Assembly: GCF_028369095.1 (NCBI RefSeq)
Contig: NZ_JAQNDN010000024.1
Location: 409,350-473,349, forward strand
From: Nannocystis radixulma
GTDB lineage: Bacteria > Myxococcota_A > Polyangia > Nannocystales > Nannocystaceae
Reading direction: 5' to 3'
Length of the DNA stretch: 64,000 nt
Shown here: one piece after another, positions 1 to 64,000 of the stretch
Numbering within the stretch: the first letter of the stretch is position 1
Layout of the letters: each line of letters opens with the position of its first letter
Translations under genes and position numbers: made by a program
The notes under the pieces: model-generated
What the model was told of the DNA's origin: nothing
The model's input: only the letters and a program-made list of their open reading frames with translations
Database searches by the model: none

Positions 1-801
1 TGGCGGTGCGACTGCGGCCGCGGCTTGTTGGCATTGCGGGCAGTAATAGGTGGTGCGCCCGAGCGTGCCTTGGCGGCGCACGGCGATCGCGGCGCCGCAG
101 CGCGGGCACGGCTCGCCCGATCGATTGTAGACGCTGGTGTTGGCGCGGCCGATGCCCCAGCGGGTCCTGCGCGGGCCGTCGCCGAGGTTGCGGCGCATCC
201 ACGTGCGTCCGGCTGTCAGCAATCGCCGCAGGGTGGAATCGTCGTAGTCGCTGACCGGCTTGAATGGGTCGAGCCGCTCCATCCATAGCAGCTCGCTCTT
301 GTAGACATTCCCGAGCCCGGCGACGAGGCGTTGATCGAGGAGCGCCTCGCCGAGCGGCCGGTGGGGATCGTCGCGCAGGCGCGCCAATGCGGCGGCGATC
401 GTGTCTTCGGGCTCCTCGGGGCCGAGCAGGTCGGGGCCGAGGCCGGCGAGCGTGGGGTGGTGGCCGACCTCCCAGGCGGTGAGCCACTCGACCACCGGCG
501 CGTAAAAACACACCGCGACGTGCGAGGCGGTGGCGAGCACCACGCGGGCGGCGGCGGCCGGCTTGCGCCACGCGCTGCCCGGGGCGTACAGGTGCCAGCT
601 GCCGGCCATGCGCAGGTGGGTGTAGAGCGCGTGCGTGCCGTCGAACCAGATCAGGAGGTTCTTGCCGCGGGCCTCGACGCCGGTGATCGTGCGGCCGACG
701 AGGTCGAGGTCCTGGAGAATGGATTCGAAGCGGGTGACGGTCTCGCCGACCATCACCCGCAGGCGCGCGGCGACCTTGAACAGGGTGTCGCCCTCGGGCA
801 T
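1..801 (-). CDS. nei: Fpg/Nei-family DNA glycosylase (Nei2-like, endonuclease VIII-like); the C-terminal end runs off the window start
   Basis: Minus-strand translation from the ATG at 801 gives MPEGDTLFKV..., an H2TH-like middle region and a C-terminal zinc finger CPRCGAAIAVRRQGTLGRTTYYCPQCQ. The start codon lies 4 nt downstream of the lhr stop. Confidence 0.8.
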   Translation of the reverse strand, partial: MPEGDTLFKVAARLRVMVGETVTRFESILQDLDLVGRTITGVEARGKNLLIWFDGTHALYTHLRMAGSWHLYAPGSAWRKPAAAARVVLATASHVAVCFYAPVVEWLTAWEVGHHPTLAGLGPDLLGPEEPEDTIAAALARLRDDPHRPLGEALLDQRLVAGLGNVYKSELLWMERLDPFKPVSDYDDSTLRRLLTAGRTWMRRNLGDGPRRTRWGIGRANTSVYNRSGEPCPRCGAAIAVRRQGTLGRTTYYCPQCQQAAAAVAPP

Positions 802-804
802 GGC

Positions 805-5274
<4,470 letters not shown>

Positions 5275-5388
5275 GCCATGTGATGGTCGAATTCGCTGCA
5301 CGTGCAAGCATCGCCGGCGGACTCGGGCGTGAGTCGGGTCGTGTGCGCAGGGGCGGCGCGCATGGCGCGATATGAGCGACGCTTGACA

Positions 5389-5406
5389 AGCAACCAAAAG
5401 GTTGCA
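5389..5406. promoter_or_regulatory. Inverted repeat GCAACC-AAAA-GGTTGC directly after a TTGACA hexamer, upstream of arsR; putative ArsR/SmtB autoregulatory operator overlapping the promoter
   Basis: Perfect 6-4-6 palindrome at 5390-5405 next to TTGACA (5383-5388), 18 bp upstream of the arsR start codon. Confidence 0.5.
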
Positions 5407-5422
5407 TGATAGGACAACCCGC

Positions 5423-5758
5423 ATGGACGAGGTGTTCAAGGCGCTGGCCGACGCGACGCGCCGGCAATTGCTCGACCGGCTGTTCTGTGACAACGGCCAG
5501 ACGTTGCACGCGCTGTGCGAGCACCTCGACATGACGCGCCAGGCGGTCGCCAAGCACCTCGCGGTGCTCGAGGCGGCCGGCCTGGTGGTCGTGGTCCGCA
5601 GCGGGCGGGAGAAGCTGCATTACCTCAACCCGGTGCCGATCCACGACATCTACGCCCGCTGGATCGGCAAGTACCAGCACCACCACCTGGCGGCCCTGCA
5701 CGCCCTCAAGACGAGCCTCGAGGAGAACCACGATCATGACGACGACGACCACGGATAA
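5423..5758 (+). CDS. ArsR/SmtB-family winged-helix transcriptional regulator
   Basis: MDEVFKALADATRRQLLDRLF...TRQAVAKHLAVLEAAGLV is a canonical ArsR HTH. Start chosen at the second ATG, downstream of the operator. Confidence 0.85.
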   Translation: MDEVFKALADATRRQLLDRLFCDNGQTLHALCEHLDMTRQAVAKHLAVLEAAGLVVVVRSGREKLHYLNPVPIHDIYARWIGKYQHHHLAALHALKTSLEENHDHDDDDHG

Positions 5759-6209
5759 GCCGAGCTTTGTGTATGTCCTCTACATCGCCACCACGGCGGA
5801 GAAGCTGTGGGAGGCGCTGACTCAGGGCGATTTTACCGAGAAGTACTGGGGCGGGCGCCGGGTCGAATCGACGTGGCAGCCGGGCGCGCCGATCGTGTAC
5901 CGCTACGACGAGGGCCGCAAGACCGACATCACCGGCGAGGTGCTGCGCTGCGAGGCGCCGACGCTGCTCTCGTACACCTTCGGCGTCGACCACGGCGAGG
6001 CGACCGAGCCGGCCTCGCGGGTGACGTTCGAGCTCAAGCCGCTCGGGGCGATGGTCCGGCTGACGCTGACGCACGACCAGTTCCCGGAGGGCAGCAAGGT
6101 GCTGCAGGGCGTGTCGCGCGGGTGGCCGGGCATCCTGTCGAACCTCAAGAGCTACCTCGAGCTCGGCAAGCCGATGCCGTTCGGCAACTGGGACAGGGCC
6201 ACCGCGTGA
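5736..6209 (+). CDS. SRPBCC/Aha1-domain (activator of Hsp90 ATPase-like, START-fold) protein, the usual partner of ArsR regulators
   Basis: 157 aa of non-repetitive composition; an ArsR-SRPBCC pair is a common arrangement. Confidence 0.7.
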   Translation: MTTTTTDKPSFVYVLYIATTAEKLWEALTQGDFTEKYWGGRRVESTWQPGAPIVYRYDEGRKTDITGEVLRCEAPTLLSYTFGVDHGEATEPASRVTFELKPLGAMVRLTLTHDQFPEGSKVLQGVSRGWPGILSNLKSYLELGKPMPFGNWDRATA

Positions 6210-6477
6210 GCCTCGCGCGGGCCGAGAACGGGCGTGGCATCACGCGCGGTCCTCGGGCCCCAGATCGCCGGCGAGCTCATGCTTGCTGCTGCCGATGAGC
6301 GCGCGACCCTGCGACGCGAGCGGTTCGCTGGCGCTCGCGTGCGCGCCGAGGGTTCATGCAATCCCTGTCGCACGCATCATGCATGGACCCTTTCGCGTAT
6401 ACGCATTCACCCCTCTCGCGCGCGGCGGAGATTCGCTATATCCCCGGCGCATGATTGCCAACCTTTCGACATACCTG

Positions 6478-7968
6478 ATGCCGCGCCTTTCGGCCGGCGC
6501 ACTATTCGCATTCAGCGCGGCGACGCTGGTCGCCTGCGGCGACGACGGCAGTGATTCCACCGCGAGCGAGACCGACACCGACAGCGAGACCGGCACCGAC
6601 ACGATCGATCCGACCGCCACGACCGGCCCGGGCACCACCAGCACCACCGACCCGACCACCACCGGCGTCCCGACCACCACCGACGACGGCACGGTCACCG
6701 ATCCCACGAGCCCGACGACGACGACGACGACGGCGACCGACACCGACGCGATCACCAGCACGACGACGACGGGGACCGACACGGGTCCGGACACGACGAC
6801 CGGCGACACGACGACCGGCGACACGACGACCGGCGACACGACGACCGAGGGCGACACGAGCACCTCGACGAGCACCGGCGTCGACACGGACACCTCCAGC
6901 ACGGGCGATACCGACACGGGCGGGCCGGTGAAGCCCGACGACTGCGTCGACCTGTCGCTCGCGGACGTCGAGTTGCTCAGTCAGCAGCAGCACCAGTTCG
7001 ACAGCGCGTGGATGGTGCCGCTGGTGCGCTCGCCGGAGTCGCTGGCGAGCCTGACCGGCGACGAGGCGCTGTCCGACCTGCTGCGGATCCTCTTCTCCGG
7101 CGACATCACGGTCGGCGTCCACGCGCTCGACCCCGATCCCAACCACGCGTTCCCCGACTACGTGACGAACTTCGTCACCACCAGCAACGCGGCGGTGACC
7201 CTGCAGGAGGACCTGGTCGACCAGGCCTACACCAAGGTGTTCACGGCCGTGGCGGGCGAGCTCGAGATCTTCGAGCTGGTGTCGTCGCACCAGACCCGCG
7301 GCGTGGTGCGCCACGTCGAGCTGCGGGAGATGGCGCCGAACCCCGACACCGAGGCGCTCGAGCCGGTCGAGGGCGGCGCCTGCTACTGGATCGCGGAGGC
7401 CGAGTACGACGTGCGGCGCGTGAATGGCTGCACGCCGTACACGGACGACGCCTGCCCCGAGGGACAGTTCTGCATGCCGACCAACGCGATCGGCTCCGAC
7501 GGCGAGTGCGTCACCGGCGGGACGAAGCTCGAGGGCGAGGCCTGCGTCCGCCCCGACCCCGAGCTGTGGGACTCCGACTGCGAGCTCGGCCTGCGCTGCC
7601 TCAACCCCGGCGACGGCCCCACGTGCATGAAGGTCTGCGACGTGCTGTCCGACGCGCCCGGCTGCGCCGAGGGGACCCACTGCGGCGGTGGCTACAACCT
7701 GTGCCTCGACGAGGCGGAGCTGCAGAACAGCGGGATCGATCCCGCGCCCGTCGGCGAGCCCTGCGCCGACAACCCGGAGGCCCTCTACTGCGGCGGCGCC
7801 GGCCGGCCGGGGACCTGCTGGGACGACGACGGCAACGGCCCGATGCCGTCGAGCTGCCGGCCCTTCGTGTCGGCGCCCTCGCAGTGCGTCGCGCCGCAGA
7901 CGGCCGGGCACATCGCCTACAAGGACACGATCGACCGCTCGACGCTGTGGTGCTTCGAGCTGCCGTGA
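6478..7968 (+). CDS. Secreted lipoprotein with a Thr/Asp/Gly-rich linker and a cysteine-rich C-terminal domain
   Basis: MPRLSAGALFAFSAATLVACGDDGS lipobox, about 140 aa of T/D/G low complexity, then a Cys-rich globular C-terminus. Confidence 0.7.
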   Translation: MPRLSAGALFAFSAATLVACGDDGSDSTASETDTDSETGTDTIDPTATTGPGTTSTTDPTTTGVPTTTDDGTVTDPTSPTTTTTTATDTDAITSTTTTGTDTGPDTTTGDTTTGDTTTGDTTTEGDTSTSTSTGVDTDTSSTGDTDTGGPVKPDDCVDLSLADVELLSQQQHQFDSAWMVPLVRSPESLASLTGDEALSDLLRILFSGDITVGVHALDPDPNHAFPDYVTNFVTTSNAAVTLQEDLVDQAYTKVFTAVAGELEIFELVSSHQTRGVVRHVELREMAPNPDTEALEPVEGGACYWIAEAEYDVRRVNGCTPYTDDACPEGQFCMPTNAIGSDGECVTGGTKLEGEACVRPDPELWDSDCELGLRCLNPGDGPTCMKVCDVLSDAPGCAEGTHCGGGYNLCLDEAELQNSGIDPAPVGEPCADNPEALYCGGAGRPGTCWDDDGNGPMPSSCRPFVSAPSQCVAPQTAGHIAYKDTIDRSTLWCFELP

Positions 7969-7993
7969 GCGGCCCGCGGTGAGACTTCCCCTT

Positions 7994-8033
7994 GGGACGT
8001 GCTTTTAAGGGCATGTCCCAGGGGGCAGGGATC
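7994..8033. repeat. 14-bp-period palindromic repeat array (about 3 units: gggaCGTGct / gggCATGTccc / ggCAGGGatc) between convergent genes
   Basis: Core spacing is 14 and 14 bp; located between the stop codons at 7968 and 8032. Confidence 0.6.
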
Positions 8034-8265
8034 ACCGGGTGTACTCGACCTCCCACTGCGAGCCGTCGGTGGTCGTGTACGCGATCACGATGCGCGTCTC
8101 CTCGACGCGGACGCGGCCGCTGCCGGGCTCCCAGTCGGGGCGATCGGTGAGGATCTCGTAGCTCGGCGCCGGATCGTCCTCCTCGCAGGGCGGCTGGCAG
8201 CCCGGGGTGAGCGGCGCGGACGCCCCGAGGTGCACGGCGCCGACGAACACGACGGTGCGGTTCAT
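8032..8265 (-). CDS. Small secreted protein (77 aa)
   Basis: MNRTVVFVGAVHLGASA signal-like N-terminus; the ATGA overlap with the upstream gene indicates translational coupling. Confidence 0.5.
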   Translation of the reverse strand: MNRTVVFVGAVHLGASAPLTPGCQPPCEEDDPAPSYEILTDRPDWEPGSGRVRVEETRIVIAYTTTDGSQWEVEYTR

Positions 8266-8582
8266 GGCGCGGCCTCCGGGGCGAGGTCGAGGTCGAACGG
8301 CGGGTGCGCCGGGTCGAACACGGCGTCGAAGACCCCGAGCTTGTTCGTGCGCAGGGAGAGCTCGATGTTGCTGCGCCAGTACGCCTGCGACTCGATGTCC
8401 CCGGTCCCGGAGATCCGGCGGACCTCGACGAAATCGCCGCCCAGGATGCCGTCGTCGGGGCACTCGAGACTCGACGCGTGGGCGCGCGACTCGCTGGCGC
8501 GCAGGCCGGCGCCGAGCACGATGCCGGCGACGGTGAGGCCGAGGAGGGCGATCCGGTGGTTTCTGGCGGGTGTGTCGGTCAT
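8262..8582 (-). CDS. Small membrane-anchored or secreted protein (106 aa)
   Basis: MTDTPARNHRIALLGLTVAGIVLGAG TM/signal segment; real start inside the longer ORF 8262..9356. Confidence 0.5.
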   Translation of the reverse strand: MTDTPARNHRIALLGLTVAGIVLGAGLRASESRAHASSLECPDDGILGGDFVEVRRISGTGDIESQAYWRSNIELSLRTNKLGVFDAVFDPAHPPFDLDLAPEAAP

Positions 8583-8608
8583 GGCGGCGGCTCCGGGTGC
8601 AGGGGAGA

Positions 8609-9106
8609 TCAGGACCACGGCTCGAAGGTGCGGAACGACACCGTGAAGGACGTGTCGCCGCGCAGGGCGTCGAGCTCGAAGCTGTAGGCCTCGCCCTCGT
8701 GCTCGCCCTCGTTGAGGCTGATGACGAACTCGAACTCCTCGCCAGGCGCCACGACGATGTCCGCCTCGACGCCGAAGCTCGCGGCCACGAAGGTCACCGG
8801 CTCGGCGCAGGTGTTGGTGCCGAAGAGGATCGGATCGACGCAGCCGCCCTCGCCGGTCTCGAGGTGGCGGTCCCCGTCGGAGACCTCGATCTCGAGGCAC
8901 TCGGTGGCGGGCGCGAGGGTGGCGTCGGAGCTGCTGGTCCACGGGCAACCGCCGCATCCGGTGGCGAGCAGCGGGGCGGCGACGATCGGCGCGGCCGCGA
9001 ACGGGCCGAGGGCGGCCACGCGGGCGAGGACGGTGAGACCGCCGAGGGCGGCGAGCAGCCGCAGCTTGACGGTCGGACGGACGGGGGCAGGGCGAAGCGA
9101 GGACAT
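8609..9106 (-). CDS. Small lipoprotein (165 aa)
   Basis: MSSLRPAPV...LLATGCGGC lipobox-like sequence and acidic C-terminus; tail of the artefactual ORF 8609..10279. Confidence 0.55.
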   Translation of the reverse strand: MSSLRPAPVRPTVKLRLLAALGGLTVLARVAALGPFAAAPIVAAPLLATGCGGCPWTSSSDATLAPATECLEIEVSDGDRHLETGEGGCVDPILFGTNTCAEPVTFVAASFGVEADIVVAPGEEFEFVISLNEGEHEGEAYSFELDALRGDTSFTVSFRTFEPWS

Positions 9107-9316
9107 GACGGCTCTCTCTCGAACGGCGCGGGGCGGCGGGTCGCCCGGGTGAGGGCTCGCCGTGGGCCGTTCGAGCGTGAAGTCGCCGCGGCGGTCGGGA
9201 AAATTGCGCGGCCGCGAATTTTTCTTCGGCGAGCGGCAGGGGGCGGGAATTCGCCGGCATGGGGCAATTCGGCGCCGAGGACGCACGTGGGGTCCGCGAG
9301 CGGCGCCGTCCGGGCA

Positions 9317-9390
9317 TGAGGATGATATGTCCAAAAGGACATGCGCAAAAAGACATGCATCCGCGCAGGGCGACCCGCGGGGATGCATGT
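9317..9390. repeat. 14-bp-period palindromic repeat array (about 6 units, several degenerate), upstream of the 8609..9106 lipoprotein gene
   Basis: ATG centres at 9317, 9331, 9345 and 9373 with degenerate units at 9359 and 9387; units are gatATGTcc, ggACATGCgc, agACATGCat. Confidence 0.6.
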
Positions 9391-9411
9391 CTCGGGGGGC
9401 CGCGGGCGAGC

Positions 9412-10392
9412 TCACTCGCACTGGACGCGGACGTCGACGACCTCGCCCGAGCGCTCCTGGCCCATGCTGCGGTAGACGAAGCGGGCGCGCTCGAGGCCGC
9501 AGTTGCCGCGGTCGTCGCACTCGCGGCGGGTGGTGTAGCCGAGGTCGATCTCGACGATCTCGAAGCTGGCCAGCGGCAGCGTCTCCCAGCCGGTCGAGCG
9601 CCGGTCGCCGTCGTGGTCGGCCCACAGCACGAGCTCGCCCCAGCGCGCGTCGGCGGCGGTGAGCTTGCCGTCGCGGTCGCTGTCGAGCTCGGCGAGGGCG
9701 TCGAAGCCGTTGTGGGGACCTGTCCCCGAGGACATGCGGGTGGCGCTGCCGAACAGCTCGCGGCCGCCGTCGATGCTGCCGTTGCCGTCGCGGTCGAGGG
9801 CGAGCCACGGCGTGGCGGCGCCCGGCCAGTCGGCGCGGGCGCAGCTGCCGGCGCCGCCGTGGATGTCGAAATCGGCCGCGGCCACGGCGGCCGGCGTGAA
9901 CTCGATCGGCTCGCCGAAGCTGAGGACCAGCGGGGTGTTGCAGTCCTCCTGGTTCCACACGCCGCGGCCGTTCTCGTCGGCGACGCAGCCCATGTCGATG
10001 CCGTCGTCCCAACCGCACGACTTGCTCTCGCCCGGCGTGCACTCGTCCTCCTCGACGCAGGCTCCCCAGCGCTTCTCGACGCGGTTGCGCTCGGCCTCGT
10101 AGCTCACGCAGTGCTGGATCCCCTCCTCGCACGGGCGCGTCTCGCCCTCCTCCTCGCAGGTCTCGGTGAGGCAGGCGGTCCAGACGTAGGTGACCTGCTC
10201 GGGCGAATACACGCAGAACTCGACACCCGCGACGCTGTCGAGCTGACAGCCAGCCGGCGCCTCGTCCGAGGCGCACCATTCACCTTCGCGGCCGAAGTCC
10301 TCCAGCTGCGATGCGTGGTCGCCGGGGAGGATCTGGGCGTCGCAGGCGGGGAGGACGAGGAATAGCGTGGATAGGGCGAGCAGGCGGGACAT
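9412..10392 (-). CDS. Secreted lipoprotein with EF-hand-like calcium-binding loops and many paired cysteines
   Basis: MSRLLALSTLFLVLPACDAQ lipobox; DRDGNGSIDGGRELF and DSDRDGKLTAADA are DxDxDG loops. Confidence 0.65.
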   Translation of the reverse strand: MSRLLALSTLFLVLPACDAQILPGDHASQLEDFGREGEWCASDEAPAGCQLDSVAGVEFCVYSPEQVTYVWTACLTETCEEEGETRPCEEGIQHCVSYEAERNRVEKRWGACVEEDECTPGESKSCGWDDGIDMGCVADENGRGVWNQEDCNTPLVLSFGEPIEFTPAAVAAADFDIHGGAGSCARADWPGAATPWLALDRDGNGSIDGGRELFGSATRMSSGTGPHNGFDALAELDSDRDGKLTAADARWGELVLWADHDGDRRSTGWETLPLASFEIVEIDLGYTTRRECDDRGNCGLERARFVYRSMGQERSGEVVDVRVQCE

Positions 10393-10558
10393 GCGAGTGC
10401 CGGTTAGCAACCCCTGTGCCAGCCGCGTACGGGCCGTTCCGCGGGCGCAGGCGGGCTCGCGGCGCGGGATGAGGACATGTCCCTCGGGCGCGCGCGTCGG
10501 GGGCCAGGCGCCGGGTGCGACGGACGCGTCATGCGATCGGTCGCGCGAGGTCGCCGCG

Positions 10559-11266
10559 TCAGTAGCGCGAGCGCGGCTGCGACTCGACCTCGCCGACCAT
10601 CGGCACGAAGCGCACCGGCAGGACGGTCTCGAGGTGGAGGTCGCCGCTCGGGCGCTTCTCGAGCACCTGCAGGTCCTGGACGAACTCGCCAACGGGGATC
10701 ACGAGGCGGCCGCCGACGGCGAGCTGCTCGGTGAGCGGGCGCGGGATCGTCGGCGCGGCGGCGGCGACGATGATGGCGGCGAACGGGGCGGCCTCCGGCC
10801 AGCCGCGGTAGCCGTCGCCGGCGCGCACGTGGACGTTGTCGTAGTCGAGCTCCTCCAACAATGAGGCGGCCTGCTCGGCCAGCTCGGTCACGACCTCGAT
10901 GCTGTAGACCTCGGCGCCCATCTCGGCGAGCACGGCGGCCTGGTAGCCGGAGCCGGTGCCGACGTCGAGCACGCGGTCGCCGGGCTGCACGCGCGCGAGC
11001 TGGGTCATGAGCGCGACGATGTACGGCTGGCTGATGGTGGCGCCGTGGCCGATCGGCAGCGGGTGATCGCCGTAGGCGAAGCGCTGATCCTCGGGCGGGA
11101 CGAACCGCTCGCGCGGGACCCGGCGCATGGCCGAAAGGACATGCTCGTCGGTGATGTCGCGGCCGGCCAGCTGTTGCTCGACCATGCGGCTGCGGGCTTG
11201 AGTGGGTTCGTCCATGGCGGCGGCGCAGGCGACGACCGTGCACAGGAGTAGGCTCGATCGGCGCAT
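10559..11266 (-). CDS. pcm: Protein-L-isoaspartate(D-aspartate) O-methyltransferase with an N-terminal signal peptide
   Basis: GHGATISQPYIVALMTQL, LDVGTGSGYQAAVLAEMG and a C-terminus VRFVPM... are PIMT hallmarks; N-terminus MRRSSLLLCTVVACAAA. Confidence 0.85.
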   Translation of the reverse strand: MRRSSLLLCTVVACAAAMDEPTQARSRMVEQQLAGRDITDEHVLSAMRRVPRERFVPPEDQRFAYGDHPLPIGHGATISQPYIVALMTQLARVQPGDRVLDVGTGSGYQAAVLAEMGAEVYSIEVVTELAEQAASLLEELDYDNVHVRAGDGYRGWPEAAPFAAIIVAAAAPTIPRPLTEQLAVGGRLVIPVGEFVQDLQVLEKRPSGDLHLETVLPVRFVPMVGEVESQPRSRY

Positions 11267-11334
11267 GACGGCAGCATAGCGCGCGCCTGGCCGGGCGCCC
11301 GCGCAGGCGCTGCGGCGGGCTCGGCCTTGGGATG

Positions 11335-11588
11335 GGAGATGTCCGAAGGAACAGATCGATTCGAATGGCGGGCTCGGCCGGGTGATGGGCGGCGGACGGG
11401 TGGCTGTCCGAAGAGACATACGTCGAGCCCGGTCCCGCGAACGGCCTGGCCCGAGAGACATGTGATACGACACCGGGCCCGGCGGGGCGGAACGTTCGGG
11501 TGAGGATGGTCGCCGCGAGCGCGGGGAGCCGGCGGGCTGAGGCGCGGCGGATCTGTCTCGCAGGACATGTCCATGCGGACACGTCCCG
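11335..11588. repeat. Three separate 14-bp-period palindromic repeat arrays in the pcm-nadE intergenic region (11335-11370, 11400-11466, 11561-11588)
   Basis: Units include gagATGTCCgaagg, ggCTGTCCgaagagACATACgt...gagACATGTgat and caGGACATGTCCatgcGGACACGTCCcg. Phase is kept within each array but not between them. Confidence 0.6.
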
Positions 11589-11596
11589 CGACGAGC

Positions 11597-13579
11597 TCAG
11601 CCGTCGTCGCGCTTGACGAAGGCCTCGAGCTCGGCGAGCTCGTGCGTGAAGCCGCCCGAGAGGATCGGGAAGCGGCACCACGTCTTGGGGTCGAGGTTCT
11701 CGTCGTCGAGGTGGAAGCTCGGGGCGTAGCGCTCGCGCTTCCACTGGTTCTGGCTCCACAGGCGGAAGAAGCGCTTGACCCACAGCAGCATCTGGTCGCG
11801 GGAGTGCTGCGGGAAGCGGCTGGCCAGCACCCGGTAGACCTCCTTCGGCGCCAGCTTGTCGCGGATCGCCGCGCGCTCGATGGCGTCGAGGATCGGGTAG
11901 GGCATCAGGTCGTCCTCGTCGGTCTGATGGGCGCCCGAGGGCCGCAGCTCGGCGGTCGGGGCCTGGACGTTGACGGCGCGCAGCGCGGGCATGGGGCCGA
12001 CGCCCGCGGGGCCCTCGGTCTCGACCCACCGCAGCCACTGGCGCAGGAAGGCCTTGTCGATGCCGGCGATCGGCGACAGGCCGCCGCAGGTGTCGCCGTC
12101 CATGGTGGCGTAGCCGACGGCGGCCTCGCTGCGGTTGCTGGTGGCGAGCAGGAGGGCGCCGCGCAGGTTGGCCAGCAGCCACACGCCGGGGGCGCGGGCG
12201 CGGGCCTGGATGTTCTGCAGGGCGATGTCGTCGCGCTGCCACGACAGCTCGCGGCCGATCGCGGCCTCGACGTTGCTCACGTAGGTGCGCACCAGCGGGT
12301 CGACGTCGAACTCGATGAACTCGGCGCCGACGGCCTCGGCGACCGCGGCGGCGGCGTTGCGCGTGGTGGCGGAGCTGTTGGCGGTCGACTGATAGACGCA
12401 GGTGAGGAGCGAGCGGACGATCGCGCGCGGGGTGGTGCACACGCCCTCGGGCAGGCCCAGGCGGGCGCAGGTGGCCTCGACGCCGAGCTCCTGGACCGCG
12501 AGCGTGACCATGAGGTGCACGAGGTAGGCGACGGCGGCCGAGTCGGCGCCGCCGCTGAGCGAGACGACGAAGCCGCGCGACCGGCTCTTGCGCAGGTAGT
12601 CGAACAGGCCGAGCGCGACGGCCCGCGAGAACTCCTCGCGCTTGTCGTTGCGCTGCTCGTCGTCGGGGTCGACGGTGTGCGGCGGCAGGTCGGCGGCCGG
12701 GAGCTTCATGTCGAAGCGGGTGATCCGGCGGACGTTGTCGTCGACGGTGGGCGCGTAGGTGGTGCGGGCGTGGAGCATGCGCGCGAGGTCGACGTCGACC
12801 ACGGCGCTGGTGAGGTAGACGTCGTCGTAGCCGAGCCGCGGGCCCTCGGCGATCAGGTGACCGATCGAGGCGATCATGCACTCGCCGTCGTAGATGACGC
12901 GGCCGGACTCGTTGCCGATGAAGTTGGAGTAGACGTAGGTGGCGCGGAAGCTGCGCGAGGCGTTGAGGACGATCTGCTTGCGCACCTCGTGCTTGCCGAA
13001 CGCGAAGTGGCTGGCGCTCGGGTTGCAGATGAAGTCGACGCCCTGGCTGGCGAGCTCGACGCCGGGGCGGTTCGGGACCCACGCGTCCTCGCAGATCTCG
13101 AAGCCGATCCGCAGGCCGCCGACCTCGAAGATCTGGTCGCCGAGCGGGTAGCTGTGGCCGTCGTGCTCCCACTGCACGAACTTGCCGGCCGGCCAGCCCT
13201 TGAACCACCGCGGCTCGTAGTGGATGCCGTCGCCGGCGAGGAAGCGCTTGCCGACCAGGCCGACGATCTGGCCGTCGGCGACCAGGCAGACCGCGTTGTA
13301 GTTGGCGGCGCGGTGCATGATCGGCAGGCCGAGCGCGACGACGATGCCCTGCGTCTCCGGCAGCAGCTCCTGCAGCACGCGCCACGACTCGAGGATCGTG
13401 CCGCGGCCGAAGAACGCGTCCTCGCAGCCGTAGCCGGGGATGCACAGCTCGGGCAGGCACAGGACGGCCACGCCCTGCTGGCGGGCCAGGCGGATCGCCT
13501 CGAGGATCCGGGCCTGGTTGCCGTCCCAGTCGAGCGGCGTCTGGTTGAGGGCGGCGGCGGCGACGCGGACGAGGTGCAT
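11597..13579 (-). CDS. nadE: Glutamine-dependent NAD+ synthetase (N-terminal nitrilase/CN-hydrolase domain plus C-terminal NAD synthetase domain)
   Basis: 660 aa; the CN-hydrolase catalytic region (FEICED...) and the PP-loop SLSGGADSA are present. Confidence 0.85.
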   Translation of the reverse strand: MHLVRVAAAALNQTPLDWDGNQARILEAIRLARQQGVAVLCLPELCIPGYGCEDAFFGRGTILESWRVLQELLPETQGIVVALGLPIMHRAANYNAVCLVADGQIVGLVGKRFLAGDGIHYEPRWFKGWPAGKFVQWEHDGHSYPLGDQIFEVGGLRIGFEICEDAWVPNRPGVELASQGVDFICNPSASHFAFGKHEVRKQIVLNASRSFRATYVYSNFIGNESGRVIYDGECMIASIGHLIAEGPRLGYDDVYLTSAVVDVDLARMLHARTTYAPTVDDNVRRITRFDMKLPAADLPPHTVDPDDEQRNDKREEFSRAVALGLFDYLRKSRSRGFVVSLSGGADSAAVAYLVHLMVTLAVQELGVEATCARLGLPEGVCTTPRAIVRSLLTCVYQSTANSSATTRNAAAAVAEAVGAEFIEFDVDPLVRTYVSNVEAAIGRELSWQRDDIALQNIQARARAPGVWLLANLRGALLLATSNRSEAAVGYATMDGDTCGGLSPIAGIDKAFLRQWLRWVETEGPAGVGPMPALRAVNVQAPTAELRPSGAHQTDEDDLMPYPILDAIERAAIRDKLAPKEVYRVLASRFPQHSRDQMLLWVKRFFRLWSQNQWKRERYAPSFHLDDENLDPKTWCRFPILSGGFTHELAELEAFVKRDDG

Positions 13580-13601
13580 TCAATGTCTCCGGGGACAGGG
13601 T

Positions 13602-13616
<15 letters not shown>
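13578..13616. repeat. 14-bp-period palindromic repeat array (3 units) spanning the nadE start codon, the 22-bp intergenic gap and the last codons of prs
   Basis: Centres at 13582, 13596 and 13610: caATGTCTcc / ggACAGGGtc / aGGACATGTCCtg. The prs C-terminus ...LAGHVL is encoded by GGACATGTCC. Confidence 0.65.
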
Positions 13617-14545
<929 letters not shown>

Positions 14546-14549
<4 letters not shown>

Positions 14550-16345
14550 GCGGCCGGGGAAGAGTACCCGGCGGCGAGCGCGTTGGCGACCTCGGTATAG
14601 GCGTAATCGCTGACGCGCTCGTCGATGCGCATGGCGAGCAGCGCCTTGCTGCGGCAGGTGGCCGCGCCGAAGAACGCGCGATCGTCGGCGCACGCGCGCG
14701 CGAGCGCCGGCTCGGTCGACCAGCGCTCGAGGTGATGCTGGAAGATCCGCCGCACCTCCGGCCACAGCTGCGCCGGGTCGGGGCCGCCGGCGTCGTCGAT
14801 CCAGCCGATCACCGCCGCGAGGTGAGCGTGCACCAGCGTGTGCATCAGCTTGCCCTGGGCCTCGGCGAGCTCGTGCGTGATCACGAACGAGTCGGCCGCC
14901 AGCGCAGGGGTGTGACCGCCGGCGGCGAGGCGGCCGCGGTGGAGCCGCACGCCGCCGAGATCGCGGACGAGGAAGCCGCGCGGACGGCCGCCTGCGTGCA
15001 CCAGCAGGGTGTTCTGCAGGTGGGCCTCGAGGGCGACGCCGTGGGCGGTGAGGAGGCGCAGGAGCGGCGGGACCAGCTGGTCGAGGTAGTCGGCGAAGAA
15101 GGCGGCGAGGCGAGCGCGCTGGTCGCCCGGGTAGGCGGCCGCGAGCTCGCGCAGCAGCAGGTCGCCGCCGGGCCGGCGCTCGCCGAGGGCGGCGCAGACG
15201 ATGACCTCAGGGACATGTTCTACGGGAAATGTTTTGAGGGACATGTCGTTCGGGGCATGTCCCAGAGGAGGAGCGGGATCGCGGGCGACCTCGCGAGCGA
15301 GCGGGGCGAGGTCGGGGCGGACGACCACGCCGAGCTGGCCGGCGACGGCGCCGTGGCGCGGGTCGAGGCCGGCAGCGGCGAGGTCGGGCTGGACCCGCAG
15401 GCCGCGGCGGGTGTGCGGATCGGCGGCCTGGATCTGGCGCAGCAGCGCGGCGATCGGCGGGCCGTTGTGGACGGAGGCGGGCGAGACCTGCCGCCGCGCG
15501 CTGGTGGTGTGGATGTCGACGGCGAGCTTGAGGTGCAGCGCAGGCGCGGCGAGGGCGACGGTGCGCAGGCTGAGCAGGGCCCGCGCCGGCAGCGGCGCGA
15601 CGGCGACGGGCCGCACGCGGTCGCCCCACAGCGGGCCGAGCAGGCGCGGCAGCCGGCGCAGCTGGAGGGCGTGGACCGGCAGGCGGACGTACCCGGGCGC
15701 GGGGGCGGGGAACAGCTCGCGCGAGATGTCGGCAAAGACAGCCTCGGCGGCGAGCAGGGCGTCGCCGCGGGCGAGGTCGACGGCGTGGACGGGCGCCTGG
15801 GCCAGCTGATCGGGGCCGTGGCGCAGGTTCTCCCACGCGCGCAGGCCGAGCCGCGTCTTGCTCATGGGGTGCCAGGGGTGGCCGTCGACGACCAGGTTCT
15901 CGGGGTCGAGCGGGCCGCGCCAGGGATGACCCTTGGCGCATGTCCGTTCGCGCAGGTCGGCGGCGACGCGGGCGAGCGCGAGGTTCCAGCGGCTGTCGCC
16001 GAGCTCGCGGGCGAGGCGGGCGCGCACCGGCGGGGCGAGGGCGGGGAGCAGGCGCGGGAGCAGCTCGGCGAGCTCGGGCAGGTCGCTGGCGTCGAGGTCG
16101 GCGGCGTGCAACTCGAAGGCCCGCAGGCGCCGCAGGGGGAGGCTCAAGGAGCATGTCTGAAGGGACATGTCTCGAAGCTCGCTCGTGACGAGCCGCTCGC
16201 GCGCGCAGGCGAGGACGAGCCGGGCGCCGATCGCCTGGCCGGCGCGGCGCCAGTGAGCGAGGAGCGCGGCGGAGTCGAGGCCGGCGCCGAACGCGGCGGG
16301 GACGGCCCGCCCGGCGAAGGCGAGGAAGCGCTCGAGCTCGGTCAC
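14546..16345 (-). CDS. IucA/IucC-family synthetase (NRPS-independent siderophore synthetase-like ATP-dependent amide ligase) with a FhuF-like C-terminal region
   Basis: Family motifs [38 protein letters not shown] and [10 protein letters not shown]...FLVRDLGG. The length (599 aa) and motif spacing match AcsD/DesD-type enzymes. Two repeat arrays lie in-frame inside this CDS. Confidence 0.75.
15196..15262. repeat. 14-bp-period palindromic repeat array (5 phased units) inside the IucA/IucC CDS, read in-frame
   Basis: ATG centres at 15200, 15214, 15228, 15242 and 15256. The stretch encodes ...[20 protein letters not shown]... on the minus strand. Confidence 0.65.
16149..16173. repeat. Two tandem palindromic units (gagCATGTCTgaag-ggACATGTCTcg) inside the N-terminal coding region of the IucA/IucC gene
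   Basis: Centres at 16153 and 16167; the stretch encodes ...[12 protein letters not shown]... Confidence 0.6.
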
Positions 16346-16418
16346 GCCGCGAAAGGTAGCGCGCGGACCCGGGCGACGAAAGTTCGCCGCGCGCCGTCCG
16401 GCTGCCGAAGATCGGGTC

Positions 16419-17126
16419 TCAGCCGGCGCGGTAGAGGGCCACGCCCAGCTCGCCGAGCATGAGGGCGGCGGAGAGCAGGAGGATCCAGGCGATCCAGCGG
16501 CGCAGGCTGGCCTCGTCGAGGCGGCCGGTGCGGCGGGCGCCGAGGTTGGCGCCGAGCAGGGTGAGCGGGGTGACGATCGCGAAGGCGCCGAAGTGGACCT
16601 GTCCTTCGAGGAAGGTGGCGACGCCCGCCGACAGCCCGGTGACGGCGCCGATCGCCATGTTGGTGCCGACGGCCACGGGCGGCGGGACGCGGGCGTAGCG
16701 GATCATCGCCGGCAGGCGCAGGCTGCCGAGGAGGAGGCCGACGAGGCCCGAGATCGCGCCGAGAGCGGCGCCGACGACCATCTCGGCGGCGACGGCGAAG
16801 CTGCGTGAAGAGACATGTTCCGAAGAACCAGTGGGCTCGGGCCGGCGCCGCAGCATGCTGACGCCGGTCAGCAGCAGGACGAGGGCGATCGCGGCCTTGA
16901 GCACGCGGGCGTCGACGCTGCCGGCCCAGCGCGCGCTGAGGAAGGCGGCCAATGCCGAGGGCGCGCCGACGGTGGCGAGCAGCCACGGGCTGACGCGGCC
17001 CTCGCGGGCGTGCCGCAGGGTGCCGGTGAGGGTGCCCGCGGTCGAGATGGCGAGGCTGGTGGCGGCGCCGATCACCGGGCTGCCGAGGACGTAGACGAGG
17101 AGGGCCACCCGCAGCTGACCGAGCAC
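16419..17126 (-). CDS. TSUP/TauE/SafE-family membrane transporter (4+4 TM sulfite-exporter family)
   Basis: 235 aa, hydrophobic and Gly/Ala-rich TM helices with a central basic loop; repeat units lie in the central loop (...SSEHVSS...). Confidence 0.65.
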   Translation of the reverse strand: MLGQLRVALLVYVLGSPVIGAATSLAISTAGTLTGTLRHAREGRVSPWLLATVGAPSALAAFLSARWAGSVDARVLKAAIALVLLLTGVSMLRRRPEPTGSSEHVSSRSFAVAAEMVVGAALGAISGLVGLLLGSLRLPAMIRYARVPPPVAVGTNMAIGAVTGLSAGVATFLEGQVHFGAFAIVTPLTLLGANLGARRTGRLDEASLRRWIAWILLLSAALMLGELGVALYRAG

Positions 17127-17425
17127 GAGCCCGACGGTGGCGCCGATGTAACTGAGGCCGAAGGAGACCAGCGCGATGAGCGCCAGCGCGAGGATCTCGG
17201 TGGAGCGCAGGCGGCGACGCTAGCACGCGGCCGAGCAGGCAGGCGAGGCAGGGCGCGGGAAGTGGGCGAGCGCGATGCGGCTGCTGCCGTCGGCGGGCTC
17301 GCGGCGCCGGCGTGCGCATGCGAAGTGGCGACGCGCGATGAATTCGCCTTCAGGCGGCGAGCGGCGGCGCGGACAGAAGTTCGCGGTGATGCACCCGCGC
17401 ACCATGGGCGGCTGTCCGGGCGGAC

Positions 17426-18286
17426 ATGGTGTCGGCGACGAAAGGCGCGGGCGGCTTGACAGGCGGCGGCGCGGAGGCGGACGCTCGCGGCGGCGTGACG
17501 GATCGCGGGGATACGGCGGCTGCGGCGGAGGAGCTCGCCACGGCGCCTGCAGGGCCGTCTCGGCCGCGCTGGGTGGTGATCCACTGGACGCCGGAGGCGC
17601 TGGGGTTGGTGCGGGCGATCGCGGCCGCGGAGCCGCGCCCGGCGCTGACGCTGATCGGGCCGGCGCCGGCGGACGAGGTCGCGGCGGCGCTGGCGAGCTT
17701 GCCCGAAGGACATGTCGAAAAGTACTGGCAGGGATCGGCGAGCGGCGGGGTCGAGGCGCTGGCGCGCTTCTTCGCCGACACGGCTCACTTGCCGACGGCC
17801 GACGCGATCGTGGTGCTGCCGCTGCGCGGGCACGGTGAGACCGACGCGTTCTCGCGCCTGGTGTGCACGGCCATCCAGCGGGCGTGCAAAGGCCGGCCGC
17901 CGCACGTGGTGGTGGCGGTCGAGGACCCGGAGGCGACCCACGAGTTCGAGGGGCTCGGGGTGGCGACGATCTTCTACCCGGGCTTTTTGCGCGCGGCCCT
18001 GCTGGCCCACGCGTGCGTCGACCTCGGGGCGTTCCGCTTCATGCTGGCGCTGCTCGGCGGCCGCCTGCGCGTCGAGACCTGGCCGGTGCCGCCGGAGTTG
18101 CGCGCGGGGACGTTCCGCGAGGCCTGCATCGAGATCGAGGTCGACCGCCGCGGCCGCCCGGTGACGCTGATCGGGCTGTTCGCGCCCGGCGAGGGCGCGG
18201 AGCCGGCGATGCTGCTGAGCCCGGCCCCGGGCCGACCGCTGCGCGACGCCAGCGCGCTGCTGGTGCTGACGGGAGAGGCCGAGTGA
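17426..18286 (+). CDS. RCK (TrkA-N/TrkA-C-like) regulatory domain protein, a putative gating subunit for the downstream channel
   Basis: Rossmann-like segment RWVVIHWTPEALGLVRAI...AIVVLPL plus a TrkA-C-like C-terminus (...CIEIEVDRRGRPVTLIGLF...ASALLVLTGEA). The start is uncertain. Confidence 0.45.
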   Translation: MVSATKGAGGLTGGGAEADARGGVTDRGDTAAAAEELATAPAGPSRPRWVVIHWTPEALGLVRAIAAAEPRPALTLIGPAPADEVAAALASLPEGHVEKYWQGSASGGVEALARFFADTAHLPTADAIVVLPLRGHGETDAFSRLVCTAIQRACKGRPPHVVVAVEDPEATHEFEGLGVATIFYPGFLRAALLAHACVDLGAFRFMLALLGGRLRVETWPVPPELRAGTFREACIEIEVDRRGRPVTLIGLFAPGEGAEPAMLLSPAPGRPLRDASALLVLTGEAE

Positions 18287-18306
18287 CGGCGCGCGCGGGG
18301 AGGGCT

Positions 18307-18373
18307 CGGCCTGTGCGCCGGGGCATGTTTAAATGGACATGGCTGATCGGGCCTGTCCTCGTGGGCATGTTCA
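18307..18373. repeat. 14-bp-period palindromic repeat array (5-6 units) covering the start codon and the whole signal-peptide coding region of the channel gene
   Basis: Centres at 18311, 18325 (the ATG start), 18339, 18353, 18367 and a degenerate unit at 18381. The array encodes MFKWTWLIGPVLVGMFIQSG. Confidence 0.65.
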
Positions 18374-20652
18374 TCCAGTCAGGCAGCGCGCGGGCCGGTG
18401 AGGCGATCGAGGTCCGCTTCGGCTCGGGCTCGAAGGGCGGGGGCTTCGACGCGATGGCGCACGCGCTGGCCGAGGCGGTCCGCGGCGAGGGCCGCGTGAC
18501 GGTGGCGCCGGAGACGACCAAGGGGTCGTGCGAGAATGTGCACAAGCTGCTGTCGGGTGAGCTCGACGCGGCCCTGGTGCAGTACGACGTGGCCGCCGAG
18601 GCGTACGCGGCCGGGCAGGCCGACGCCGACGCGGGCGCCAGCGCGACGCCGAAGGGCGGGTGGATGTGCAAGCTGTCGCCGGAGGAGGCCGACAAGGCCG
18701 AGCTGCGGGTGGTGGCGGCGGTCACCGACGCGGCGGTCCACGTGCTGGTGCGCCGGCCGGTCCGGCTCGACGACTTCACCGACATCGGCCGCGAGGCGCT
18801 GTTCATGGGCAAGGACGGCTCGGGCAGCTACGAGACGGCGAAGGTGATCCTCGGCGCGGCCGGGCACACGGCCGAGTCGCTGCCGCTGTTCATGGGCAGC
18901 GCCGAGGAGGCGCTGACAGCGATGAGCCGGCGCGAGGTGCTGACGATGTTGCGCACCACCGAGCGCGGACACGCGGAGATCCGCGACGTGCTGGCGTCGG
19001 GGCTGGCGACGCTGAACCCGCTGCCCGAGGCGGTGCTGAACCGGCTGATCGACGGCTACCCGTACTACCGGATCTGCCCGATCGAGACCGGGACCTATCC
19101 GGGCCTCGAGTTCAGCCTGCCGACGGTGTGCGTGAGCTCGGTGGTGCTGGTGGCGACGCCGCGCGAGCGGCTGGCGGACGAGGCGTTCCTGGCCGACCGC
19201 CGGCTGGCCGTGGAGGCGATGATCCACGGGCTGCGCAAGCTCGAGCGCGACAAGCAGCACGCGAGCCTCGGGGTGAATGTCGAGTGGCGCGGGTTCGCCG
19301 AGCGCGAGCCGATCCCGCTCCACCCGGTGGCGGAGATCCACGAGACCAGCGAGCGCCGGACGGCGTGGCTGCAGGCGGGGGCGTCGGCGGCGGCGATCGG
19401 GCTGGCGCTGTACCTGATCCGCCGGGCGCTGCGCCGCCGCCGAGTCCCGGGCGCCGGGCTCGAGAGCCAGCTGTCGAACCCGCTGGTGCCGTTCGCGGCG
19501 TTCGCCTGCGTGGTGACGCTGTCGACGTTCATCGTCTGGTCGCTGGAACATGACTCGAACGCCAGGTTGCGAACGCTGAACGACTCGTTCTGGGAGATGA
19601 ACACGTTCGCCACCGGCAACTTCACCACCGACACGCTGAAGACGCCGACGGCGCGGCTGGTCGGGGCGGCGGCGACGATCCTCGGGCTCGGCCTGCTCGC
19701 GTGGTTCACGGCGACGCTGACCAACATCTTCGCGCAGGAGCAGACGCGGCTGTGGCGGCGGCTGAAGCACCACCTGGTGGTGCTCAACTTCCGCGAGGAC
19801 ATGCTGCCGCTGATCCGCCTGCTGCGCAGCCCGGGGCCGACGCGCACGCGGGCGCTGCACGTGGTGGTCTCCGACGCGCTGCCGCGGCGCGTGCGGCTGC
19901 AGCTGGCGCGGGTCAAGGCGCTGACGATCCACCACTCGAACCCCGAGGTGCCTGAGGACCTGGCCGGCCTGCGGCTGCCGCGGGCGGCGCGGGTGATCGT
20001 GCTCGGCGACGGCGACGCGGGCGGCGAGGGCTACGACCCGCTGCGGATCGCCCGCGCGGTCCACCAGGCGTGCGCGCGCGACCCTCTCGGCGGGGGCCAG
20101 CGTGCGCGCACGCTGGGCGTGGCGGCGACGTCGGTCGAGATTGCCCGCACTGCGCCGGCGCTGCCAGTGACGCTGGTGGAGACGTCCGACGCGGAGCGCG
20201 AGGAGGTGTTCTCGCCGTTCGCGGGCTGGCTGGTGCCGGTCGACTGCCAGGCGCTGGCGCACCGCTGGCTGGTGATGGCCTGCCGCGACCGCGCGTTCGC
20301 GGAGCTGTTCAACCGGGTGGTCGCGTTCGCCGACGACAACGCCGAGGTGTACACGGCGCCGGCGCCCACCTGGCTGATCGGACAGCCGTGGCGCAAGGCC
20401 CGGCGCGCGCTGCTCGAGGTGCAGGGGCGCGGGGGCGCGGTGCCCCTGGGGCTGTACCGCGCGGCCGATCCGGGCGGGAAGGTGCCGGCGGGCGGGTCGT
20501 CGCACGCGGAGCTGCGCCGGCGCCTCATCGTCAATCCGCGGCCCGACGAGGCGGTGGCGCCGGGCGACCTCATCGTCGCGCTGTGCGAGGACGAGGCCGA
20601 CCTGGTGCGGATCGTCGCCGAGAGCCGCAAGGCCGTGCCTGCGCCGGGTTGA
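18325..20652 (+). CDS. Fusion protein: signal peptide, TAXI-type (TRAP-associated) periplasmic solute-binding domain, 2-TM pore-loop cation-channel core and tandem cytoplasmic RCK domains; a putative ligand-gated ion channel
   Basis: After SARA|GEAIEVRFGSGSKGGGFDAMAHALAEAV comes a TAXI-like fold. TM helices are AWLQAGASAAAIGLALYLIRRALRRRR and VPFAAFACVVTLSTFIVWSL. A pore-helix/filter-like segment FWEMNTFATGNFTTD is followed by the inner helix LVGAAATILGLGLLAWFTATL. Then come HHLVVLNFRED... and ...RVIVLGDGDAGGEGYDPLRIA, which are Rossmann-like RCK segments. Confidence 0.6.
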   Translation: MFKWTWLIGPVLVGMFIQSGSARAGEAIEVRFGSGSKGGGFDAMAHALAEAVRGEGRVTVAPETTKGSCENVHKLLSGELDAALVQYDVAAEAYAAGQADADAGASATPKGGWMCKLSPEEADKAELRVVAAVTDAAVHVLVRRPVRLDDFTDIGREALFMGKDGSGSYETAKVILGAAGHTAESLPLFMGSAEEALTAMSRREVLTMLRTTERGHAEIRDVLASGLATLNPLPEAVLNRLIDGYPYYRICPIETGTYPGLEFSLPTVCVSSVVLVATPRERLADEAFLADRRLAVEAMIHGLRKLERDKQHASLGVNVEWRGFAEREPIPLHPVAEIHETSERRTAWLQAGASAAAIGLALYLIRRALRRRRVPGAGLESQLSNPLVPFAAFACVVTLSTFIVWSLEHDSNARLRTLNDSFWEMNTFATGNFTTDTLKTPTARLVGAAATILGLGLLAWFTATLTNIFAQEQTRLWRRLKHHLVVLNFREDMLPLIRLLRSPGPTRTRALHVVVSDALPRRVRLQLARVKALTIHHSNPEVPEDLAGLRLPRAARVIVLGDGDAGGEGYDPLRIARAVHQACARDPLGGGQRARTLGVAATSVEIARTAPALPVTLVETSDAEREEVFSPFAGWLVPVDCQALAHRWLVMACRDRAFAELFNRVVAFADDNAEVYTAPAPTWLIGQPWRKARRALLEVQGRGGAVPLGLYRAADPGGKVPAGGSSHAELRRRLIVNPRPDEAVAPGDLIVALCEDEADLVRIVAESRKAVPAPG

Positions 20653-20683
20653 CGGGCGGAGCGGCCGGTCGTATTCGGGCGAG

Positions 20684-21838
20684 ATGTCGCCGTCTCGTCG
20701 TGTCGATCGTCGCGCCGCCGTCGCGTTCGGGTCCGCGCTCGCCGTGAGCTGCTACCGCGGATCGGGGATGGCCGAAAGTACAGATTCGACGGCGACGGTG
20801 GCGAGCGAGGCGACGACGGCGAGCGAGACGGGCGCGGCGAGCGGGCCGACGACGACGGCGACGACGAGCACGGGCGACGCGCCGACCACGGCGGGGCCGA
20901 CCGTGACGAGCCTGCCGGAGCCGACCGGTACGGGGCCGGACGAGACGTCGACGTCGACGGGGCCGATCGACACCGGGCCGCCGGACAGCACGGGCACGGC
21001 GGGCGAGACCATGGGCGAGCCGGTCGACCCGGTCGCGGCGGTGTGCGAGCGCTGGGCGGCGGACCGAACGGACATGTCTGAAGGGACATGGAGCGGGGCG
21101 GTCGCGGGCTGCATGGCCGGCGACACCGGGGCACCCGGCCGCGACAACGCGCTGCGGCTGGTCAACCTGTACCGCTGGCTGGCCGGGCTGCCGCCGGTCG
21201 GCCACGACGCCGCGCTCAACGCGAAGGCGCAGCAGTGCGCGCTGATGATGCACGCCGAGGGGGCGCTGTCGCACGACCCCGACATGATGTGGGCCTGCTA
21301 CACGGCCGACGGGGCGCAGGCGGCGATGAACAGCAATATCTCGTCGACGCCCGGGGTGGTCGCGGTCGACCTCTACATGGTCGACCCGGGCAACGCGACG
21401 ACCTTCGGCCACCGGCGGTGGATCCTCTCGAGCGCGCTGGGGCCGATCGGGCTCGGCTCGACGTCGGTCAACTCGTGCATGTGGGTGATCGGCGGCCAGG
21501 GCGGCGGGGGCGCCGAATGGACGGCGTGGCCGCCCCCGGGGGTCGTGCCGCTGGCGGCCATCCACGTGCCCGAGGTGCCGTGGGCCAACGTCGACGAGAC
21601 GGGGTGGACGATCCAGAGCAACGACATCGACGTGGGCGCGGCGCAGGTGACGATCCGCGAGAACGGGGTCGACAAGCCGGTCAAGCTGACGACCCTGCAG
21701 GGCGGGTTCGGCTCGAACAGCGCGATCGCCATGACGCCGCAGGGATGGGTCAGCGAGGCCGGCAAGACCTACACGGTGCAGGTGAACGGGGTGCCCCAGC
21801 CGTTCAGCTACGACGTGCAGGTGGTGGCTTGCCCTTGA
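20684..21838 (+). CDS. Secreted lipoprotein with a Thr/Ser-rich linker and a C-terminal CAP/SCP/PR-1-like domain
   Basis: LAVSC lipobox; LVNLYRWLAGLPPV...GHRRWILSS resembles the CAP-domain signature. Confidence 0.65.
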   Translation: MSPSRRVDRRAAVAFGSALAVSCYRGSGMAESTDSTATVASEATTASETGAASGPTTTATTSTGDAPTTAGPTVTSLPEPTGTGPDETSTSTGPIDTGPPDSTGTAGETMGEPVDPVAAVCERWAADRTDMSEGTWSGAVAGCMAGDTGAPGRDNALRLVNLYRWLAGLPPVGHDAALNAKAQQCALMMHAEGALSHDPDMMWACYTADGAQAAMNSNISSTPGVVAVDLYMVDPGNATTFGHRRWILSSALGPIGLGSTSVNSCMWVIGGQGGGGAEWTAWPPPGVVPLAAIHVPEVPWANVDETGWTIQSNDIDVGAAQVTIRENGVDKPVKLTTLQGGFGSNSAIAMTPQGWVSEAGKTYTVQVNGVPQPFSYDVQVVACP

Positions 21839-21890
21839 GGCATGTTTGAGAGGGCATGTCCGTTCGGGCATGCCCTTCAGGGCCTGGTCG
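21838..21890. repeat. 14-bp-period palindromic repeat array (4-5 units) filling the whole convergent intergenic gap
   Basis: Centres at 21842, 21856, 21870 and 21884: gaggCATGTTtg / agggCATGTCcg / cgggCATGCCct / agggCCTGGTcg, with degenerate flanking units overlapping both stop codons. Confidence 0.7.
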
Positions 21891-21891
21891 A

Positions 21892-22347
21892 TCAGGCAGC
21901 CGCGGTCGCGCGGGTGAGGCGGACCTCGATCGCGCGGTCCTCGTCGCCGTTGGGGTGGATGTTGGTGGCCTCGAGCACGAGGAGGTCGCCGTCGCGGCGG
22001 AAGGCGGTGCGCCAGCCCCAGCGCTCGGGGCCGGCGCGGTAGCTGCCGAGGACCGAGATGGCGGGGCCCGCGGGCCCGGTCGACCACAGGGCGGAGGCGC
22101 CGGTGTGGAAGGTGTCGATCCAGTACAGGGTGTGCTCGTGGTCGTCGACCCCGAGGGTCATCTCGCCGTGGTGCGGTTTGCCGGCGCACACGCCGTCGTA
22201 GCGGAGGCGCGCGTAGCGGCCGTCGAGCAGCGACTCGATCTCGACGCGCCAGGTGCTGACCTCGGGGTCGGGGCCGAGCCAGGTGCGCGCGGGGCCAGTC
22301 CATGAGCCAGTGAGTTCGGTGAGGGGGTGCGGCATGGCACCTGTCAT
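21892..22347 (-). CDS. Hypothetical protein, possibly DUF1579-like (lipocalin-like fold)
   Basis: 151-aa ORF with balanced composition and no competing gene; the family call is weak. Confidence 0.45.
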   Translation of the reverse strand: MTGAMPHPLTELTGSWTGPARTWLGPDPEVSTWRVEIESLLDGRYARLRYDGVCAGKPHHGEMTLGVDDHEHTLYWIDTFHTGASALWSTGPAGPAISVLGSYRAGPERWGWRTAFRRDGDLLVLEATNIHPNGDEDRAIEVRLTRATAAA

Positions 22348-22395
22348 AGGCCATCGGCGGCGCGCGATCTACCGGCGATCCGCGGCCGTGGTGCT

Positions 22396-23526
22396 ATGGT
22401 GATCCGGATGCGAGCGAGCCGACGGGTCCTCGGGGTGGTGTGGCTCGGACTGTGCGCGTGTCCGACGCCGACCGCGAGCGACGAGGCCGCGACGGCGAGC
22501 GAGTCGAGCGGCACGAGCAGCACGAGTTCGACGGGCGGGTCCACGACCACGACGTCGATCACGGGAGAGAGCCCGGAGCCGGTGACCACCACGGGGGTGG
22601 CGCCCGGCGGCGGCGGCGGAGGTTGTGGTCACGACACGCCGGAGGCGTTGATGGGGTGCGTCGAGGCGAGGCGCTGGAGCGAGGACGTGGCGCTCATCGC
22701 TCACTCGCGTCCGCCTGATTCGCCGCACTGGCAGGTGGTGCAGGACCGCTGCGCGGCGGCGCTCGAGCAGGCGGGGTTCACGGTGCAGCGGCAGGCGTAT
22801 GTCAGCGGGGTCAACGTGATCGGGACGCTGCCGGGGACGACGACGCCCGACGAGGTGGTGCTGCTGGCGGCGCACTACGATCACATCGCCGGGTGCGCGG
22901 GCGCGGACGACAATGCGAGCGGGGTGGCGGGCGCGCTCGAGGTGGCCCGCGTGCTCGGCCAGGCGGCGCTGCCACGCACGGTGATCGTGGCCTGCTGGGA
23001 CGAGGAGGAGCTCGGCCTCCGCGGGTCGCGGGCGTTCGCGCAGGGGCTCACGGGGCCGATGCCGGTGGTCGCGTTCAACTTCGACATGATCGGGGTGGCG
23101 AGCGAGGTGGACAATTCACAGGTGTTCCCGGGGCCGCTGGCGGAGCGCTTCCCCGAGCTGCAGGCGGAGCTGCTGGCCAACCACGGGCGCGCCAACTTCA
23201 TCGCGGTGGTCGCCGACGCGCCGGCGGAGGCGTTCGCGCGCGAGCTCGAGGCGCAGGCGGAGAGCCTCGGCCGACTGACGGGAGTGATGGCGCTGACGGC
23301 CGCGGAGAAGCTCGACGACGATTTCGAGGTGCTGACGATGTCGGACCACCGCAGCTTCTGGGAGCGCGACATCCCGGCGCTGCACGTGTTCGACACCGGA
23401 GTGTTCCGCTACCCGGGTTATCATTGCACGAGCGGGCTCGACACGGTCGACAGGCTCGACGTGGCGTTCGCCACCGATGTGATGAAGGCGACGACGGCGG
23501 CGATGGCGTCCGCGGCGGGGCTGTAG
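22396..23526 (+). CDS. M28-family Zn aminopeptidase, secreted lipoprotein
   Basis: LGLCAC lipobox, Thr/Ser linker, and HYDHIAGCAGADDNASGVAG (M28 metal-binding motif) with downstream Asp/Glu ligands. Confidence 0.8.
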   Translation: MVIRMRASRRVLGVVWLGLCACPTPTASDEAATASESSGTSSTSSTGGSTTTTSITGESPEPVTTTGVAPGGGGGGCGHDTPEALMGCVEARRWSEDVALIAHSRPPDSPHWQVVQDRCAAALEQAGFTVQRQAYVSGVNVIGTLPGTTTPDEVVLLAAHYDHIAGCAGADDNASGVAGALEVARVLGQAALPRTVIVACWDEEELGLRGSRAFAQGLTGPMPVVAFNFDMIGVASEVDNSQVFPGPLAERFPELQAELLANHGRANFIAVVADAPAEAFARELEAQAESLGRLTGVMALTAAEKLDDDFEVLTMSDHRSFWERDIPALHVFDTGVFRYPGYHCTSGLDTVDRLDVAFATDVMKATTAAMASAAGL

Positions 23527-23548
23527 CGGTCGCTCAGTCCCTGTCGTC

Positions 23549-24505
23549 TCAACCCCACTGCAGGTCGAGGACGAAGCGCCGCCACTCGCGCTCGAAGCGG
23601 GGCATGTCGCGGTGGCCGAGGATCTTTTGTAATGTGGTGTAGCCGCCCGGGTCGAGGTCGGCGCCGGCGACGAAGGCGTGGTAGTAGTCGCGCAGGCGAT
23701 CGTGCTCCTGTAAATAATAGCAGAGGTAGCGGGCCTGGGCGTAATTGGTGCCGGACCGGGCGCCGTAGAACTCGTCGGAGGTGGTGGCGCACAGCTCGGC
23801 GAAGGAGCGCAGGCGCCTGGCCTCGATCACGGCCTGCAGGCCCGGCAGGCGCCAATTGGGGTAGCCGACGATCCGGCCGTCGTGCTCGCCGCACTGCTCG
23901 TAGAGCGAGGCGAGGCCTTCGTTGAACCAGGCCGGGCAGGCGGGGAAGTTGGCGGCCATGAAAGGGTGCACGATCTCGTGGACGAGGGTGCCGCCGCCCG
24001 TGCCGATGTTCATGATCAGGGCGGCGTGCCGCGGCGAGTAATAGCCGTAGGGGGTGTCCGGCTCCTCGCCGAACAGCTCGCGGGTGTTGCGGCCGTAGCT
24101 GTCGCTATCGGCGAACAGATAGACGTCGATGATCTGCTGCGGGTCGCGGCTGAAGTAGTCCTGCTTGAGGCGCAGGACCGACCAGTGGATCGTGCGGTCG
24201 CAGCGGCGCTGCAGCTGCTCGGGCGATTCGTCGCCGACGACGACGAACGGCGGCTCGACGAGGACGGTGAAGCCGCGGCCGTCGTGACGCCGGCGCAGCT
24301 CGTCGGCGCGGGTCTCGAGCGCGGCGCCGGTGATCGTGGCGGCGATGGTGTCGGCGGCGGCGGGAGGCGGGGGCCCGGGGGCCGGGAGCGGCGGCTCGGG
24401 CTCGGGCGCGAGCGAGCGCGGGGGCGGCGGGGCAGCGGCGAGGCGATCGCCGCAGGCCGAGAGTCCGGCGGCGGCGAGCCCGAGGGCGAATCTCCGGCGG
24501 TGCAT
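23549..24505 (-). CDS. Lipoprotein with an HExxH zinc-metalloprotease motif
   Basis: MHRRRFALGLAAAGLSACGD lipobox; LVHEIVHPFMAANFP followed by NEGLASLYEQ (a third Zn ligand or Glu-helix-like element). Confidence 0.6.
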   Translation of the reverse strand: MHRRRFALGLAAAGLSACGDRLAAAPPPPRSLAPEPEPPLPAPGPPPPAAADTIAATITGAALETRADELRRRHDGRGFTVLVEPPFVVVGDESPEQLQRRCDRTIHWSVLRLKQDYFSRDPQQIIDVYLFADSDSYGRNTRELFGEEPDTPYGYYSPRHAALIMNIGTGGGTLVHEIVHPFMAANFPACPAWFNEGLASLYEQCGEHDGRIVGYPNWRLPGLQAVIEARRLRSFAELCATTSDEFYGARSGTNYAQARYLCYYLQEHDRLRDYYHAFVAGADLDPGGYTTLQKILGHRDMPRFEREWRRFVLDLQWG

Positions 24506-24690
24506 TCGAGGTGGAGACGCGCGGGGGCGGGGGCCGGGTCTGCCGCTTCTTTCCCCGAACCCCCACTTCCACGCCCCGGACAACCAACCAGAGGAACCAA
24601 CGTTACGACCACCGACGCGGGCGAGCCCGCGCAGACGCTGCGCCACGTGGCGCATCGACGCCGCCGGGGCGAGTTTGTTAGGATTGAACA

Positions 24691-25077
24691 ATGCGACGGT
24701 TCGCCCTCGCCCTGGCCCTAGCGACCGGGTGCACGCCGATCCCCGCCGGGACATGGACACCGCACGAACCAAGGGCCAGCGCCCTGGCGGCCCGCACGAA
24801 TATCCATACCAATTGTGAAGCCATCCTTGGGGTTCGTCCGTGCCTCCCCGCCGAGGTGCGCGACGGAAGGCCCATCGACTCGGATCCCGACGAGGTTGCG
24901 CCACGGTACTCCGCCGCGGCGTCGAGCAGCGCCGCCGCGACTTCTTCAGCCGGCCGCGCCGCGGCGAAGTCCCCAGCCGCTCGGAGCGGCCCCGCGCCCC
25001 TGGGCACCCAGTTCTGGGGCAAGGTGCTCGAGTCCACCCTGTCGTCGCTTCTCAGGCCATTCAGCAGCTCCCGATGA
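24691..25077 (+). CDS. Possible small lipoprotein (128 aa), low complexity
   Basis: MRRFALALALATGCTPIPAG lipobox-like N-terminus in an otherwise empty 660-bp gap; the rest is Ala/Ser/Arg-rich, so this could be spurious. Confidence 0.3.
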   Translation: MRRFALALALATGCTPIPAGTWTPHEPRASALAARTNIHTNCEAILGVRPCLPAEVRDGRPIDSDPDEVAPRYSAAASSSAAATSSAGRAAAKSPAARSGPAPLGTQFWGKVLESTLSSLLRPFSSSR

Positions 25078-25106
25078 CAGGCCTGAAAGCGGGCCGCGCG
25101 GACACC

Positions 25107-25168
25107 GAGGATGTCCCGCGGGACATGTCGTCCGTGGTGTGGACGACATGTCCTCGGGGACAGATCGA
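25107..25168. repeat. Palindromic repeat array (about 4 units, one spacing irregular) between convergent gene ends
   Basis: gaggATGTCCcgcg, GGACATGTCGtccg, ggACGACATGTCCtcg, ggACAGATCgat; centres at 25111, 25125, 25148 and 25162. Confidence 0.6.
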
Positions 25169-27268
25169 TCAGCCGGGCTCGATCGAGCAGTAGCCGCCGA
25201 TGCAGGTGCCTTCGCCCTCGCAGCAGGCGGCGTCGACCTCGCACGAGTCGCCGATGTGCGAGCAGGTGTCGGGGACGTCGGAGCACACGGCGGGGTCGCC
25301 GTAGCAGAAGCCGTCACAGCAGTCGAAGCCGGCGTTGCAGCCCTGGCCGACCTGCTTGCACGGCGACAGCGCCCACTCGCCGCGCATGTTGGAGTTGTTC
25401 AGCTCCTGGCCCGGGAGCCAGAACGCGGGGTGGCTGGGGTCGGTGCCGGGGGTGATGTTGCCGTCGATGGCGGTCACCCACAGCTGCTTGCGCCGGGTGT
25501 TGGGGTTGGTGTCGGTCAGCGTGTTGCCGTACTTGCGCTCGGAGCCGATGATGAGCCACGAGTAGCCGCCGACCGAGACCGGCAGGAAGGTCGGCTCGTA
25601 GGTGGTCTGGTCCTGGCCGGGCTCGACGATGCCGAAGCCGTTGGCCTTGTCGAGGCGGACCACCGAGGAGCCGTCGAGGTTGGTCAGCCAGACCTCGGTG
25701 ACGGCGGCGCGGGTGCGGGCCTGGTTGAGGCGGTTGAACGCGATCCACTGCGAGTCGGGCGCGAAGGTCGGGAAGGTGGTGGTGGTGAGCCCGGGGATCT
25801 TGTCGACGATCTGGTGGGCGTTGGCGAACGAGTTGGTCATCAGATCGACGTCGACCAGCCACAGCTCGCTGTTGTTGAAGTCGAGCCAGTTGCCGTCGGT
25901 CTTGCGGGCGAACGCGAGCTTGGTGCCGTCGCCCGACCAAACCGGGTGCTGCGGCTTGCCGCCGGGCACGGTGAGCTGCGCCAGCGGGGTCGCGTTGTCG
26001 AAGGTGGTGAGCTTGAGCGCGCCGGTCTCGTCGGACTGGCCCCACACCACGTGCGAGCCGTTGGGCGCGATCGCCTGGAAGCCGGAGGCGAGGTCGGGGA
26101 AGTAGAGCACCTGGCCGGAGGCGGCGTCGATGGTGCTCCACGGGCTGTAGCCGCCGTGGAAGCTGGCGGCGATCCGCGAGCCGTCCTTCGACACGCTGTG
26201 ACAGGCGACGCAGGCCACGCCCGGGGGCTTCTGAATGAACGGCTCGGGCGCGGTGGCGCCGATGTTGAGGCGGACGACGTTGCCGTTGTTGACCTCCCAG
26301 TAATAGACGGTGCCGGTGAGGTTGGCCGGGGCGATCGTCCAGGTCTGGGTCTTGGCGAGGTAGGCCTTCTGGCCGTCGTAGCGGGCGATGTCGAGGTGGA
26401 CGTCGCCCTCGGTCGAGGCGGTCAGCTTGAGCCAGATGTCGGTCGGCAGCGCCGGGAAGTCGAAGCGCGAGGGCGGCGGGACGTTGTGGTAGCCCTTGTA
26501 CTCGAAGAAGTCGCTGTAGGCGTGGACGTAATAGAGGTCGTTGGCGCCGCCGCCGTCCCATTGAATGGTGGGACCGATGAGGCCGCGCGGGAACACGGTC
26601 TTGTCGTATGGATAGAGCAGGACCATCGACGGGTCGGGGTCGACCGCCATCGGGAACAGGTCCTTGGTCTCGGGCGGGACCGGCACCGGCTCGGCGTTGA
26701 ACACCAGCTTGACGGTGGCGTTGGTGGTCGCCGCGGGCAGCTCGCCGGTGCCCTCGAAGGTGACGGTGCCGATGCCGCCGGCGAAGCCCGTGGCCGTGAG
26801 CATGCCGGACAGGTCGCCGATGCCGGCGAGGTCGAGCTTGTCGTACGACCAGGTGCCGGTGACCGGGACCTTGATGCCCTTGTCGGTGATGCCGGTGGCG
26901 GTGTACTGGGTCGCCGCTGGGATGTTGCCGTCGACGACGGTGATGATCGCGTCGAGCGGATCGATCTCGATCGAGACGACCATGCCCGGGTCGTCGCCGG
27001 TGGTCGCGGTGGTCGCCGGATCGACGGTGGTGCCGGTCGAGGTGCCCGTGGGCGGGTTCTCGGTCGGATCGCCGACGGTGCCGGTGCCCTGCGGCTCGGT
27101 GGTCGTCGGCGTCGACGTGGCGGTGGTGTCGGTGCCGGCGGTGGCGTCAGTGGCGGTGACGGTGGTGGAGGCGGAGATGACGGAGCTGTCGGTCTCGGCG
27201 GGGCGATTGGGGTCGCCGCAAGCGAGCAGGCCCGCGGCCGAGAGGAGCGACACAAAATTCCAACGCAT
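25169..27268 (-). CDS. Large secreted lipoprotein: Thr-rich linker, TolB/WD40-like beta-propeller region and a Cys-rich C-terminal knot
   Basis: MRWNFVSLLSAAGLLACGD lipobox; the C-terminus CKQVGQGCNAGFDCCDGFCYGDPAVCSDVPDTCSHIGDSCEVDAACCEGEGTCIGGYC. Confidence 0.7.
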   Translation of the reverse strand: MRWNFVSLLSAAGLLACGDPNRPAETDSSVISASTTVTATDATAGTDTTATSTPTTTEPQGTGTVGDPTENPPTGTSTGTTVDPATTATTGDDPGMVVSIEIDPLDAIITVVDGNIPAATQYTATGITDKGIKVPVTGTWSYDKLDLAGIGDLSGMLTATGFAGGIGTVTFEGTGELPAATTNATVKLVFNAEPVPVPPETKDLFPMAVDPDPSMVLLYPYDKTVFPRGLIGPTIQWDGGGANDLYYVHAYSDFFEYKGYHNVPPPSRFDFPALPTDIWLKLTASTEGDVHLDIARYDGQKAYLAKTQTWTIAPANLTGTVYYWEVNNGNVVRLNIGATAPEPFIQKPPGVACVACHSVSKDGSRIAASFHGGYSPWSTIDAASGQVLYFPDLASGFQAIAPNGSHVVWGQSDETGALKLTTFDNATPLAQLTVPGGKPQHPVWSGDGTKLAFARKTDGNWLDFNNSELWLVDVDLMTNSFANAHQIVDKIPGLTTTTFPTFAPDSQWIAFNRLNQARTRAAVTEVWLTNLDGSSVVRLDKANGFGIVEPGQDQTTYEPTFLPVSVGGYSWLIIGSERKYGNTLTDTNPNTRRKQLWVTAIDGNITPGTDPSHPAFWLPGQELNNSNMRGEWALSPCKQVGQGCNAGFDCCDGFCYGDPAVCSDVPDTCSHIGDSCEVDAACCEGEGTCIGGYCSIEPG

Positions 27269-27379
27269 GCGCCGATTACAGCGAAGATCGGCGGCACCGG
27301 CTAGACGGAGATCCCCGGTGCGAGGCGGCCCCACGCCGGGCCCGCGGGCCGGAACGGTCCGCAGGCGCGAGCCTTTGGC

Positions 27380-28246
27380 TCAGGAGTTCAGCGGCTCGCG
27401 CGCGTCGACGATGTCGCGCGCGAGGCCGACGAGGGCGAGGGCGCGGATCATGAGGTAGGTCGGGTCGACCTCGAACCACCGCCGGCCGTGCGCCGCGGCG
27501 CGCTGGTGGGCGTGGTGATTGTTGTGCCAGCCCTCGCCGAAGGTCAGAAGGGCCACCCACCAATTGTTGCGCGAGTCGTCGCGGGTCTCGTAGTTGCGGT
27601 AACCCCAGCGATGCGCGGCCGAGTTGACGAGCCAGGTCGCGTGATACGTGAATACGAGGCGGACCGGGACGCCCCACACGACCCAGCTCCAGCCCTGGCC
27701 GAGCCACGCCTCGCCGACGACGTAGAGGAGGACGGCGAGCACGAACTGCGGGATGTAGTGCCAGCGGTCGAACCACCGCATGACCGGGTCGCGCAGGAGG
27801 TCGCGGGCGAACGCGCGCTCGGCGTCCTCGTCGGCGCGCATGAAGACCCACAACATGTGGGCCCACAACAGGCCGCGCCGCGGCGAGTGCGGGTCGTGCT
27901 CCTGATCGGACCAGCGGTGATGCAGGCGGTGCTTGCCGACCCACAGCACCGGGCTGCCCTGCCAGCTCAGGGTGCCGAACAGGACGATGAGACGGGCGAG
28001 CCACGGCGAGACGCGGAAGCTGCGGTGGCACAGCAGGCGGTGATAGCCGAGGCAGATGCCGACGCCGCCGGCGAGCCACCAGAGGAAGAGCGCGACCCCG
28101 AGGCCGCTCCACGAGAAAGTGAACGGGGCCGCGACGCACGCCAGGTGCATGAGGCCGGCGCCGATCACGTGACTCCACATGAGGCCGCCGACGGCGGGTG
28201 AGTCAGTGGCCGGCGGAGGGAGGGTATCTTCGACTGCCGTGGTCAA
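27380..28246 (-). CDS. Membrane fatty-acid desaturase (acyl-CoA/acyl-lipid delta-9 desaturase family)
   Basis: Three His boxes (HRLLCH, HRLHH, HNNHH) and four TM helices. The start may be the internal M at 28180. Confidence 0.8.
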   Translation of the reverse strand: MTTAVEDTLPPPATDSPAVGGLMWSHVIGAGLMHLACVAAPFTFSWSGLGVALFLWWLAGGVGICLGYHRLLCHRSFRVSPWLARLIVLFGTLSWQGSPVLWVGKHRLHHRWSDQEHDPHSPRRGLLWAHMLWVFMRADEDAERAFARDLLRDPVMRWFDRWHYIPQFVLAVLLYVVGEAWLGQGWSWVVWGVPVRLVFTYHATWLVNSAAHRWGYRNYETRDDSRNNWWVALLTFGEGWHNNHHAHQRAAAHGRRWFEVDPTYLMIRALALVGLARDIVDAREPLNS

Positions 28247-28432
28247 GGCGACCGCAGGCTACCAGCGGCGAGCACGAGTCCGGGCGGGGCGGCAGATCCG
28301 GGCGGCGCGCGTCGACGCACGTCGGGTCCGCCGCCCGTGCGCGCCGTCCGAGGTCGGAGGCGATGAGAGACCTCCCGTGCGACCGGCGCCGATGGTGCCG
28401 CATGCAGGCGTCGGCGGGTTATTCTGCCGTCC

Positions 28433-29626
<1,194 letters not shown>

Positions 29627-29633
29627 GCCGGCG

Positions 29634-30275
29634 ATGACGGACGCGAAGCAGCGAGCGGCGACGGCGGCGCTGGCTCACGTGTCCGAAGGGACAGTCATCG
29701 GGGTGGGCACCGGCTCGACGGTGGCCCAATTCATCGACGCGCTGGCGGCCGCGCGGGTCGCCGGCGCGGTCGCCAGCTCCGAGCAGACGGCCGCCCGGCT
29801 GCGCGCGCGCGGGATCGCGGTGCTCGACCTCAACGCGACCGGGCCGCTGCCGCTGTACGTCGACGGCGCCGACGCGTGCGACCCACGCCGCCGCCTGGTC
29901 AAGGGCGGCGGCGCAGCGCTGACCCGCGAGAAGATCGTGGCCGCGGCGTCGGAGCGGTTCGTGTGCATCGTCGACCCGAGCAAGCGCGTCGAGCGACTGG
30001 GACGGTTCCCGCTGCCGGTCGAGGTGATCCCGATGGCGCGCGAGCTGGTGGCCCGCACAATCGCCCGCATGACCGGCGGCACTCCCGTGTGGCGCGAGGG
30101 CGTGGTGACCGACAACGGCGGGTGGATCCTCGACGTCCACGGGCTCGTGATCGACGAGCCGGAGGCGCTCGAGTCGGCGATCGACCAGATCGCCGGTGTG
30201 GTGAGCGTGGGGCTGTTCGCGCGCCGCCCGGCCGATGTGGTGATCGTCGGCGACGACCCACCGTGGTCGTGGTGA
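29634..30275 (+). CDS. rpiA: Ribose-5-phosphate isomerase A
   Basis: [17 protein letters not shown] and [11 protein letters not shown] are RpiA motifs; 213 aa. Confidence 0.9.
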
Positions 30276-30312
30276 GCGGATCGTCAGCGAGAATGGTGAG
30301 AGTCGCGCTGCG

Positions 30313-32403
30313 TTAAAAATCGGGGCAGGCGGTGAGGCTGGAGATCCAGGCGTCGATCAGCGCCACACCGGCCTCGTCGACGACGGCGGAGCCGACGGCG
30401 GGCATGCGGGTGCTGCCGAGGCTGTGCATGCGGGCGGAGAGGATCGAGCGCGCGGGATCGCCGGGGGTGAGCAGGGCGGCATCGGCGAGGTCGAGGTCGC
30501 CGGAGCGGGGCGGGGCGTCGCACAGGCCCATATTCCCGACCGGGACACCGGCGCGCAGGTCGATGCGGGCGCGGCCGCTGGGGGCGTCGGGGCGGTGACA
30601 CTGCGAGCAATTGGCGTGGAGGTAGGCGCGGGCGCGATCGGCGAGCGGGGCGTCGCCGTCGATCGCGGGCAGCGGCGCGACGTCGGGCGGCGCGGGCAGG
30701 ACCCCTTGCGCGCCGAGCAGGAACAGCTGATCGACCGGCTCGCCGGCCTCGTCGGGGACGTCGCGGGCGAGCTGCGCCAGCTCGAGGCCGAGCGTGCGGC
30801 CGGCGGCGCGCGAATGGCAGTACATGCAATCGGCGCGGTCGGGGAAGATCCACGTCTGCTCGCCGACGACGCGCGTCTCGCCGCCCTCGAGCAGGCGCGC
30901 GTCGCTGCCGTCCTGCTCCCACGCGTAGCTGTAGCCGGCCCAGTCGCCGTCGCCGTGGTGGACGAACAGGCGCGTCTCGACCGGGGCGCCGGCCAGCTCG
31001 AAGGTCTTGACGACGACGCTGCCGGTCGGCAATGCGAGGTCGTCGTCGTCGCCGACGGTGGCGACACGGCCGGGCGGCAGGAACATCCAGCGCGTCTTGT
31101 CGGCGCCGTCGGACCAGAACGGGACGTTGATCTCGTAGGCGACGGCGCCGGCGGGCGGGCGCCGCGGGTCGGCGACATCGAGGCAACCTGTCTCCGAGAG
31201 CATGTCCGGAAGGCCCGGTCCGGTCGGCGGAGAGGCGGCGCGCAGGCGGTAGATCCCGCCGTCGTAGGCGAGGGCGTACAGCTCGCCGGCCTGGTCCTCG
31301 GCGAAGGCGACGGTGCCGCGCACGCCGGCCTCGCCGAGCACCACCGGCGCCTCGCCGTCGCGGACGCCCCACAGGGTCTGGCCGTAGAAATCGGTGTAGA
31401 CGAACAGGCCGGCGAGGTCGGGCAATTCGGCGCCGCGGTAGACGAAGCCGGCGATCACGGAGGCGCCGCCGGTGTTGCGGTACTGGGCGACGGGATCGAC
31501 GAGGCCGGCGCCGGCGCACGTGTCCTGGCCGAAGCAGTCGCGGCCCTCCTTGATGTTCCAGCCGTAGTTGCCGCCGAGGACGATCCGGTCGACCTCCTCC
31601 CACACGTTCTGGCCGACGTCGCCGGCCCACAGGTCGCCGGTGGCGCGATCGAAGCTGAAGCGCCACGGGTTGCGCAGGCCGAGCGCGAAGATCTCGGGGC
31701 GACCGCCGCCGCCCGCGTAGGGGTTGTCGGGCGGGATGGCGTACGGTTCGCCGCCGCCTGTGTCGAGGCGGAGGATCTTGCCGAGCAGGCTGTCGGGGTT
31801 CTGGGCGTGGCCTTGCGGGTCGCCGCCCGAGCCGCCGTCGCCGAGGCTGAAGTAGAGGTAGCCGTCGCGGTCGAAACCGAGGCCGCCGCCGTTGTGGTTG
31901 GTGTAGGGCTGATCGACGACGAGGATCGGCTCCTCGCTGGCGAGGTCGAGGGTGAGGCCGTCGTCGCCGGCGAGGAAGCGAGACACGCGCGACTCGAACA
32001 CGGGCCCGCCGGGGCCGGTGTACGACAGGAAAACCTCGCGGTTGTCGGCGTAATCTGGATGAAAGGCCATGCCCAAAAGGCCAGCCTCGCCGCCGACGAC
32101 GATCTGGTCGGACAGGTCGGCGAACACGGTCGGGGCGGGCGGGTCGGCGACGTTGGGGAAGGTGTAGATCCGTCCGGCCTGGGTGGCGACATACCAGCGA
32201 TCGCCGGTCGGGGCGAGCTGCAGGTCGACGCCGCCGTCGACGGCGACGGAGGGGAACACGCGCGCGAGCTCGACGACGTCGCGGGACGGCGGGCGCGGGA
32301 GGTTCAGGCACTCCGGACCGCCGGCATCGCCCGAGCTGCAGGCGCCCGCGAGCGAGGCGACGAGCGCGGCCGGTCCGAACCTACGCGTAAGTTTAAAGAG
32401 CAT
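30313..32403 (-). CDS. PQQ-dependent soluble sugar (glucose/sorbosone) dehydrogenase beta-propeller fused to a C-terminal di-haem cytochrome c region; lipoprotein
   Basis: GGNYGWN and HNGGGLGFD are SGL/sGDH-family motifs; the CxxCH motifs are CMYCH and CSQCH; N-terminus LAGACSS. Confidence 0.75.
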   Translation of the reverse strand: MLFKLTRRFGPAALVASLAGACSSGDAGGPECLNLPRPPSRDVVELARVFPSVAVDGGVDLQLAPTGDRWYVATQAGRIYTFPNVADPPAPTVFADLSDQIVVGGEAGLLGMAFHPDYADNREVFLSYTGPGGPVFESRVSRFLAGDDGLTLDLASEEPILVVDQPYTNHNGGGLGFDRDGYLYFSLGDGGSGGDPQGHAQNPDSLLGKILRLDTGGGEPYAIPPDNPYAGGGGRPEIFALGLRNPWRFSFDRATGDLWAGDVGQNVWEEVDRIVLGGNYGWNIKEGRDCFGQDTCAGAGLVDPVAQYRNTGGASVIAGFVYRGAELPDLAGLFVYTDFYGQTLWGVRDGEAPVVLGEAGVRGTVAFAEDQAGELYALAYDGGIYRLRAASPPTGPGLPDMLSETGCLDVADPRRPPAGAVAYEINVPFWSDGADKTRWMFLPPGRVATVGDDDDLALPTGSVVVKTFELAGAPVETRLFVHHGDGDWAGYSYAWEQDGSDARLLEGGETRVVGEQTWIFPDRADCMYCHSRAAGRTLGLELAQLARDVPDEAGEPVDQLFLLGAQGVLPAPPDVAPLPAIDGDAPLADRARAYLHANCSQCHRPDAPSGRARIDLRAGVPVGNMGLCDAPPRSGDLDLADAALLTPGDPARSILSARMHSLGSTRMPAVGSAVVDEAGVALIDAWISSLTACPDF

Positions 32404-32420
32404 GGTTCAGGATACGCCGG

Positions 32421-33137
32421 TTGCGGGCAGTGGCACAGTCGAGAGCGTGTATTGCGCGGCTGGAAAAGCAGGCCCTGTTTTCCTATGTTCCGCGCCGCGT
32501 GACCCTCCGTGACCTGTACCCCCCGATCATCGCTCTGGCCGCGTGCCTGGGCCTGGCCTGCTCCGACGACAAGGACCCGCTCGACTCCGCGACCAATGTG
32601 ACGGCGGCGTCGGCCAACCCGACGGCCTCGTCCAACGGCAGCAACGCCAGCAACTCCGGCAACGCCAGCAACGACACCAACGACACCAACAACGACACCA
32701 CCGCGACCGACGACAGCGGCCCCGCGACCGACACGAGCGGCGCGACCGAAGGCGACGGCACCGACGGCACCGACGCCGCGCCGACGTCGGGCGAGCCGAC
32801 GCTCGGCACGACGATGGGCGCCGACACGACCAGCACGGCGACGACCGAGCCGGCGCCGACCGACGGTCCGGGCGTGCTGCCGGGCGAGGACGGCATGGAC
32901 GCGTTCTGCCGCCGCTACAAGGAGTGCGGCGGGACCTACTACGGCGACCAGCAGGAGTGCCTGCAGGCGACCTACGACTACTGGGGCGACTGTCCGTCGC
33001 GCAAGGCCGCGCTCGACGGGTTCGGCGAGTGCATGTCGGAGCTCGACTGTTCCGAATGGAACCCCGACGCCTACAACCCGGGCAGCACGCCGTGCGCCCA
33101 GCAGTGGGGCGAGGTCGAGTCGTCCGACCCGTGTTGA
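32421..33137 (+). CDS. Small secreted Cys-rich lipoprotein with an Asn/Thr/Asp-rich linker
   Basis: IIALAACLGLACSDD lipobox and a C-terminal Cys-rich module. The true start is probably a GTG near 32499, because the upstream gene ends at 32403. Confidence 0.55.
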   Translation: MRAVAQSRACIARLEKQALFSYVPRRVTLRDLYPPIIALAACLGLACSDDKDPLDSATNVTAASANPTASSNGSNASNSGNASNDTNDTNNDTTATDDSGPATDTSGATEGDGTDGTDAAPTSGEPTLGTTMGADTTSTATTEPAPTDGPGVLPGEDGMDAFCRRYKECGGTYYGDQQECLQATYDYWGDCPSRKAALDGFGECMSELDCSEWNPDAYNPGSTPCAQQWGEVESSDPC

Positions 33138-33210
33138 GTGGCTGAAGGGACATGCCCCTGAGAGCCTGTGCTCAGGGGCATGGCTCCGAGGACATGTCCG
33201 AATCGCCACC
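33132..33210. repeat. 14-bp-period palindromic repeat array (5-6 units) between convergent genes, overlapping the last 8 codons of the methyltransferase gene
   Basis: Centres at 33150, 33164, 33178 and 33192 exactly 14 bp apart; units are ggacatgccc, gagcctgtgc, gggcatggct and a perfect ggacatgtcc. Confidence 0.7.
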
Positions 33211-34446
33211 CTCGGCGCGGAAGTAGCGGAAGCCGCCGCCGCCGCGCCAGCCGACCACCGCGGTGACGCCGCTGGGGTCGCGCCCGTCGACGACGGCGCG
33301 CAGGCGGGCTGCCACCAGGCCGTCGCAGTGGTCGCCGCGCTCGACGAGGATCCACCGCCGCCGCAGCTTGTGGGCGACGGCGCCGGTGGTGCCCGAGCCG
33401 GCGTAGACGTCGAGGACCCAGTCGCCGGGGCGGGTCGACAGCTCGAGCACGCGCTTCAGCAGGGCCTCGGGCTTCTTGCCCTTGGGGAAGGCGACGCCGC
33501 CCTCGTTGTGCAGGTTGTTGGACAGCAGGTCGTCCCAGATGGTGGTGAGCGGCTCGCCGGCGACCCGCTCGCCGTCGATGTGCTTGAGCTTGGCGGCGTA
33601 GAAGAGGATCCGCTCGCCGCGGACGAAGTAGAAGTCGTCGTGGTCGTCGCGCTCCAGCCGGAGCACCTGCCCCGGCGCGGCCTTCGAGCGGTCGATCATG
33701 GCCCGCGCGGCGGCGCTGACGGCGTTGTAGTCGGGCCGCGCGAGGCGGACGACGGCGTCGGCGTGGTCGAGGACGAAGCGGTCGAGCCGCGCCGGCTCGT
33801 CGCGCGCGAGCTGCCGGGCGGCGCGCTCAGCCAGGCCCTCGGCGTCGGCGAAGGCGCGCAGCAGGGTGACGATCCGCCACGCCTCGTGCGGCTCGCCGCG
33901 GTTGACGATGAACTGGGCGTAACGTGGGTCGCGCTCGCGGGCGGTGAACAGCCGCGGCGGGTTCCAGCGCGCGCGGTCCTTCGCGTAGACGAGGACGAAG
34001 TTGGAGGTGGTGACGCAGCCGGGGTTGATCGCCTTGTGGCCGGTCGGCGCGCCCTGCTTGAAGGTGACGACCGAGGCCCGGTTGGCGCGCCCGAACACCT
34101 CGTCGAGCAGGACGATGAGGTAGCCGAGCTCGTTGTCGTCGATGTGCACGAACAGGGTGCCGTCAGCGGCGAGCAGGCGGCGCAACACCTCGAGTCGCGC
34201 GCGGATGTCGGCGAGCCAGCGCGCGTGCTCGACCCCGTCGTCATAGTGGGCGAAGGCGCGGCCGGTGTTGTACGGTGGATCGATGTAGACGCAGCGGATC
34301 TTGCCGGCGAACTCGGACTCGAGCGCGAGCAGGGCGGGCAGGTTGTCGCCGCGGATCAGGCGGTTGTCGTACAGCTCGCCGTCGACCTCGGGGCCGCCGG
34401 CGCGGTACGATCGCGCGAGATCTTCGATCAGGGGACGCGGGTCCAC
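33172..34446 (-). CDS. Beta-class (motif IV before motif I) N6-adenine/N4-cytosine DNA methyltransferase, Mod-like, with no restriction partner
   Basis: IDPPYNTG (motif IV) near the N-terminus and LDVYAGSGTTG (motif I) near the C-terminus with about 300 aa between them, a putative target-recognition domain. No res or helicase gene is adjacent. Confidence 0.75.
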   Translation of the reverse strand: MDPRPLIEDLARSYRAGGPEVDGELYDNRLIRGDNLPALLALESEFAGKIRCVYIDPPYNTGRAFAHYDDGVEHARWLADIRARLEVLRRLLAADGTLFVHIDDNELGYLIVLLDEVFGRANRASVVTFKQGAPTGHKAINPGCVTTSNFVLVYAKDRARWNPPRLFTARERDPRYAQFIVNRGEPHEAWRIVTLLRAFADAEGLAERAARQLARDEPARLDRFVLDHADAVVRLARPDYNAVSAAARAMIDRSKAAPGQVLRLERDDHDDFYFVRGERILFYAAKLKHIDGERVAGEPLTTIWDDLLSNNLHNEGGVAFPKGKKPEALLKRVLELSTRPGDWVLDVYAGSGTTGAVAHKLRRRWILVERGDHCDGLVAARLRAVVDGRDPSGVTAVVGWRGGGGFRYFRAEGGDSDMSSEPCP

Positions 34447-34586
34447 GACGAGACGCTAGGGCAGCGGGGCTGAAAACGCCAGAAGGTCGGAGCCGATGAC
34501 GCCGAGCGCCGACAGGCCGCCGAACCGCGGCGGGAAACGTCGGGCGTTCGCACGTCCACCGATTCGCGGCCGCACGGGCGTATGGT

Positions 34587-37073
34587 ATGTTGGTGCGCGT
34601 GGTACATCCTGCTCGCTTCTCACGCGCGTTCACCGATCGCGCGACCCTCACCTTGTTGACCGGGCACCTCGGGTTTGCGGCTTGCGGCGACGATACCAGT
34701 CAAGGACAGACGGACTCGGCGAGCTCGACGACCACCAGCGGCGCGAGCACGTCCGACACGAGCGCCGGCGATCCGCCGACACAGGGCTCCGCGAGCCTGT
34801 CGGGCACGACGGGCGACCCCACCGCGGCGCCCACGACGACGCGGCCCGATGACACGACCGATACGACCGACACGACCGCGACGAGCGGCGTCGACCCGAC
34901 GGCCGCGTCCACCACCGGCACGACGGGCACCGACACGACGGGCACCGACACCGACGATACGGGCGAGCCGCCGCTGCAGGGTGTGCTCGATTTCGACGCC
35001 ATCAAGACCTACTCGAAGGGCTACTTCGGCGGCCACGAATACGTGGTCGCCGACCTCGACGGGGACGGCCGCACCGACGCGGTCACGCTCGACGACGTCG
35101 ACAACCAGGTGGTCGTGGTGCTCGCCGGCGCCGACGGGTATTACACCCCGGGCGAGGCCCACGCCGTGCCGCAGGTGTGGCGCCTCGCGCTCGGCGACGT
35201 GAACGGCGACGCGCGATTCGACATCCTCGTCACCACCAGCAGCGACATCGGCGCGCGGCTGCTGCTCGGCAACGGCGACGGCACGTTCCAGGCGCCGGTG
35301 GCTCTCCCCGCGGTGAAGCAGCGCACAGGCCCGACGTTCGCCGACATCGACGATGACGGCGACCTCGACCTGATGCTGGCGAAAGATCCGACGAACGTGG
35401 CCGTCCACCTCGGCGACGGCGCCGGCGGCTTCGGCCCGGAGTCCTCGTTCCTGGCCAACGTCAACACCAAGTGGCTCGGGAGCGGCGACATCGACGGCGA
35501 CGGCCTCGCCGATCTGGTGCTCCTGAACGACTCCAGCGACCCCAAGGTGCAGATCGGGCTGTCTCTCGGCGACGGCGGCTTTGCGCTGCAGCCGGTCGTC
35601 GACGTCCCGCCGATGGGGGGTATTGCCGTCGAGTTCACCACTCAGGTCGTCGTCGCCGACGTCGACGCCGACGGGCACGCCGACGTCCTGGCCGTCGATC
35701 GCGAGGGCATCGGCGTTCTCCTCGGTGGACCCGACGGCGCGCTCGATTACGTCGCGCGCTACCGCACGGGCAAAGAGGGCGCGCACGCGGCTGTCGGCGA
35801 CTGGGACGGCGACGGCGTCCTCGATCTCGCCAGCACCAGCGGCGACGACACGCTGCTCTACGTCCGCTACGGCGCCGGTGACGGTACATTCTCCGAGCCG
35901 CCGGTGCTGTACGACTCTGCCCGCTGCAATCGGGTCGAGGCCGGTGATGTCGACGCCGACGGGGTCGCCGACCTGATGCTCGGCTGCGCCGGTCTCGGCG
36001 TGGCCAAGAATCGCGGTGACGGCCGCTTCACCGCCGCCCCGGCGCTGATCGGCGGGCTGCGTCCGTCCGAGTCGGTGATCGCCGATTTCGACGAGGACGG
36101 GCACGCCGATGTCGTCGCCGGGTTCGAGGACTCGGAGGAGATCGTCGTGTTTCGCGGCAACGGCGACCTCACCTTCGCGGACCCGATCGAGCCGTCGTTG
36201 CCGGTGACGGCCGAGCCGCGCGACCTCATCGCCGCCGACATCGACGAGGACGGTCACCTGGACTTGCTCGCGTCGATCCACGGCCTCGGCCCCGACAAGA
36301 CGCTGGTGATCCACTTCGGTGACGGCACCGGTCACTTCGAGGCGCCGGCGTCGTATCCCGGCCCGTGGCGGCTGGCGGTGGCCGACCTCGACGAGGATGG
36401 CCACCTCGACGTGCTCACCGCCGGCTATGACTTCCTCTTGCCGATGCTCGGCGACGGCAGCGGGGTGCTCACCCCGGGGGCGCAAATCCCCGCGGGTCAG
36501 GGCCTGTACAACATCGCGGTGGCCGACCTCGACGGAGACGGCGATCTCGACGCCGCCGCGCCCAGCTATCAAACAAAGGAGATCGTGCTGTTCCGGGGCG
36601 AGGGCGATGGTAGCTTCAGCCCGCAGGTCTCGACGATCTCCAGCGCGCTGACCCCGTGGCGCGTCGAAGCCGGCGACTTCACCGACGACGGGATCGTCGA
36701 CCTGATGCTGGCGGTGTTCTCGCAGCAGGTCATGCCTGGCCTGGCGATCCATCCCGGCCTCGGCGACGGCAGCTTCGGGCCGCCCGTCGACGTCCCCGAG
36801 AGCTTCTTCCTCGGCGAGTCGACCATGGTCGTCGCCGACTTCAACAAGGACCAGCGGCCGGATGTGTTCTACGCGCCGACGAACGGCCAGGTGGTGGCCA
36901 GGGCCGGGCTCGCCGGCGGCGGCTTCGGCGAGCCGCTCATCTATCAGCTGTTTCTCCCGCGCTCGTTCGCCGTCGGAGACGTCGATCACGACGAGCTCCC
37001 CGATGTCGTGCTCGGCAGCCAGGGCGGCCAGACGCGCACCCACTTCTCGCTGTTCCGCAACGCTTCGTACTGA
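34587..37073 (+). CDS. Large lipoprotein with multiple FG-GAP/VCBS repeats (integrin-alpha-like beta-propeller)
   Basis: GFAACGDD lipobox, Thr-rich linker and repeated ...ADLDGDGxxDL/GDVNGDG... motifs. Confidence 0.75.
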   Translation: MLVRVVHPARFSRAFTDRATLTLLTGHLGFAACGDDTSQGQTDSASSTTTSGASTSDTSAGDPPTQGSASLSGTTGDPTAAPTTTRPDDTTDTTDTTATSGVDPTAASTTGTTGTDTTGTDTDDTGEPPLQGVLDFDAIKTYSKGYFGGHEYVVADLDGDGRTDAVTLDDVDNQVVVVLAGADGYYTPGEAHAVPQVWRLALGDVNGDARFDILVTTSSDIGARLLLGNGDGTFQAPVALPAVKQRTGPTFADIDDDGDLDLMLAKDPTNVAVHLGDGAGGFGPESSFLANVNTKWLGSGDIDGDGLADLVLLNDSSDPKVQIGLSLGDGGFALQPVVDVPPMGGIAVEFTTQVVVADVDADGHADVLAVDREGIGVLLGGPDGALDYVARYRTGKEGAHAAVGDWDGDGVLDLASTSGDDTLLYVRYGAGDGTFSEPPVLYDSARCNRVEAGDVDADGVADLMLGCAGLGVAKNRGDGRFTAAPALIGGLRPSESVIADFDEDGHADVVAGFEDSEEIVVFRGNGDLTFADPIEPSLPVTAEPRDLIAADIDEDGHLDLLASIHGLGPDKTLVIHFGDGTGHFEAPASYPGPWRLAVADLDEDGHLDVLTAGYDFLLPMLGDGSGVLTPGAQIPAGQGLYNIAVADLDGDGDLDAAAPSYQTKEIVLFRGEGDGSFSPQVSTISSALTPWRVEAGDFTDDGIVDLMLAVFSQQVMPGLAIHPGLGDGSFGPPVDVPESFFLGESTMVVADFNKDQRPDVFYAPTNGQVVARAGLAGGGFGEPLIYQLFLPRSFAVGDVDHDELPDVVLGSQGGQTRTHFSLFRNASY

Positions 37074-37087
37074 GCGACGAGCGTGGC

Positions 37088-37126
37088 CGCAAGCTGTCCC
37101 ACGAGACAGGTCACGGAACAGGCACC
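37088..37126. repeat. Short palindromic repeat array (about 2-3 units) in the 37-bp convergent gap
   Basis: gCTGTCCcacgagACAGGTCacggaACAGGCACCTGg; centres 37094 and 37108. Confidence 0.45.
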
Positions 37127-37632
37127 TGGGCGGACGCGCCGCGGCAGATCGGTTCGCACCCGGGGCCGTTGGGCTGCGATTCGACGTAGGTCGGGGTGAG
37201 CTCGCCGGCCCACAGCTGCTGGCCGTCGCGGCGGATCGCCAGCTCGAGCTTGGCCGGGCTGCTCGGCACCAGGATGTCCGCGAAGCCATGTTGCTCGGGC
37301 GGCAAGGCGCAGCCGGATTCGCCGATCTGCACGCGCTCCGGGACGTCGCAGGTGAGCGAGGGGCCCGCGTCGCAGGGGCGCAGCGGCAGCGAGCCGGTGC
37401 AGGTGACGGGCGCGCCGTCGAGCGCGAAGCTGAACGTGTACTCGCCCGGGGCCCAGCCGCTGGTCGCCTTGAGTTCGATGCGCAGGCCGCCGATGCAGCC
37501 GATCTCGGTGCACATCTTGCCACCGCCGCCGGGGTCGGTCGGCTCGACCTGGCCCTTGGAGCATGCGCAAAAGAACAGGCAGGCGGACAGCACGACGGCG
37601 GCGCGGGGACGGGGCATGCCCGAGCTTGGCAC
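37111..37632 (-). CDS. Small secreted lipoprotein (about 170 aa)
   Basis: AAVVLSACLFFCACSKGQ lipobox. Its signal-peptide coding region (37563-37620) is itself built from phased palindromic units. The first ATG overlaps the predicted start of the divergent sterol reductase, so one of the two starts is wrong. Confidence 0.55.
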   Translation of the reverse strand: MPSSGMPRPRAAVVLSACLFFCACSKGQVEPTDPGGGGKMCTEIGCIGGLRIELKATSGWAPGEYTFSFALDGAPVTCTGSLPLRPCDAGPSLTCDVPERVQIGESGCALPPEQHGFADILVPSSPAKLELAIRRDGQQLWAGELTPTYVESQPNGPGCEPICRGASAQVPVP

Positions 37633-38767
37633 GGGCCGGACCGGAGCGCACGCGCGGAGGCTTTACAGGCGCGGCCGCGGTCTCGTAGCCTGGGCCGTGT
37701 CGCCCGCATTCGCGCTGATCGCCCTCTACGGGCTGGTGTTCGTGCTCCACCTGATCGTGCCGGGCCGCCGCGTGACCGGCTACGTGCGCGACGAGGCCAG
37801 CGGGGCGCCGCTGCGCTACCGGCTCAACGGGCTGAGGGTGATGGCGCTGACGGTGGCGCTGTACTTCGTCGCCGGGGCGACGGGGCTGGTGCCGTGGGAC
37901 TGGCTGTACGTGCACCGCGAGGCGACGCTGGCGACGGCGTGCGGGCTGGGGCTGCTGTTCACGCTGGCGATCGTGCTGCCGGCGGCACCGCGGCGCGGCT
38001 TTTTGGCCGACCTGTACCTCGGCCGCCTGACCAATCCGCAGTGGATCGACGGCCACGTCGACGCCAAGATGTTTTTGTATCTGATCGGGGCGGTGATGCT
38101 GCAGCTGAACCTGCTGTCGTTCGCGGCCCATCACTTGCTGCTCTACCCGGGCGACCCGTCGCCCGGCGTGCTGCTGCACGTGGCACTGTTCTCGTTCTTC
38201 CTGTGGGAGTACCTCAATTTCGAGGAGGTGCACCTGTACACCTACGACTTCGTGGCCGAGCGCGTCGGCTTCAAGCTCGGCTGGGGCTGCCTGACGTTCT
38301 ACCCGTTCTTCTACGCGGTGGGCCTGTGGACGACCGCCGAACTGCCCAATCCGCACACGCCGGCGCCGCTGCTGGGGCTGTGCGCGGCGCTCTTCTTCGC
38401 CGGGTGGATGCTGGCGCGCGGGGCCAACATGCAGAAATTCTGGTTCAAGACGCAGCCGGAGAAATTGGCGTTCGGGTCGATCGCGCCGGAGGTGTTGACC
38501 GACGGTGAGAAGAAGATCTTGGTGGGCGGCTTCTGGGGGCTGTCGCGGCACATCAACTATCTGGGCGAGATGACGATGGCGACCGCCCTGGCGCTGTCGC
38601 TCGGCTACCCGGGCGAGCTGGGGCCGTGGCTGTATCCGCTGTACTACGTGGTGCTGCTGGTGCCGCGGCAGATCGACGACGACCGGCGCTGCCGCGCCAA
38701 GTACGGGGCGCTGTGGCAGCAGTACGAGCGGCGCGTGCGCTGGCGGATCATCCCCGGGGTGTATTGA
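37616..38767 (+). CDS. ERG4/ERG24-family sterol reductase (7-dehydrocholesterol/delta14-sterol reductase-like)
   Basis: The C-terminal signature ...LVGGFWGLSRHINYLGEMTMA..., multiple TM helices and ...YGALWQQYERRVRWRIIPGVY. The start is uncertain: ATG 37616 or an in-frame GTG near 37697. Confidence 0.8.
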   Translation: MPELGTGRTGAHARRLYRRGRGLVAWAVSPAFALIALYGLVFVLHLIVPGRRVTGYVRDEASGAPLRYRLNGLRVMALTVALYFVAGATGLVPWDWLYVHREATLATACGLGLLFTLAIVLPAAPRRGFLADLYLGRLTNPQWIDGHVDAKMFLYLIGAVMLQLNLLSFAAHHLLLYPGDPSPGVLLHVALFSFFLWEYLNFEEVHLYTYDFVAERVGFKLGWGCLTFYPFFYAVGLWTTAELPNPHTPAPLLGLCAALFFAGWMLARGANMQKFWFKTQPEKLAFGSIAPEVLTDGEKKILVGGFWGLSRHINYLGEMTMATALALSLGYPGELGPWLYPLYYVVLLVPRQIDDDRRCRAKYGALWQQYERRVRWRIIPGVY

Positions 38768-38790
38768 CTCCGGGCGCGGCGACGGTCGGG

Positions 38791-38815
38791 CCGAGAGCTG
38801 TCTCTTCGGCCATGT
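38791..38815. repeat. Two palindromic units (gagaGCTGTCTCttcg-GCCATGTGTaat) in the convergent gap between the sterol reductase and the SDR gene
   Basis: Centres about 14 bp apart between the stops at 38767 and 38834. Confidence 0.45.
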
Positions 38816-38833
38816 GTAATGAATCGCCGCCGC

Positions 38834-39643
38834 TCAGGTCGAGGGCTTGCTCAGGCGGGCGGTCTGCGAGCCCATGAGGGCGACGGCGCCGCTGCGTGGG
38901 AACAGGCGGTTGAGCAGGAACGCGGCGAACCGGTTGAGGCGGCCGGGCACGGCGCTGGGCGGGCCACCGAGGGCGTGCAGGGCCTCGGCGACGACGGCGT
39001 CGGGGGTCATGGCGCGCGGGCCGTCGGGGCCGCTCGAGCGCTCGAAGCCAGGGGTGCGGGTGGCGCCGGCGCAGCACACGAGCACGTCGACGCCGCGCGG
39101 ACCGAGCTCGTACCAGAGGGCCTCGCCGAGCGACAGGTTGAACGCCTTGGTGGCGCCGTAGGTGGCGACCAGCGGCGAGCCCCAGAAGGCGGTGAGCGAG
39201 GACATGAGCAGGAGACCGCCGCGGCCGCGGCTGACCAACCGCTCGCCGAACACGTGGGCGGCGAGCAAGGGGCCGCGGCAATTGACGTCGACGATCTTCA
39301 GCTTGTCGGCGAGCGGGACGTCGAGGAAGGGGCCGATCCGCGACAGCGCGGCGTTGTAGACGCAGAGGCCGACGTCGAGGTCGCGGGTCAGGTCGTCGAG
39401 GCGCGCGGCCAGGTCGGGGTCGCCGAGATCGAGGGCAGCCGTGCGCACCTCGACGCGGGCGCGCAGCGGGGCGGCGACCGACTCGAGCACGTCGGCCCGC
39501 CGCGCGAGCAGCAGGAGGTTGAGGCCGCGATCGGCGAGGGCCCGGGCGAAGGCGGCCCCGAGGCCCTCGGAGGCGCCGGCGACGACGGCCCAGGGGCCGT
39601 ACTTGTGGGCGAAGGCGGTGGTCTCGGTGGCGGGGCTCGGCAC
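38834..39643 (-). CDS. Short-chain dehydrogenase/reductase (SDR)
   Basis: VVAGASEGLGAAFARALA (a Gly-rich NAD(P)-binding variant) and a Y...K catalytic region (YGATKAF). Confidence 0.75.
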   Translation of the reverse strand: MPSPATETTAFAHKYGPWAVVAGASEGLGAAFARALADRGLNLLLLARRADVLESVAAPLRARVEVRTAALDLGDPDLAARLDDLTRDLDVGLCVYNAALSRIGPFLDVPLADKLKIVDVNCRGPLLAAHVFGERLVSRGRGGLLLMSSLTAFWGSPLVATYGATKAFNLSLGEALWYELGPRGVDVLVCCAGATRTPGFERSSGPDGPRAMTPDAVVAEALHALGGPPSAVPGRLNRFAAFLLNRLFPRSGAVALMGSQTARLSKPST

Positions 39644-39794
39644 GACGCCGGCGAGGAGAGCACGAGCCCGCCGCGGCCGGCAAGAGAGGGTCTGTCGGGG
39701 GCGCTGACGCGCAGCACGTGGAGCAGGATCCTCGCCGGGAATGCCCCGAGCGCGCGGCGCGTGCTACACGTCGCCGCACCACGTGGAGCGAACG

Positions 39795-40175
39795 ATGCAC
39801 AAGGGATCCTGCCTCTGTGGAGCCGTGAATTTCGAGATCACCGGCGAACTGCACCCGCCCGATGCCTGCCACTGCTCGATGTGCCGCAAGCAGTCGGGGC
39901 ATTACTGGGCGTCCACCGACATCCCCCGCGCCGCCCTGACGATCCACGGCGCCGAGCACCTCACGTGGTTCCGCTCGTCGGCGAAGGTGCGGCGAGGGTT
40001 TTGTTCGACGTGCGGGTCCTTCCTGTTCTGGGACCCGATCGAGCGCGACTCGATCGCCGTCGCCATGGGCGCGTTCGACGGGCCCACCGGGATCGGGCTG
40101 GGGATGCACATCCACGTGGCGGGGAAGGGCGATTACTACGACATCGCCGACGGGCTGCCGCAGAAAGAGCACTGA
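39795..40175 (+). CDS. GFA-family (CENP-V/glutathione-dependent formaldehyde-activating-like) zinc protein
   Basis: MHKGSCLCGAVNFEI...CHCSMCRK...CSTCGS cysteine pattern. Confidence 0.75.
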   Translation: MHKGSCLCGAVNFEITGELHPPDACHCSMCRKQSGHYWASTDIPRAALTIHGAEHLTWFRSSAKVRRGFCSTCGSFLFWDPIERDSIAVAMGAFDGPTGIGLGMHIHVAGKGDYYDIADGLPQKEH

Positions 40176-40181
40176 CTGCCA

Positions 40182-40258
40182 GGATATGCATGAACGAACA
40201 TGTCGAGAAAGGCATGTCAAAGAAGACATGTCTATGAGGACATGACCGAACAGTCTCC
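40182..40258. repeat. 14-bp-period palindromic repeat array (5-6 units) downstream of the GFA gene; a second irregular cluster lies at 40413-40468
   Basis: ATG centres at 40186, 40200, 40214, 40228 and 40242: atATGCATga / gaACATGTCg / agGCATGTCa / agACATGTCt / agGACATGAcc. Confidence 0.7.
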
Positions 40259-40560
40259 TCATACGGACAACGCCGCGGAGAGACAGGGACGTCCACCCGG
40301 CGACGAGCGGGGCCCGAGACGGTCGTCGCAGGCGGGCGCGGGGCGGCGGATTTGGGACGCCGGTGGGACGGAGACGCGGTTCAGCGCGCGCAGGCGCACA
40401 GTCCTCCGCGCGCGCCATGCTCCTGTCCGAAAGGCCATCCTGTCCGAAGAGACAGCGCCGAGCACGTGAACCGGTAGGGGCCCGCCGAGCGAGGACCCAA
40501 GTCCGCCGCCCCGCGCCCGCCGTCACCCGGTTCTTCCGGGCCCCGCGCCTCCGGACAGCC

Positions 40561-41988
40561 TCAGGCCGACTTCACGATGAGCACGAACATCTGCTCGGTC
40601 ACGCCGCCCTGGCCGTCGTCGACGCTGAGGACGACCGGGTGCTCGCCGATGTCCTCGCTCGTCACGGACCAGGACAGCACGTTGTTGTTCGGATCGAGGA
40701 CCATGTCGGGCGGGCCGGAGACCAGCGCGTAGGTCAGCGGGTCGCCGTCGGGGTCGGTGGCGACGAGCTGGTAGAACCACGCCACGGGAGGGTCGCCCGC
40801 GAGCACCGTGCCGGAGATGGCGAGGCCGAACGGGCCGAACAGGCCCGGGTCGTTGCTGGAGGTCAGCGGCTGGCCGTCGGGCGCGAACTTGAAGATGTCG
40901 GCGGGGAGCGTGCCCTGGCCGTTCTCGTAGTCCGAGGTGTAGATGTTGCCCTCGTTGTCGACGCGCAGCGGCACCGGGAACGCGTCGTTGGGCTGGTCGA
41001 ACGTGCCGAGCTTGGTGGCGGAGAGCACGTCGTAGCGCACGAGGTCGCCGGCGGCCGCGACCAATTCGCCGTTGGCGTTGAACTGCAGGCCCTCGAAGTT
41101 GCCGGGGTTGCCGGCGCCGCTGAGCGTCGCCACCCACGGGAACTGCTCGAAGTCCATGAAGTCGGCGACGTGGATGGTGTTGTCGGTCTGGCTGGCGAGG
41201 TAGAGGCGGCCCTTGCCGTCGAACGTGATGCCCGTCAGCTGACCCGCGCCGGCGGGCAGCGGGATCTGCTGCTCGAACGCGTAGGCCTCGGCGTCGTACT
41301 GGTTGAGCTTGTCGGTGCCGCCGGTGGCCGTGGTGGTGTAGAGGTTGCCGCGCGGGTCGAAGATGACGTTCTCGGTCGCCTCGGCGGCGATCTTCGGGTA
41401 GGTCGCGTACTCGATGCCGTAGTCGCTGAACTCGACGAAGGTGTCGTAGCCGGCGACGACGAGGTTGCCGCGCGAGTTGAAGGCCGCGCCGTTCGGGCCG
41501 TAGGTGTAGAGATCCGAGGCGACCGTGCTGAACGCCGGGTGGGTGAAGGCCTGCACGAACGCGAGGCTGTTGCCGTCGTACACCCGGACCTCGTCGGTGC
41601 GCGACGACGAGATGAAGATCTGCCCGGGCTCGAAGTTCGACTGGAACAGCTCCTCGATCACGATCTCGGTGGTCGGCTCGGAGTCCCACACCGGCGGTTG
41701 ATTGGGCTCCACCGCGGTGGTCGAGGTCGCGTCGGTGGCGGTGGCGGCGTCGGTGGTGGTGCCGGGGACGTCGGTGGTGCCGGTCATCGACTCGGTGCCG
41801 GTGCCGGTCGGCGCGGTCGTGGTCGGCTCGTCGGTGACGCCGGTGGTGGTCGTCGTCGGGCCGGTCATCGTCGTCGTCGTCGCCATCGTCGCGGTCCCGC
41901 TCTCGCTGGTGCGCCCGCCGTCGTCACCGCAGCCGCCGAGCGACACGCCCACGCTCATCCACAACACGCCGATGCCTCGCCTCACCAT
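40561..41988 (-). CDS. Secreted lipoprotein: Thr-rich linker, NHL/beta-propeller-like repeats and a C-terminal Ig/cadherin-like domain
   Basis: VSLGGCGDDGG lipobox; repeated ...GNLYTT.../...GRLYLA... blades. Confidence 0.65.
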   Translation of the reverse strand: MVRRGIGVLWMSVGVSLGGCGDDGGRTSESGTATMATTTTMTGPTTTTTGVTDEPTTTAPTGTGTESMTGTTDVPGTTTDAATATDATSTTAVEPNQPPVWDSEPTTEIVIEELFQSNFEPGQIFISSSRTDEVRVYDGNSLAFVQAFTHPAFSTVASDLYTYGPNGAAFNSRGNLVVAGYDTFVEFSDYGIEYATYPKIAAEATENVIFDPRGNLYTTTATGGTDKLNQYDAEAYAFEQQIPLPAGAGQLTGITFDGKGRLYLASQTDNTIHVADFMDFEQFPWVATLSGAGNPGNFEGLQFNANGELVAAAGDLVRYDVLSATKLGTFDQPNDAFPVPLRVDNEGNIYTSDYENGQGTLPADIFKFAPDGQPLTSSNDPGLFGPFGLAISGTVLAGDPPVAWFYQLVATDPDGDPLTYALVSGPPDMVLDPNNNVLSWSVTSEDIGEHPVVLSVDDGQGGVTEQMFVLIVKSA

Positions 41989-42117
41989 CGCCAGCTCCTC
42001 CGAAGGCGGCGAGGGTACCCGATCACAGCGCCGGGTGGCGCGGCGCGGGTGGAGCGCAGCGGCGATGACGACCTCCGCGAGCGCGGTCCGTGCATCGGCG
42101 AGCACACGACTCCGACT

Positions 42118-42498
42118 TCATACGGGCGGCGAGAGGTCGCCGGTCGGCGCGTTCATCAGCCACTTCTCGATGCAGGCGATCAGCTCGGCGAGGCACTCGG
42201 TGCTGAACGACGCGAGGATGTGGTCCCAGTCCGGATCGAGGAGCACGGCGCGGTAGCCGGTGCGGTAAAAGCCGGCGTCGAGGTGGACCTCGCGCCAGGG
42301 GCTGTCGGGGCCGGGGCGGTACTCGCCGCCGATCGGCGGCAGCTTGACGAGCCACAGCAGGTCCTCGCTGTCGTTGGCGTCGAGGCGGCCGTCGGCGAGG
42401 CGACGGGCGTCGAGGCCGTTGTGGCGCACGCCCCAGCCGCCGGGGATCCGCAGGGGGATGAGCTGCCAGGCGGGGCCGACGAGATCGAGGACGTCCAT
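42118..42498 (-). CDS. Hypothetical protein (126 aa)
   Basis: Balanced composition; divergent from the 42578 gene. Confidence 0.4.
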   Translation of the reverse strand: MDVLDLVGPAWQLIPLRIPGGWGVRHNGLDARRLADGRLDANDSEDLLWLVKLPPIGGEYRPGPDSPWREVHLDAGFYRTGYRAVLLDPDWDHILASFSTECLAELIACIEKWLMNAPTGDLSPPV

Positions 42499-42577
42499 GC
42501 CGGCGATGGTATCGCGGGCGCCCCGCGCGGGGATGCGCGCGGCCGCGGGATGCGCGAGACTACGCGCCGGAGGCTCG

Positions 42578-42931
42578 ATGTCCCTCGTCACCCACGCCTA
42601 CGTGCGCGCGCCCGACGGCGCGACGCAGGAGCTGCCCGCCGAACCACCGCGCAACGACCTCGCCGGGCCCGAGCGCTGGCGCGTGACGGTCTACGGCTCG
42701 GAGGTGGCGCGCGCGCTCGGGCTGACGCTGCTGCCGACGCTGACGGCGCAGGACATCTTCGCCGAGGGTCCGCAGCTCGACGTGCTCGAGCGCGAGGTCC
42801 AGCTGCTGCTGGCCAACACCGGGCGCTGGCCGGCGATCAGCCTCGACGAGCTGCGCTTCCGCCTGCTCAACATCCTCGAGGCGGTCCGCCTGGCGCGGGC
42901 GGCCCCGAACGGCGGGGTGTACCTCGGTTGA
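42578..42931 (+). CDS. Hypothetical protein (117 aa)
   Basis: ATG at 42578 after a short divergent gap; balanced composition. Confidence 0.4.
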   Translation: MSLVTHAYVRAPDGATQELPAEPPRNDLAGPERWRVTVYGSEVARALGLTLLPTLTAQDIFAEGPQLDVLEREVQLLLANTGRWPAISLDELRFRLLNILEAVRLARAAPNGGVYLG

Positions 42932-42933
42932 GC

Positions 42934-43018
42934 GGACAGTGTCCGAGCGGACAGGTCTATCGAGGCATGTCCGATCAGACATTGTCCATTCGGACATGTC
43001 CTTTCATTGTGACAGGAA
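42934..43018. repeat. 14-bp-period palindromic repeat array (6-7 units) between convergent genes
   Basis: gGACAGTGTCCgagcGGACAGGTCtatcgagGCATGTCCgatcaGACATTGTCCattcGGACATGTCCtttCATTGTGACAGG; it overlaps the stop codons at 42931 and 43004. Confidence 0.7.
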
Positions 43019-44725
43019 CCACGAGGTGGCGACGGCGGAGCGGCACTGCCAGTTGAAGCTGCGCATGTGCGGGACCTCGCCGAAGTCGGCCAGGCCCTGG
43101 GCGAGGTCCTCGGCGGTCTGCTTGAGCTCGGGGTCGCTCGATCCGTCGTGGTAGTAGGCGAGGGCGACGACGTAGGCGCTCTCGCCCCAGTGCTCGTCGT
43201 AGTCGTCGACGGCGCCGTTGCCGTCGCCGACGCCCATCCAGTAGAACGGCTTGCCGTCGGCGTCGAGGCCGTCGCGGGCGACGACGCGGCCGAGCTTGAC
43301 GAGCGAGGTGCGGGCGGCGTCGGCCATGGCGCCCTCGGAGTCGCTGGCGAACTGATCGAGGCCGTCGGCCAGGATGGCGCTGAGCCACGGCGAGCAGCCC
43401 CAGAAGCCGAAGTCCTCGTCGGCGGCGGTGTCGGTGTGGGCGAAGCAGCGGGCGTCGGGATCGTCGTAGCCGGGCGGGTAGCTGTCCTGCACGTCGATGT
43501 AGGCGGTGACGGCCGCCTCGGCGAGGCCGCGGAACTGGTCGGCCTGATCGTCGGAGACGTTCATCGCCCACACGTAGGCGAGCAGGCCGAAGCCGGCGTG
43601 GCGCTCGGTCCAGAAGCCGTCGCCGCCGTCGTAGCCGGGGTTCCACAGCGCGTCGTAAGCCTCGGCGACGTCCTCGGCGCTCTCGCGGAAGCGGTCGTCG
43701 CCGGTCATGAGGTAATGGAGCGCCATGTTCTGCGTATAATAGTACTTGGCGTCGCCGGTCTTGCCGGGCACGCCGATCTCGGTGTCGGGGCCCTGGCCGG
43801 ACAGGCCGTTGCGGTAGATCGTGGTCTCGAGATAGGCCGAGCGCAGGGTCCCGAGGTCGCCGCGGCGGGCGTGGCCGCGGTAGAGGATCGTGCCGCGATC
43901 GTACAACCAGACGTCGGCCTGGCCCATGACGCCGAGGAAGGCCTCGTGATCCCATTCGTCATAGTCGCACTTGTCGGCCCACGCCTGCGCGGGCGTGCCC
44001 TGGGCGGCGGTCTCGGTGTCGAGCGGACCGGCGAACCTGCTGGCGGTGAGCCACTCGGCGGGCAGCACGGCCCACACGCGCGGGCCGTTGTCGTCGTCGA
44101 CGAGGGTGTCGGCGACGGGCACGGCGTCGATCGTGCCGGCCGTCGGCGCGGTGTTGAGGTTGACGTCGAGGTCGGTCTCGCCGGCGAGCTCGAGGTCGAC
44201 CTGGATCTGCACGCTGCGCCAGCTGCCGTCGGGGTGACGCGCCAGGCCGCGTAAAGCGGTAGCGACCTCGGCGCCGGCATGGACGACCTGGATCTGGGTG
44301 TCGTCGGCGAGCACGCCGGGCGCCAGCGGAACGGCGAAGTTGACGCGCTGCTGGCCGTTCACGCCCGGCTGCGGGACCAGGTGGACGACGACGGTGGTGG
44401 CCTGCCCGCCGGTGGTGCTGTCGGTGGACGGATCGGTGCCGGCCGTTTCCGTGGTGGTGGTGGTGGCCGTGTCGGTCGTGGTGTCGGGCCCGTCGGTCGG
44501 GTTCGAGGTCGGACCGTCGGTGGTGTCGGGCGGCTCGCCGGTGGTCGACGAGGTCGGTGCAGGCTCGTCGGTGGCCACGCTGGTCGGCGCGGCGCTGGTC
44601 GGGCCGGGCTCGGTGGCGCCGTCGGTGTCGCTGCCGCTGACGGTGGTGTCGCCCGAATCGCCGGGACAGGCGGTGCAGGCCCACAGCGCCGCGACCAACA
44701 TGCTTCGAGATCGCTGAACTTGCAT
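43004..44725 (-). CDS. Secreted lipoprotein with a Thr/Pro-rich linker and a large C-terminal domain of unknown function
   Basis: LWACTACPGDSG lipobox, 120-aa linker and an acidic, Trp/Tyr-rich globular domain. Confidence 0.6.
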   Translation of the reverse strand: MQVQRSRSMLVAALWACTACPGDSGDTTVSGSDTDGATEPGPTSAAPTSVATDEPAPTSSTTGEPPDTTDGPTSNPTDGPDTTTDTATTTTTETAGTDPSTDSTTGGQATTVVVHLVPQPGVNGQQRVNFAVPLAPGVLADDTQIQVVHAGAEVATALRGLARHPDGSWRSVQIQVDLELAGETDLDVNLNTAPTAGTIDAVPVADTLVDDDNGPRVWAVLPAEWLTASRFAGPLDTETAAQGTPAQAWADKCDYDEWDHEAFLGVMGQADVWLYDRGTILYRGHARRGDLGTLRSAYLETTIYRNGLSGQGPDTEIGVPGKTGDAKYYYTQNMALHYLMTGDDRFRESAEDVAEAYDALWNPGYDGGDGFWTERHAGFGLLAYVWAMNVSDDQADQFRGLAEAAVTAYIDVQDSYPPGYDDPDARCFAHTDTAADEDFGFWGCSPWLSAILADGLDQFASDSEGAMADAARTSLVKLGRVVARDGLDADGKPFYWMGVGDGNGAVDDYDEHWGESAYVVALAYYHDGSSDPELKQTAEDLAQGLADFGEVPHMRSFNWQCRSAVATSWFLSQ

Positions 44726-45413
44726 GATTCTTTTTATTAAACTCCGGGCGGTACCGTAGCGGATCGCGTGGTGGCCTGCGCGGGGTTACCGGCCCCCCGC
44801 GGCGCGGGGATGCGCGAGATGGCGAGCACGAGCGCGCGCTAGCGACAGTGCCCTCATCACGGGACGACCGGGGGACCGCGGAGAAGTGAAGCACGAGATC
44901 GAAGGCCTGGGCCGGACTGAGGCGCGCCCAGTGGACGGTCCAGAGCGGCCAGCGGCCGTGCGACGGGCGCTACCCGACGCCGAGCTGGCGGGTCGTGATC
45001 GCCGCCGCGCACGTATGCGTCGAGCTCGGCGAGCCAAATCGTAGGAGGCCTCGAACAGGACGGTGAGCTGTGCGGCCGCAGTTCGTGGACGCCGTGGCCG
45101 CTCTCGGGAGACCGAGGAGCGCAGCGGGCGCGACGGGGTCGCACACGGCGGCCATGGCGGCGATCGTCGTCGGGGACGGCGTCGTCGGCGATCCACGCGG
45201 CGATCTGCCCGCGCGCCGGCTGCCACGGCCGCTCGGCGGCGGTCCACGGCGAGCAGGCGAGCAACAGTGATATGCACGAACAGAGCCGGCGAGACGGCGA
45301 CATTGGGGGGTCGGAGGTACAGCGCGAGCCCGCGATGATTCTCGCGAATGATGTGCGTCGGATCGCAGCGGCGCCGGCTGGTCGGCGAGGCGGCGGCGGT
45401 CTACGGTCGGTCC

Positions 45414-46046
45414 ATGAAGCTCCACGGATTTTGGCGCAGCACGGCGACCTGGCGGGTCCGGATCGCGCTGGCGTACAAGGGCCTCGACCACGAGTACGTC
45501 GCGGTCGATCTGCTGACCGACGGCGGCGCGCAACATTCGCCGGAGCACCGGCGCCTGAACCCGATGGCGCAGGTGCCGGTGCTCGAGGTCGAGGACGGGC
45601 AGCCCTTGACGCAGTCGATAGCGATCCTCGAATACCTGGAGGAGCGCCATCCGTCGCCGCCGCTGCTGCCGACCGATCCGCTGCAGCGGGCGCGGGTGCG
45701 GCAATTGACGGAGGTGATCAATGCGGGGATCCAGCCGCTGCAGAACACGGGGATCCAGCGGCACCTCGATGCGCTGGGGGTCGACTCGGCGGCGTGGATC
45801 CGCCATTTCGTCGGCAAGGGCCTGGTGGCCCTGGAGGCGATGACGCGCCCGCTGGCCGGCCACTTCTCGGTGGGCGACGCGCTGTCGTTCGCCGATCTGA
45901 CGCTGGTGCCCGAATTGGCGTTCGCGCGCCGCTTCGGGGTCGACCTCTCGGAGCTGCCGACGCTGCTGCAGATCGAGGCGAACTGCGCGGAGCTCGAATG
46001 TTTTAAAAGGGGTCACGCAGAGATGCAGCCGGACGCGCCGCGCTGA
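45414..46046 (+). CDS. maiA: Zeta-class glutathione S-transferase / maleylacetoacetate (maleylpyruvate) isomerase
   Basis: MKLHGFWRSTATWRVRIALAYKG...QVPVLEV...SIAILEYLEE is the GST-zeta N-terminal signature. Confidence 0.8.
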   Translation: MKLHGFWRSTATWRVRIALAYKGLDHEYVAVDLLTDGGAQHSPEHRRLNPMAQVPVLEVEDGQPLTQSIAILEYLEERHPSPPLLPTDPLQRARVRQLTEVINAGIQPLQNTGIQRHLDALGVDSAAWIRHFVGKGLVALEAMTRPLAGHFSVGDALSFADLTLVPELAFARRFGVDLSELPTLLQIEANCAELECFKRGHAEMQPDAPR

Positions 46047-46064
46047 TTTTGTGACCGCGACGGG

Positions 46065-46943
46065 TCAAGGCACGGACAGGTGCTCGGCGAGCACGTCGAA
46101 CACCACGCGGATCCGGCGGGCGGTCCGCAGCTCGCGGTGGGTGACCAGCCAGATCGGGAACCGCACGGGGGCCAGCGTTTCGAGCACGCGCACCACTCCT
46201 GGGGTCAGGCGAGCGACGTCGTCCATCATCGCGCCGATGCCGAGCCCCTGGCGTACCAGTTCCCAGGCGGTCACCGTGTTCTCCGAGTACAGCGGGAAGT
46301 GGGCGGTCGTCAGCGGGAGGCCGATGGCGCGGAGGTATTCGAGGTAGCGGCCAGACCGGTCGACGCCGATGAATTCGTGCGCGGCGACCTCGTCGGCGGT
46401 GCGGGGGTGGCCGTGCGCGGCGACCCAGGACTCGGAGGCATAGAAGCTGGCCGTGGTCTCGCGGAGCAGCCGCCCGATCAGATCGGGCTGGTCGGGGTTC
46501 ACGTGGCGAACCGCGATGTCGGACTCGCGCCGGCGAAGATCGCTGAGGGCGTTCGAGGAGACGACCTCGACGACGATCCGGGGGGCGAGCTGACGAATGC
46601 GGTGGATGGCGCGCGGCAGGAGGTAGGCCGCGACGGCGTCGCTCGCCGAGATCGAGACCATGCCCTCGACCGCCTGCGAGCGCCCGGTGGCGACCAGGGC
46701 CAGCTCCTCGGCCGCGCTGCCCATGGTGCGGGCGTGTTCGAGCAATTCCAGGCCCGTGGAGGTCAGCTGCATGGCCTTGCCGACGCGCTCGAACAGGGTC
46801 ACCCCCAGCCGCTGCTCGATGGCGGCCACCTGGCGACTCAGGGTCGGCTGCGTCAGGCCCAACTTGCGCGCGGCGGCCGAGAGCGACCCCGTCTCGGCCG
46901 TCTCGAGGAAGGCGCGCAGCTGGTTCCAGTCGAGGTGATCCAT
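46065..46943 (-). CDS. LysR-family transcriptional regulator
   Basis: DWNQLRAFLETAETGSLSAAARKLGLTQPTLSRQVAAIEQRLG HTH and a LysR substrate-binding domain; divergent from a methyltransferase gene. Confidence 0.85.
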   Translation of the reverse strand: MDHLDWNQLRAFLETAETGSLSAAARKLGLTQPTLSRQVAAIEQRLGVTLFERVGKAMQLTSTGLELLEHARTMGSAAEELALVATGRSQAVEGMVSISASDAVAAYLLPRAIHRIRQLAPRIVVEVVSSNALSDLRRRESDIAVRHVNPDQPDLIGRLLRETTASFYASESWVAAHGHPRTADEVAAHEFIGVDRSGRYLEYLRAIGLPLTTAHFPLYSENTVTAWELVRQGLGIGAMMDDVARLTPGVVRVLETLAPVRFPIWLVTHRELRTARRIRVVFDVLAEHLSVP

Positions 46944-47036
46944 ACGCAGATGCATGAGGGGGCTGCAAAATACCGCACTTTCTCTCGCGCCCTGCATGGG
47001 TAGGATCCCAAGACGCCTCCGCGAGGCGCCTCCACC

Positions 47037-47738
47037 ATGACCTCAGGGACTCGCCACACCCGTGCTTCTTCTTCCCCCACCGCGACGGCCGACCGCCCGG
47101 CGGCAGCCAAGGCCCGCTTCTGGGACAAGATCGCCCGCAAGTACGCCGCCGATCCCGTCACGGACATGGCGGGCTACGAGACGACGCTGGCCCGCGCGCG
47201 GGCGCTGATCGCCCCGACGCACCGGGTGCTCGAGATCGGCTGCGGCACGGGCACGACCGCCCTGCGCCTGGGGCCCTGCTACGGGCACCTCGTGGCCACC
47301 GACGTGTCCGCGGAGATGATCGCCATCGCCCGCGAGAAGCTCGCCGCGGCGCCGCAGCCCAACCTCGAGTTCCAGGTCGTCGACGCCGATGCCCTCGCGT
47401 TCGGTCAGGCCAGCCACGACGTGGTGCTGGCGTTCAACGTGCTGCACCTGGTGTCGGACCTCGACGCGGCTCTGACCTCGGTCGAGAACACCCTCGCGCC
47501 CGGCGGGCTCTTCATCTCCAAGACGCCCTGCATCGCCGACATGAACCCGCTCCTCGGCAAGGTGCTCTTGCCGGTGATGCGCCTGGTCGGCAAGGCGCCG
47601 CCCGTGCTGTGCTTTCGCGCGCCCGACCTGCAAGCGGCCCTGACGCGACACGGGCTGGAGATCGTCGCGGTCGAGTACCACGGCACCAAGGGCAAGGACC
47701 TCCGACCGTTCATCGTGGCGCGCAAGCGGGGCTCATGA
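47037..47738 (+). CDS. Class I SAM-dependent methyltransferase (small-molecule type)
   Basis: VLEIGCGTGTTALRL (motif I), DVVLAFNVLHLV (motif II/III). Confidence 0.8.
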   Translation: MTSGTRHTRASSSPTATADRPAAAKARFWDKIARKYAADPVTDMAGYETTLARARALIAPTHRVLEIGCGTGTTALRLGPCYGHLVATDVSAEMIAIAREKLAAAPQPNLEFQVVDADALAFGQASHDVVLAFNVLHLVSDLDAALTSVENTLAPGGLFISKTPCIADMNPLLGKVLLPVMRLVGKAPPVLCFRAPDLQAALTRHGLEIVAVEYHGTKGKDLRPFIVARKRGS

Positions 47739-47772
47739 AGATGTCCTTGGGGACATGTGTGTACATTGCGCG
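47737..47772. repeat. Palindromic repeat units (2-3) between the convergent methyltransferase and TetR gene ends
   Basis: gaagATGTCCttgg-GGACATGTGTgtACATTGcg; centres at 47741 and 47755. Confidence 0.55.
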
Positions 47773-47787
47773 CCGGCGCGGCCGTGA

Positions 47788-48573
47788 TCACCGCTGCGCG
47801 TGGAGCCGGCGGTCGACGAGGGCGGCGACGCCGTCGAGGACGATCTGCAGGCCGAACTCGAGGCCGTCGTCCTCGCCGGGAGCGGCGAGGCGCCCGGCGA
47901 CGGTGGCCTGCAGGGCGGGGAAGCGGGCCGGGTCGCGCTGGACGAGGGCGGCGGTGGCGGCGGTCCACTGCGGGCCGGTGAGGCACCGGCCACGATCGCC
48001 GGGGACGCTGAACTGGGCGGCGCTGCGCACGTGGCCGAGGACGGCGATGAGGACGCGGTGGCGCTCGGCAGCGGACAGGCCGGTGTCGGCGAGGGCGGCG
48101 AGGGCGACGTCGGCCCACGCGAGCTCGTTGGGGCCCATGACGCGCAGGCGGTTGGTGGCGGCGAGCGACCACGGGTGGCGATGGAAGACGTCCCACAGGG
48201 CGCGCGCCCAGGCGTGCAGGCGCGGGCGCCAGCCGCCGGCGATCGCCGCGAGGGTCGGCGGCGCTCCGAGGCCGGTGTCGATCATGAGGTCGACGAGCTC
48301 GTCCTTGCCGGGGACGTGGCGGTAGAGCGCCATCGGCGTGAAGCCGAACTCGCCGGCGACCCGCTGCATCGACACGGCCGCGAGCCCCTCGACGTCGGCG
48401 ATGGCGATGGCGGCGCGGGCGATGCCCTCGACGCTCAGGCCGGGCCGCGGGCCGCGGCTCGGTCGGGCCCGCTCGCCCCACAGCAGCTCGACGCTGCGCG
48501 CCTGCTCGCCGAACGGGTCGGGCCGCCGGCGCGGCCGGGCGGCGGTCTTGCGGGGACGTGGGTTGACGGCCAT
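47788..48573 (-). CDS. TetR-family transcriptional regulator
   Basis: IARAAIAIADVEGLAAVSMQRVAGEFGFTPMALYRHV HTH. Real start MAVNPRPRK is inside the artefactual long ORF 47788..49653. Confidence 0.8.
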   Translation of the reverse strand: MAVNPRPRKTAARPRRRPDPFGEQARSVELLWGERARPSRGPRPGLSVEGIARAAIAIADVEGLAAVSMQRVAGEFGFTPMALYRHVPGKDELVDLMIDTGLGAPPTLAAIAGGWRPRLHAWARALWDVFHRHPWSLAATNRLRVMGPNELAWADVALAALADTGLSAAERHRVLIAVLGHVRSAAQFSVPGDRGRCLTGPQWTAATAALVQRDPARFPALQATVAGRLAAPGEDDGLEFGLQIVLDGVAALVDRRLHAQR

Positions 48574-48579
48574 ACGGTT

Positions 48580-48621
48580 ACTGTGTATCTCATAAACAAA
48601 ACTGTGTAGGAGATACACAGT
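48580..48621. promoter_or_regulatory. TetR operator: nested palindromes ACTGTGTATCTC...GAGATACACAGT (12-bp arms) and ACTGTGTA-ggaga-TACACAGT
   Basis: Perfect inverted repeats in the locally AT-rich divergent region between the TetR gene (start 48573) and the hydrolase gene (start 48637). Confidence 0.7.
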
Positions 48622-48636
48622 CGAGCGGAGGCACAC

Positions 48637-49968
48637 ATGATCGGGAGCATCCTCGCCGGCGCGGCCGGCGTGACGGCGGCGACGGTGAGCGCGGGGCTGG
48701 TGTGGCGGCGGCAGGCGCAGCGAGAGGTGGCGCGCGGGCTGGCGATCGCGTCGCCGCAGGCGATCGTCGAGGAGCAGTTCGTGCGGATCGGGGGCATCGA
48801 GCAGTGGATCGGGATCCGCGGCGAGGACCGGCGCAACCCGGCGCTGCTGGTGCTGCACGGCGGGCCGGGGGCGCCGTTCTCGATGTTCACGCCGGCGATG
48901 CGGGCGTGGGAGCGCGAATTCACGATCGTGCAGTGGGACCAGCGCGGGGCCGGCAAGACGCTGGGTCGCAACGGCAAGGCCGGGTGCGGACCGCTGAGCT
49001 TCGCGCGCCTGGTGGCCGACGCGATCGAGGTGGCCGAGTGGACGCGCGCGCACCTGCAGCCGGCGCCGCTGGTGCTGCTGGCGGGCTCGATGGGCAACCT
49101 GATCGGGGCGCCGCTGGCCCGCCGCCGGCCCGACCTGTTCGCGGCCTACGTGGCGACCGACTTCGGGGTCGACGGGCGCAACGAGGTGCTGTCGTACGAG
49201 GTGACGCTGCAGCGCCTGCGCGCGGCCGGCGAGGCCCGCGGGGTGCGGGAGCTCGAGGCGATCGGGGCCGACCCGTCGCGCTGGGACCTGCGCGCGTGGC
49301 AGTGCAAGCAGCGGTGGATCCTGCGCACCGATCCGCGCATGCGAGAGGTGGGGCGGTCGCTGCTGATGCGATCGATCCTGACGGCGCCGGGCTACAGCCT
49401 CCGCGACATCCGCGATCTGCAGGCCGGGATGACGTACTCGGCCGAGCAGCTGTTCGCCGAGTTCATGCGTCACGACGCGCGTCGCGAGGGGACGCGCTTC
49501 GAGTTGCCGTTCTTCCTGTTCCAGGGCGACGACGACGTGTTCACGGCGACGGCACCGGCGCAGGAGTTTTTCGCCGACGTGCAGGCGCCGCACAAGGAAT
49601 TCGCGCTGATCCGCGACGCGGGCCACTTCGCGGCGTTCACCCGGTCCGAGCAATTTTTACAGGAGCTGTGCATCCGCGTGCTGCCGCGAGTGACGGGCGC
49701 TCACGGGAGCAGGCGGACGGTCGTGGAGTCGCTGGCGGCGGTCGAGAGCGGTGTGTGCATTCGCCTCGACGACGGCCGGGTACTCGAGGGCGCGATCGTC
49801 GAGGTCGAGGGCGACAGGGTGGTGTTCGAACACAGGCCGAGCCCGTTCCACGCGCAGGCGCGAGGGACCGAGGCGATGGCGCCGCCGCCGGAGTCGATCG
49901 CGATCCGGTCGATCGCGGGGTACGTGGATCCGCAAGGGCGGTGGCGGGCGCTGCCGATCGCCGATTGA
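48637..49968 (+). CDS. Alpha/beta-fold hydrolase (proline iminopeptidase/epoxide hydrolase-like), probably TetR-regulated
   Basis: LVLHGGPGAPF oxyanion region and the nucleophile elbow LAGSMGNLIG. Confidence 0.75.
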   Translation: MIGSILAGAAGVTAATVSAGLVWRRQAQREVARGLAIASPQAIVEEQFVRIGGIEQWIGIRGEDRRNPALLVLHGGPGAPFSMFTPAMRAWEREFTIVQWDQRGAGKTLGRNGKAGCGPLSFARLVADAIEVAEWTRAHLQPAPLVLLAGSMGNLIGAPLARRRPDLFAAYVATDFGVDGRNEVLSYEVTLQRLRAAGEARGVRELEAIGADPSRWDLRAWQCKQRWILRTDPRMREVGRSLLMRSILTAPGYSLRDIRDLQAGMTYSAEQLFAEFMRHDARREGTRFELPFFLFQGDDDVFTATAPAQEFFADVQAPHKEFALIRDAGHFAAFTRSEQFLQELCIRVLPRVTGAHGSRRTVVESLAAVESGVCIRLDDGRVLEGAIVEVEGDRVVFEHRPSPFHAQARGTEAMAPPPESIAIRSIAGYVDPQGRWRALPIAD

Positions 49969-49995
49969 ATGGACGGCGACCGTGCTCGCGGAATT

Positions 49996-50298
49996 CTATG
50001 TGCGGGGCGTGGCCGCGAGCCGGCGAATGCTGGCGATGCCGGCCTCCATGCGTGTGCGCGCGGCGGTGTTGGCGGAGTGGACGGTGATCGCGGGCGGGAC
50101 GAAGCTGCGGGTGGCGACGGCCTCCTCGATCCACAGGACGACGTCGTAGCCGGTGCCGCGCGCGTCGTCGCCGAGGTCGTGGTCGAGGCTGAGATCGGTG
50201 ACCTGGCAGGTCGCCAGCAGAGCGATGACCTCGTCGGGCCAGCGGACCAGGCGCCAGCCGGGCGGGGCAGGGCGTTCGTCGTCGAGGAAGAGCTTCAT
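49996..50298 (-). CDS. Small protein (100 aa) resembling the cREC-REC 'cyclic-phosphate processing receiver' domain family
   Basis: MKLFLDDERPAPPGWRLVRWPDEVIALL...SLDHDLG...VHSANTAAR pattern; the family assignment is from memory and not certain. Confidence 0.45.
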   Translation of the reverse strand: MKLFLDDERPAPPGWRLVRWPDEVIALLATCQVTDLSLDHDLGDDARGTGYDVVLWIEEAVATRSFVPPAITVHSANTAARTRMEAGIASIRRLAATPRT

Positions 50299-50315
50299 CG
50301 CGTCGGGACGAGGTC

Positions 50316-51470
50316 TCAAGGGACGGCGGCGAGGTCGTGGCGGACGCTGAGGTGGATCAGGGTCTCCGACCATGGGACGACCTCGATCTGCTCCGGCGCG
50401 GCGCCGCAGGCGAGCAATGCGTCGCGCAGGGTGAGCGGGGCGCGTTCGTGATCGATGGCGCGGTCGCTGGCGTTGATGGTGAAGACGAGCCCCGGGCGTC
50501 CGAGCAGGCCGGGGCGGCGGAAGGTGCCGCGGACGGTGCGGCACAGTGCTCGCGCGTTCTTCGGGTCGAACGTGCCGTCCCACCGGAGGGGGTTCGTGAG
50601 CGAGTAGCGAACCTGCGGCGTGGTGCCGGCGGCCCGCGCCAGCGCGGCGAGTGGCTGCATGTCGGCGCCGAAACGGGCTCGCACGGCGTCCTCGAGCGGG
50701 CCCTCGGGCAGCGGCAGGCGGTAGATCAGCTCGGCGCTGGAGAGGCTGTCCGGTCGCACGAGGACGACGATCTCGAGCGGGCCTTCGCTGCGCGGCCACA
50801 GCAGCCATTGTCGACAGCGCTCGCCTGGGCCGTCGCAGTAGGGGGCTGCGATCCAGCGGCGCAACGCCTCGGCCCCGGGGCTGACGCGGGCGTAGTCGTC
50901 GGCGCCGGGCTCGATCACCTCGGTGTACGCGGGCGTGCCGACGTTGCGGAGGAGCGGCACGCCGCCGAGCGTGGCCATGCTGAGGGTCACGCGCCCGAAC
51001 AGCTCGAGCAGGGGGAAGCGAGTCTTGAGCTCGAGGACGTAGCGGGGCTCGGCGGCGTGCGCGACGGTGCGGGTCTCCGGCAACGCCTCGCGCGTGCGGC
51101 GCGCGAGCGCGGCGATCGAGGTGTCGACCGGCGCGAGCGGGCGACCGTCGCGTCGCGGCTCGAGCGTCACGCGGTAGTTGGGGAGGGTGACCTGGTGGCT
51201 GTCGTGGATCGCCCGCACGAGCACGACGTCGTCGAGGTCGAGCGGGTTGCCGGGGAGCTGCGCGCGCAGCTCGGCGGCGGGGACGGCCTGGAGGTGGAGC
51301 GCGGGCTCGAGGTCGACGGCGAGCTGCGCCAGCACGGCGCCGCCGTCGAGGTCCCCCTCCCGGACGCCCGCGAAGGCCTCGGGGTAGTGGCGCCCGGCCA
51401 ACAGACGCCGCTGCGACGGGGCGCAGGCACACAGCGCGGCGGCGAACAGCAGCAGGGGGCGACGCATCAA
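50316..51470 (-). CDS. Hypothetical lipoprotein
   Basis: MMRRPLLLFAAALCACAPSQ lipobox and varied composition; preferred over the overlapping plus-strand Arg/Gly-rich ORF. Confidence 0.55.
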   Translation of the reverse strand: MMRRPLLLFAAALCACAPSQRRLLAGRHYPEAFAGVREGDLDGGAVLAQLAVDLEPALHLQAVPAAELRAQLPGNPLDLDDVVLVRAIHDSHQVTLPNYRVTLEPRRDGRPLAPVDTSIAALARRTREALPETRTVAHAAEPRYVLELKTRFPLLELFGRVTLSMATLGGVPLLRNVGTPAYTEVIEPGADDYARVSPGAEALRRWIAAPYCDGPGERCRQWLLWPRSEGPLEIVVLVRPDSLSSAELIYRLPLPEGPLEDAVRARFGADMQPLAALARAAGTTPQVRYSLTNPLRWDGTFDPKNARALCRTVRGTFRRPGLLGRPGLVFTINASDRAIDHERAPLTLRDALLACGAAPEQIEVVPWSETLIHLSVRHDLAAVP

Positions 51471-52204
51471 TAGACCTTCGGCAGGAGGAACCCGAGGTAG
51501 AGGGTGATGTGAATGGTGTGGACCGTGGCGCCGGGGAGGAACAGGGCCTGATAGGCGAGCTCGATGCCGCCGCCGTTCGGGTTGATCTTCTCGACGAGCA
51601 GGCCGGCGCGCAGGCCGAGGGCCCGCTGGCCGCTGTACGAGCCGGCGACGAAGCGCGGCACGACGGCGATGCCGATGCCCCCGTCGCTGCCTCCGAGCCC
51701 GAGGCCGGCGTTGAAGAGGTAACCGCGGGTGTCCCGGGGGCCGGCGCTGAGGCTGAAGCCGAGCTCGGGGAACAGGGTGAAGCGCGGGTGTCGACGCGAG
51801 GCCGGGATCCGGCCGATGGCGAGCACGTCGAGGGCGAAGGCGGCGCGCGCGGGCATGGGCCCGGCGAGGCGTCCGTCGACGCCGACGCCGACGCGCGCGC
51901 CGAGGCGCGGGCGCTCGCGGTGGCTGAGGTAATAGCCCGGCGAACGGCCACGCTCGCGGTGATCCTCGTGCTGCAGCGGCGGCGGCTCGGGCAGCGGCGG
52001 CGGGCCGGGGAGCTGCGTCGATTCCGTCGGCGGCGCCGAGGCGAGGGCGAAGAGGAGCGCGAGCACGGCGGCGGGCGCGACACTAGCATGCCAGGCCGGG
52101 GGGAGGCGACCGGCGTGCTGGTGCGAAGCCGGAGCGTCGTGGTCCGAATGCGCGCGCGCCCGCACTCCCCATGCAAATGGGCTCGCGGCCGCCCGCGTCG
52201 TCAA
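51467..52204 (-). CDS. Hypothetical secreted or outer-membrane protein (Gly-rich, beta-strand-like C-terminus); start uncertain
   Basis: Internal AAVLALLFALASA signal-like segment; 4-nt overlap with the downstream gene. Confidence 0.35.
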   Translation of the reverse strand: MTTRAAASPFAWGVRARAHSDHDAPASHQHAGRLPPAWHASVAPAAVLALLFALASAPPTESTQLPGPPPLPEPPPLQHEDHRERGRSPGYYLSHRERPRLGARVGVGVDGRLAGPMPARAAFALDVLAIGRIPASRRHPRFTLFPELGFSLSAGPRDTRGYLFNAGLGLGGSDGGIGIAVVPRFVAGSYSGQRALGLRAGLLVEKINPNGGGIELAYQALFLPGATVHTIHITLYLGFLLPKVY

Positions 52205-52282
52205 TCAGGGCGATCGGACAGCTTACGCAGGCGGCCGCGAGCGCCGCGGCGCACATGCCCGAACGGACAGGTGCGGCGCGCG

Positions 52283-53245
52283 TCAGCCCGGGATGACGAA
52301 GCACTGGATGCTGGTGTCGATGCGGAAGTTCGACTGGGTGGTGTGGCGCTCGGCGTGGAAGATGTCCATCGGGTAGGTGCCGCCGAGCTGGATGCCGAAG
52401 AAGCCGGCGTTGGCGTCGAGGTCGATCGAGTCGCTGAGGGCGCCGTGGACGCCGCCGAGGTCGATGGCGAGCTTGCCGTTGATGAACAGCCACAGGTCGT
52501 CGTCACCGGTGAATGTGAACACCTCGCCGCCCGAATAGGTGAACTCGGTGTGGATCTCGGTGGTGAAGTGGAAGTTGTGATCCTCGCCCTGGTTGCCCCA
52601 GCCCTGGTCGTCGATCGGGAAGAAGTTGTTGTTCTGGTAGGTGTATTGACCGGGCATGACCTCGGTCAACATGATCTCGATCTCGAACGATTGGTTGACG
52701 TCGGGGACGTCGTTGTACCACTGGGCGAACTCGGCCGGGCCCGTGGTGACCGAGGTGCCGCCGGCGTGGGCGTAGACCGGCTTCTTGTCGGGGCCGAGCT
52801 GCGACTGGACGATGCCGTCGAGGGTGCCACCGTAGCTCTCGAAGTCGGGGTGGCTGTTCTTGAAGTCGCGCACGACGGCCTTGAGCACCGAGGTGCACTC
52901 GGGCGGCGGGTCGCCGGTGGTGGTGGTATTCGTGGTGGTGGTCGTCGTCTCGGTGGTGGTGGTCGTGGTGGTGGTCGTGTCGGGCCCGGTGGTGGTCGTG
53001 GTGGTGCCCGGGTCGACGGGGCCGGTGGTGGACGTGCCAGTGGTCGGCGCGTCGGTGGTGGCGTCGGTGCCGGTCGGGTCGACCTCGGTGGTGGTGCCGG
53101 GCTCGGTGCTCGCGGTGCCGGGCGTGACGGTGATGTTCGTCAGGCTGCCGGCGCTGTCGCTGGTGCCCTGGACGTAACCGGAGTCGCCGCAGGCGAGCAG
53201 GACGAGGGCCGAGAAGGGGAAGCTGTATTTGAAGACATGTCGCAT
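52283..53245 (-). CDS. Secreted lipoprotein with a poly-Thr linker and a C-terminal fibro-slime/PA14-like domain
   Basis: MRHVFKYSFPFSALVLLACGDSG lipobox. The start codon region ATGCGACATGTCTTC is itself one palindromic unit. The domain shows DFKNSHPDFE and GDDDLWLFINGKLAIDLGGVHG. Confidence 0.7.
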   Translation of the reverse strand: MRHVFKYSFPFSALVLLACGDSGYVQGTSDSAGSLTNITVTPGTASTEPGTTTEVDPTGTDATTDAPTTGTSTTGPVDPGTTTTTTGPDTTTTTTTTTETTTTTTNTTTTGDPPPECTSVLKAVVRDFKNSHPDFESYGGTLDGIVQSQLGPDKKPVYAHAGGTSVTTGPAEFAQWYNDVPDVNQSFEIEIMLTEVMPGQYTYQNNNFFPIDDQGWGNQGEDHNFHFTTEIHTEFTYSGGEVFTFTGDDDLWLFINGKLAIDLGGVHGALSDSIDLDANAGFFGIQLGGTYPMDIFHAERHTTQSNFRIDTSIQCFVIPG

Positions 53246-53516
53246 GGGACGCTCACGCGGGACGGGCGCTCGACGATCCGCCTCATACCACGCCCGCGCC
53301 CCCGACTGCGTCGGGGGATGTCCGGGTGAGGCTCGCCTGCGAACGGCGCGGCGATGGCGGGCGTCGGCGCGCGGCGGTCTCGTGCGTGTTGCCGGCGGCC
53401 CACGCGCGGTCGGGAGCGCGTGGAGTCGACCGTCGGGCTCGCTGTCGACAAGGAGGACGCGTGGGGACGCGCACGAATTCGAGTTCCGCGCTTCCGGCTG
53501 CTCGCGCCGGGGACAG

Positions 53517-54332
53517 TCAGTTCCCCGACACGGTCTGCTGGTAGACGTGACCACACACGTCTGCGGGACAGCTCGGTTCGGCCGGATTGCCGTTCGTGCC
53601 GAATAGGATGTTCACATAGTAGGTCGTGTTCGGCTCGAGGTGGCAGTAATTGGGGACCGTGTTCGAACCGATCTCCCAGCCGAGGCTGCCCACCGCACCT
53701 CCCGCCGCATGGCAGGCGTCCATGGTCGACGAAAAGTCGCCCGGGCAGCGACTGATCGACCAGTAGGACCACGCGGACGCGAGCGCCGCATCGGCCTCAC
53801 GAAACAGCTGCCCGATCTGCGCCTGATCGGCGGTGGTTTCGAATGCGAGTGCGACGTATTGTCCGCTGTAGACGCCGAGCGCGAAGCCGGCCAACGCGCC
53901 CCATTGGGTCGACCGGTTGTCTCCGGTCTGCGCGTTGTGTGCCTCCCAGATCCCGGCGTACCGGGTCACGTCGACGTTGTCGAGGTACGCGTTGGTGCGC
54001 ACCTGCGCCACGGTTTGACGGACAGGGCCGGCAATCGTCACCCCGCTGCAATCGACCGGCACGCTGCCGTCTCCGCTGTCTCCGCTGCTCGCGTCGGACC
54101 CGTCGCCGCTGCTGGTCGGGGCTTCGCCCGAGGAGCTGGTGGACGTGCCGGATCCCGAAGCGTCGGAGGCGTCGCCGCTGCTGGTCGGGGCTTCGCCCGA
54201 GGAGCTGCTGGACATGGCGGTGCCGGAGCTACTGGTCGAGGTCGAGGGCCCGGGATCGGTGTCGGACGATGATTCCACGGAGCTGCCGCATGCTGCCATG
54301 CACATCATCACGGCCCAAGGAGCGATTCGCAT
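53517..54332 (-). CDS. Secreted lipoprotein with a Ser-rich linker and a Cys-containing C-terminal domain
   Basis: MRIAPWAVMMCMAACGSS lipobox and a long Ser/Gly/Asp linker. Confidence 0.6.
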   Translation of the reverse strand: MRIAPWAVMMCMAACGSSVESSSDTDPGPSTSTSSSGTAMSSSSSGEAPTSSGDASDASGSGTSTSSSGEAPTSSGDGSDASSGDSGDGSVPVDCSGVTIAGPVRQTVAQVRTNAYLDNVDVTRYAGIWEAHNAQTGDNRSTQWGALAGFALGVYSGQYVALAFETTADQAQIGQLFREADAALASAWSYWSISRCPGDFSSTMDACHAAGGAVGSLGWEIGSNTVPNYCHLEPNTTYYVNILFGTNGNPAEPSCPADVCGHVYQQTVSGN

Positions 54333-54472
54333 GCTGGTGATCATAGCGATTAATAGGTCCATCCATACCGCAAATTCCTGATCGGGTCCAGGCTCGGACC
54401 TGCGCGTGGGCGCTGGTCCGCCTGGACGGATGACCGCGATCCGCAGCGCGGACCCGAGCGCCGGAGGGCGGC

Positions 54473-55780
54473 TTGACGAGGGACGGTTCGATGATATTTA
54501 AAAGTCTCATGCGAGATCAACAAGTATCACACATCGTCGTGTTCTTCGCCTGCGTCGCGCCTGCCGCGTGCAGCGAGCCCGAGGGGACGGACGTCCCGGA
54601 CTACGCCCGGAGCGTCGCCCCGCTGCTCGAGCAGCACTGCGTCGGCTGCCACTCTGCCGGCATGGTCGCTCCCTTCGCGCTCGAGACCTACGCCGACGCC
54701 CGCGACTTCGGCCCCGCGCTGGTCGCCGCCGTGCAGGCGCGGACGATGCCGCCGTGGAACCCCGACAACTCGGGCACGTGCCAGAGCTACAGCAACGCGC
54801 GGTGGATGACCGACGAGGAGATCGCGACCCTCGCGGCGTGGGTCGACGCCGGCATGCCCGAAGGAGAGCCCCGGGGCCCGCTCGTCGCGCCGGCGGCCGA
54901 GCCGCTGGCGCTGACCGTCGAGCTCGGCATGACCGAGCCCTACACGCCGGCGGGCACGCCCGAGCACCCCATGGACGACTACCGCTGCTTCGTCGTGCCG
55001 GGGTTCGCCGCGCCGACCTTCGTCACGGGCTATCAGCTGTCCCCGGGGCAGCTCGCGCAGGTGCATCACGTCATCGGCTACGCCGTCGCCGATCCCGCCA
55101 CGGAGGCGAGCCTCGCCGAGCGCGACGCGGCGGCGCCGGGGCCCGGCTTCCCGTGCTTCGGTGGGCTGGCCGACGATGTCCTCGGCGTGTTCGGGTGGGC
55201 CCCCGGCTCGCTGGGCGAGCGTTACCCCGCCGGCGTCGGCGTCGAGGTCCCGGCCGCGGGCAGCCTGGTGCTCGAGGTCCACTACAACCTCGCGGCCGGC
55301 ACCCGGCCCGACCTCACGCGCGTGGCGTTCGAGGTCGCGCCGCAGGTCGAGTGGCCCGTGCTGCTGTTCGCGTACGACGACCTGGCGCTGCGGCTCGACC
55401 CGGGCCTCGCCGCGGCGAAGCACGAGCACAGCTTCCGGTTCACCGACTTCGGCCTGGACGAGCCGATGCTGGCCTTCGGCGTCGCGCCGCACATGCACAC
55501 GCGGGGGCGCACGCAGCGGCTGGTCGCCGAGCGCCCGGACGGCGCGTCGACATGTCTCATGGACGTCCCGCGCTGGGACTTCCACTGGCAGGACGTGGGC
55601 CTGTACACTGAGCCCGTGCCGCTAGGCCCCGACGACCTGCTCCGCACGACCTGCACCTACGACACGCGCGGCGACCAGGCGCCGATCGCGTGGGGCGAGG
55701 ACACCGACGACGAGATGTGCCTGTCGACGCTCCTCGTCGCCCGCGCGAACGGCCGCCCGTGGGCGGAGCTGCTGGAATGA
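54473..55780 (+). CDS. PHM/DBH-like type II copper monooxygenase with an N-terminal c-type haem motif; secreted
   Basis: CVGCH (CxxCH) near the N-terminus; a CuH-like site HHVIGY...HYN and a CuM-like site HMHTRG...DEMC. Confidence 0.6.
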   Translation: MTRDGSMIFKSLMRDQQVSHIVVFFACVAPAACSEPEGTDVPDYARSVAPLLEQHCVGCHSAGMVAPFALETYADARDFGPALVAAVQARTMPPWNPDNSGTCQSYSNARWMTDEEIATLAAWVDAGMPEGEPRGPLVAPAAEPLALTVELGMTEPYTPAGTPEHPMDDYRCFVVPGFAAPTFVTGYQLSPGQLAQVHHVIGYAVADPATEASLAERDAAAPGPGFPCFGGLADDVLGVFGWAPGSLGERYPAGVGVEVPAAGSLVLEVHYNLAAGTRPDLTRVAFEVAPQVEWPVLLFAYDDLALRLDPGLAAAKHEHSFRFTDFGLDEPMLAFGVAPHMHTRGRTQRLVAERPDGASTCLMDVPRWDFHWQDVGLYTEPVPLGPDDLLRTTCTYDTRGDQAPIAWGEDTDDEMCLSTLLVARANGRPWAELLE

Positions 55781-56424
55781 CCCAATCGGCGAAGCCGCCG
55801 CTGCGACCCTCCGCGCGCGAGGCGATCCTCGAGGCCGCGATCGACGTGCTCGCCGCGAACCCCGGCGCGGGGTTGGACGTCATCGTGCAGCGCGCGGGCG
55901 TCGGGCGGGCGACGCTGTTTCGCCACTTCGCCACGCGCACCGATCTGCTGCGCGCCGCCGGCCTCCTCGCGCTGGCCGAGCTCCGCGCGCGGCTCGGCCA
56001 GCCCGAGCTCGTCCGCGGTCCGATCCGCGCGCGCCTGGAGCACCTGTTCAAGATCCTCGTCGAGGCCGGGAACCGGGCGCACTTCCTGCTCGTCGCCGCC
56101 GAGCTGTTCGACGATCCCGAGCTGACGCGCGCCTCGAACGAGATCGAGGCCCGCGTCACCCCGGTGCTCGACGAGGCGGTCCGCGAGGGCGTCATCCGCG
56201 GCGACGTCCCGGGCGCGTTCTTTCGGGACGTCTTCGAATCGATGCTGTACGGCGCCTGGACCAGCGTCGCTCACCAGCGCATCACCGCCGCGGACGCGCA
56301 GAGGTGGCTGCTCGAGACGTTCCTGCACGGCTTCGGGTCGGCGGGGCGCAGCGAGGCGCCGCGGCCGGCCGCTCGCGCGCGCAAGGCCGGGCGCGCGGCT
56401 CCGGGCCGCGGCTCGCGGAATTGA
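55777..56424 (+). CDS. TetR-family transcriptional regulator
   Basis: ILEAAIDVLAANPGAGLDVIVQRAGVGRATLFRHF HTH; ATGA overlap with the upstream monooxygenase stop. Confidence 0.8.
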   Translation: MTQSAKPPLRPSAREAILEAAIDVLAANPGAGLDVIVQRAGVGRATLFRHFATRTDLLRAAGLLALAELRARLGQPELVRGPIRARLEHLFKILVEAGNRAHFLLVAAELFDDPELTRASNEIEARVTPVLDEAVREGVIRGDVPGAFFRDVFESMLYGAWTSVAHQRITAADAQRWLLETFLHGFGSAGRSEAPRPAARARKAGRAAPGRGSRN

Positions 56425-56641
56425 GAGGGCGCCGACCGCCGTCGGTGCGATGTGGCGCGGGCATCGCCTCGGCGAGAACCCACTTGCGAACCACGTGCGT
56501 GGGGACGCGAGGCTCGAACGCGTGGCGATGGTTCGCGGCGGCGAATGCGTGTAGGCGGGGAGACCTCCCGAATTGACGGCGGTGGTCCAGGACGCAGGCT
56601 CGGCGTGGAGGTGCGCCGGCGCGGTCGCGGGTGCGATGAAA

Positions 56642-56666
56642 TCAGATGTCCTTCGAGACATCCGCA
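56642..56666. repeat. Two palindromic units (cagATGTCCttcg-agACATCCgc) upstream of the 56719 gene
   Basis: Centres at 56646 and 56660, 14 bp apart. Confidence 0.45.
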
Positions 56667-56718
56667 CTCGCGCGCCGCGGTGGACACGGAGCGGCCGGGG
56701 CACTAGCCTTCGCAGCCG

Positions 56719-57705
56719 ATGCCCGCCCGCGCACTCCGACTCGTGTCCCTCGCGCTGCTCGTGACGGCAGCGCCCGCCTGCGTGAAGCACTCGTCGACGC
56801 CGATGACGGGCAAGGTCGAGGTGCCGCTGTCCGACCGGCGGATCGGGCAGTACATCTCGTCGGGCTGGTCGTTCGACACGTCGAGCTTCTGGATCGAGGG
56901 GCCCGAGGGGGTGGTGGTGATCGATGTGCAGTTCCTGCCCTCGGTGGCGGCGGAGGTCATCGCGGCGGCCGAGCGAGTGACGCGCAAGAAGGTGGTGGCG
57001 GCGATCGTGCTGCACGCCAACCCCGACAAGTTCAACGGGACGGCGACGTTCCAGGCCCGCGGGATCGAGGTGTGGACGGCAGAGCAGGTGCTGGCGCTGA
57101 TCCCCGAGGTGTTCGCCCGCCGCACCGAGGCGTTCGCCGAGCGCTACGCGCCCGATTGGCCGACGGCGGTGCCGCAGCCCAAGAGCTTCGGGGCGGCGAC
57201 GACGACGCTGAAGCTGGCCGGCCTCGAGCTGAAGGCGCACGTGCTCGGACCCGGCTGCAGCGCGGCGCACGTGGTGATCGAATGGGAAGACCACGTGTTC
57301 GTCGGCGACCTGGTGGCCAACCAGGCCCACGCGTGGCTCGAGATCGGCGAGACGGACGCGTGGCTGCAGCGGCTGTCCGAGATCGAGGCGATGACGCCGC
57401 GCCACGTGCACCCGGGCCGGGGTCGCTCGGCGGGGCCGGAGCTGCTGACGGCCCAGCGCGAGTACCTGCAGACGGTGATCGACCTGGTGAAGGCGGAGAA
57501 GCCGACGACGCCGCCCGAGCCGGCGGCGGTGCTGCGGGTGCGCGCGGAGCTCGAGCGCAAGTACGAGGGCTACCGCTTCCCGGTGTTCCTCGAGATCGGG
57601 CTGCCCGCAGTGTGGCGCCGGTTGGCGCAGGCGAACCCACCGGCGAGCGCGAGCGCGAACGAGGGCGATCAGCCCGCCGGGTCGAACCCGACGTCGCAGC
57701 CGTAG
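56719..57705 (+). CDS. Lipoprotein, possibly a divergent MBL-fold metallo-hydrolase
   Basis: LLVTAAPACVK lipobox; His/Asp-rich segments (LHANPDKFNG, HVVIEWEDH); fold assignment tentative. Confidence 0.45.
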   Translation: MPARALRLVSLALLVTAAPACVKHSSTPMTGKVEVPLSDRRIGQYISSGWSFDTSSFWIEGPEGVVVIDVQFLPSVAAEVIAAAERVTRKKVVAAIVLHANPDKFNGTATFQARGIEVWTAEQVLALIPEVFARRTEAFAERYAPDWPTAVPQPKSFGAATTTLKLAGLELKAHVLGPGCSAAHVVIEWEDHVFVGDLVANQAHAWLEIGETDAWLQRLSEIEAMTPRHVHPGRGRSAGPELLTAQREYLQTVIDLVKAEKPTTPPEPAAVLRVRAELERKYEGYRFPVFLEIGLPAVWRRLAQANPPASASANEGDQPAGSNPTSQP

Positions 57706-58946
57706 CGGACGTCGAGCTTGGCGGCCTGGTCGGCCTGGACCTCGGCGCAGGCGTCGGGGCACAGAACGACGGTGGCGTTCTCGATGTAGAAGGCGTCGGG
57801 CTCGCAACTGGCGAGGTCGACGACCTGGTGGAACGGCTTGGGCGGGGCCATCCCGCCGACCTGGTAGTCGATCTCGATCGTGTTCGGATCGATCTCACCC
57901 ATCGGCGGCTCGGGGATCGGGAACGAACAGGCGATCGGGGTGCTCTCGACGACGTCCTTGGCGATCTCCTGGAAGAGGACGCCGAAGGCGCCGGTCTGCG
58001 ACAGCGGGAAGCGCCAGCCGCCGCTGAGCACGCTGACGCGCTGGATCGAGTCGCCGTTGCCCTGCATCGGATCGCCCGGCAACCACGGGGCGTCCGGCGG
58101 GTTGTTGGGGCTCATGTCGATGATGGTGTGGAAGACGTAGTCGCGCGCGCCGGGGGTGCCGAAGTGCGGCGGGTTCAAGGCCAGCAGGGCGGCGTCGAAG
58201 GCGTCACCGTCGGCGTCGGTGTCCGAGGCGCTGCTGCCGTCGGTCATGGCGAGGAAGACCTTGCGCGTGCCGTCGCGCAGGAAATCCTTGTAGCCGCCCG
58301 GGGCGAGGCCGTGGACGTCCGGGGCGCTGTACCAGGCGAGGATGTTGGCGAGGAAGGCGCCCGAGCCGGTGGCGGCGTCGTAGTGCTTGTAACGCTCGGT
58401 GACGGCAGGGACGGGCGGAGGCGCGTTGCAGTCGGTGCCCGACAGCGGCGAGCTGATGCAGATCGAGAGCTGATCGCCGGGCGGGTAGTCGCCGAGCACG
58501 ATGACGCGGTAGTCGATGTTGCTGGCGGCGAGGATGGCGGCAAAATCGACGTTGATGCTGGCCTCGACGGCGGCGATGGCGGCCTGCATCGAGTTGGAGG
58601 TGTCGACGACGACGATGACGTCGACGGGGATCGACTGCACCTGCGGCTCGAGCATCTGCGCGGCACACTCGCCGGTGGTCATGTCGCCCTGGTCCGGCTG
58701 GACGCCGAGGTCGAGCTTGGGAGTGCCCGAGGTCGAGACGGTGGTGGAGGTCGGCTCGTCGACGGTGGTGGTGCCGTCGGTGGTGGTGGCCTCGGTCGGG
58801 CCGAGGGTGGTCGGGCCAGGGCTGGTGGTGGTCTGCGTGGCGCCGTTCGCGGTGTCCTGAGGGCGGCCGTCGTCGCCGCAGGCGAGGAGCAGCAAGGCGC
58901 ACAAGAGAAGCGAATGAGTGCGAGACATGGCGCGATGGTACTGCAT
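57669..58946 (-). CDS. Secreted lipoprotein with a von Willebrand factor type A (vWA) domain
   Basis: LLLLACGDDG lipobox, Thr linker and a MIDAS-like VIVVVDTSNSM. Confidence 0.7.
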   Translation of the reverse strand: MQYHRAMSRTHSLLLCALLLLACGDDGRPQDTANGATQTTTSPGPTTLGPTEATTTDGTTTVDEPTSTTVSTSGTPKLDLGVQPDQGDMTTGECAAQMLEPQVQSIPVDVIVVVDTSNSMQAAIAAVEASINVDFAAILAASNIDYRVIVLGDYPPGDQLSICISSPLSGTDCNAPPPVPAVTERYKHYDAATGSGAFLANILAWYSAPDVHGLAPGGYKDFLRDGTRKVFLAMTDGSSASDTDADGDAFDAALLALNPPHFGTPGARDYVFHTIIDMSPNNPPDAPWLPGDPMQGNGDSIQRVSVLSGGWRFPLSQTGAFGVLFQEIAKDVVESTPIACSFPIPEPPMGEIDPNTIEIDYQVGGMAPPKPFHQVVDLASCEPDAFYIENATVVLCPDACAEVQADQAAKLDVRYGCDVGFDPAG

Positions 58947-59090
58947 GGCGAGGCTGAACGGGGCGCGAAGGTGGGCGCGCGGGGCCGGCGATCGTGGATC
59001 GGCGGGGGCCTGATGAGCTGGTCGATGGGACAGGTGGCGATCGGGGCGCGATGAGCAGTTCGCCGCGCGGAGGGAGTGGCGTGGGGGCTT

Positions 59091-59345
59091 CGCTGATTGC
59101 CGGATGCGCCTCGCGGGGGGTCCGGGGATGGCTCGGCCGCCAGTTCAGCGTGCCGATGACCCCGACTTCGTCGTGGTCATCTCGCCCTCGTATTGGCGGC
59201 CGAGCCATCCCCGGACCCCATGCACGGCTCACCCGTGAGAAGCCGGCCCGCCGTGGTGGGCTTCGATGAGGGATGTCTCTTGGGGCAGGTCGTCGGCGCC
59301 TGTTCGACGGCCTGGTCGGCCGCCGAACAGACGCTTTCTCGCGGA
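59091..59345 (+). repeat. Copy A of a ~255-bp structured element with a perfect 25-bp-stem hairpin (59119-59143 pairs with 59197-59221, 53-nt loop); MITE-like or a structured ncRNA
   Basis: About 90% identical to the inverted copy at 61751-62000. The stem is ggggtccggggatggctcggccgcc ... ggcggccgagccatccccggacccc. Confidence 0.7.
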
Positions 59346-59402
59346 CATGCCGGCGGGCCTCGTGGCGCGGCGAATTCCCGCGACGAGCGGGACGACTGCG
59401 CT

Positions 59403-60284
59403 TCATCCGCCGATGAGGCACACACACATCGGGTAGCCGTCCGCATTGCCGCACACGTCTCGTTTTTTGACGCCCAGTGCGTCCAGCGCCTCGTGAACGC
59501 TCTCTTCGGAGAGGAAGTGGTTGTGGCGAATGGTCGCTATTTGCAGCGGCGAAGAGGCGCCGTTCGCGGCCAGGGCGTCGAGGATCTCCGCCGTCACGAG
59601 CGCCTCGTTGCCCTCCAGCGTGAGCCGTTCGATCGTCGTGAGAGCGGCGAACCCGGCCAGGTCGGCGAGGGCGAGGTTGTTCGCCGCCGGCAGCGTGTCG
59701 GCGCAGAAGCCGATCCGCATCCAGACCAGGGTCTCGAGCGAATCGAAGCGAATCGCCTCGGCGGCTGGATTGCCGTAGAACGTGAAGCCCACGGTCGAGC
59801 GAAGCCGGTCGAAACCGATGGCCGTCCTGAGATTGGTATTGTCGACGATCAGGATCGACTGGACGTTCTGGAGGTTCTCGAGCCCCTCGGTGGACTCGAG
59901 CCGGGTGGTGCCACGAATGTCCAGCGAGCCGTCGATCGTATGGAGGCACTTCAGGAAGGACAGGTCCCGCTGATCGTCATCGCCGAGGAGGATGCGGAGA
60001 TCGCCGCGGACGAGTCCGATGTCTTCCAGGCTCGCCAGATTGGGTCCCGGCCAGACCACGAGATCGCCGTCGTGGACGCGGCCGCAGGGCTCGGGCTCGC
60101 CGGTCGTCGGTTCGCTCGTCGTCGCGGCGCTCGTGGTCTCGTGCTCCGTCGAGCTGCCGCCGGCGTCGTCCTGGGAAGGCTCGTCTCCGCATGCGGCGAC
60201 GAGCAGGTGGAGCGCGAGGAGCGATGACTCGAGGCGAGCCAGGGCCCATGCGCCGCCGCGCAGGAGCGAGCGAGAGCGAGACAT
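59403..60284 (-). CDS. Secreted lipoprotein with leucine-rich-repeat/receptor-L-domain-like repeats
   Basis: LLVAACGDEPSQ lipobox and repeated L-x-x-L-x-x-N/L motifs. Confidence 0.55.
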   Translation of the reverse strand: MSRSRSLLRGGAWALARLESSLLALHLLVAACGDEPSQDDAGGSSTEHETTSAATTSEPTTGEPEPCGRVHDGDLVVWPGPNLASLEDIGLVRGDLRILLGDDDQRDLSFLKCLHTIDGSLDIRGTTRLESTEGLENLQNVQSILIVDNTNLRTAIGFDRLRSTVGFTFYGNPAAEAIRFDSLETLVWMRIGFCADTLPAANNLALADLAGFAALTTIERLTLEGNEALVTAEILDALAANGASSPLQIATIRHNHFLSEESVHEALDALGVKKRDVCGNADGYPMCVCLIGG

Positions 60285-60310
60285 TGTTCGATGGTAGCCG
60301 GTCGCGAACG

Positions 60311-60349
60311 TCTCAGGGCTTCGAGGACATGTCGGCGATGTCGCGCAGG
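60311..60349. repeat. Palindromic repeat units (about 3) in the promoter region of the 59403..60284 gene
   Basis: tctCAGGGCttcgagGACATGTCggcgATGTCGCgc; centres at 60315 and 60329. Confidence 0.5.
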
Positions 60350-61575
60350 ACGTCGTCCGGCGTGCTCGGGTAGGCGGTCTGGCGGCGGAACCACTGCTCG
60401 AGCGCCTCGGCGAGCGGGAGGCCGTTGTCGGCGGCGTAGCGGCGCCAGAACGCGCCCCACCAGCCGGGAGGCTCGCGCTTGCCGGCGCCGCCGTCGTCCC
60501 ACTCGGTGACGCGGCCGGTCTCGCCGGCGTCGACGAGGGAGCCGACGGCGGTCGCGTCGGCGAGCACGCGCTCGAGCTGGGCGCCGATGTCGACCAGGAC
60601 GTCCTCGTCGAGCTGGCCGTCGCTGGTGGCCTTGTAGAACTGCACGGTGACGCGGATCGGGAAGCGTTCGTCGCGGACGATCGGCAGGTCGTCGATCTCG
60701 GTGAACGGGCCCTCGACGTCGCCGTGGCCGATGATGGCGGGCTCGACGACGGAGATCCCGCGCTCCTGCTCCATGACCATCCAGTCCAGGGTCGGCCCGA
60801 ATTGACGCAGCGGGACCTGGATCAGCAGCACCGCGCTCGCGGCGGCCGGGCTGTTACAGGCTGTCTCCGAGGATATGTGTTCGCTCGCACGGGTGGCGGT
60901 GAACGGGGCCCGCTGTCCGGCCTGGTTGAACAGCAGGCGCTGACCCAGGGCGCCGGCGACGGCGAAGGCGTCGCGGTGGTTGTCGACGACGGTGGCGCTG
61001 GTGCCCTCGCGCGTGGCGAGGATCGCCAGCACGGCGGGGTCGCGGCGGCGCGATTGATAATTGAAGATCACCGGGGTGAAGGTGGCGAGGCCGGCGCGCG
61101 GGACCGGGAGCAGACACGCCTGCGGGCTGACGAGGACGTGGGTGTCGCGCGGAGCGAGCAGGGAGCCGACATCGCCCGCCCAGCCGTCCGGACGGGTGAG
61201 GTGGGCGCGCAGGTCGGTGAGGTACTCGCGCAGGCCGATCGTCCGCAGCGGCTCGCCGCGCTCGTTGCCGACGTGCAGGCGCACGACGTCGATCGGCAGG
61301 TCGCCGGTGCGGTCGGCGAAATTTGGAAAACGGATCACCGGCATGCACGTCAGCCAGGGCCGCCCGCGGCTGCGACTCTGCACCTGGATCGTCATGTCGC
61401 TGATGTTCGGGCCGACCATGGAGCCCTTGTAGCGCGCGGTGTCCTCCCAGGTGACGTGCAGGAGGTGGAGGCCGAGCACGTCGAGCTGCGCCCGCGTGGC
61501 GACGTCGATCCGCGGGCGGGCGACCGCCTGCACGACCTCGTGATAGGCCTCGTCCGGATCCTGCGCGGAGCTCAT
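60313..61575 (-). CDS. Hypothetical protein (420 aa) of unknown function
   Basis: Start MSSAQDPDEAYHEVV; balanced composition. Two palindromic units lie in-frame inside it (...SEHISSETAC...). Confidence 0.5.
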   Translation of the reverse strand: MSSAQDPDEAYHEVVQAVARPRIDVATRAQLDVLGLHLLHVTWEDTARYKGSMVGPNISDMTIQVQSRSRGRPWLTCMPVIRFPNFADRTGDLPIDVVRLHVGNERGEPLRTIGLREYLTDLRAHLTRPDGWAGDVGSLLAPRDTHVLVSPQACLLPVPRAGLATFTPVIFNYQSRRRDPAVLAILATREGTSATVVDNHRDAFAVAGALGQRLLFNQAGQRAPFTATRASEHISSETACNSPAAASAVLLIQVPLRQFGPTLDWMVMEQERGISVVEPAIIGHGDVEGPFTEIDDLPIVRDERFPIRVTVQFYKATSDGQLDEDVLVDIGAQLERVLADATAVGSLVDAGETGRVTEWDDGGAGKREPPGWWGAFWRRYAADNGLPLAEALEQWFRRQTAYPSTPDDVLRDIADMSSKP

Positions 61576-61750
61576 GACGTCGGCCAGCGTACCAGCTCGC
61601 GCGGCGCTACAGGATGCTGCGCCGCGCGGGCGTCGTCGCGCTTGCGAATGGCCGGACGGACGACTGGCCATTCGCATATCGCCGCTCGGACTCGACCTGC
61701 GTGCGCGAACGCGAGTGTCGCCGCTTCGCCACGGGAGATGACCCGCCGTT

Positions 61751-62000
61751 TGGGACGCCAGAAAGCGTCTGCTCGGCGGCCGACCAGGCCGACGAGCAGG
61801 CGCAGCCGATCTGCGCCGCAGGATGTCCAGCATCGAAGCCCCCGTCGGCGGGTCGGCTTCTCACGGGTGAGCCGTGCCAGGGGTCCGGGGATGCCTCGGT
61901 CGCCAATACGAGGGCAAGATGACCACGACGAAGTCGGGGTCATCGGCACGCTGAACTGGCGGCCGAGGCATCCCCGGACCCCCCGCGAGGCGCATCCGGC
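61751..62000 (-). repeat. Copy B (inverted orientation) of the ~255-bp hairpin element
   Basis: Reverse complement aligns with 59091-59340 at about 90% identity. The hairpin is preserved, with one compensatory pair (G-C to C-G) and one G.T wobble. Confidence 0.7.
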
Positions 62001-62029
62001 AATCAGCGAAGCGACTGCAGCCGGTCTCC

Positions 62030-62122
62030 GGGTCTCGAAACGTCTCCATGTCTTGGAGGACATGCCCTATCGAGCATGCTTCATTAAGCATGTCGAATCG
62101 AACATGCTCGATGCGACATCAG
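62030..62122. repeat. 14-bp-period palindromic repeat array (6-7 units) immediately downstream of the permease gene and next to hairpin-element copy B
   Basis: ATG centres at 62048, 62062, 62076, 62090 and 62104, exactly 14 bp apart: tCCATGTCtt / gGACATGCCc / gaGCATGCTt / aaGCATGTCg / gaACATGCTc. Confidence 0.7.
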
Positions 62123-62610
62123 GCGCGCCCGAGGCGGACGAGGGCCTGGGCGGTGTAGCCGGCGGCGAAGGGGAGCAGGCAGGAGGCGACGATGCGGAGG
62201 GCGGCGAGGCGGCCGCCGTAGATGCCGATCTCCATCGGGACGCGGAGGAGCGGCAGGAGGGCCATGCTGGTGAGGTAGGTGACGAGGACGCCGACGCCGG
62301 CGCCGGCCTTGAGGAGGCCGGCCGCGAGCGGCATGCCGAGGAGGCCGCCGCCGGGGGTCAGGGCGCCGGCGAACCAGGCGACGAGGTGGCCGCGCGGGCC
62401 GGCGGCGTCGCTGAGCCAGCGCTCGACGAAGCCGGCGGGCAACAGGGCCTCGGCCATGCCGGCGAGCAAGAACGCGACCACGAGGATCGGCATCATCGCC
62501 AGGAAGGTGCGGCCCGAGCGCTGGAGGCCGTCGACGAACACGCCCTGCATGGCCGCGAGCGCGCCGAGGACGAGCAGCGTGGCGCCGAGCAGGATGAGGG
62601 CGATCTTCAT
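62119..62610 (-). CDS. Small integral membrane protein, putative permease
   Basis: 163 aa, about 5 hydrophobic helices. Confidence 0.5.
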   Translation of the reverse strand: MKIALILLGATLLVLGALAAMQGVFVDGLQRSGRTFLAMMPILVVAFLLAGMAEALLPAGFVERWLSDAAGPRGHLVAWFAGALTPGGGLLGMPLAAGLLKAGAGVGVLVTYLTSMALLPLLRVPMEIGIYGGRLAALRIVASCLLPFAAGYTAQALVRLGRA

Positions 62611-62619
62611 GGCCTTGTC

Positions 62620-62686
62620 TCCGTGGAGATGCTGAATGTGTTTGAATGGACAGGTCCAGAAGGACCTGGTGCAGAGGCCATGTCAG
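62620..62686. repeat. 14-bp-period palindromic repeat array (about 5 units) in the 5' region of the permease gene
   Basis: Centres at 62624, 62638, 62652, 62666 and 62680: CCGTGGAG / AATGTGTT / GGACAGGTCC / GGACCTGGT / GGCCATGTCA. Confidence 0.55.
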
Positions 62687-62716
62687 CGCGGCCGTGGGTG
62701 ACGGGTGCAGCGGCGT

Positions 62717-64000
62717 TCATGGGGCGTCCTCCGCGAGCACTTCGACGATGCCGCGGCTGCCGTCGACGCGCAGGCGCTGGCCGGACTTGAGGCGGCGGGT
62801 GCCGTCGCCGACGCCGACGACGGCGGGGATGCCGTACTCGCGGGCGATGACGGAGCCGTGGGTCATCATGCCGCCGACGTCGCACACGAGGCCGGCGGCG
62901 TGGACGAACAGGGGGGTCCAGCCGGGATCGGTGTAGGGGGCGACGAGGATCTCGCCGGCGCGCAGGACCTGGGCGGCGGGGTCGAGGACGACGTGGGCGA
63001 TGCCCTCGACGACGCCGGCGCTGGCGCCGAGGCCGGCGAGGGCGCCGGGCGGCAGGTCCTTCGGGACAGGTCGCTCGGGGATCTCGCCCTCGCTGGTGAC
63101 GAGCAGCGGAGGGTTGGTGTGGCGGGCGTGTTCGAGGTCGGCGCGACGGGCCGCGATCGTCGGGCGCGGGTCGAGGGCCCGCGGATCGTCGGCGAGGGCG
63201 ATGAGCTCGTCGTAGGTCAGGAACCACACGTCGTCGACGGCGTCGAGCCGGCCGGCGCGTACCAGCGATTCGGCGGCGGCGCGCACGGTGGCGCGCACGT
63301 GCTCGAAGCACTGCACGAACAAATACTTGGGATGCTCGCGCACGCCGAGGCAGTGGCGCACGCACTGGACCTGACGGCGCACCCACCAGCGCGCCGGGCC
63401 CGGCGTCGTGGCGGTGACGAGGCGCTGCGCGGCGGCCTCGCCCTCGGCCTGGAGGACGGCGAAGTGCTCGCGGTGCTTGCCGGGGGCGTCGCCGTGGCTG
63501 GCCATGCCGCGGATGCTGGTGAGCAGCAGGGTGGGGTCGTCGGCCCAGCGCGGGCGGCCGATGTCGATCTCGGCCTGACCGCGCATGCCGAAGCGGGCGA
63601 GGAAGGCGGTGAAGGCGTCGACGAAGGCGGGACCGCCGGAGAGGTCGCGGAGGGCCCGGAGGTCGCCATTGCGGACGTGGGCGAGGGCGGCGAGCAGCTC
63701 GGGGTGCGGGCGCACGAGGTCGGCGAGGTCGCCGACGCGGAGGTCCATCTCGGTGGTGACGTTGCCGACGAGGCCGCGCTGCAGGGCCTCGACGTCGCCG
63801 GCGCGCGCGGTGCCGGCGAAGCGACGACGCAGGCGGCCGAGGCTGAGCATGCCGCTGACGAGGCGCGGGGCGATCTTCGGCATGACGGTGAAGACCGTGG
63901 TCAGCTCGTGCCGGGCGGCGCGCAGGCGGGCGGCGCCGGGCGGCTGGGCGGCGACGGCGGTGCGGAAGGCGGCGACGCGATCGGCGATCAGGCGATCGGC
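62717..64000 (-). CDS. PEP-utilising enzyme (PEP synthase / rifampicin-phosphotransferase-like family); C-terminal part with the mobile His domain, the N-terminal part lies beyond the window end
   Basis: GGMMTHGSVIAREYGIPAVVG is the PEP-utilisers mobile-domain signature. The reading frame stays open past position 64000. Confidence 0.7.
   Translation of the reverse strand, partial: ADRLIADRVAAFRTAVAAQPPGAARLRAARHELTTVFTVMPKIAPRLVSGMLSLGRLRRRFAGTARAGDVEALQRGLVGNVTTEMDLRVGDLADLVRPHPELLAALAHVRNGDLRALRDLSGGPAFVDAFTAFLARFGMRGQAEIDIGRPRWADDPTLLLTSIRGMASHGDAPGKHREHFAVLQAEGEAAAQRLVTATTPGPARWWVRRQVQCVRHCLGVREHPKYLFVQCFEHVRATVRAAAESLVRAGRLDAVDDVWFLTYDELIALADDPRALDPRPTIAARRADLEHARHTNPPLLVTSEGEIPERPVPKDLPPGALAGLGASAGVVEGIAHVVLDPAAQVLRAGEILVAPYTDPGWTPLFVHAAGLVCDVGGMMTHGSVIAREYGIPAVVGVGDGTRRLKSGQRLRVDGSRGIVEVLAEDAP

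Follow-up and report, generated by a model that had tools for sequence, protein, structure and literature searches.

MITE-bounded composites, such as integron mobilisation units and the MITE-flanked class 1 integrons in Acinetobacter and Enterobacter, consist of two inverted non-coding elements of a few hundred bp around passenger genes, are present or absent among relatives and have no internal transposase; each MITE carries short terminal inverted repeats, the target duplication measures 5 bp and the parent transposon family is known. Palindromic extragenic repeats, among them REPINs (inverted REP doublets), ERIC and Correia elements, form long imperfect intergenic hairpins that are non-coding and show compensatory changes, and each family numbers tens to hundreds of members in a genome; for REPINs there is in addition a cognate RAYT transposase. 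Gene cassettes may likewise be bounded by structured recombination sites, among them integron attC sites (57-141 nt, in direct orientation, beside intI) and the 28-bp sites of Xer-dependent pdif modules, in which cassette edges lie at hairpin-forming sites, structure is more conserved than sequence between sites and the cargo is exchangeable. The myxobacterial retron msr-msd ncRNA is about 300 nt long, with one long hairpin and paired ends (see also PMC6868368).

Here we describe a pair of folded repeats in Nannocystis radixulma that shares features with all of these systems. Like MITE-bounded composites, the pair is inverted, non-coding, a few hundred bp per element and placed around passenger genes, varies in presence among relatives and has no transposase inside; unlike them, it shows no duplication and no known parent, nothing points to more than two copies, and the cargo changes while the repeats stay. 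With REPIN, ERIC and Correia elements it has in common a long imperfect, non-coding intergenic hairpin with compensatory changes, but the Nannocystis unit is about twice as long and carries a second folded domain. As with attC and pdif sites, the edges of an exchangeable cassette coincide with hairpin-forming sites whose structure is more conserved than the sequence between them, whereas the Nannocystis sites are about 300 nt long, inverted and without an integrase or recombinase nearby. The likeness to retron msr-msd lies in the size of about 300 nt, the single long hairpin, the paired ends of some copies and the myxobacterial host; the differences are that no reverse transcriptase is adjacent, no Rfam msr model matches, two inverted copies are present and conservation does not extend to the closing stem. 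The arrangement is real and has no earlier description; a search of the literature for such repeats in Nannocystis or other myxobacteria found nothing.

The repeat pair and its surroundings

A repeat search of the window (the whole stretch of 64,000 nucleotides that was analysed) returned copies A and B as inverted arms of 288 nt, 86% complementary and 2350 nt apart (Table 1). With blastn, 59087-59343 aligned to 62012-61756 at 89.9% over 257 nt (E = 6e-98), which bears out the initial annotation of two inverted copies at about 90% identity over about 250 bp; no third copy was found by blastn in the 64-kb window. The whole unit spans about 300-310 bp per repeat and comprises a 150-nt hairpin and a smaller second folded domain. 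The forward orientation of the element is defined as the strand that starts GCTTCGCTGATTGCC. Similarity had been described as breaking off sharply at the ends of the element, and the outer ends do look sharp within this genome; in the comparison of eight copies, however, about 22 nt of weaker homology continue beyond GCTTCG (outward to ~59065 past copy A and to ~62034 past copy B), and at the inner ends of both repeats similarity decays gradually. These outermost 22 nt are the least conserved stretch of the outer half among the eight copies, and the outer flanks right beside the repeats diverge far faster than the repeats themselves.

Both bracketed minus-strand genes are real, as had been proposed. 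The first has a GC3 of 0.85, below that of its neighbours, and the 420-aa product of the second has thousands of homologues. In more distant Nannocystaceae the 420-aa gene is found in unrelated contexts without the element, and it was therefore brought into the slot.

The array of 14-bp periodicity that the initial annotation placed against copy B does exist beside it, but lies about 35 nt away and is not part of the element. Its core is CATG at 62047, 62061, 62075, 62089 and 62103 and CATC at 62117, and Tandem Repeats Finder did not report it. Because the motif recurs elsewhere in the window and the array is kept beside the permease stop codon in N. bainbridge, which has no repeats, we rejected it as an element part or operator; it is a separate, genome-wide CATG-hairpin motif.

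Table 1. Features of the locus in the N. radixulma window, with positions of orthologous copies and slot contents in related genomes
Feature	Position	Strand	Description
Copy A	59087..59374	+	forward orientation (start = GCTTCGCTGATTGCC) reads inward, towards the cassette
Copy B	61725..62012	-	forward orientation on the - strand, likewise inward
Orthologues of copy A	L001 7455-7741; L002 8258-8545; L016 8231-8497		
Orthologues of copy B	L001 5565-5851; L002 3341-3627; L016 6591-6860		
Long hairpin, copy A	59092..59243		152 nt; folds; covariance model 178.7 bits; compensatory pairs
Long hairpin, copy B	61856..62007		covariance model 179.7 bits
Second domain, copy A	59245..59359		9-bp helix round variable small hairpins and the 17-bp hairpin
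17-bp hairpin, copy A	59296..59339	+	hairpin 59296-59334, then TTTCT
17-bp hairpin, copy B	61765..61803	-	C-G where copy A has U-A (compensatory)
14-bp-periodic array	62047..62120		RRCATGYY units; G+C content 54%; immediately behind the permease stop codon
Cargo gene 1	59403..60284	-	293-aa lipoprotein, Recep_L/LRR-like domain
Cargo gene 2	60313..61575	-	420-aa protein, widespread uncharacterised family
A-side flank	57669..58928	-	VWFA-type lipoprotein gene; exact match N. radixulma MDC0674382.1; conserved
B-side flank	62119..62610	-	163-aa ArsP/YraQ-like permease gene; exact match N. radixulma MDC0674385.1; conserved
Segment swapped for unrelated DNA in L016/L017	59358..61736		break-points at the inner ends of copies A and B
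N. radixulma slot			420-aa gene and LRR lipoprotein gene
SCPEA4 slot (L001)			420-aa gene and LRR remnant
N. pusilla slot (L002)			IgGFc_binding (extra), 426aa and Recep_L
Metagenomic relative slot (L016/L017)			single unrelated 321-aa lipoprotein gene, other strand

Variation of the slot among Nannocystis genomes

Four lineages have the repeat pair between the permease and VWFA lipoprotein genes, and their cargos all differ. They are N. radixulma (the window), Nannocystis sp. SCPEA4 (GCA_026626685.1; L001), N. pusilla (GCA_020073745; L002) and a metagenomic relative (L016/L017). In SCPEA4 the LRR lipoprotein gene is internally deleted, the N. pusilla insertion begins about 20-35 nt inside the inner end of copy B, and homology between the window and L016 ends at 59357 and 61737. 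The pair is inherited at a fixed position, and change falls between its inner edges, as deletion, insertion or complete replacement. Every lineage has one inward-facing copy 150-245 nt upstream of the first cargo gene and a reverse-oriented copy after the last. An invertible segment of the shufflon or inverton kind does not fit: there is no invertase, and the three genomes with the 420-aa gene do not differ in its orientation; the opposite-strand gene in L016 is unrelated.

The synteny comparison with relatives called for in the initial annotation found that the unit, besides varying in contents, is absent from a sister species. In N. bainbridge (L019) the permease and VWFA genes are separated by 316 nt without repeats or cargo, and in a second N. 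pusilla assembly (L020) the same flanks enclose 8 kb of other genes, again without repeats. Since these two genomes keep the flanks and lack both repeats, the unit is a lineage-specific acquisition, as expected of mobile DNA with presence/absence polymorphism at a syntenic site. The slot also varies in the repeat-less L020, so turnover does not strictly depend on the repeats. Two resemblances of 7-10 nt to the element termini in the N. bainbridge empty site stand in the wrong order and were judged to be chance rather than remnants.

There are signs of sequence exchange between the two copies: those of L016 are 88% identical to each other, against 81-86% to either orthologue, which points to exchange between the arms. 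Among the three closely related genomes (the close trio), A-B identity within a genome is no higher than identity between genomes. Divergence at four-fold sites in this trio is only 5-9%, so the orthologous repeat identity of 96-97% is on its own no proof of selection.

Fold of the repeats and its conservation

Within each arm lies a palindrome whose 66-nt halves are separated by a 3-nt loop (59101-59235 in copy A, 61864-61998 in copy B). Folding z-scores range from -7.6 to -10.3 against dinucleotide shuffles, and the element folds very stably on either strand. The long hairpin of copy A has a perfect G+C-rich stem of 26-28 bp, conserved internal loops and an invariant apical part, GATGACCCCGACTTCGTCGTGGTCATC; the 9-bp helix pairs 59245-59253 with 59351-59359. 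Perfect G+C-rich pairing over 26-28 positions of a roughly 60-bp hairpin is what one typically sees in palindromic repeat elements and not in functional RNAs.

Two alignments were built, A8 (eight distinct element copies, full unit of about 310 nt) and A10 (the 152-nt hairpin model). Across A8, 97.6% of cells are paired, and nine pairs are changed on both sides, compared with 5.0 +/- 1.3 in shuffles and 0-1 in slid controls. Five of the changed pairs lie in the long hairpin (55/129, 56/128, 62/122, 65/119 and 76/109), which is accordingly upheld by compensatory substitutions in the manner of REPIN-like elements; in the second domain pair 170/283 switches from G-C to A-U. Within one genome, pair 55/129 is G-C in copy A and C-G in copy B. 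The helix strands are conserved inside a domain that is 25% diverged, the patchy conservation following the helices. Compensatory substitutions support a conserved fold comprising the long hairpin, the 9-bp helix and the 17-bp hairpin, and they have maintained this fold in each copy. A closing stem that pairs the 5' and 3' ends is present in the close trio and is not conserved in L016.

Indications of strand point both ways. Invariant G-U pairs occur on both strands, the consensus energies are -161 and -169 kcal/mol, and a comparison of G-U with A-C pairs favours neither strand clearly, as expected if both strands of the DNA matter. By hand count, one-sided changes that vary between copies run at about 8 to 2 for the outward-reading strand, while on the inward-reading strand the 17-bp hairpin is followed by UUUCU, invariant in all copies. 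In copy A this hairpin and its TTTCT are terminator-like on the forward strand but fail a terminator scan, and both of its mismatches read as G-U pairs on the opposite strand.

Tests of mobility, transcription and coding

The outer flanks of A and B share no direct repeat of the kind left by target-site duplication in any of the four lineages; what continues there, for about 22 nt, is weak homology in inverted orientation. In N. bainbridge the empty site has diverged too far for a junction to be defined. Searches of the large ORFs throughout the window and of the fetched flanks turned up no transposase, integrase or reverse transcriptase, in agreement with the initial annotation as regards transposases, and TnpB, IscB and IS110 recombinase were likewise not found in window or flanks. 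An integron cassette with attC sites does not fit: the sites measure about 300 nt, they are inverted and no integrase accompanies them. Searching 189 kb of Nannocystis DNA with the covariance model recovered the eight known copies and none further. A scan of a genome collection with the 22-nt terminus gave one chance match, in an acetyl-CoA synthetase gene of a Balneolales MAG, and is uninformative on copy number because the known Nannocystis copies were not recovered; a metagenome scan with the 22-nt apical motif gave four chance matches in DNA of 57-64% G+C. Neither a viral scan with the hairpin pattern nor a plasmid and phage blastn returned a match. The position of the pair is the same in all four lineages, so no transposition event was observed. 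Of the proposed mobilisable cassette, what stands is that the repeats bracket replaceable contents; the position is fixed, and no target-site duplication, transposase or extra copy turned up in the sequences searched.

Against Rfam 15, the whole window gave no match at the gathering threshold; below it (E <= 10) the best hits were to miRNA precursor models, which scored 22-26 bits where 52-96 are needed, and we regard these hits as hairpin noise. A scan for sigma-70-like promoters and canonical terminators, outside which myxobacterial sigma-54 and ECF promoters fall, found neither. In the outer 22 nt, a sigma-54 promoter was rejected for unfit spacing, and the likeness to an ECF promoter, judged by eye, was too weak to claim. 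The open frames that run through the element are interrupted by one-base indels in B_SCPEA4 and B_pusilla, which rules out coding; when the six frames of the element were joined into one peptide query, none of 5.8 billion predicted proteins matched.

Interpretation of the repeat pair

We tentatively favour the reading, at a probability of roughly 0.38, that the repeats bound a lineage-specific islet and act as DNA. In this view they go back to a MITE- or REPIN-like element, palindromic, mobile and non-autonomous, and would now provide recombination boundaries. Their folded ends may be recognised by a recombinase or transposase encoded elsewhere, or the repeats may serve as homology arms, so that cargo is swapped between strains that share them; in either case the hairpin would be retained because recognition needs it. 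The weak conservation of the outermost 22 nt, unlike that of transposon termini, speaks against this reading, and the conserved 9-bp helix, whose strands lie 100 nt apart, suits a single-stranded fold, as in RNA, better than duplex DNA. A bolder version, which we consider improbable though worth stating, is that the element represents a new folded recombination site of about 300 nt (an ssDNA hairpin), with the inverted pair forming a cassette-exchange slot served by a recombinase elsewhere, or, equally, a new class of large structured RNA that controls the cargo. If the folded-site reading were true, cargo would be swapped in an integron- or pdif-like manner without a local integrase, in myxobacteria.

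Nearly as likely as boundary repeats is a structured RNA, an explanation we hold possible but somewhat doubtful, in which each copy is the gene or cis-acting leader of a new RNA of about 250-300 nt, the two paralogues merely happen to be inverted and the RNA fold is under selection. The initial annotation had likewise offered paired structured-RNA genes, and the part that stands is the fold: eight distinct sequences share several helices, three of which, the 9-bp helix included, have compensatory changes, and the loops and bulges of the apical hairpin are invariant. The exclusion of coding, the inward-facing copy at its regular distance upstream of the cargo, the bias of one-sided changes towards the outward-reading strand and the invariant hairpin with UUUCU on the inward strand fit as well, although the last two are conflicting signals as to strand. 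Against this RNA count the lack of an Rfam family at threshold and of a sigma-70 promoter or canonical terminator in the scans, and the very long perfect stems, atypical of functional RNAs. Confinement to one subclade, with N. bainbridge and another N. pusilla strain lacking the element, is moreover unusual for a functional RNA, and the inverted pairing and cargo turnover would be left unexplained. The resemblance in size and shape to myxobacterial retron ncRNA (about 300 nt, one long hairpin preceded by small ones, ends paired in the close trio), in a host from the group where retrons were first found, brings to mind the RNA part of a retroelement or RNA-guided system whose protein lies elsewhere: an orphan retron msr-msd, an omega-RNA or a bridge-RNA-like molecule. 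This is very improbable, for none of the proteins such systems use (reverse transcriptase, TnpB, IscB, IS110 recombinase) was found in window or flanks, no RVT domain was found in the syntenic loci, msr, HEARO and related Rfam families do not match even at E <= 10, and the closing stem is not kept in L016.

The copies might instead act on mRNA, as long stem-loops that stop or insulate transcription from either side and shield 3' ends, or through an A-B panhandle of about 290 bp cut by RNase III like the stems that flank rRNA. The neighbouring genes are co-directional, so a read-through transcript would hold B forward and A reverse, 86-90% complementary; in all lineages a reverse-oriented copy stands behind the last cargo gene, and both strands fold very stably. 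We nevertheless think this unlikely. Compensation keeps pairing within copies and not between them, as pair 55/129 illustrates, which disfavours a panhandle, and in the close trio A and B are no more alike within genomes than between them; the 3' end of the permease gene is already occupied by the CATG hairpin array, even in the repeat-less genome, and a U-rich tail is absent. About equally unlikely is a functionless, old inverted duplication of an intergenic stretch, its likeness kept by gene conversion and templated quasi-palindrome correction. Such neutrality would accord with the low four-fold divergence of the three close genomes and the signs of arm-to-arm exchange, but both copies outlived full replacement of the intervening DNA with break-points at their inner edges, conservation tracks the helices and the adjoining outer flanks diverge much faster.

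Myxobacterial genomes are very large and plastic, with many variable lipoprotein genes, and the swapping of small gene sets in them is poorly understood. The Nannocystis locus offers a compact and comparable case, with shared flanks, the same two folded repeats, four cargos and an empty site. With the eight aligned copies and the covariance model, complete genomes and transcriptomes can be used to test the question directly. If the repeats are recombination substrates, they would represent a new route for cassette exchange; if they are RNAs, they would represent a large, new structured RNA whose genomic context is clear.

A repeat with an internal fold brackets two genes

A repeat search of the window identified inverted arms of 288 nt that are 86% complementary and 2350 nt apart, and the two copies, A and B, align by blastn at 89.9% identity over 257 nt (E ~6e-98), with no third copy found by blastn in the 64-kb window. 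Within each copy lies a palindrome whose 66-nt arms enclose a 3-nt loop, and folding z-scores against shuffled controls range from -7.6 to -10.3 on both strands. The initial annotation had described inverted copies around an LRR-like lipoprotein gene and a 420-aa gene, both on the minus strand, in a window lacking a transposase, and this description stands: both genes (the cargo) are real, and the large ORFs of the whole window include none for a transposase, integrase or reverse transcriptase. The remaining window (G+C of the whole, 72%) is ordinary chromosome, with genes for Lhr helicase, Fpg, NAD synthase, ribose-5-phosphate isomerase and the like, and an 830-kb contig of Nannocystis radixulma encodes proteins identical to the flanking permease and VWFA lipoprotein. 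The VWFA-type and LRR-type lipoprotein genes share a 35-nt stretch over their start codons (80% identical; TACCATCG-N4-ATGTCTCGC, encoding MSR..SLL), which suggests that they share a translation-initiation or signal-peptide module.

Positions of features in the window and in loci of relatives
Feature	Locus	Position	Strand	Remark
Copy A	window	59087-59374	+
Copy B	window	61725-62012	-
Cargo gene 1	window	59403-60284	-	293-aa lipoprotein, Recep_L/LRR-like domain
Cargo gene 2	window	60313-61575	-	420-aa protein, thousands of homologues
Long hairpin, 152 nt	window	59092-59243 (A), 61856-62007 (B)		RNAalifold
9-bp helix closing second domain	window	59245-59253 with 59351-59359		RNAalifold
17-bp hairpin, then TTTCT, within second domain	window	59296-59334		RNAalifold
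35-nt start-codon stretch	window	58906-58940, 60262-60296
VWFA/metallo-beta-lactamase-fold overlap	window	57669-57705		convergent genes, 37 nt
N6/N4 DNA methylase gene	window	33172-34455
CATG arrays	window	62047-62120, 21841-21872, 40199-40244
CATG array	N. bainbridge (L019)	8506-8551
CATG array	metagenomic relative (L016)	6502-6561
Single CATG units	window	9340, 11126, 15242, 16152, 18324, 21073, 33179
LRR remnant	SCPEA4 (L001)	7263-7455
44-nt inverted repeats	distant relative (L010)	4571-4614, 7327-7370
Tandem ~62-bp units	metagenomic relative (L016)	6868-7000		two copies
Exact match to element	Balneolales MAG (L006)	2263-2285		chance

A short CATG-centred palindrome, roughly RRCATGYY and often CATGTC-N6-GACATG, is strongly over-represented in this DNA, with CATG-N10-CATG observed 16 times against 0.67 expected and three-unit arrays of strict 14-bp period at 3 loci against 0.01 expected. 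Judged by ORF positions, most units lie just 3' of stop codons, and the array 3' of the permease gene is kept in all relatives, including one without the inverted repeats. The motif, which shares the window with a DNA methylase gene, resembles a terminator-like or REP-like motif specific to the genus, or else an array bound by a protein.

Cargo turnover at a fixed position

A synteny comparison for presence or absence of the cassette, which the initial annotation had proposed, revealed both differing cargo and loci lacking the repeats. Orthologous loci of relatives were collected via the neighbouring proteins, and all are flanked by TetR, an Rph-like PEP-utilising enzyme and a 163-aa ArsP/YraQ-like permease on one side and by the VWFA lipoprotein, a metallo-beta-lactamase-fold protein and a PA14 protein on the other. 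Both copies occur in four lineages at the identical position and in the identical inverted arrangement. They enclose the 420-aa and LRR lipoprotein genes in N. radixulma; the 420-aa gene and an LRR remnant with an internal deletion in Nannocystis sp. SCPEA4; an extra 665-aa IgGFc-binding lipoprotein gene, beginning ~20-35 nt inside the inner end of copy B and followed by a 426-aa gene and a Recep_L gene, in N. pusilla GCA_020073745; and a single, unrelated gene for a 321-aa lipoprotein, on the opposite strand, in a metagenomic relative (L016, with L017 matching it exactly over both copies). Homology between the window and L016 ends at 59357 and 61737, the inner ends of copies A and B. N. bainbridge has only 316 nt between permease and VWFA gene, without repeats or cargo, and in a second N. 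pusilla assembly (L020) the interval holds ~8 kb of other genes, including an S8 peptidase and an ECF sigma factor, without repeats.

Identity to the window's Rph-like gene is 91-97% in the repeat-bearing lineages and 87% in N. bainbridge and L020. Flanking-gene identity makes the four repeat-bearing lineages mutual closest relatives, and the simplest history is a single gain of the element in their common ancestor. More distant Nannocystaceae carry the 420-aa gene in unrelated neighbourhoods that lack the element, which marks the gene as cargo and not as a partner of the repeats.

Several smaller features were seen in these loci. The SCPEA4 remnant joins the start of the LRR gene to its last codons (deletion corresponding to about window 59388-60226). 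In L010 a homologue of the 420-aa gene and two small genes lie between inverted repeats that are 84% complementary and unrelated in sequence to the Nannocystis element. Downstream of the 321-aa gene in L016, each tandem unit has a GTTGCGGAG...CTCCGCAAC hairpin. The overlap of the VWFA and metallo-beta-lactamase-fold genes is kept in SCPEA4, N. pusilla GCA_020073745 and L016, not in N. bainbridge.

Compensatory changes maintain the fold

Eight distinct copies (two paralogues from each of four lineages) were aligned and their structure was predicted with RNAalifold. Standard pairs occupy 97.6% of cells, and pairs changed on both sides number 9 against 5.0 +/- 1.3 in shuffled alignments (nine being reached in 2 of 500) and 0-1 in slid controls; a six-sequence alignment agrees with these pair counts. 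Compensatory changes fall in the long hairpin (alignment pairs 55/129, 56/128, 62/122, 65/119 and 76/109), the 9-bp helix (170/283) and the 17-bp hairpin (227/251). The apical part of the long hairpin, bulges included, is invariant across all copies, and an end-to-end closing stem covaries in N. radixulma, SCPEA4 and N. pusilla GCA_020073745 (the close trio) and is lost in L016. A coding role is ruled out because two copies carry indels.

Strand preference was examined by comparing G-U pairs with A-C mismatches on each strand. One-sided changes variable among copies give about 8 events for the outward-reading strand (away from the cargo) versus 2, invariant G-U pairs occur on both strands, and the 17-bp hairpin followed by UUUCU is terminator-like on the inward-reading strand only. 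Consensus energies of the two strands are close (-161 and -169 kcal/mol), and neither a sigma-70-type promoter nor a canonical terminator was detectable at the element.

Conservation and searches for related elements

Divergence at four-fold degenerate sites is only 5-9% among the three closest genomes, so the 96-97% identity of orthologous copies does not in itself demonstrate selection. More weight attaches to three points: both copies outlasted full replacement of the DNA between them, conserved helix strands form islands in a second domain diverged by 25%, and the outer flanks have changed faster than the copies themselves. The two L016 copies are 88% alike and 81-86% identical to either orthologue, and in the close trio A and B are 94-97% identical in the hairpin half and just 69-76% in the second domain; this pattern indicates that the arms occasionally exchange sequence.

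An Rfam search, which the initial annotation had proposed, yielded no family at the gathering threshold; hits below it were hairpin noise of a miRNA-like kind. With a covariance model of the hairpin, the 8 known copies were the only ones found in 189 kb of DNA from Nannocystis. Exact 22-mers gave only chance matches in genome, metagenome and viral collections, the genome scan also missing the known Nannocystis copies. Matches of 22-23 nt to the element terminus or apical motif, in an acetyl-CoA synthetase gene of a Balneolales MAG and in four metagenome contigs of 57-64% G+C (L012-L015), were dismissed as chance since homology stops at the matched words in otherwise unrelated DNA. Plasmids and phages gave no match to the element, its six translated frames found nothing among 5.8 billion predicted proteins, and a literature search on such repeats returned nothing relevant.

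Interpretation

An explanation has to cover the inverted folded pair, its fixed position, cargo turnover that falls exactly between its inner edges, the lack of the pair in sister lineages, compensation that maintains the fold, the missing local enzyme and strand evidence that does not favour one side. Most of these are accounted for by boundary repeats, a tentative reading to which we give a probability of roughly 0.4: both repeats would derive from a non-autonomous palindromic element akin to MITEs or REPINs, and would now frame a small islet and act at the DNA level. REPIN hairpins likewise maintain pairing by compensation. The mobilisable cassette of the initial annotation survives in part, in that cargo turnover and sister loci lacking the repeats agree with it, but neither a target-site duplication at the repeat pair nor a cognate transposase among the large ORFs of the window was found. 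Its alternative, a stand-alone structured RNA, accounts for the compensated fold; we consider it nearly as likely as boundary repeats, but it leaves the inverted pairing, cargo turnover and narrow distribution unexplained, has no Rfam, promoter or terminator match, and would require very long perfect stems, which functional RNAs seldom have.

A panhandle or terminator role is weakened by the compensation, which preserves pairing inside each copy rather than from one copy to the other in a genome (in N. radixulma, copy A has G-C at pair 55/129 where copy B has C-G) and so counts against selection for a long A-B duplex; the permease gene, moreover, already has its own 3' hairpin array. Neutral duplication gives no reason for both copies persisting through cargo replacement.

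In its working the arrangement is closest to MITE-bounded composite units or to structured-site cassette systems such as integron attC and pdif modules. The Nannocystis pair is none of these; it has no duplication, no integrase in the window and no known parent element, and its sites are ~300 nt and inverted. It is not a retron, having neither a reverse transcriptase in the window nor an msr match, nor an invertible segment, since an inverted form of the same cargo was not seen and an invertase is absent. The element is real, non-coding, lineage-restricted and previously undescribed; its fold is conserved, and its two inverted copies frame a slot of gene turnover.

Follow-up and report, generated by a model that had tools for sequence, protein, structure and literature searches.

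Conserved base pairing in a structured palindromic intergenic repeat of a Nannocystis clade

Among the closest described systems are the ERIC or IRU sequences of enterobacteria and the Correia or NEMIS sequences of Neisseria—imperfect palindromes of 100–160 bp that lie between genes in either orientation and are transcribed. Their RNA hairpins alter the stability, processing (by RNase III/E), or termination of the flanking mRNAs; both kinds occur in tens to hundreds of copies, and Correia sequences carry defined terminal repeats and TA duplications. REPINs, described for example in Pseudomonas fluorescens SBW25, are doublets of REP sequences that form hairpins and are mobilised by RAYTs (PMC3116915), and in the extract of PMC3733652 drawn on here a GTAG or CGTC tag ends the REP stem. 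For Nannocystis or other myxobacteria, our literature search found no description of a structured intergenic repeat family.

The DNA analysed here (the window) is a stretch of 64,000 nucleotides from Nannocystis radixulma, in which the original prediction had described a long, perfect stem and a second copy whose differences preserve pairing. Two points were absent from that account: the hairpin is no free-standing feature, forming only the 5′ half of a non-coding repeat of about 288 nt (family length about 290–305 nt), and the second copy, B, is the reverse complement of the first, A.

Anatomy of the repeat

The core stem had been given as 25 bp around a 53-nt loop, with arms at 59119–59143 and 59197–59221. 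The hairpin is real and its pairing perfect, but these positions are off by 2 nt and, as ranges, mutually out of register; the quoted arm GGGGTCCGGGGATGGCTCGGCCGCC occupies 59117–59141 and its complement 59195–59219, and the full perfect stem is GC-rich and comprises 26 bp with a loop of 51 nt. In 30 first-order Markov simulations of the window (72% G+C, loops of at most 100 nt), the longest perfect stem measured 12–16 bp in 29 cases, and the remaining simulation contained no stem of at least 12 bp. The window itself has perfect stems of 26 bp in copy A and 20 bp in copy B, with nothing above 14 bp elsewhere, and the 26-bp stem is far above chance expectation. Folding of the whole 288-nt element gives z = −7.9 on the + strand and z = −10.2 on the − strand. 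Taking the + strand of copy A as the sense strand, the parts of the repeat are as follows:

59087–59374, + strand: copy A, about 288 nt (inverted-repeat pair, A/B pairwise alignment, seven-copy alignments, nhmmer E = 4e-93)
61725–62012, − strand: copy B, reverse complement of A (inverted-repeat pair, alignment, nhmmer)
59087–59243, + strand: extended imperfect palindrome of 157 nt forming the main hairpin domain of copy A, with GCTTC/GAAGC as its closing sequence (RNA, DNA, and consensus folds)
61856–62012, − strand: main hairpin domain of copy B (folds)
59117–59142, + strand: 5′ arm of the 26-bp core stem, copy A (stem search)
59194–59219, + strand: 3′ arm of the 26-bp core stem, copy A (stem search)
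61880–61905, + strand: core-stem arm in copy B (26 bp, one T.G at 61900/61962, C-G swap)
61957–61982, + strand: partner arm of the copy B core stem
59155–59181, + strand: apical stem-loop GATGACC-C-CGAC-TTC-GTCG-T-GGTCATC, invariant in 7/7 copies (alignment columns 69–95)
59245–59253, + strand: 5′ strand of a 9-bp long-range helix, GGCCCGCCG (columns 159–167 with 266–274)
59351–59359, + strand: 3′ strand of the same helix, CGGCGGGCC (columns 159–167 with 266–274)
59296–59339, + strand: second stem-loop and invariant TTTCT, copy A (columns 210–248)
61765–61803, − strand: second stem-loop, copy B (alignment)

The second stem-loop (59296–59334 in copy A) is enclosed by the long-range helix and has 17 stem positions, 15 of them Watson-Crick, around a 5-nt loop. 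Before the GCTTCGC start lies a weakly conserved 5′ extension of about 18 nt, which is degraded in the window strain (about 59069–59086). Copies A and B are 86–90% identical overall and face outward with their hairpin halves.

Other long hairpins also occur. One, unrelated to the repeat, lies at 40331–40521 in an apparent gap between long open reading frames, with 37-nt arms that are 84% complementary and 117 nt apart (predicted stem about 26 bp, fold z = −4.9), and such long, GC-rich hairpins between genes may be widespread in the window's genome. Another follows a homologue of a gene discussed below (L125 1967–2162; 21-nt arms, 95% complementary, 154 nt apart); kinship of this hairpin with the element's arm was rejected, the matches (18/26 and 34/58) being at background level.

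Copies, loci, and the bracketed gene cassette

Copies A and B are both present, in synteny, in Nannocystis sp. SCPEA4 (L120) and N. pusilla (L121), where a 420-aa protein encoded between them is 96% and 89% identical, respectively, to that of the window. Together with a copy at a third locus (M), this makes seven distinct copies in three clades. Scanning metagenomes with a 20-mer from the invariant apex yielded one further true copy (L129), 88% identical and the same in sequence as that in L136–L139, from a collection that is not exhaustive—L136 has this copy too but was missed by the scan. At the third locus the element sits between convergent methyltransferase and YCII genes; the orthologous space in SCPEA4 is only 200 nt long and has no element, and we read the pair of sites as a presence/absence polymorphism. 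A fourth, partial copy was found on a Logan contig of another relative, which ends 27 nt into the element; it is 25/27 identical and retains the 5′ extension, with a GH15 gene 68 nt upstream. Each of the four loci lies between genes, 30–180 nt from a gene's 3′ end, in either orientation.

Further searches for copies were negative within their respective scopes: nhmmer over 1.15 Mb of collected DNA, a covariance model over the window and 16 loci (0.24 Mb), and scans of plasmid, phage, and viral collections. The 64-kb window holds two copies and the other loci examined from the same clade none. Distant homologues of the 420-aa gene (L122, L125, L126) stand in other contexts and lack the element, as do the methyltransferase homologues L140–L142. 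A genome-collection scan with the short and unspecific pattern GTCCGGGGATGNCTCGG gave 119 chance matches and no true copy, and a six-frame peptide search for reading frames mis-called on other copies found nothing and is unreliable, having missed a known 202-aa frame. That frame appears in public ENA annotations as a 202-aa "gene", an open frame running across the non-coding element (L137 4462–5070; L138 1654–2262).

The surroundings of the copies show some irregularities of their own. In L136 (1405–1679), the inner (3′) end of the third-locus element abuts 6.9 tandem copies of a 40-nt unit, which contains the CGGCGGGTCC motif of the long-range helix and whose first repetition takes in the methyltransferase stop codon. 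Beside copy A, about 30 nt outside the end of the hairpin are almost unalignable between the window (58947–59086) and SCPEA4 (L120 11742–11886), where the flanking genes are 98–99% identical; this divergent tract suggests local instability next to the palindrome.

In the window, copies A and B flank two genes on the − strand:

60313–61575, − strand: first bracketed gene, a 420-aa protein of a widespread uncharacterised family
59403–60284, − strand: second bracketed gene, a predicted 293-aa lipoprotein with a Receptor-L / LRR-like domain

The 420-aa protein has more than 4,000 database matches, many of them at least 50% identical, including proteins labelled Planctomycetota, Kofleriaceae (Myxococcota), Eremiobacterota, and the cyanobacterium Lyngbya. 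It gave no sequence match in Pfam, NCBIfam, PADLOC, or PDB and has no YxDD motif, and its beta-rich AlphaFold model (pLDDT 68.6) gave no significant fold match in PDB. We rejected the idea that it is a transposase with the repeats as its ends, as the gene is widespread and lacks flanking inverted repeats in three other genomes. In its leader, at 61644–61675, lies a 10-bp hairpin, GCGAATGGCC(N12)GGCCATTCGC, which is kept upstream of the N. pusilla orthologue in a leader that is otherwise only 71% identical. Between an ArsP-like gene and copy B (about 62045–62112) there is an unusually A+T-rich stretch with many CATG palindromes (CGAGCATG...CATGCTCG; CATGCTT-AATG-AAGCATG), partly conserved in SCPEA4 and N. 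pusilla, which looks like a candidate operator or promoter region.

The number of genes between the copies differs among the genomes, with one in SCPEA4, two in the window, and three in N. pusilla. SCPEA4 retains a remnant of the lipoprotein gene (L120 11264–11455) with an internal deletion of about 640 nt, and N. pusilla has an additional 665-aa gene with an IgGFc-binding domain (L121 7628–9870), which has no homologue in the window and whose start lies some 20 nt inside the inner boundary of copy B. This variable content, the bracketing of a cassette by outward-facing hairpin halves, the extra gene starting so close to a copy, and the presence of a predicted lipoprotein gene are what one would expect of DNA-level boundary or recombination sites, through which the cassette would be inverted or exchanged, either as phase variation of the lipoprotein or as a hot spot for gene gain and loss. 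We nevertheless give this explanation the slimmest of chances: the cassette points the same way in each of the three genomes, the A-type and B-type inner halves have never been swapped as inversion would do, no recombinase is encoded within 10 kb, the third and fourth loci are single copies rather than pairs, and the loss in SCPEA4 is a deletion inside the lipoprotein gene and not at a repeat. On the first three of these grounds, an invertible DNA switch was rejected.

Covariation, conservation, and strand preference

The differences between the arms of copies A and B are exactly those that the original prediction had described; from two copies it had a single compensatory pair to go by. At that position GGCTC/GAGCC becomes GCCTC/GAGGC and a G-C pair is exchanged for C-G. 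The C-to-T change that it had read as a wobble is a G.U pair on the + strand of the window (T61900/G61962) but a C.A mismatch on the − strand. A covariation analysis over the collected copies, which the prediction had proposed, bears out its expectation that double changes keep pairing: with seven copies in three clades, and about six or seven independent events underlying the counts, double changes preserve pairing at 6–10 base pairs (10 in the sense and 6 in the antisense consensus structure). Every register-shifted structure gave 0–1 such pairs, and 0/500 column shuffles reached the observed value.

Individual positions illustrate the pattern. The swapped pair reads G-C, A.C, G-C, C-G, C-G, A-T, and A.C across the seven copies; the pair adjoining it is C-G in six and T-A in copy B of N. 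pusilla. Two more pairs of the main hairpin are switched in copy M (C-G to G-C and G-C to C-G). Outside the hairpin, the A copies have G-C at the second pair of the long-range helix where the B and M copies have A-T, and pair 217/241 of the second stem-loop is T-A in four copies and C-G in three. Within the hairpin domain, 13% of paired columns vary compared with 26% of unpaired ones, and 8/15 variable paired columns make up four reciprocal pairs. Two single-sided changes in B copies give C.A mismatches on the gene-sense strand.

The element as a whole is 94–98% identical between the three species, compared with 57–92% for the immediately flanking non-coding DNA and 93–95% for four-fold degenerate sites of the 420-aa gene. 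Between A and B in the three genomes, the hairpin half is 95–96% identical and the 3′ half 72–79%; because the A-type and B-type 3′ halves are distinct in all three genomes, the similarity of A and B does not reflect recent homogenisation.

One could instead suppose a functionless DNA palindrome whose arms are kept complementary by template switching or intra-palindrome conversion, so that the covariation would be mutational in origin. Copy B of N. pusilla speaks for this process, with adjacent pairs CC/GG changed to AT/AT—four clustered substitutions in a hairpin half that otherwise differs from the window's B at only two positions. Template switching yields such clustered compensatory changes (PMC8794818), and the double swap looks like one templated event (template switching or conversion) better than like four independent hits; in the same vein, three different copies show the same variant base, A, at column 45. 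As an account of the whole element, we regard a functionless palindrome as highly improbable. Template switching would erase asymmetries, and purely mutational upkeep is disfavoured because 7/7 copies share the same bulges, internal loops, and fixed G.U/A.C positions; unpaired loops are conserved too, the long-range helix and second stem-loop also covary, and the excess of conservation over the flanks extends through all 288 nt, including the parts that are not palindromic. The seven-copy covariation, the constraint on paired columns, and the conservation relative to flanking DNA support the claim of selection on secondary structure, and these sequence comparisons show that purifying selection on both pairing and sequence keeps the element in place.

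The two strands do not fold equally well. As RNA, the main hairpin is more stable in the antisense direction in 7/7 copies, by 0.2–9.8 kcal/mol, because several A.C oppositions become G.U pairs there; a fold of copy A with DNA parameters again favoured the antisense strand, and in the second stem-loop two mismatches likewise become G.U pairs on that strand. Since a cruciform would be symmetric, this asymmetry argues for a single-strand function (as RNA or single-stranded DNA), and these predicted stabilities point to a strand-specific, single-stranded role rather than a symmetric cruciform. However, the better-folding strand carries the genes at locus A but lies opposite them at locus B, and at the third locus it can be counted either way.

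We rejected the hypothesis that the element is coding: there is no conserved reading frame, the differences examined among A, B, and M change the peptide in open frames, and the remaining frames carry stops. Neither direction has a conserved promoter-like sequence upstream, and no convincing sigma-54 or sigma-70 promoter was found in the 5′ extension by scan or by eye, which fits read-through transcription and not an independent gene. A terminator scan returned no site, TTTCT being below the threshold of 5 T in 8, although the second stem-loop followed by TTTCT looks like a candidate terminator in the sense direction.

That resemblance is the starting point for a different explanation, in which A, B, and M would be paralogous, independently transcribed sRNA genes of about 255 nt in the sense direction, terminated at the second stem-loop and UUUCU. 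The layout is gene-like—a structured domain, then a GC-rich stem-loop, then the invariant TTTCT—and loops and bulges are strongly conserved in sequence, as seed or protein-binding regions would be; the sense direction is also that of the upstream gene at 3/4 loci. Against sRNA genes stand the missing conserved promoter and the weak conservation of the 18-nt extension, the covarying long-range helix, whose 3′ strand lies beyond the putative terminator, and the better pairing of both hairpins on the antisense strand. Moreover, trans-acting sRNAs do not usually contain a perfect 26-bp duplex, which RNase III would accept as a substrate. Rfam release 15 contained no matching family, returning only plant-miRNA-type and RsmW noise (23–26 bits against gathering thresholds of 52–80, E 0.04–0.4). 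On this balance we hold sRNA genes to be unlikely.

Possible roles and relation to known repeats

The reading we tentatively prefer, with a probability of roughly 40%, is that the element folds as a single strand inside the transcripts made from neighbouring genes and acts in that form. What the comparisons show is that copies have spread to several intergenic sites and have since been retained there by purifying selection; how they spread and what they do at the RNA level is inferred. The very stable hairpin might stop or pause transcription, or alternatively block 3′-to-5′ exonucleases or serve as a double-strand RNase site; it could thereby keep neighbouring transcription units apart, as REP, ERIC, and Correia-type repeats are described to do, and the cassette's two genes in the window would form an expression unit with an inverted copy at each end. 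Counting against a transcript hairpin are the inconsistent orientation of the element relative to flanking genes, the single-sided C.A changes in B copies, the negative result of the scan for a canonical U-tract terminator, and the small number of independent events among seven copies.

A more elaborate proposal, which we consider a long shot, is that the inverted pair acts jointly. If the cassette is transcribed on one strand, the 5′ and 3′ UTRs of its mRNA are complementary over about 290 nt (86–90%, and 95% in the hairpin half), and the UTRs might switch between local hairpins and a long-range duplex that would close the mRNA or expose it to RNase III. At the DNA level, the pair could instead mark the boundaries of a cassette slot within which genes are gained and lost. 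If true, either arrangement would give bacterial gene cassettes a kind of cis-architecture that has not been described for them.

A further point against the transcript-hairpin reading is that a perfect 26-bp stem with invariant loops exceeds what simple protection of 3′ ends would need, which hints at a sequence-specific partner protein; such a putative protein could equally be a transposase acting on DNA. On a rival account the element is mobile and still active but non-autonomous, of the REPIN/RAYT, IS200/IS605-derived, or MITE kind, its hairpin being the single-stranded DNA substrate of a transposase encoded elsewhere and its pairing being kept because only hairpin-competent copies get copied. 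Three or four unrelated intergenic loci in either orientation, a site filled in one lineage and empty at the orthologous position in SCPEA4, a Logan contig that breaks off inside the element as assemblies do at repeats, and a strand-asymmetric stability that holds in 7/7 copies regardless of gene orientation are all in keeping with mobility, and 26-nt inverted arms with a spacer and compensatory changes match reports of REPINs (PMC3116915). Orthologous copies are, however, far better conserved than their flanks, which selection for transposition does not predict; the distinct A-type and B-type 3′ halves in three genomes show no concerted evolution; neither a target-site duplication nor any clear inverted repeat at the ends of the 288-nt unit was found at any locus; spacer and apex do not vary, whereas in REPINs the spacer is the less conserved part; the arms have neither a GTAG nor a CGTC tag; the metagenome scan added only one locus; and no transposase was found within 10 kb. 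We judge an active mobile element a realistic contender, if on the unlikely side.

Comparison with individual families sharpens this picture. Like the msr-msd of myxobacterial retrons (Mx162, Ne144), as presented in the extract of PMC6868368 used here, the repeat is a stem-loop-rich, non-coding locus with compensatory changes in its stems; it differs in occurring as inverted duplicates and at unrelated loci, and a retron was rejected since no RVT domain was found among the genes called within 10 kb (L120, L121). With integron attC sites it shares imperfect palindromes that fold as a single strand and flank strain-variable cassettes, whereas attC sites conserve structure without sequence, stand in direct orientation, and have IntI nearby; the copies here are inverted and 85–98% conserved in sequence, no integrase lies within 10 kb, and attC was rejected as well.

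The resemblance to ERIC and Correia repeats lies in an imperfect palindrome at intergenic sites in either orientation. Unlike them, the Nannocystis element belongs to another phylum, has no sequence similarity to them, is known from four loci, lacks a target duplication, and is palindromic only in its 5′ half.

With REPINs it has in common that it is non-coding and intergenic in either orientation, persists vertically, and shows frequent compensatory changes (PMC3116915). The REPIN plan of two inverted repeats of about 20–25 nt forming a hairpin is also seen here, with arms of 26 nt and a spacer of 51 nt. The element is, however, about three times longer than REPINs (288 nt versus about 70–110 nt) and possesses, beyond the main hairpin, a long-range helix and another stem-loop. 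The less conserved part of REPINs is the spacer, whereas here the apical 27 nt are invariant in 7/7 copies and the variable positions include arm position 45/119. Its arms are not themselves short palindromes. REPINs come in tens to hundreds of copies per genome with a cognate RAYT gene, while the copy number here is apparently low and no RAYT is known for the element; direct reading of the sequence found no GTAG or CGTC tag at either end of the arms GGGGTCCGGGGATGGCTCGGCCGCCA. As in MITEs, the unit is small, non-coding, dispersed, and polymorphic (three full loci, one partial, and the empty SCPEA4 site). Its hairpin domain ends in GCTTC/GAAGC, and the full 288-nt unit has only a 7-nt terminal repeat, GCTTCGC, in B copies only. 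No direct repeat flanks A, B, or M as a target-site duplication would, in a filled/empty comparison that is blurred by the tandem array and sequence divergence.

Taken with these comparisons, the element falls under the broad kind of structured palindromic intergenic repeats, within no named family, and is specific to a Nannocystis clade. Since it resembles known bacterial palindromic repeats, the finding is a modest one. What is unusual is that an apparently low-copy element is four to six times better conserved in place than the non-coding DNA around it, which makes it suited to asking what palindromic repeats do for their host as opposed to for themselves. It also provides a clean case of multi-base compensatory change, possibly by template switching, and accounts for two artefacts of public assemblies, a broken contig and a false gene of 202 aa. 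Among described systems it is best read as a new repeat family, structured and intergenic, of the REPIN/ERIC/MITE kind.
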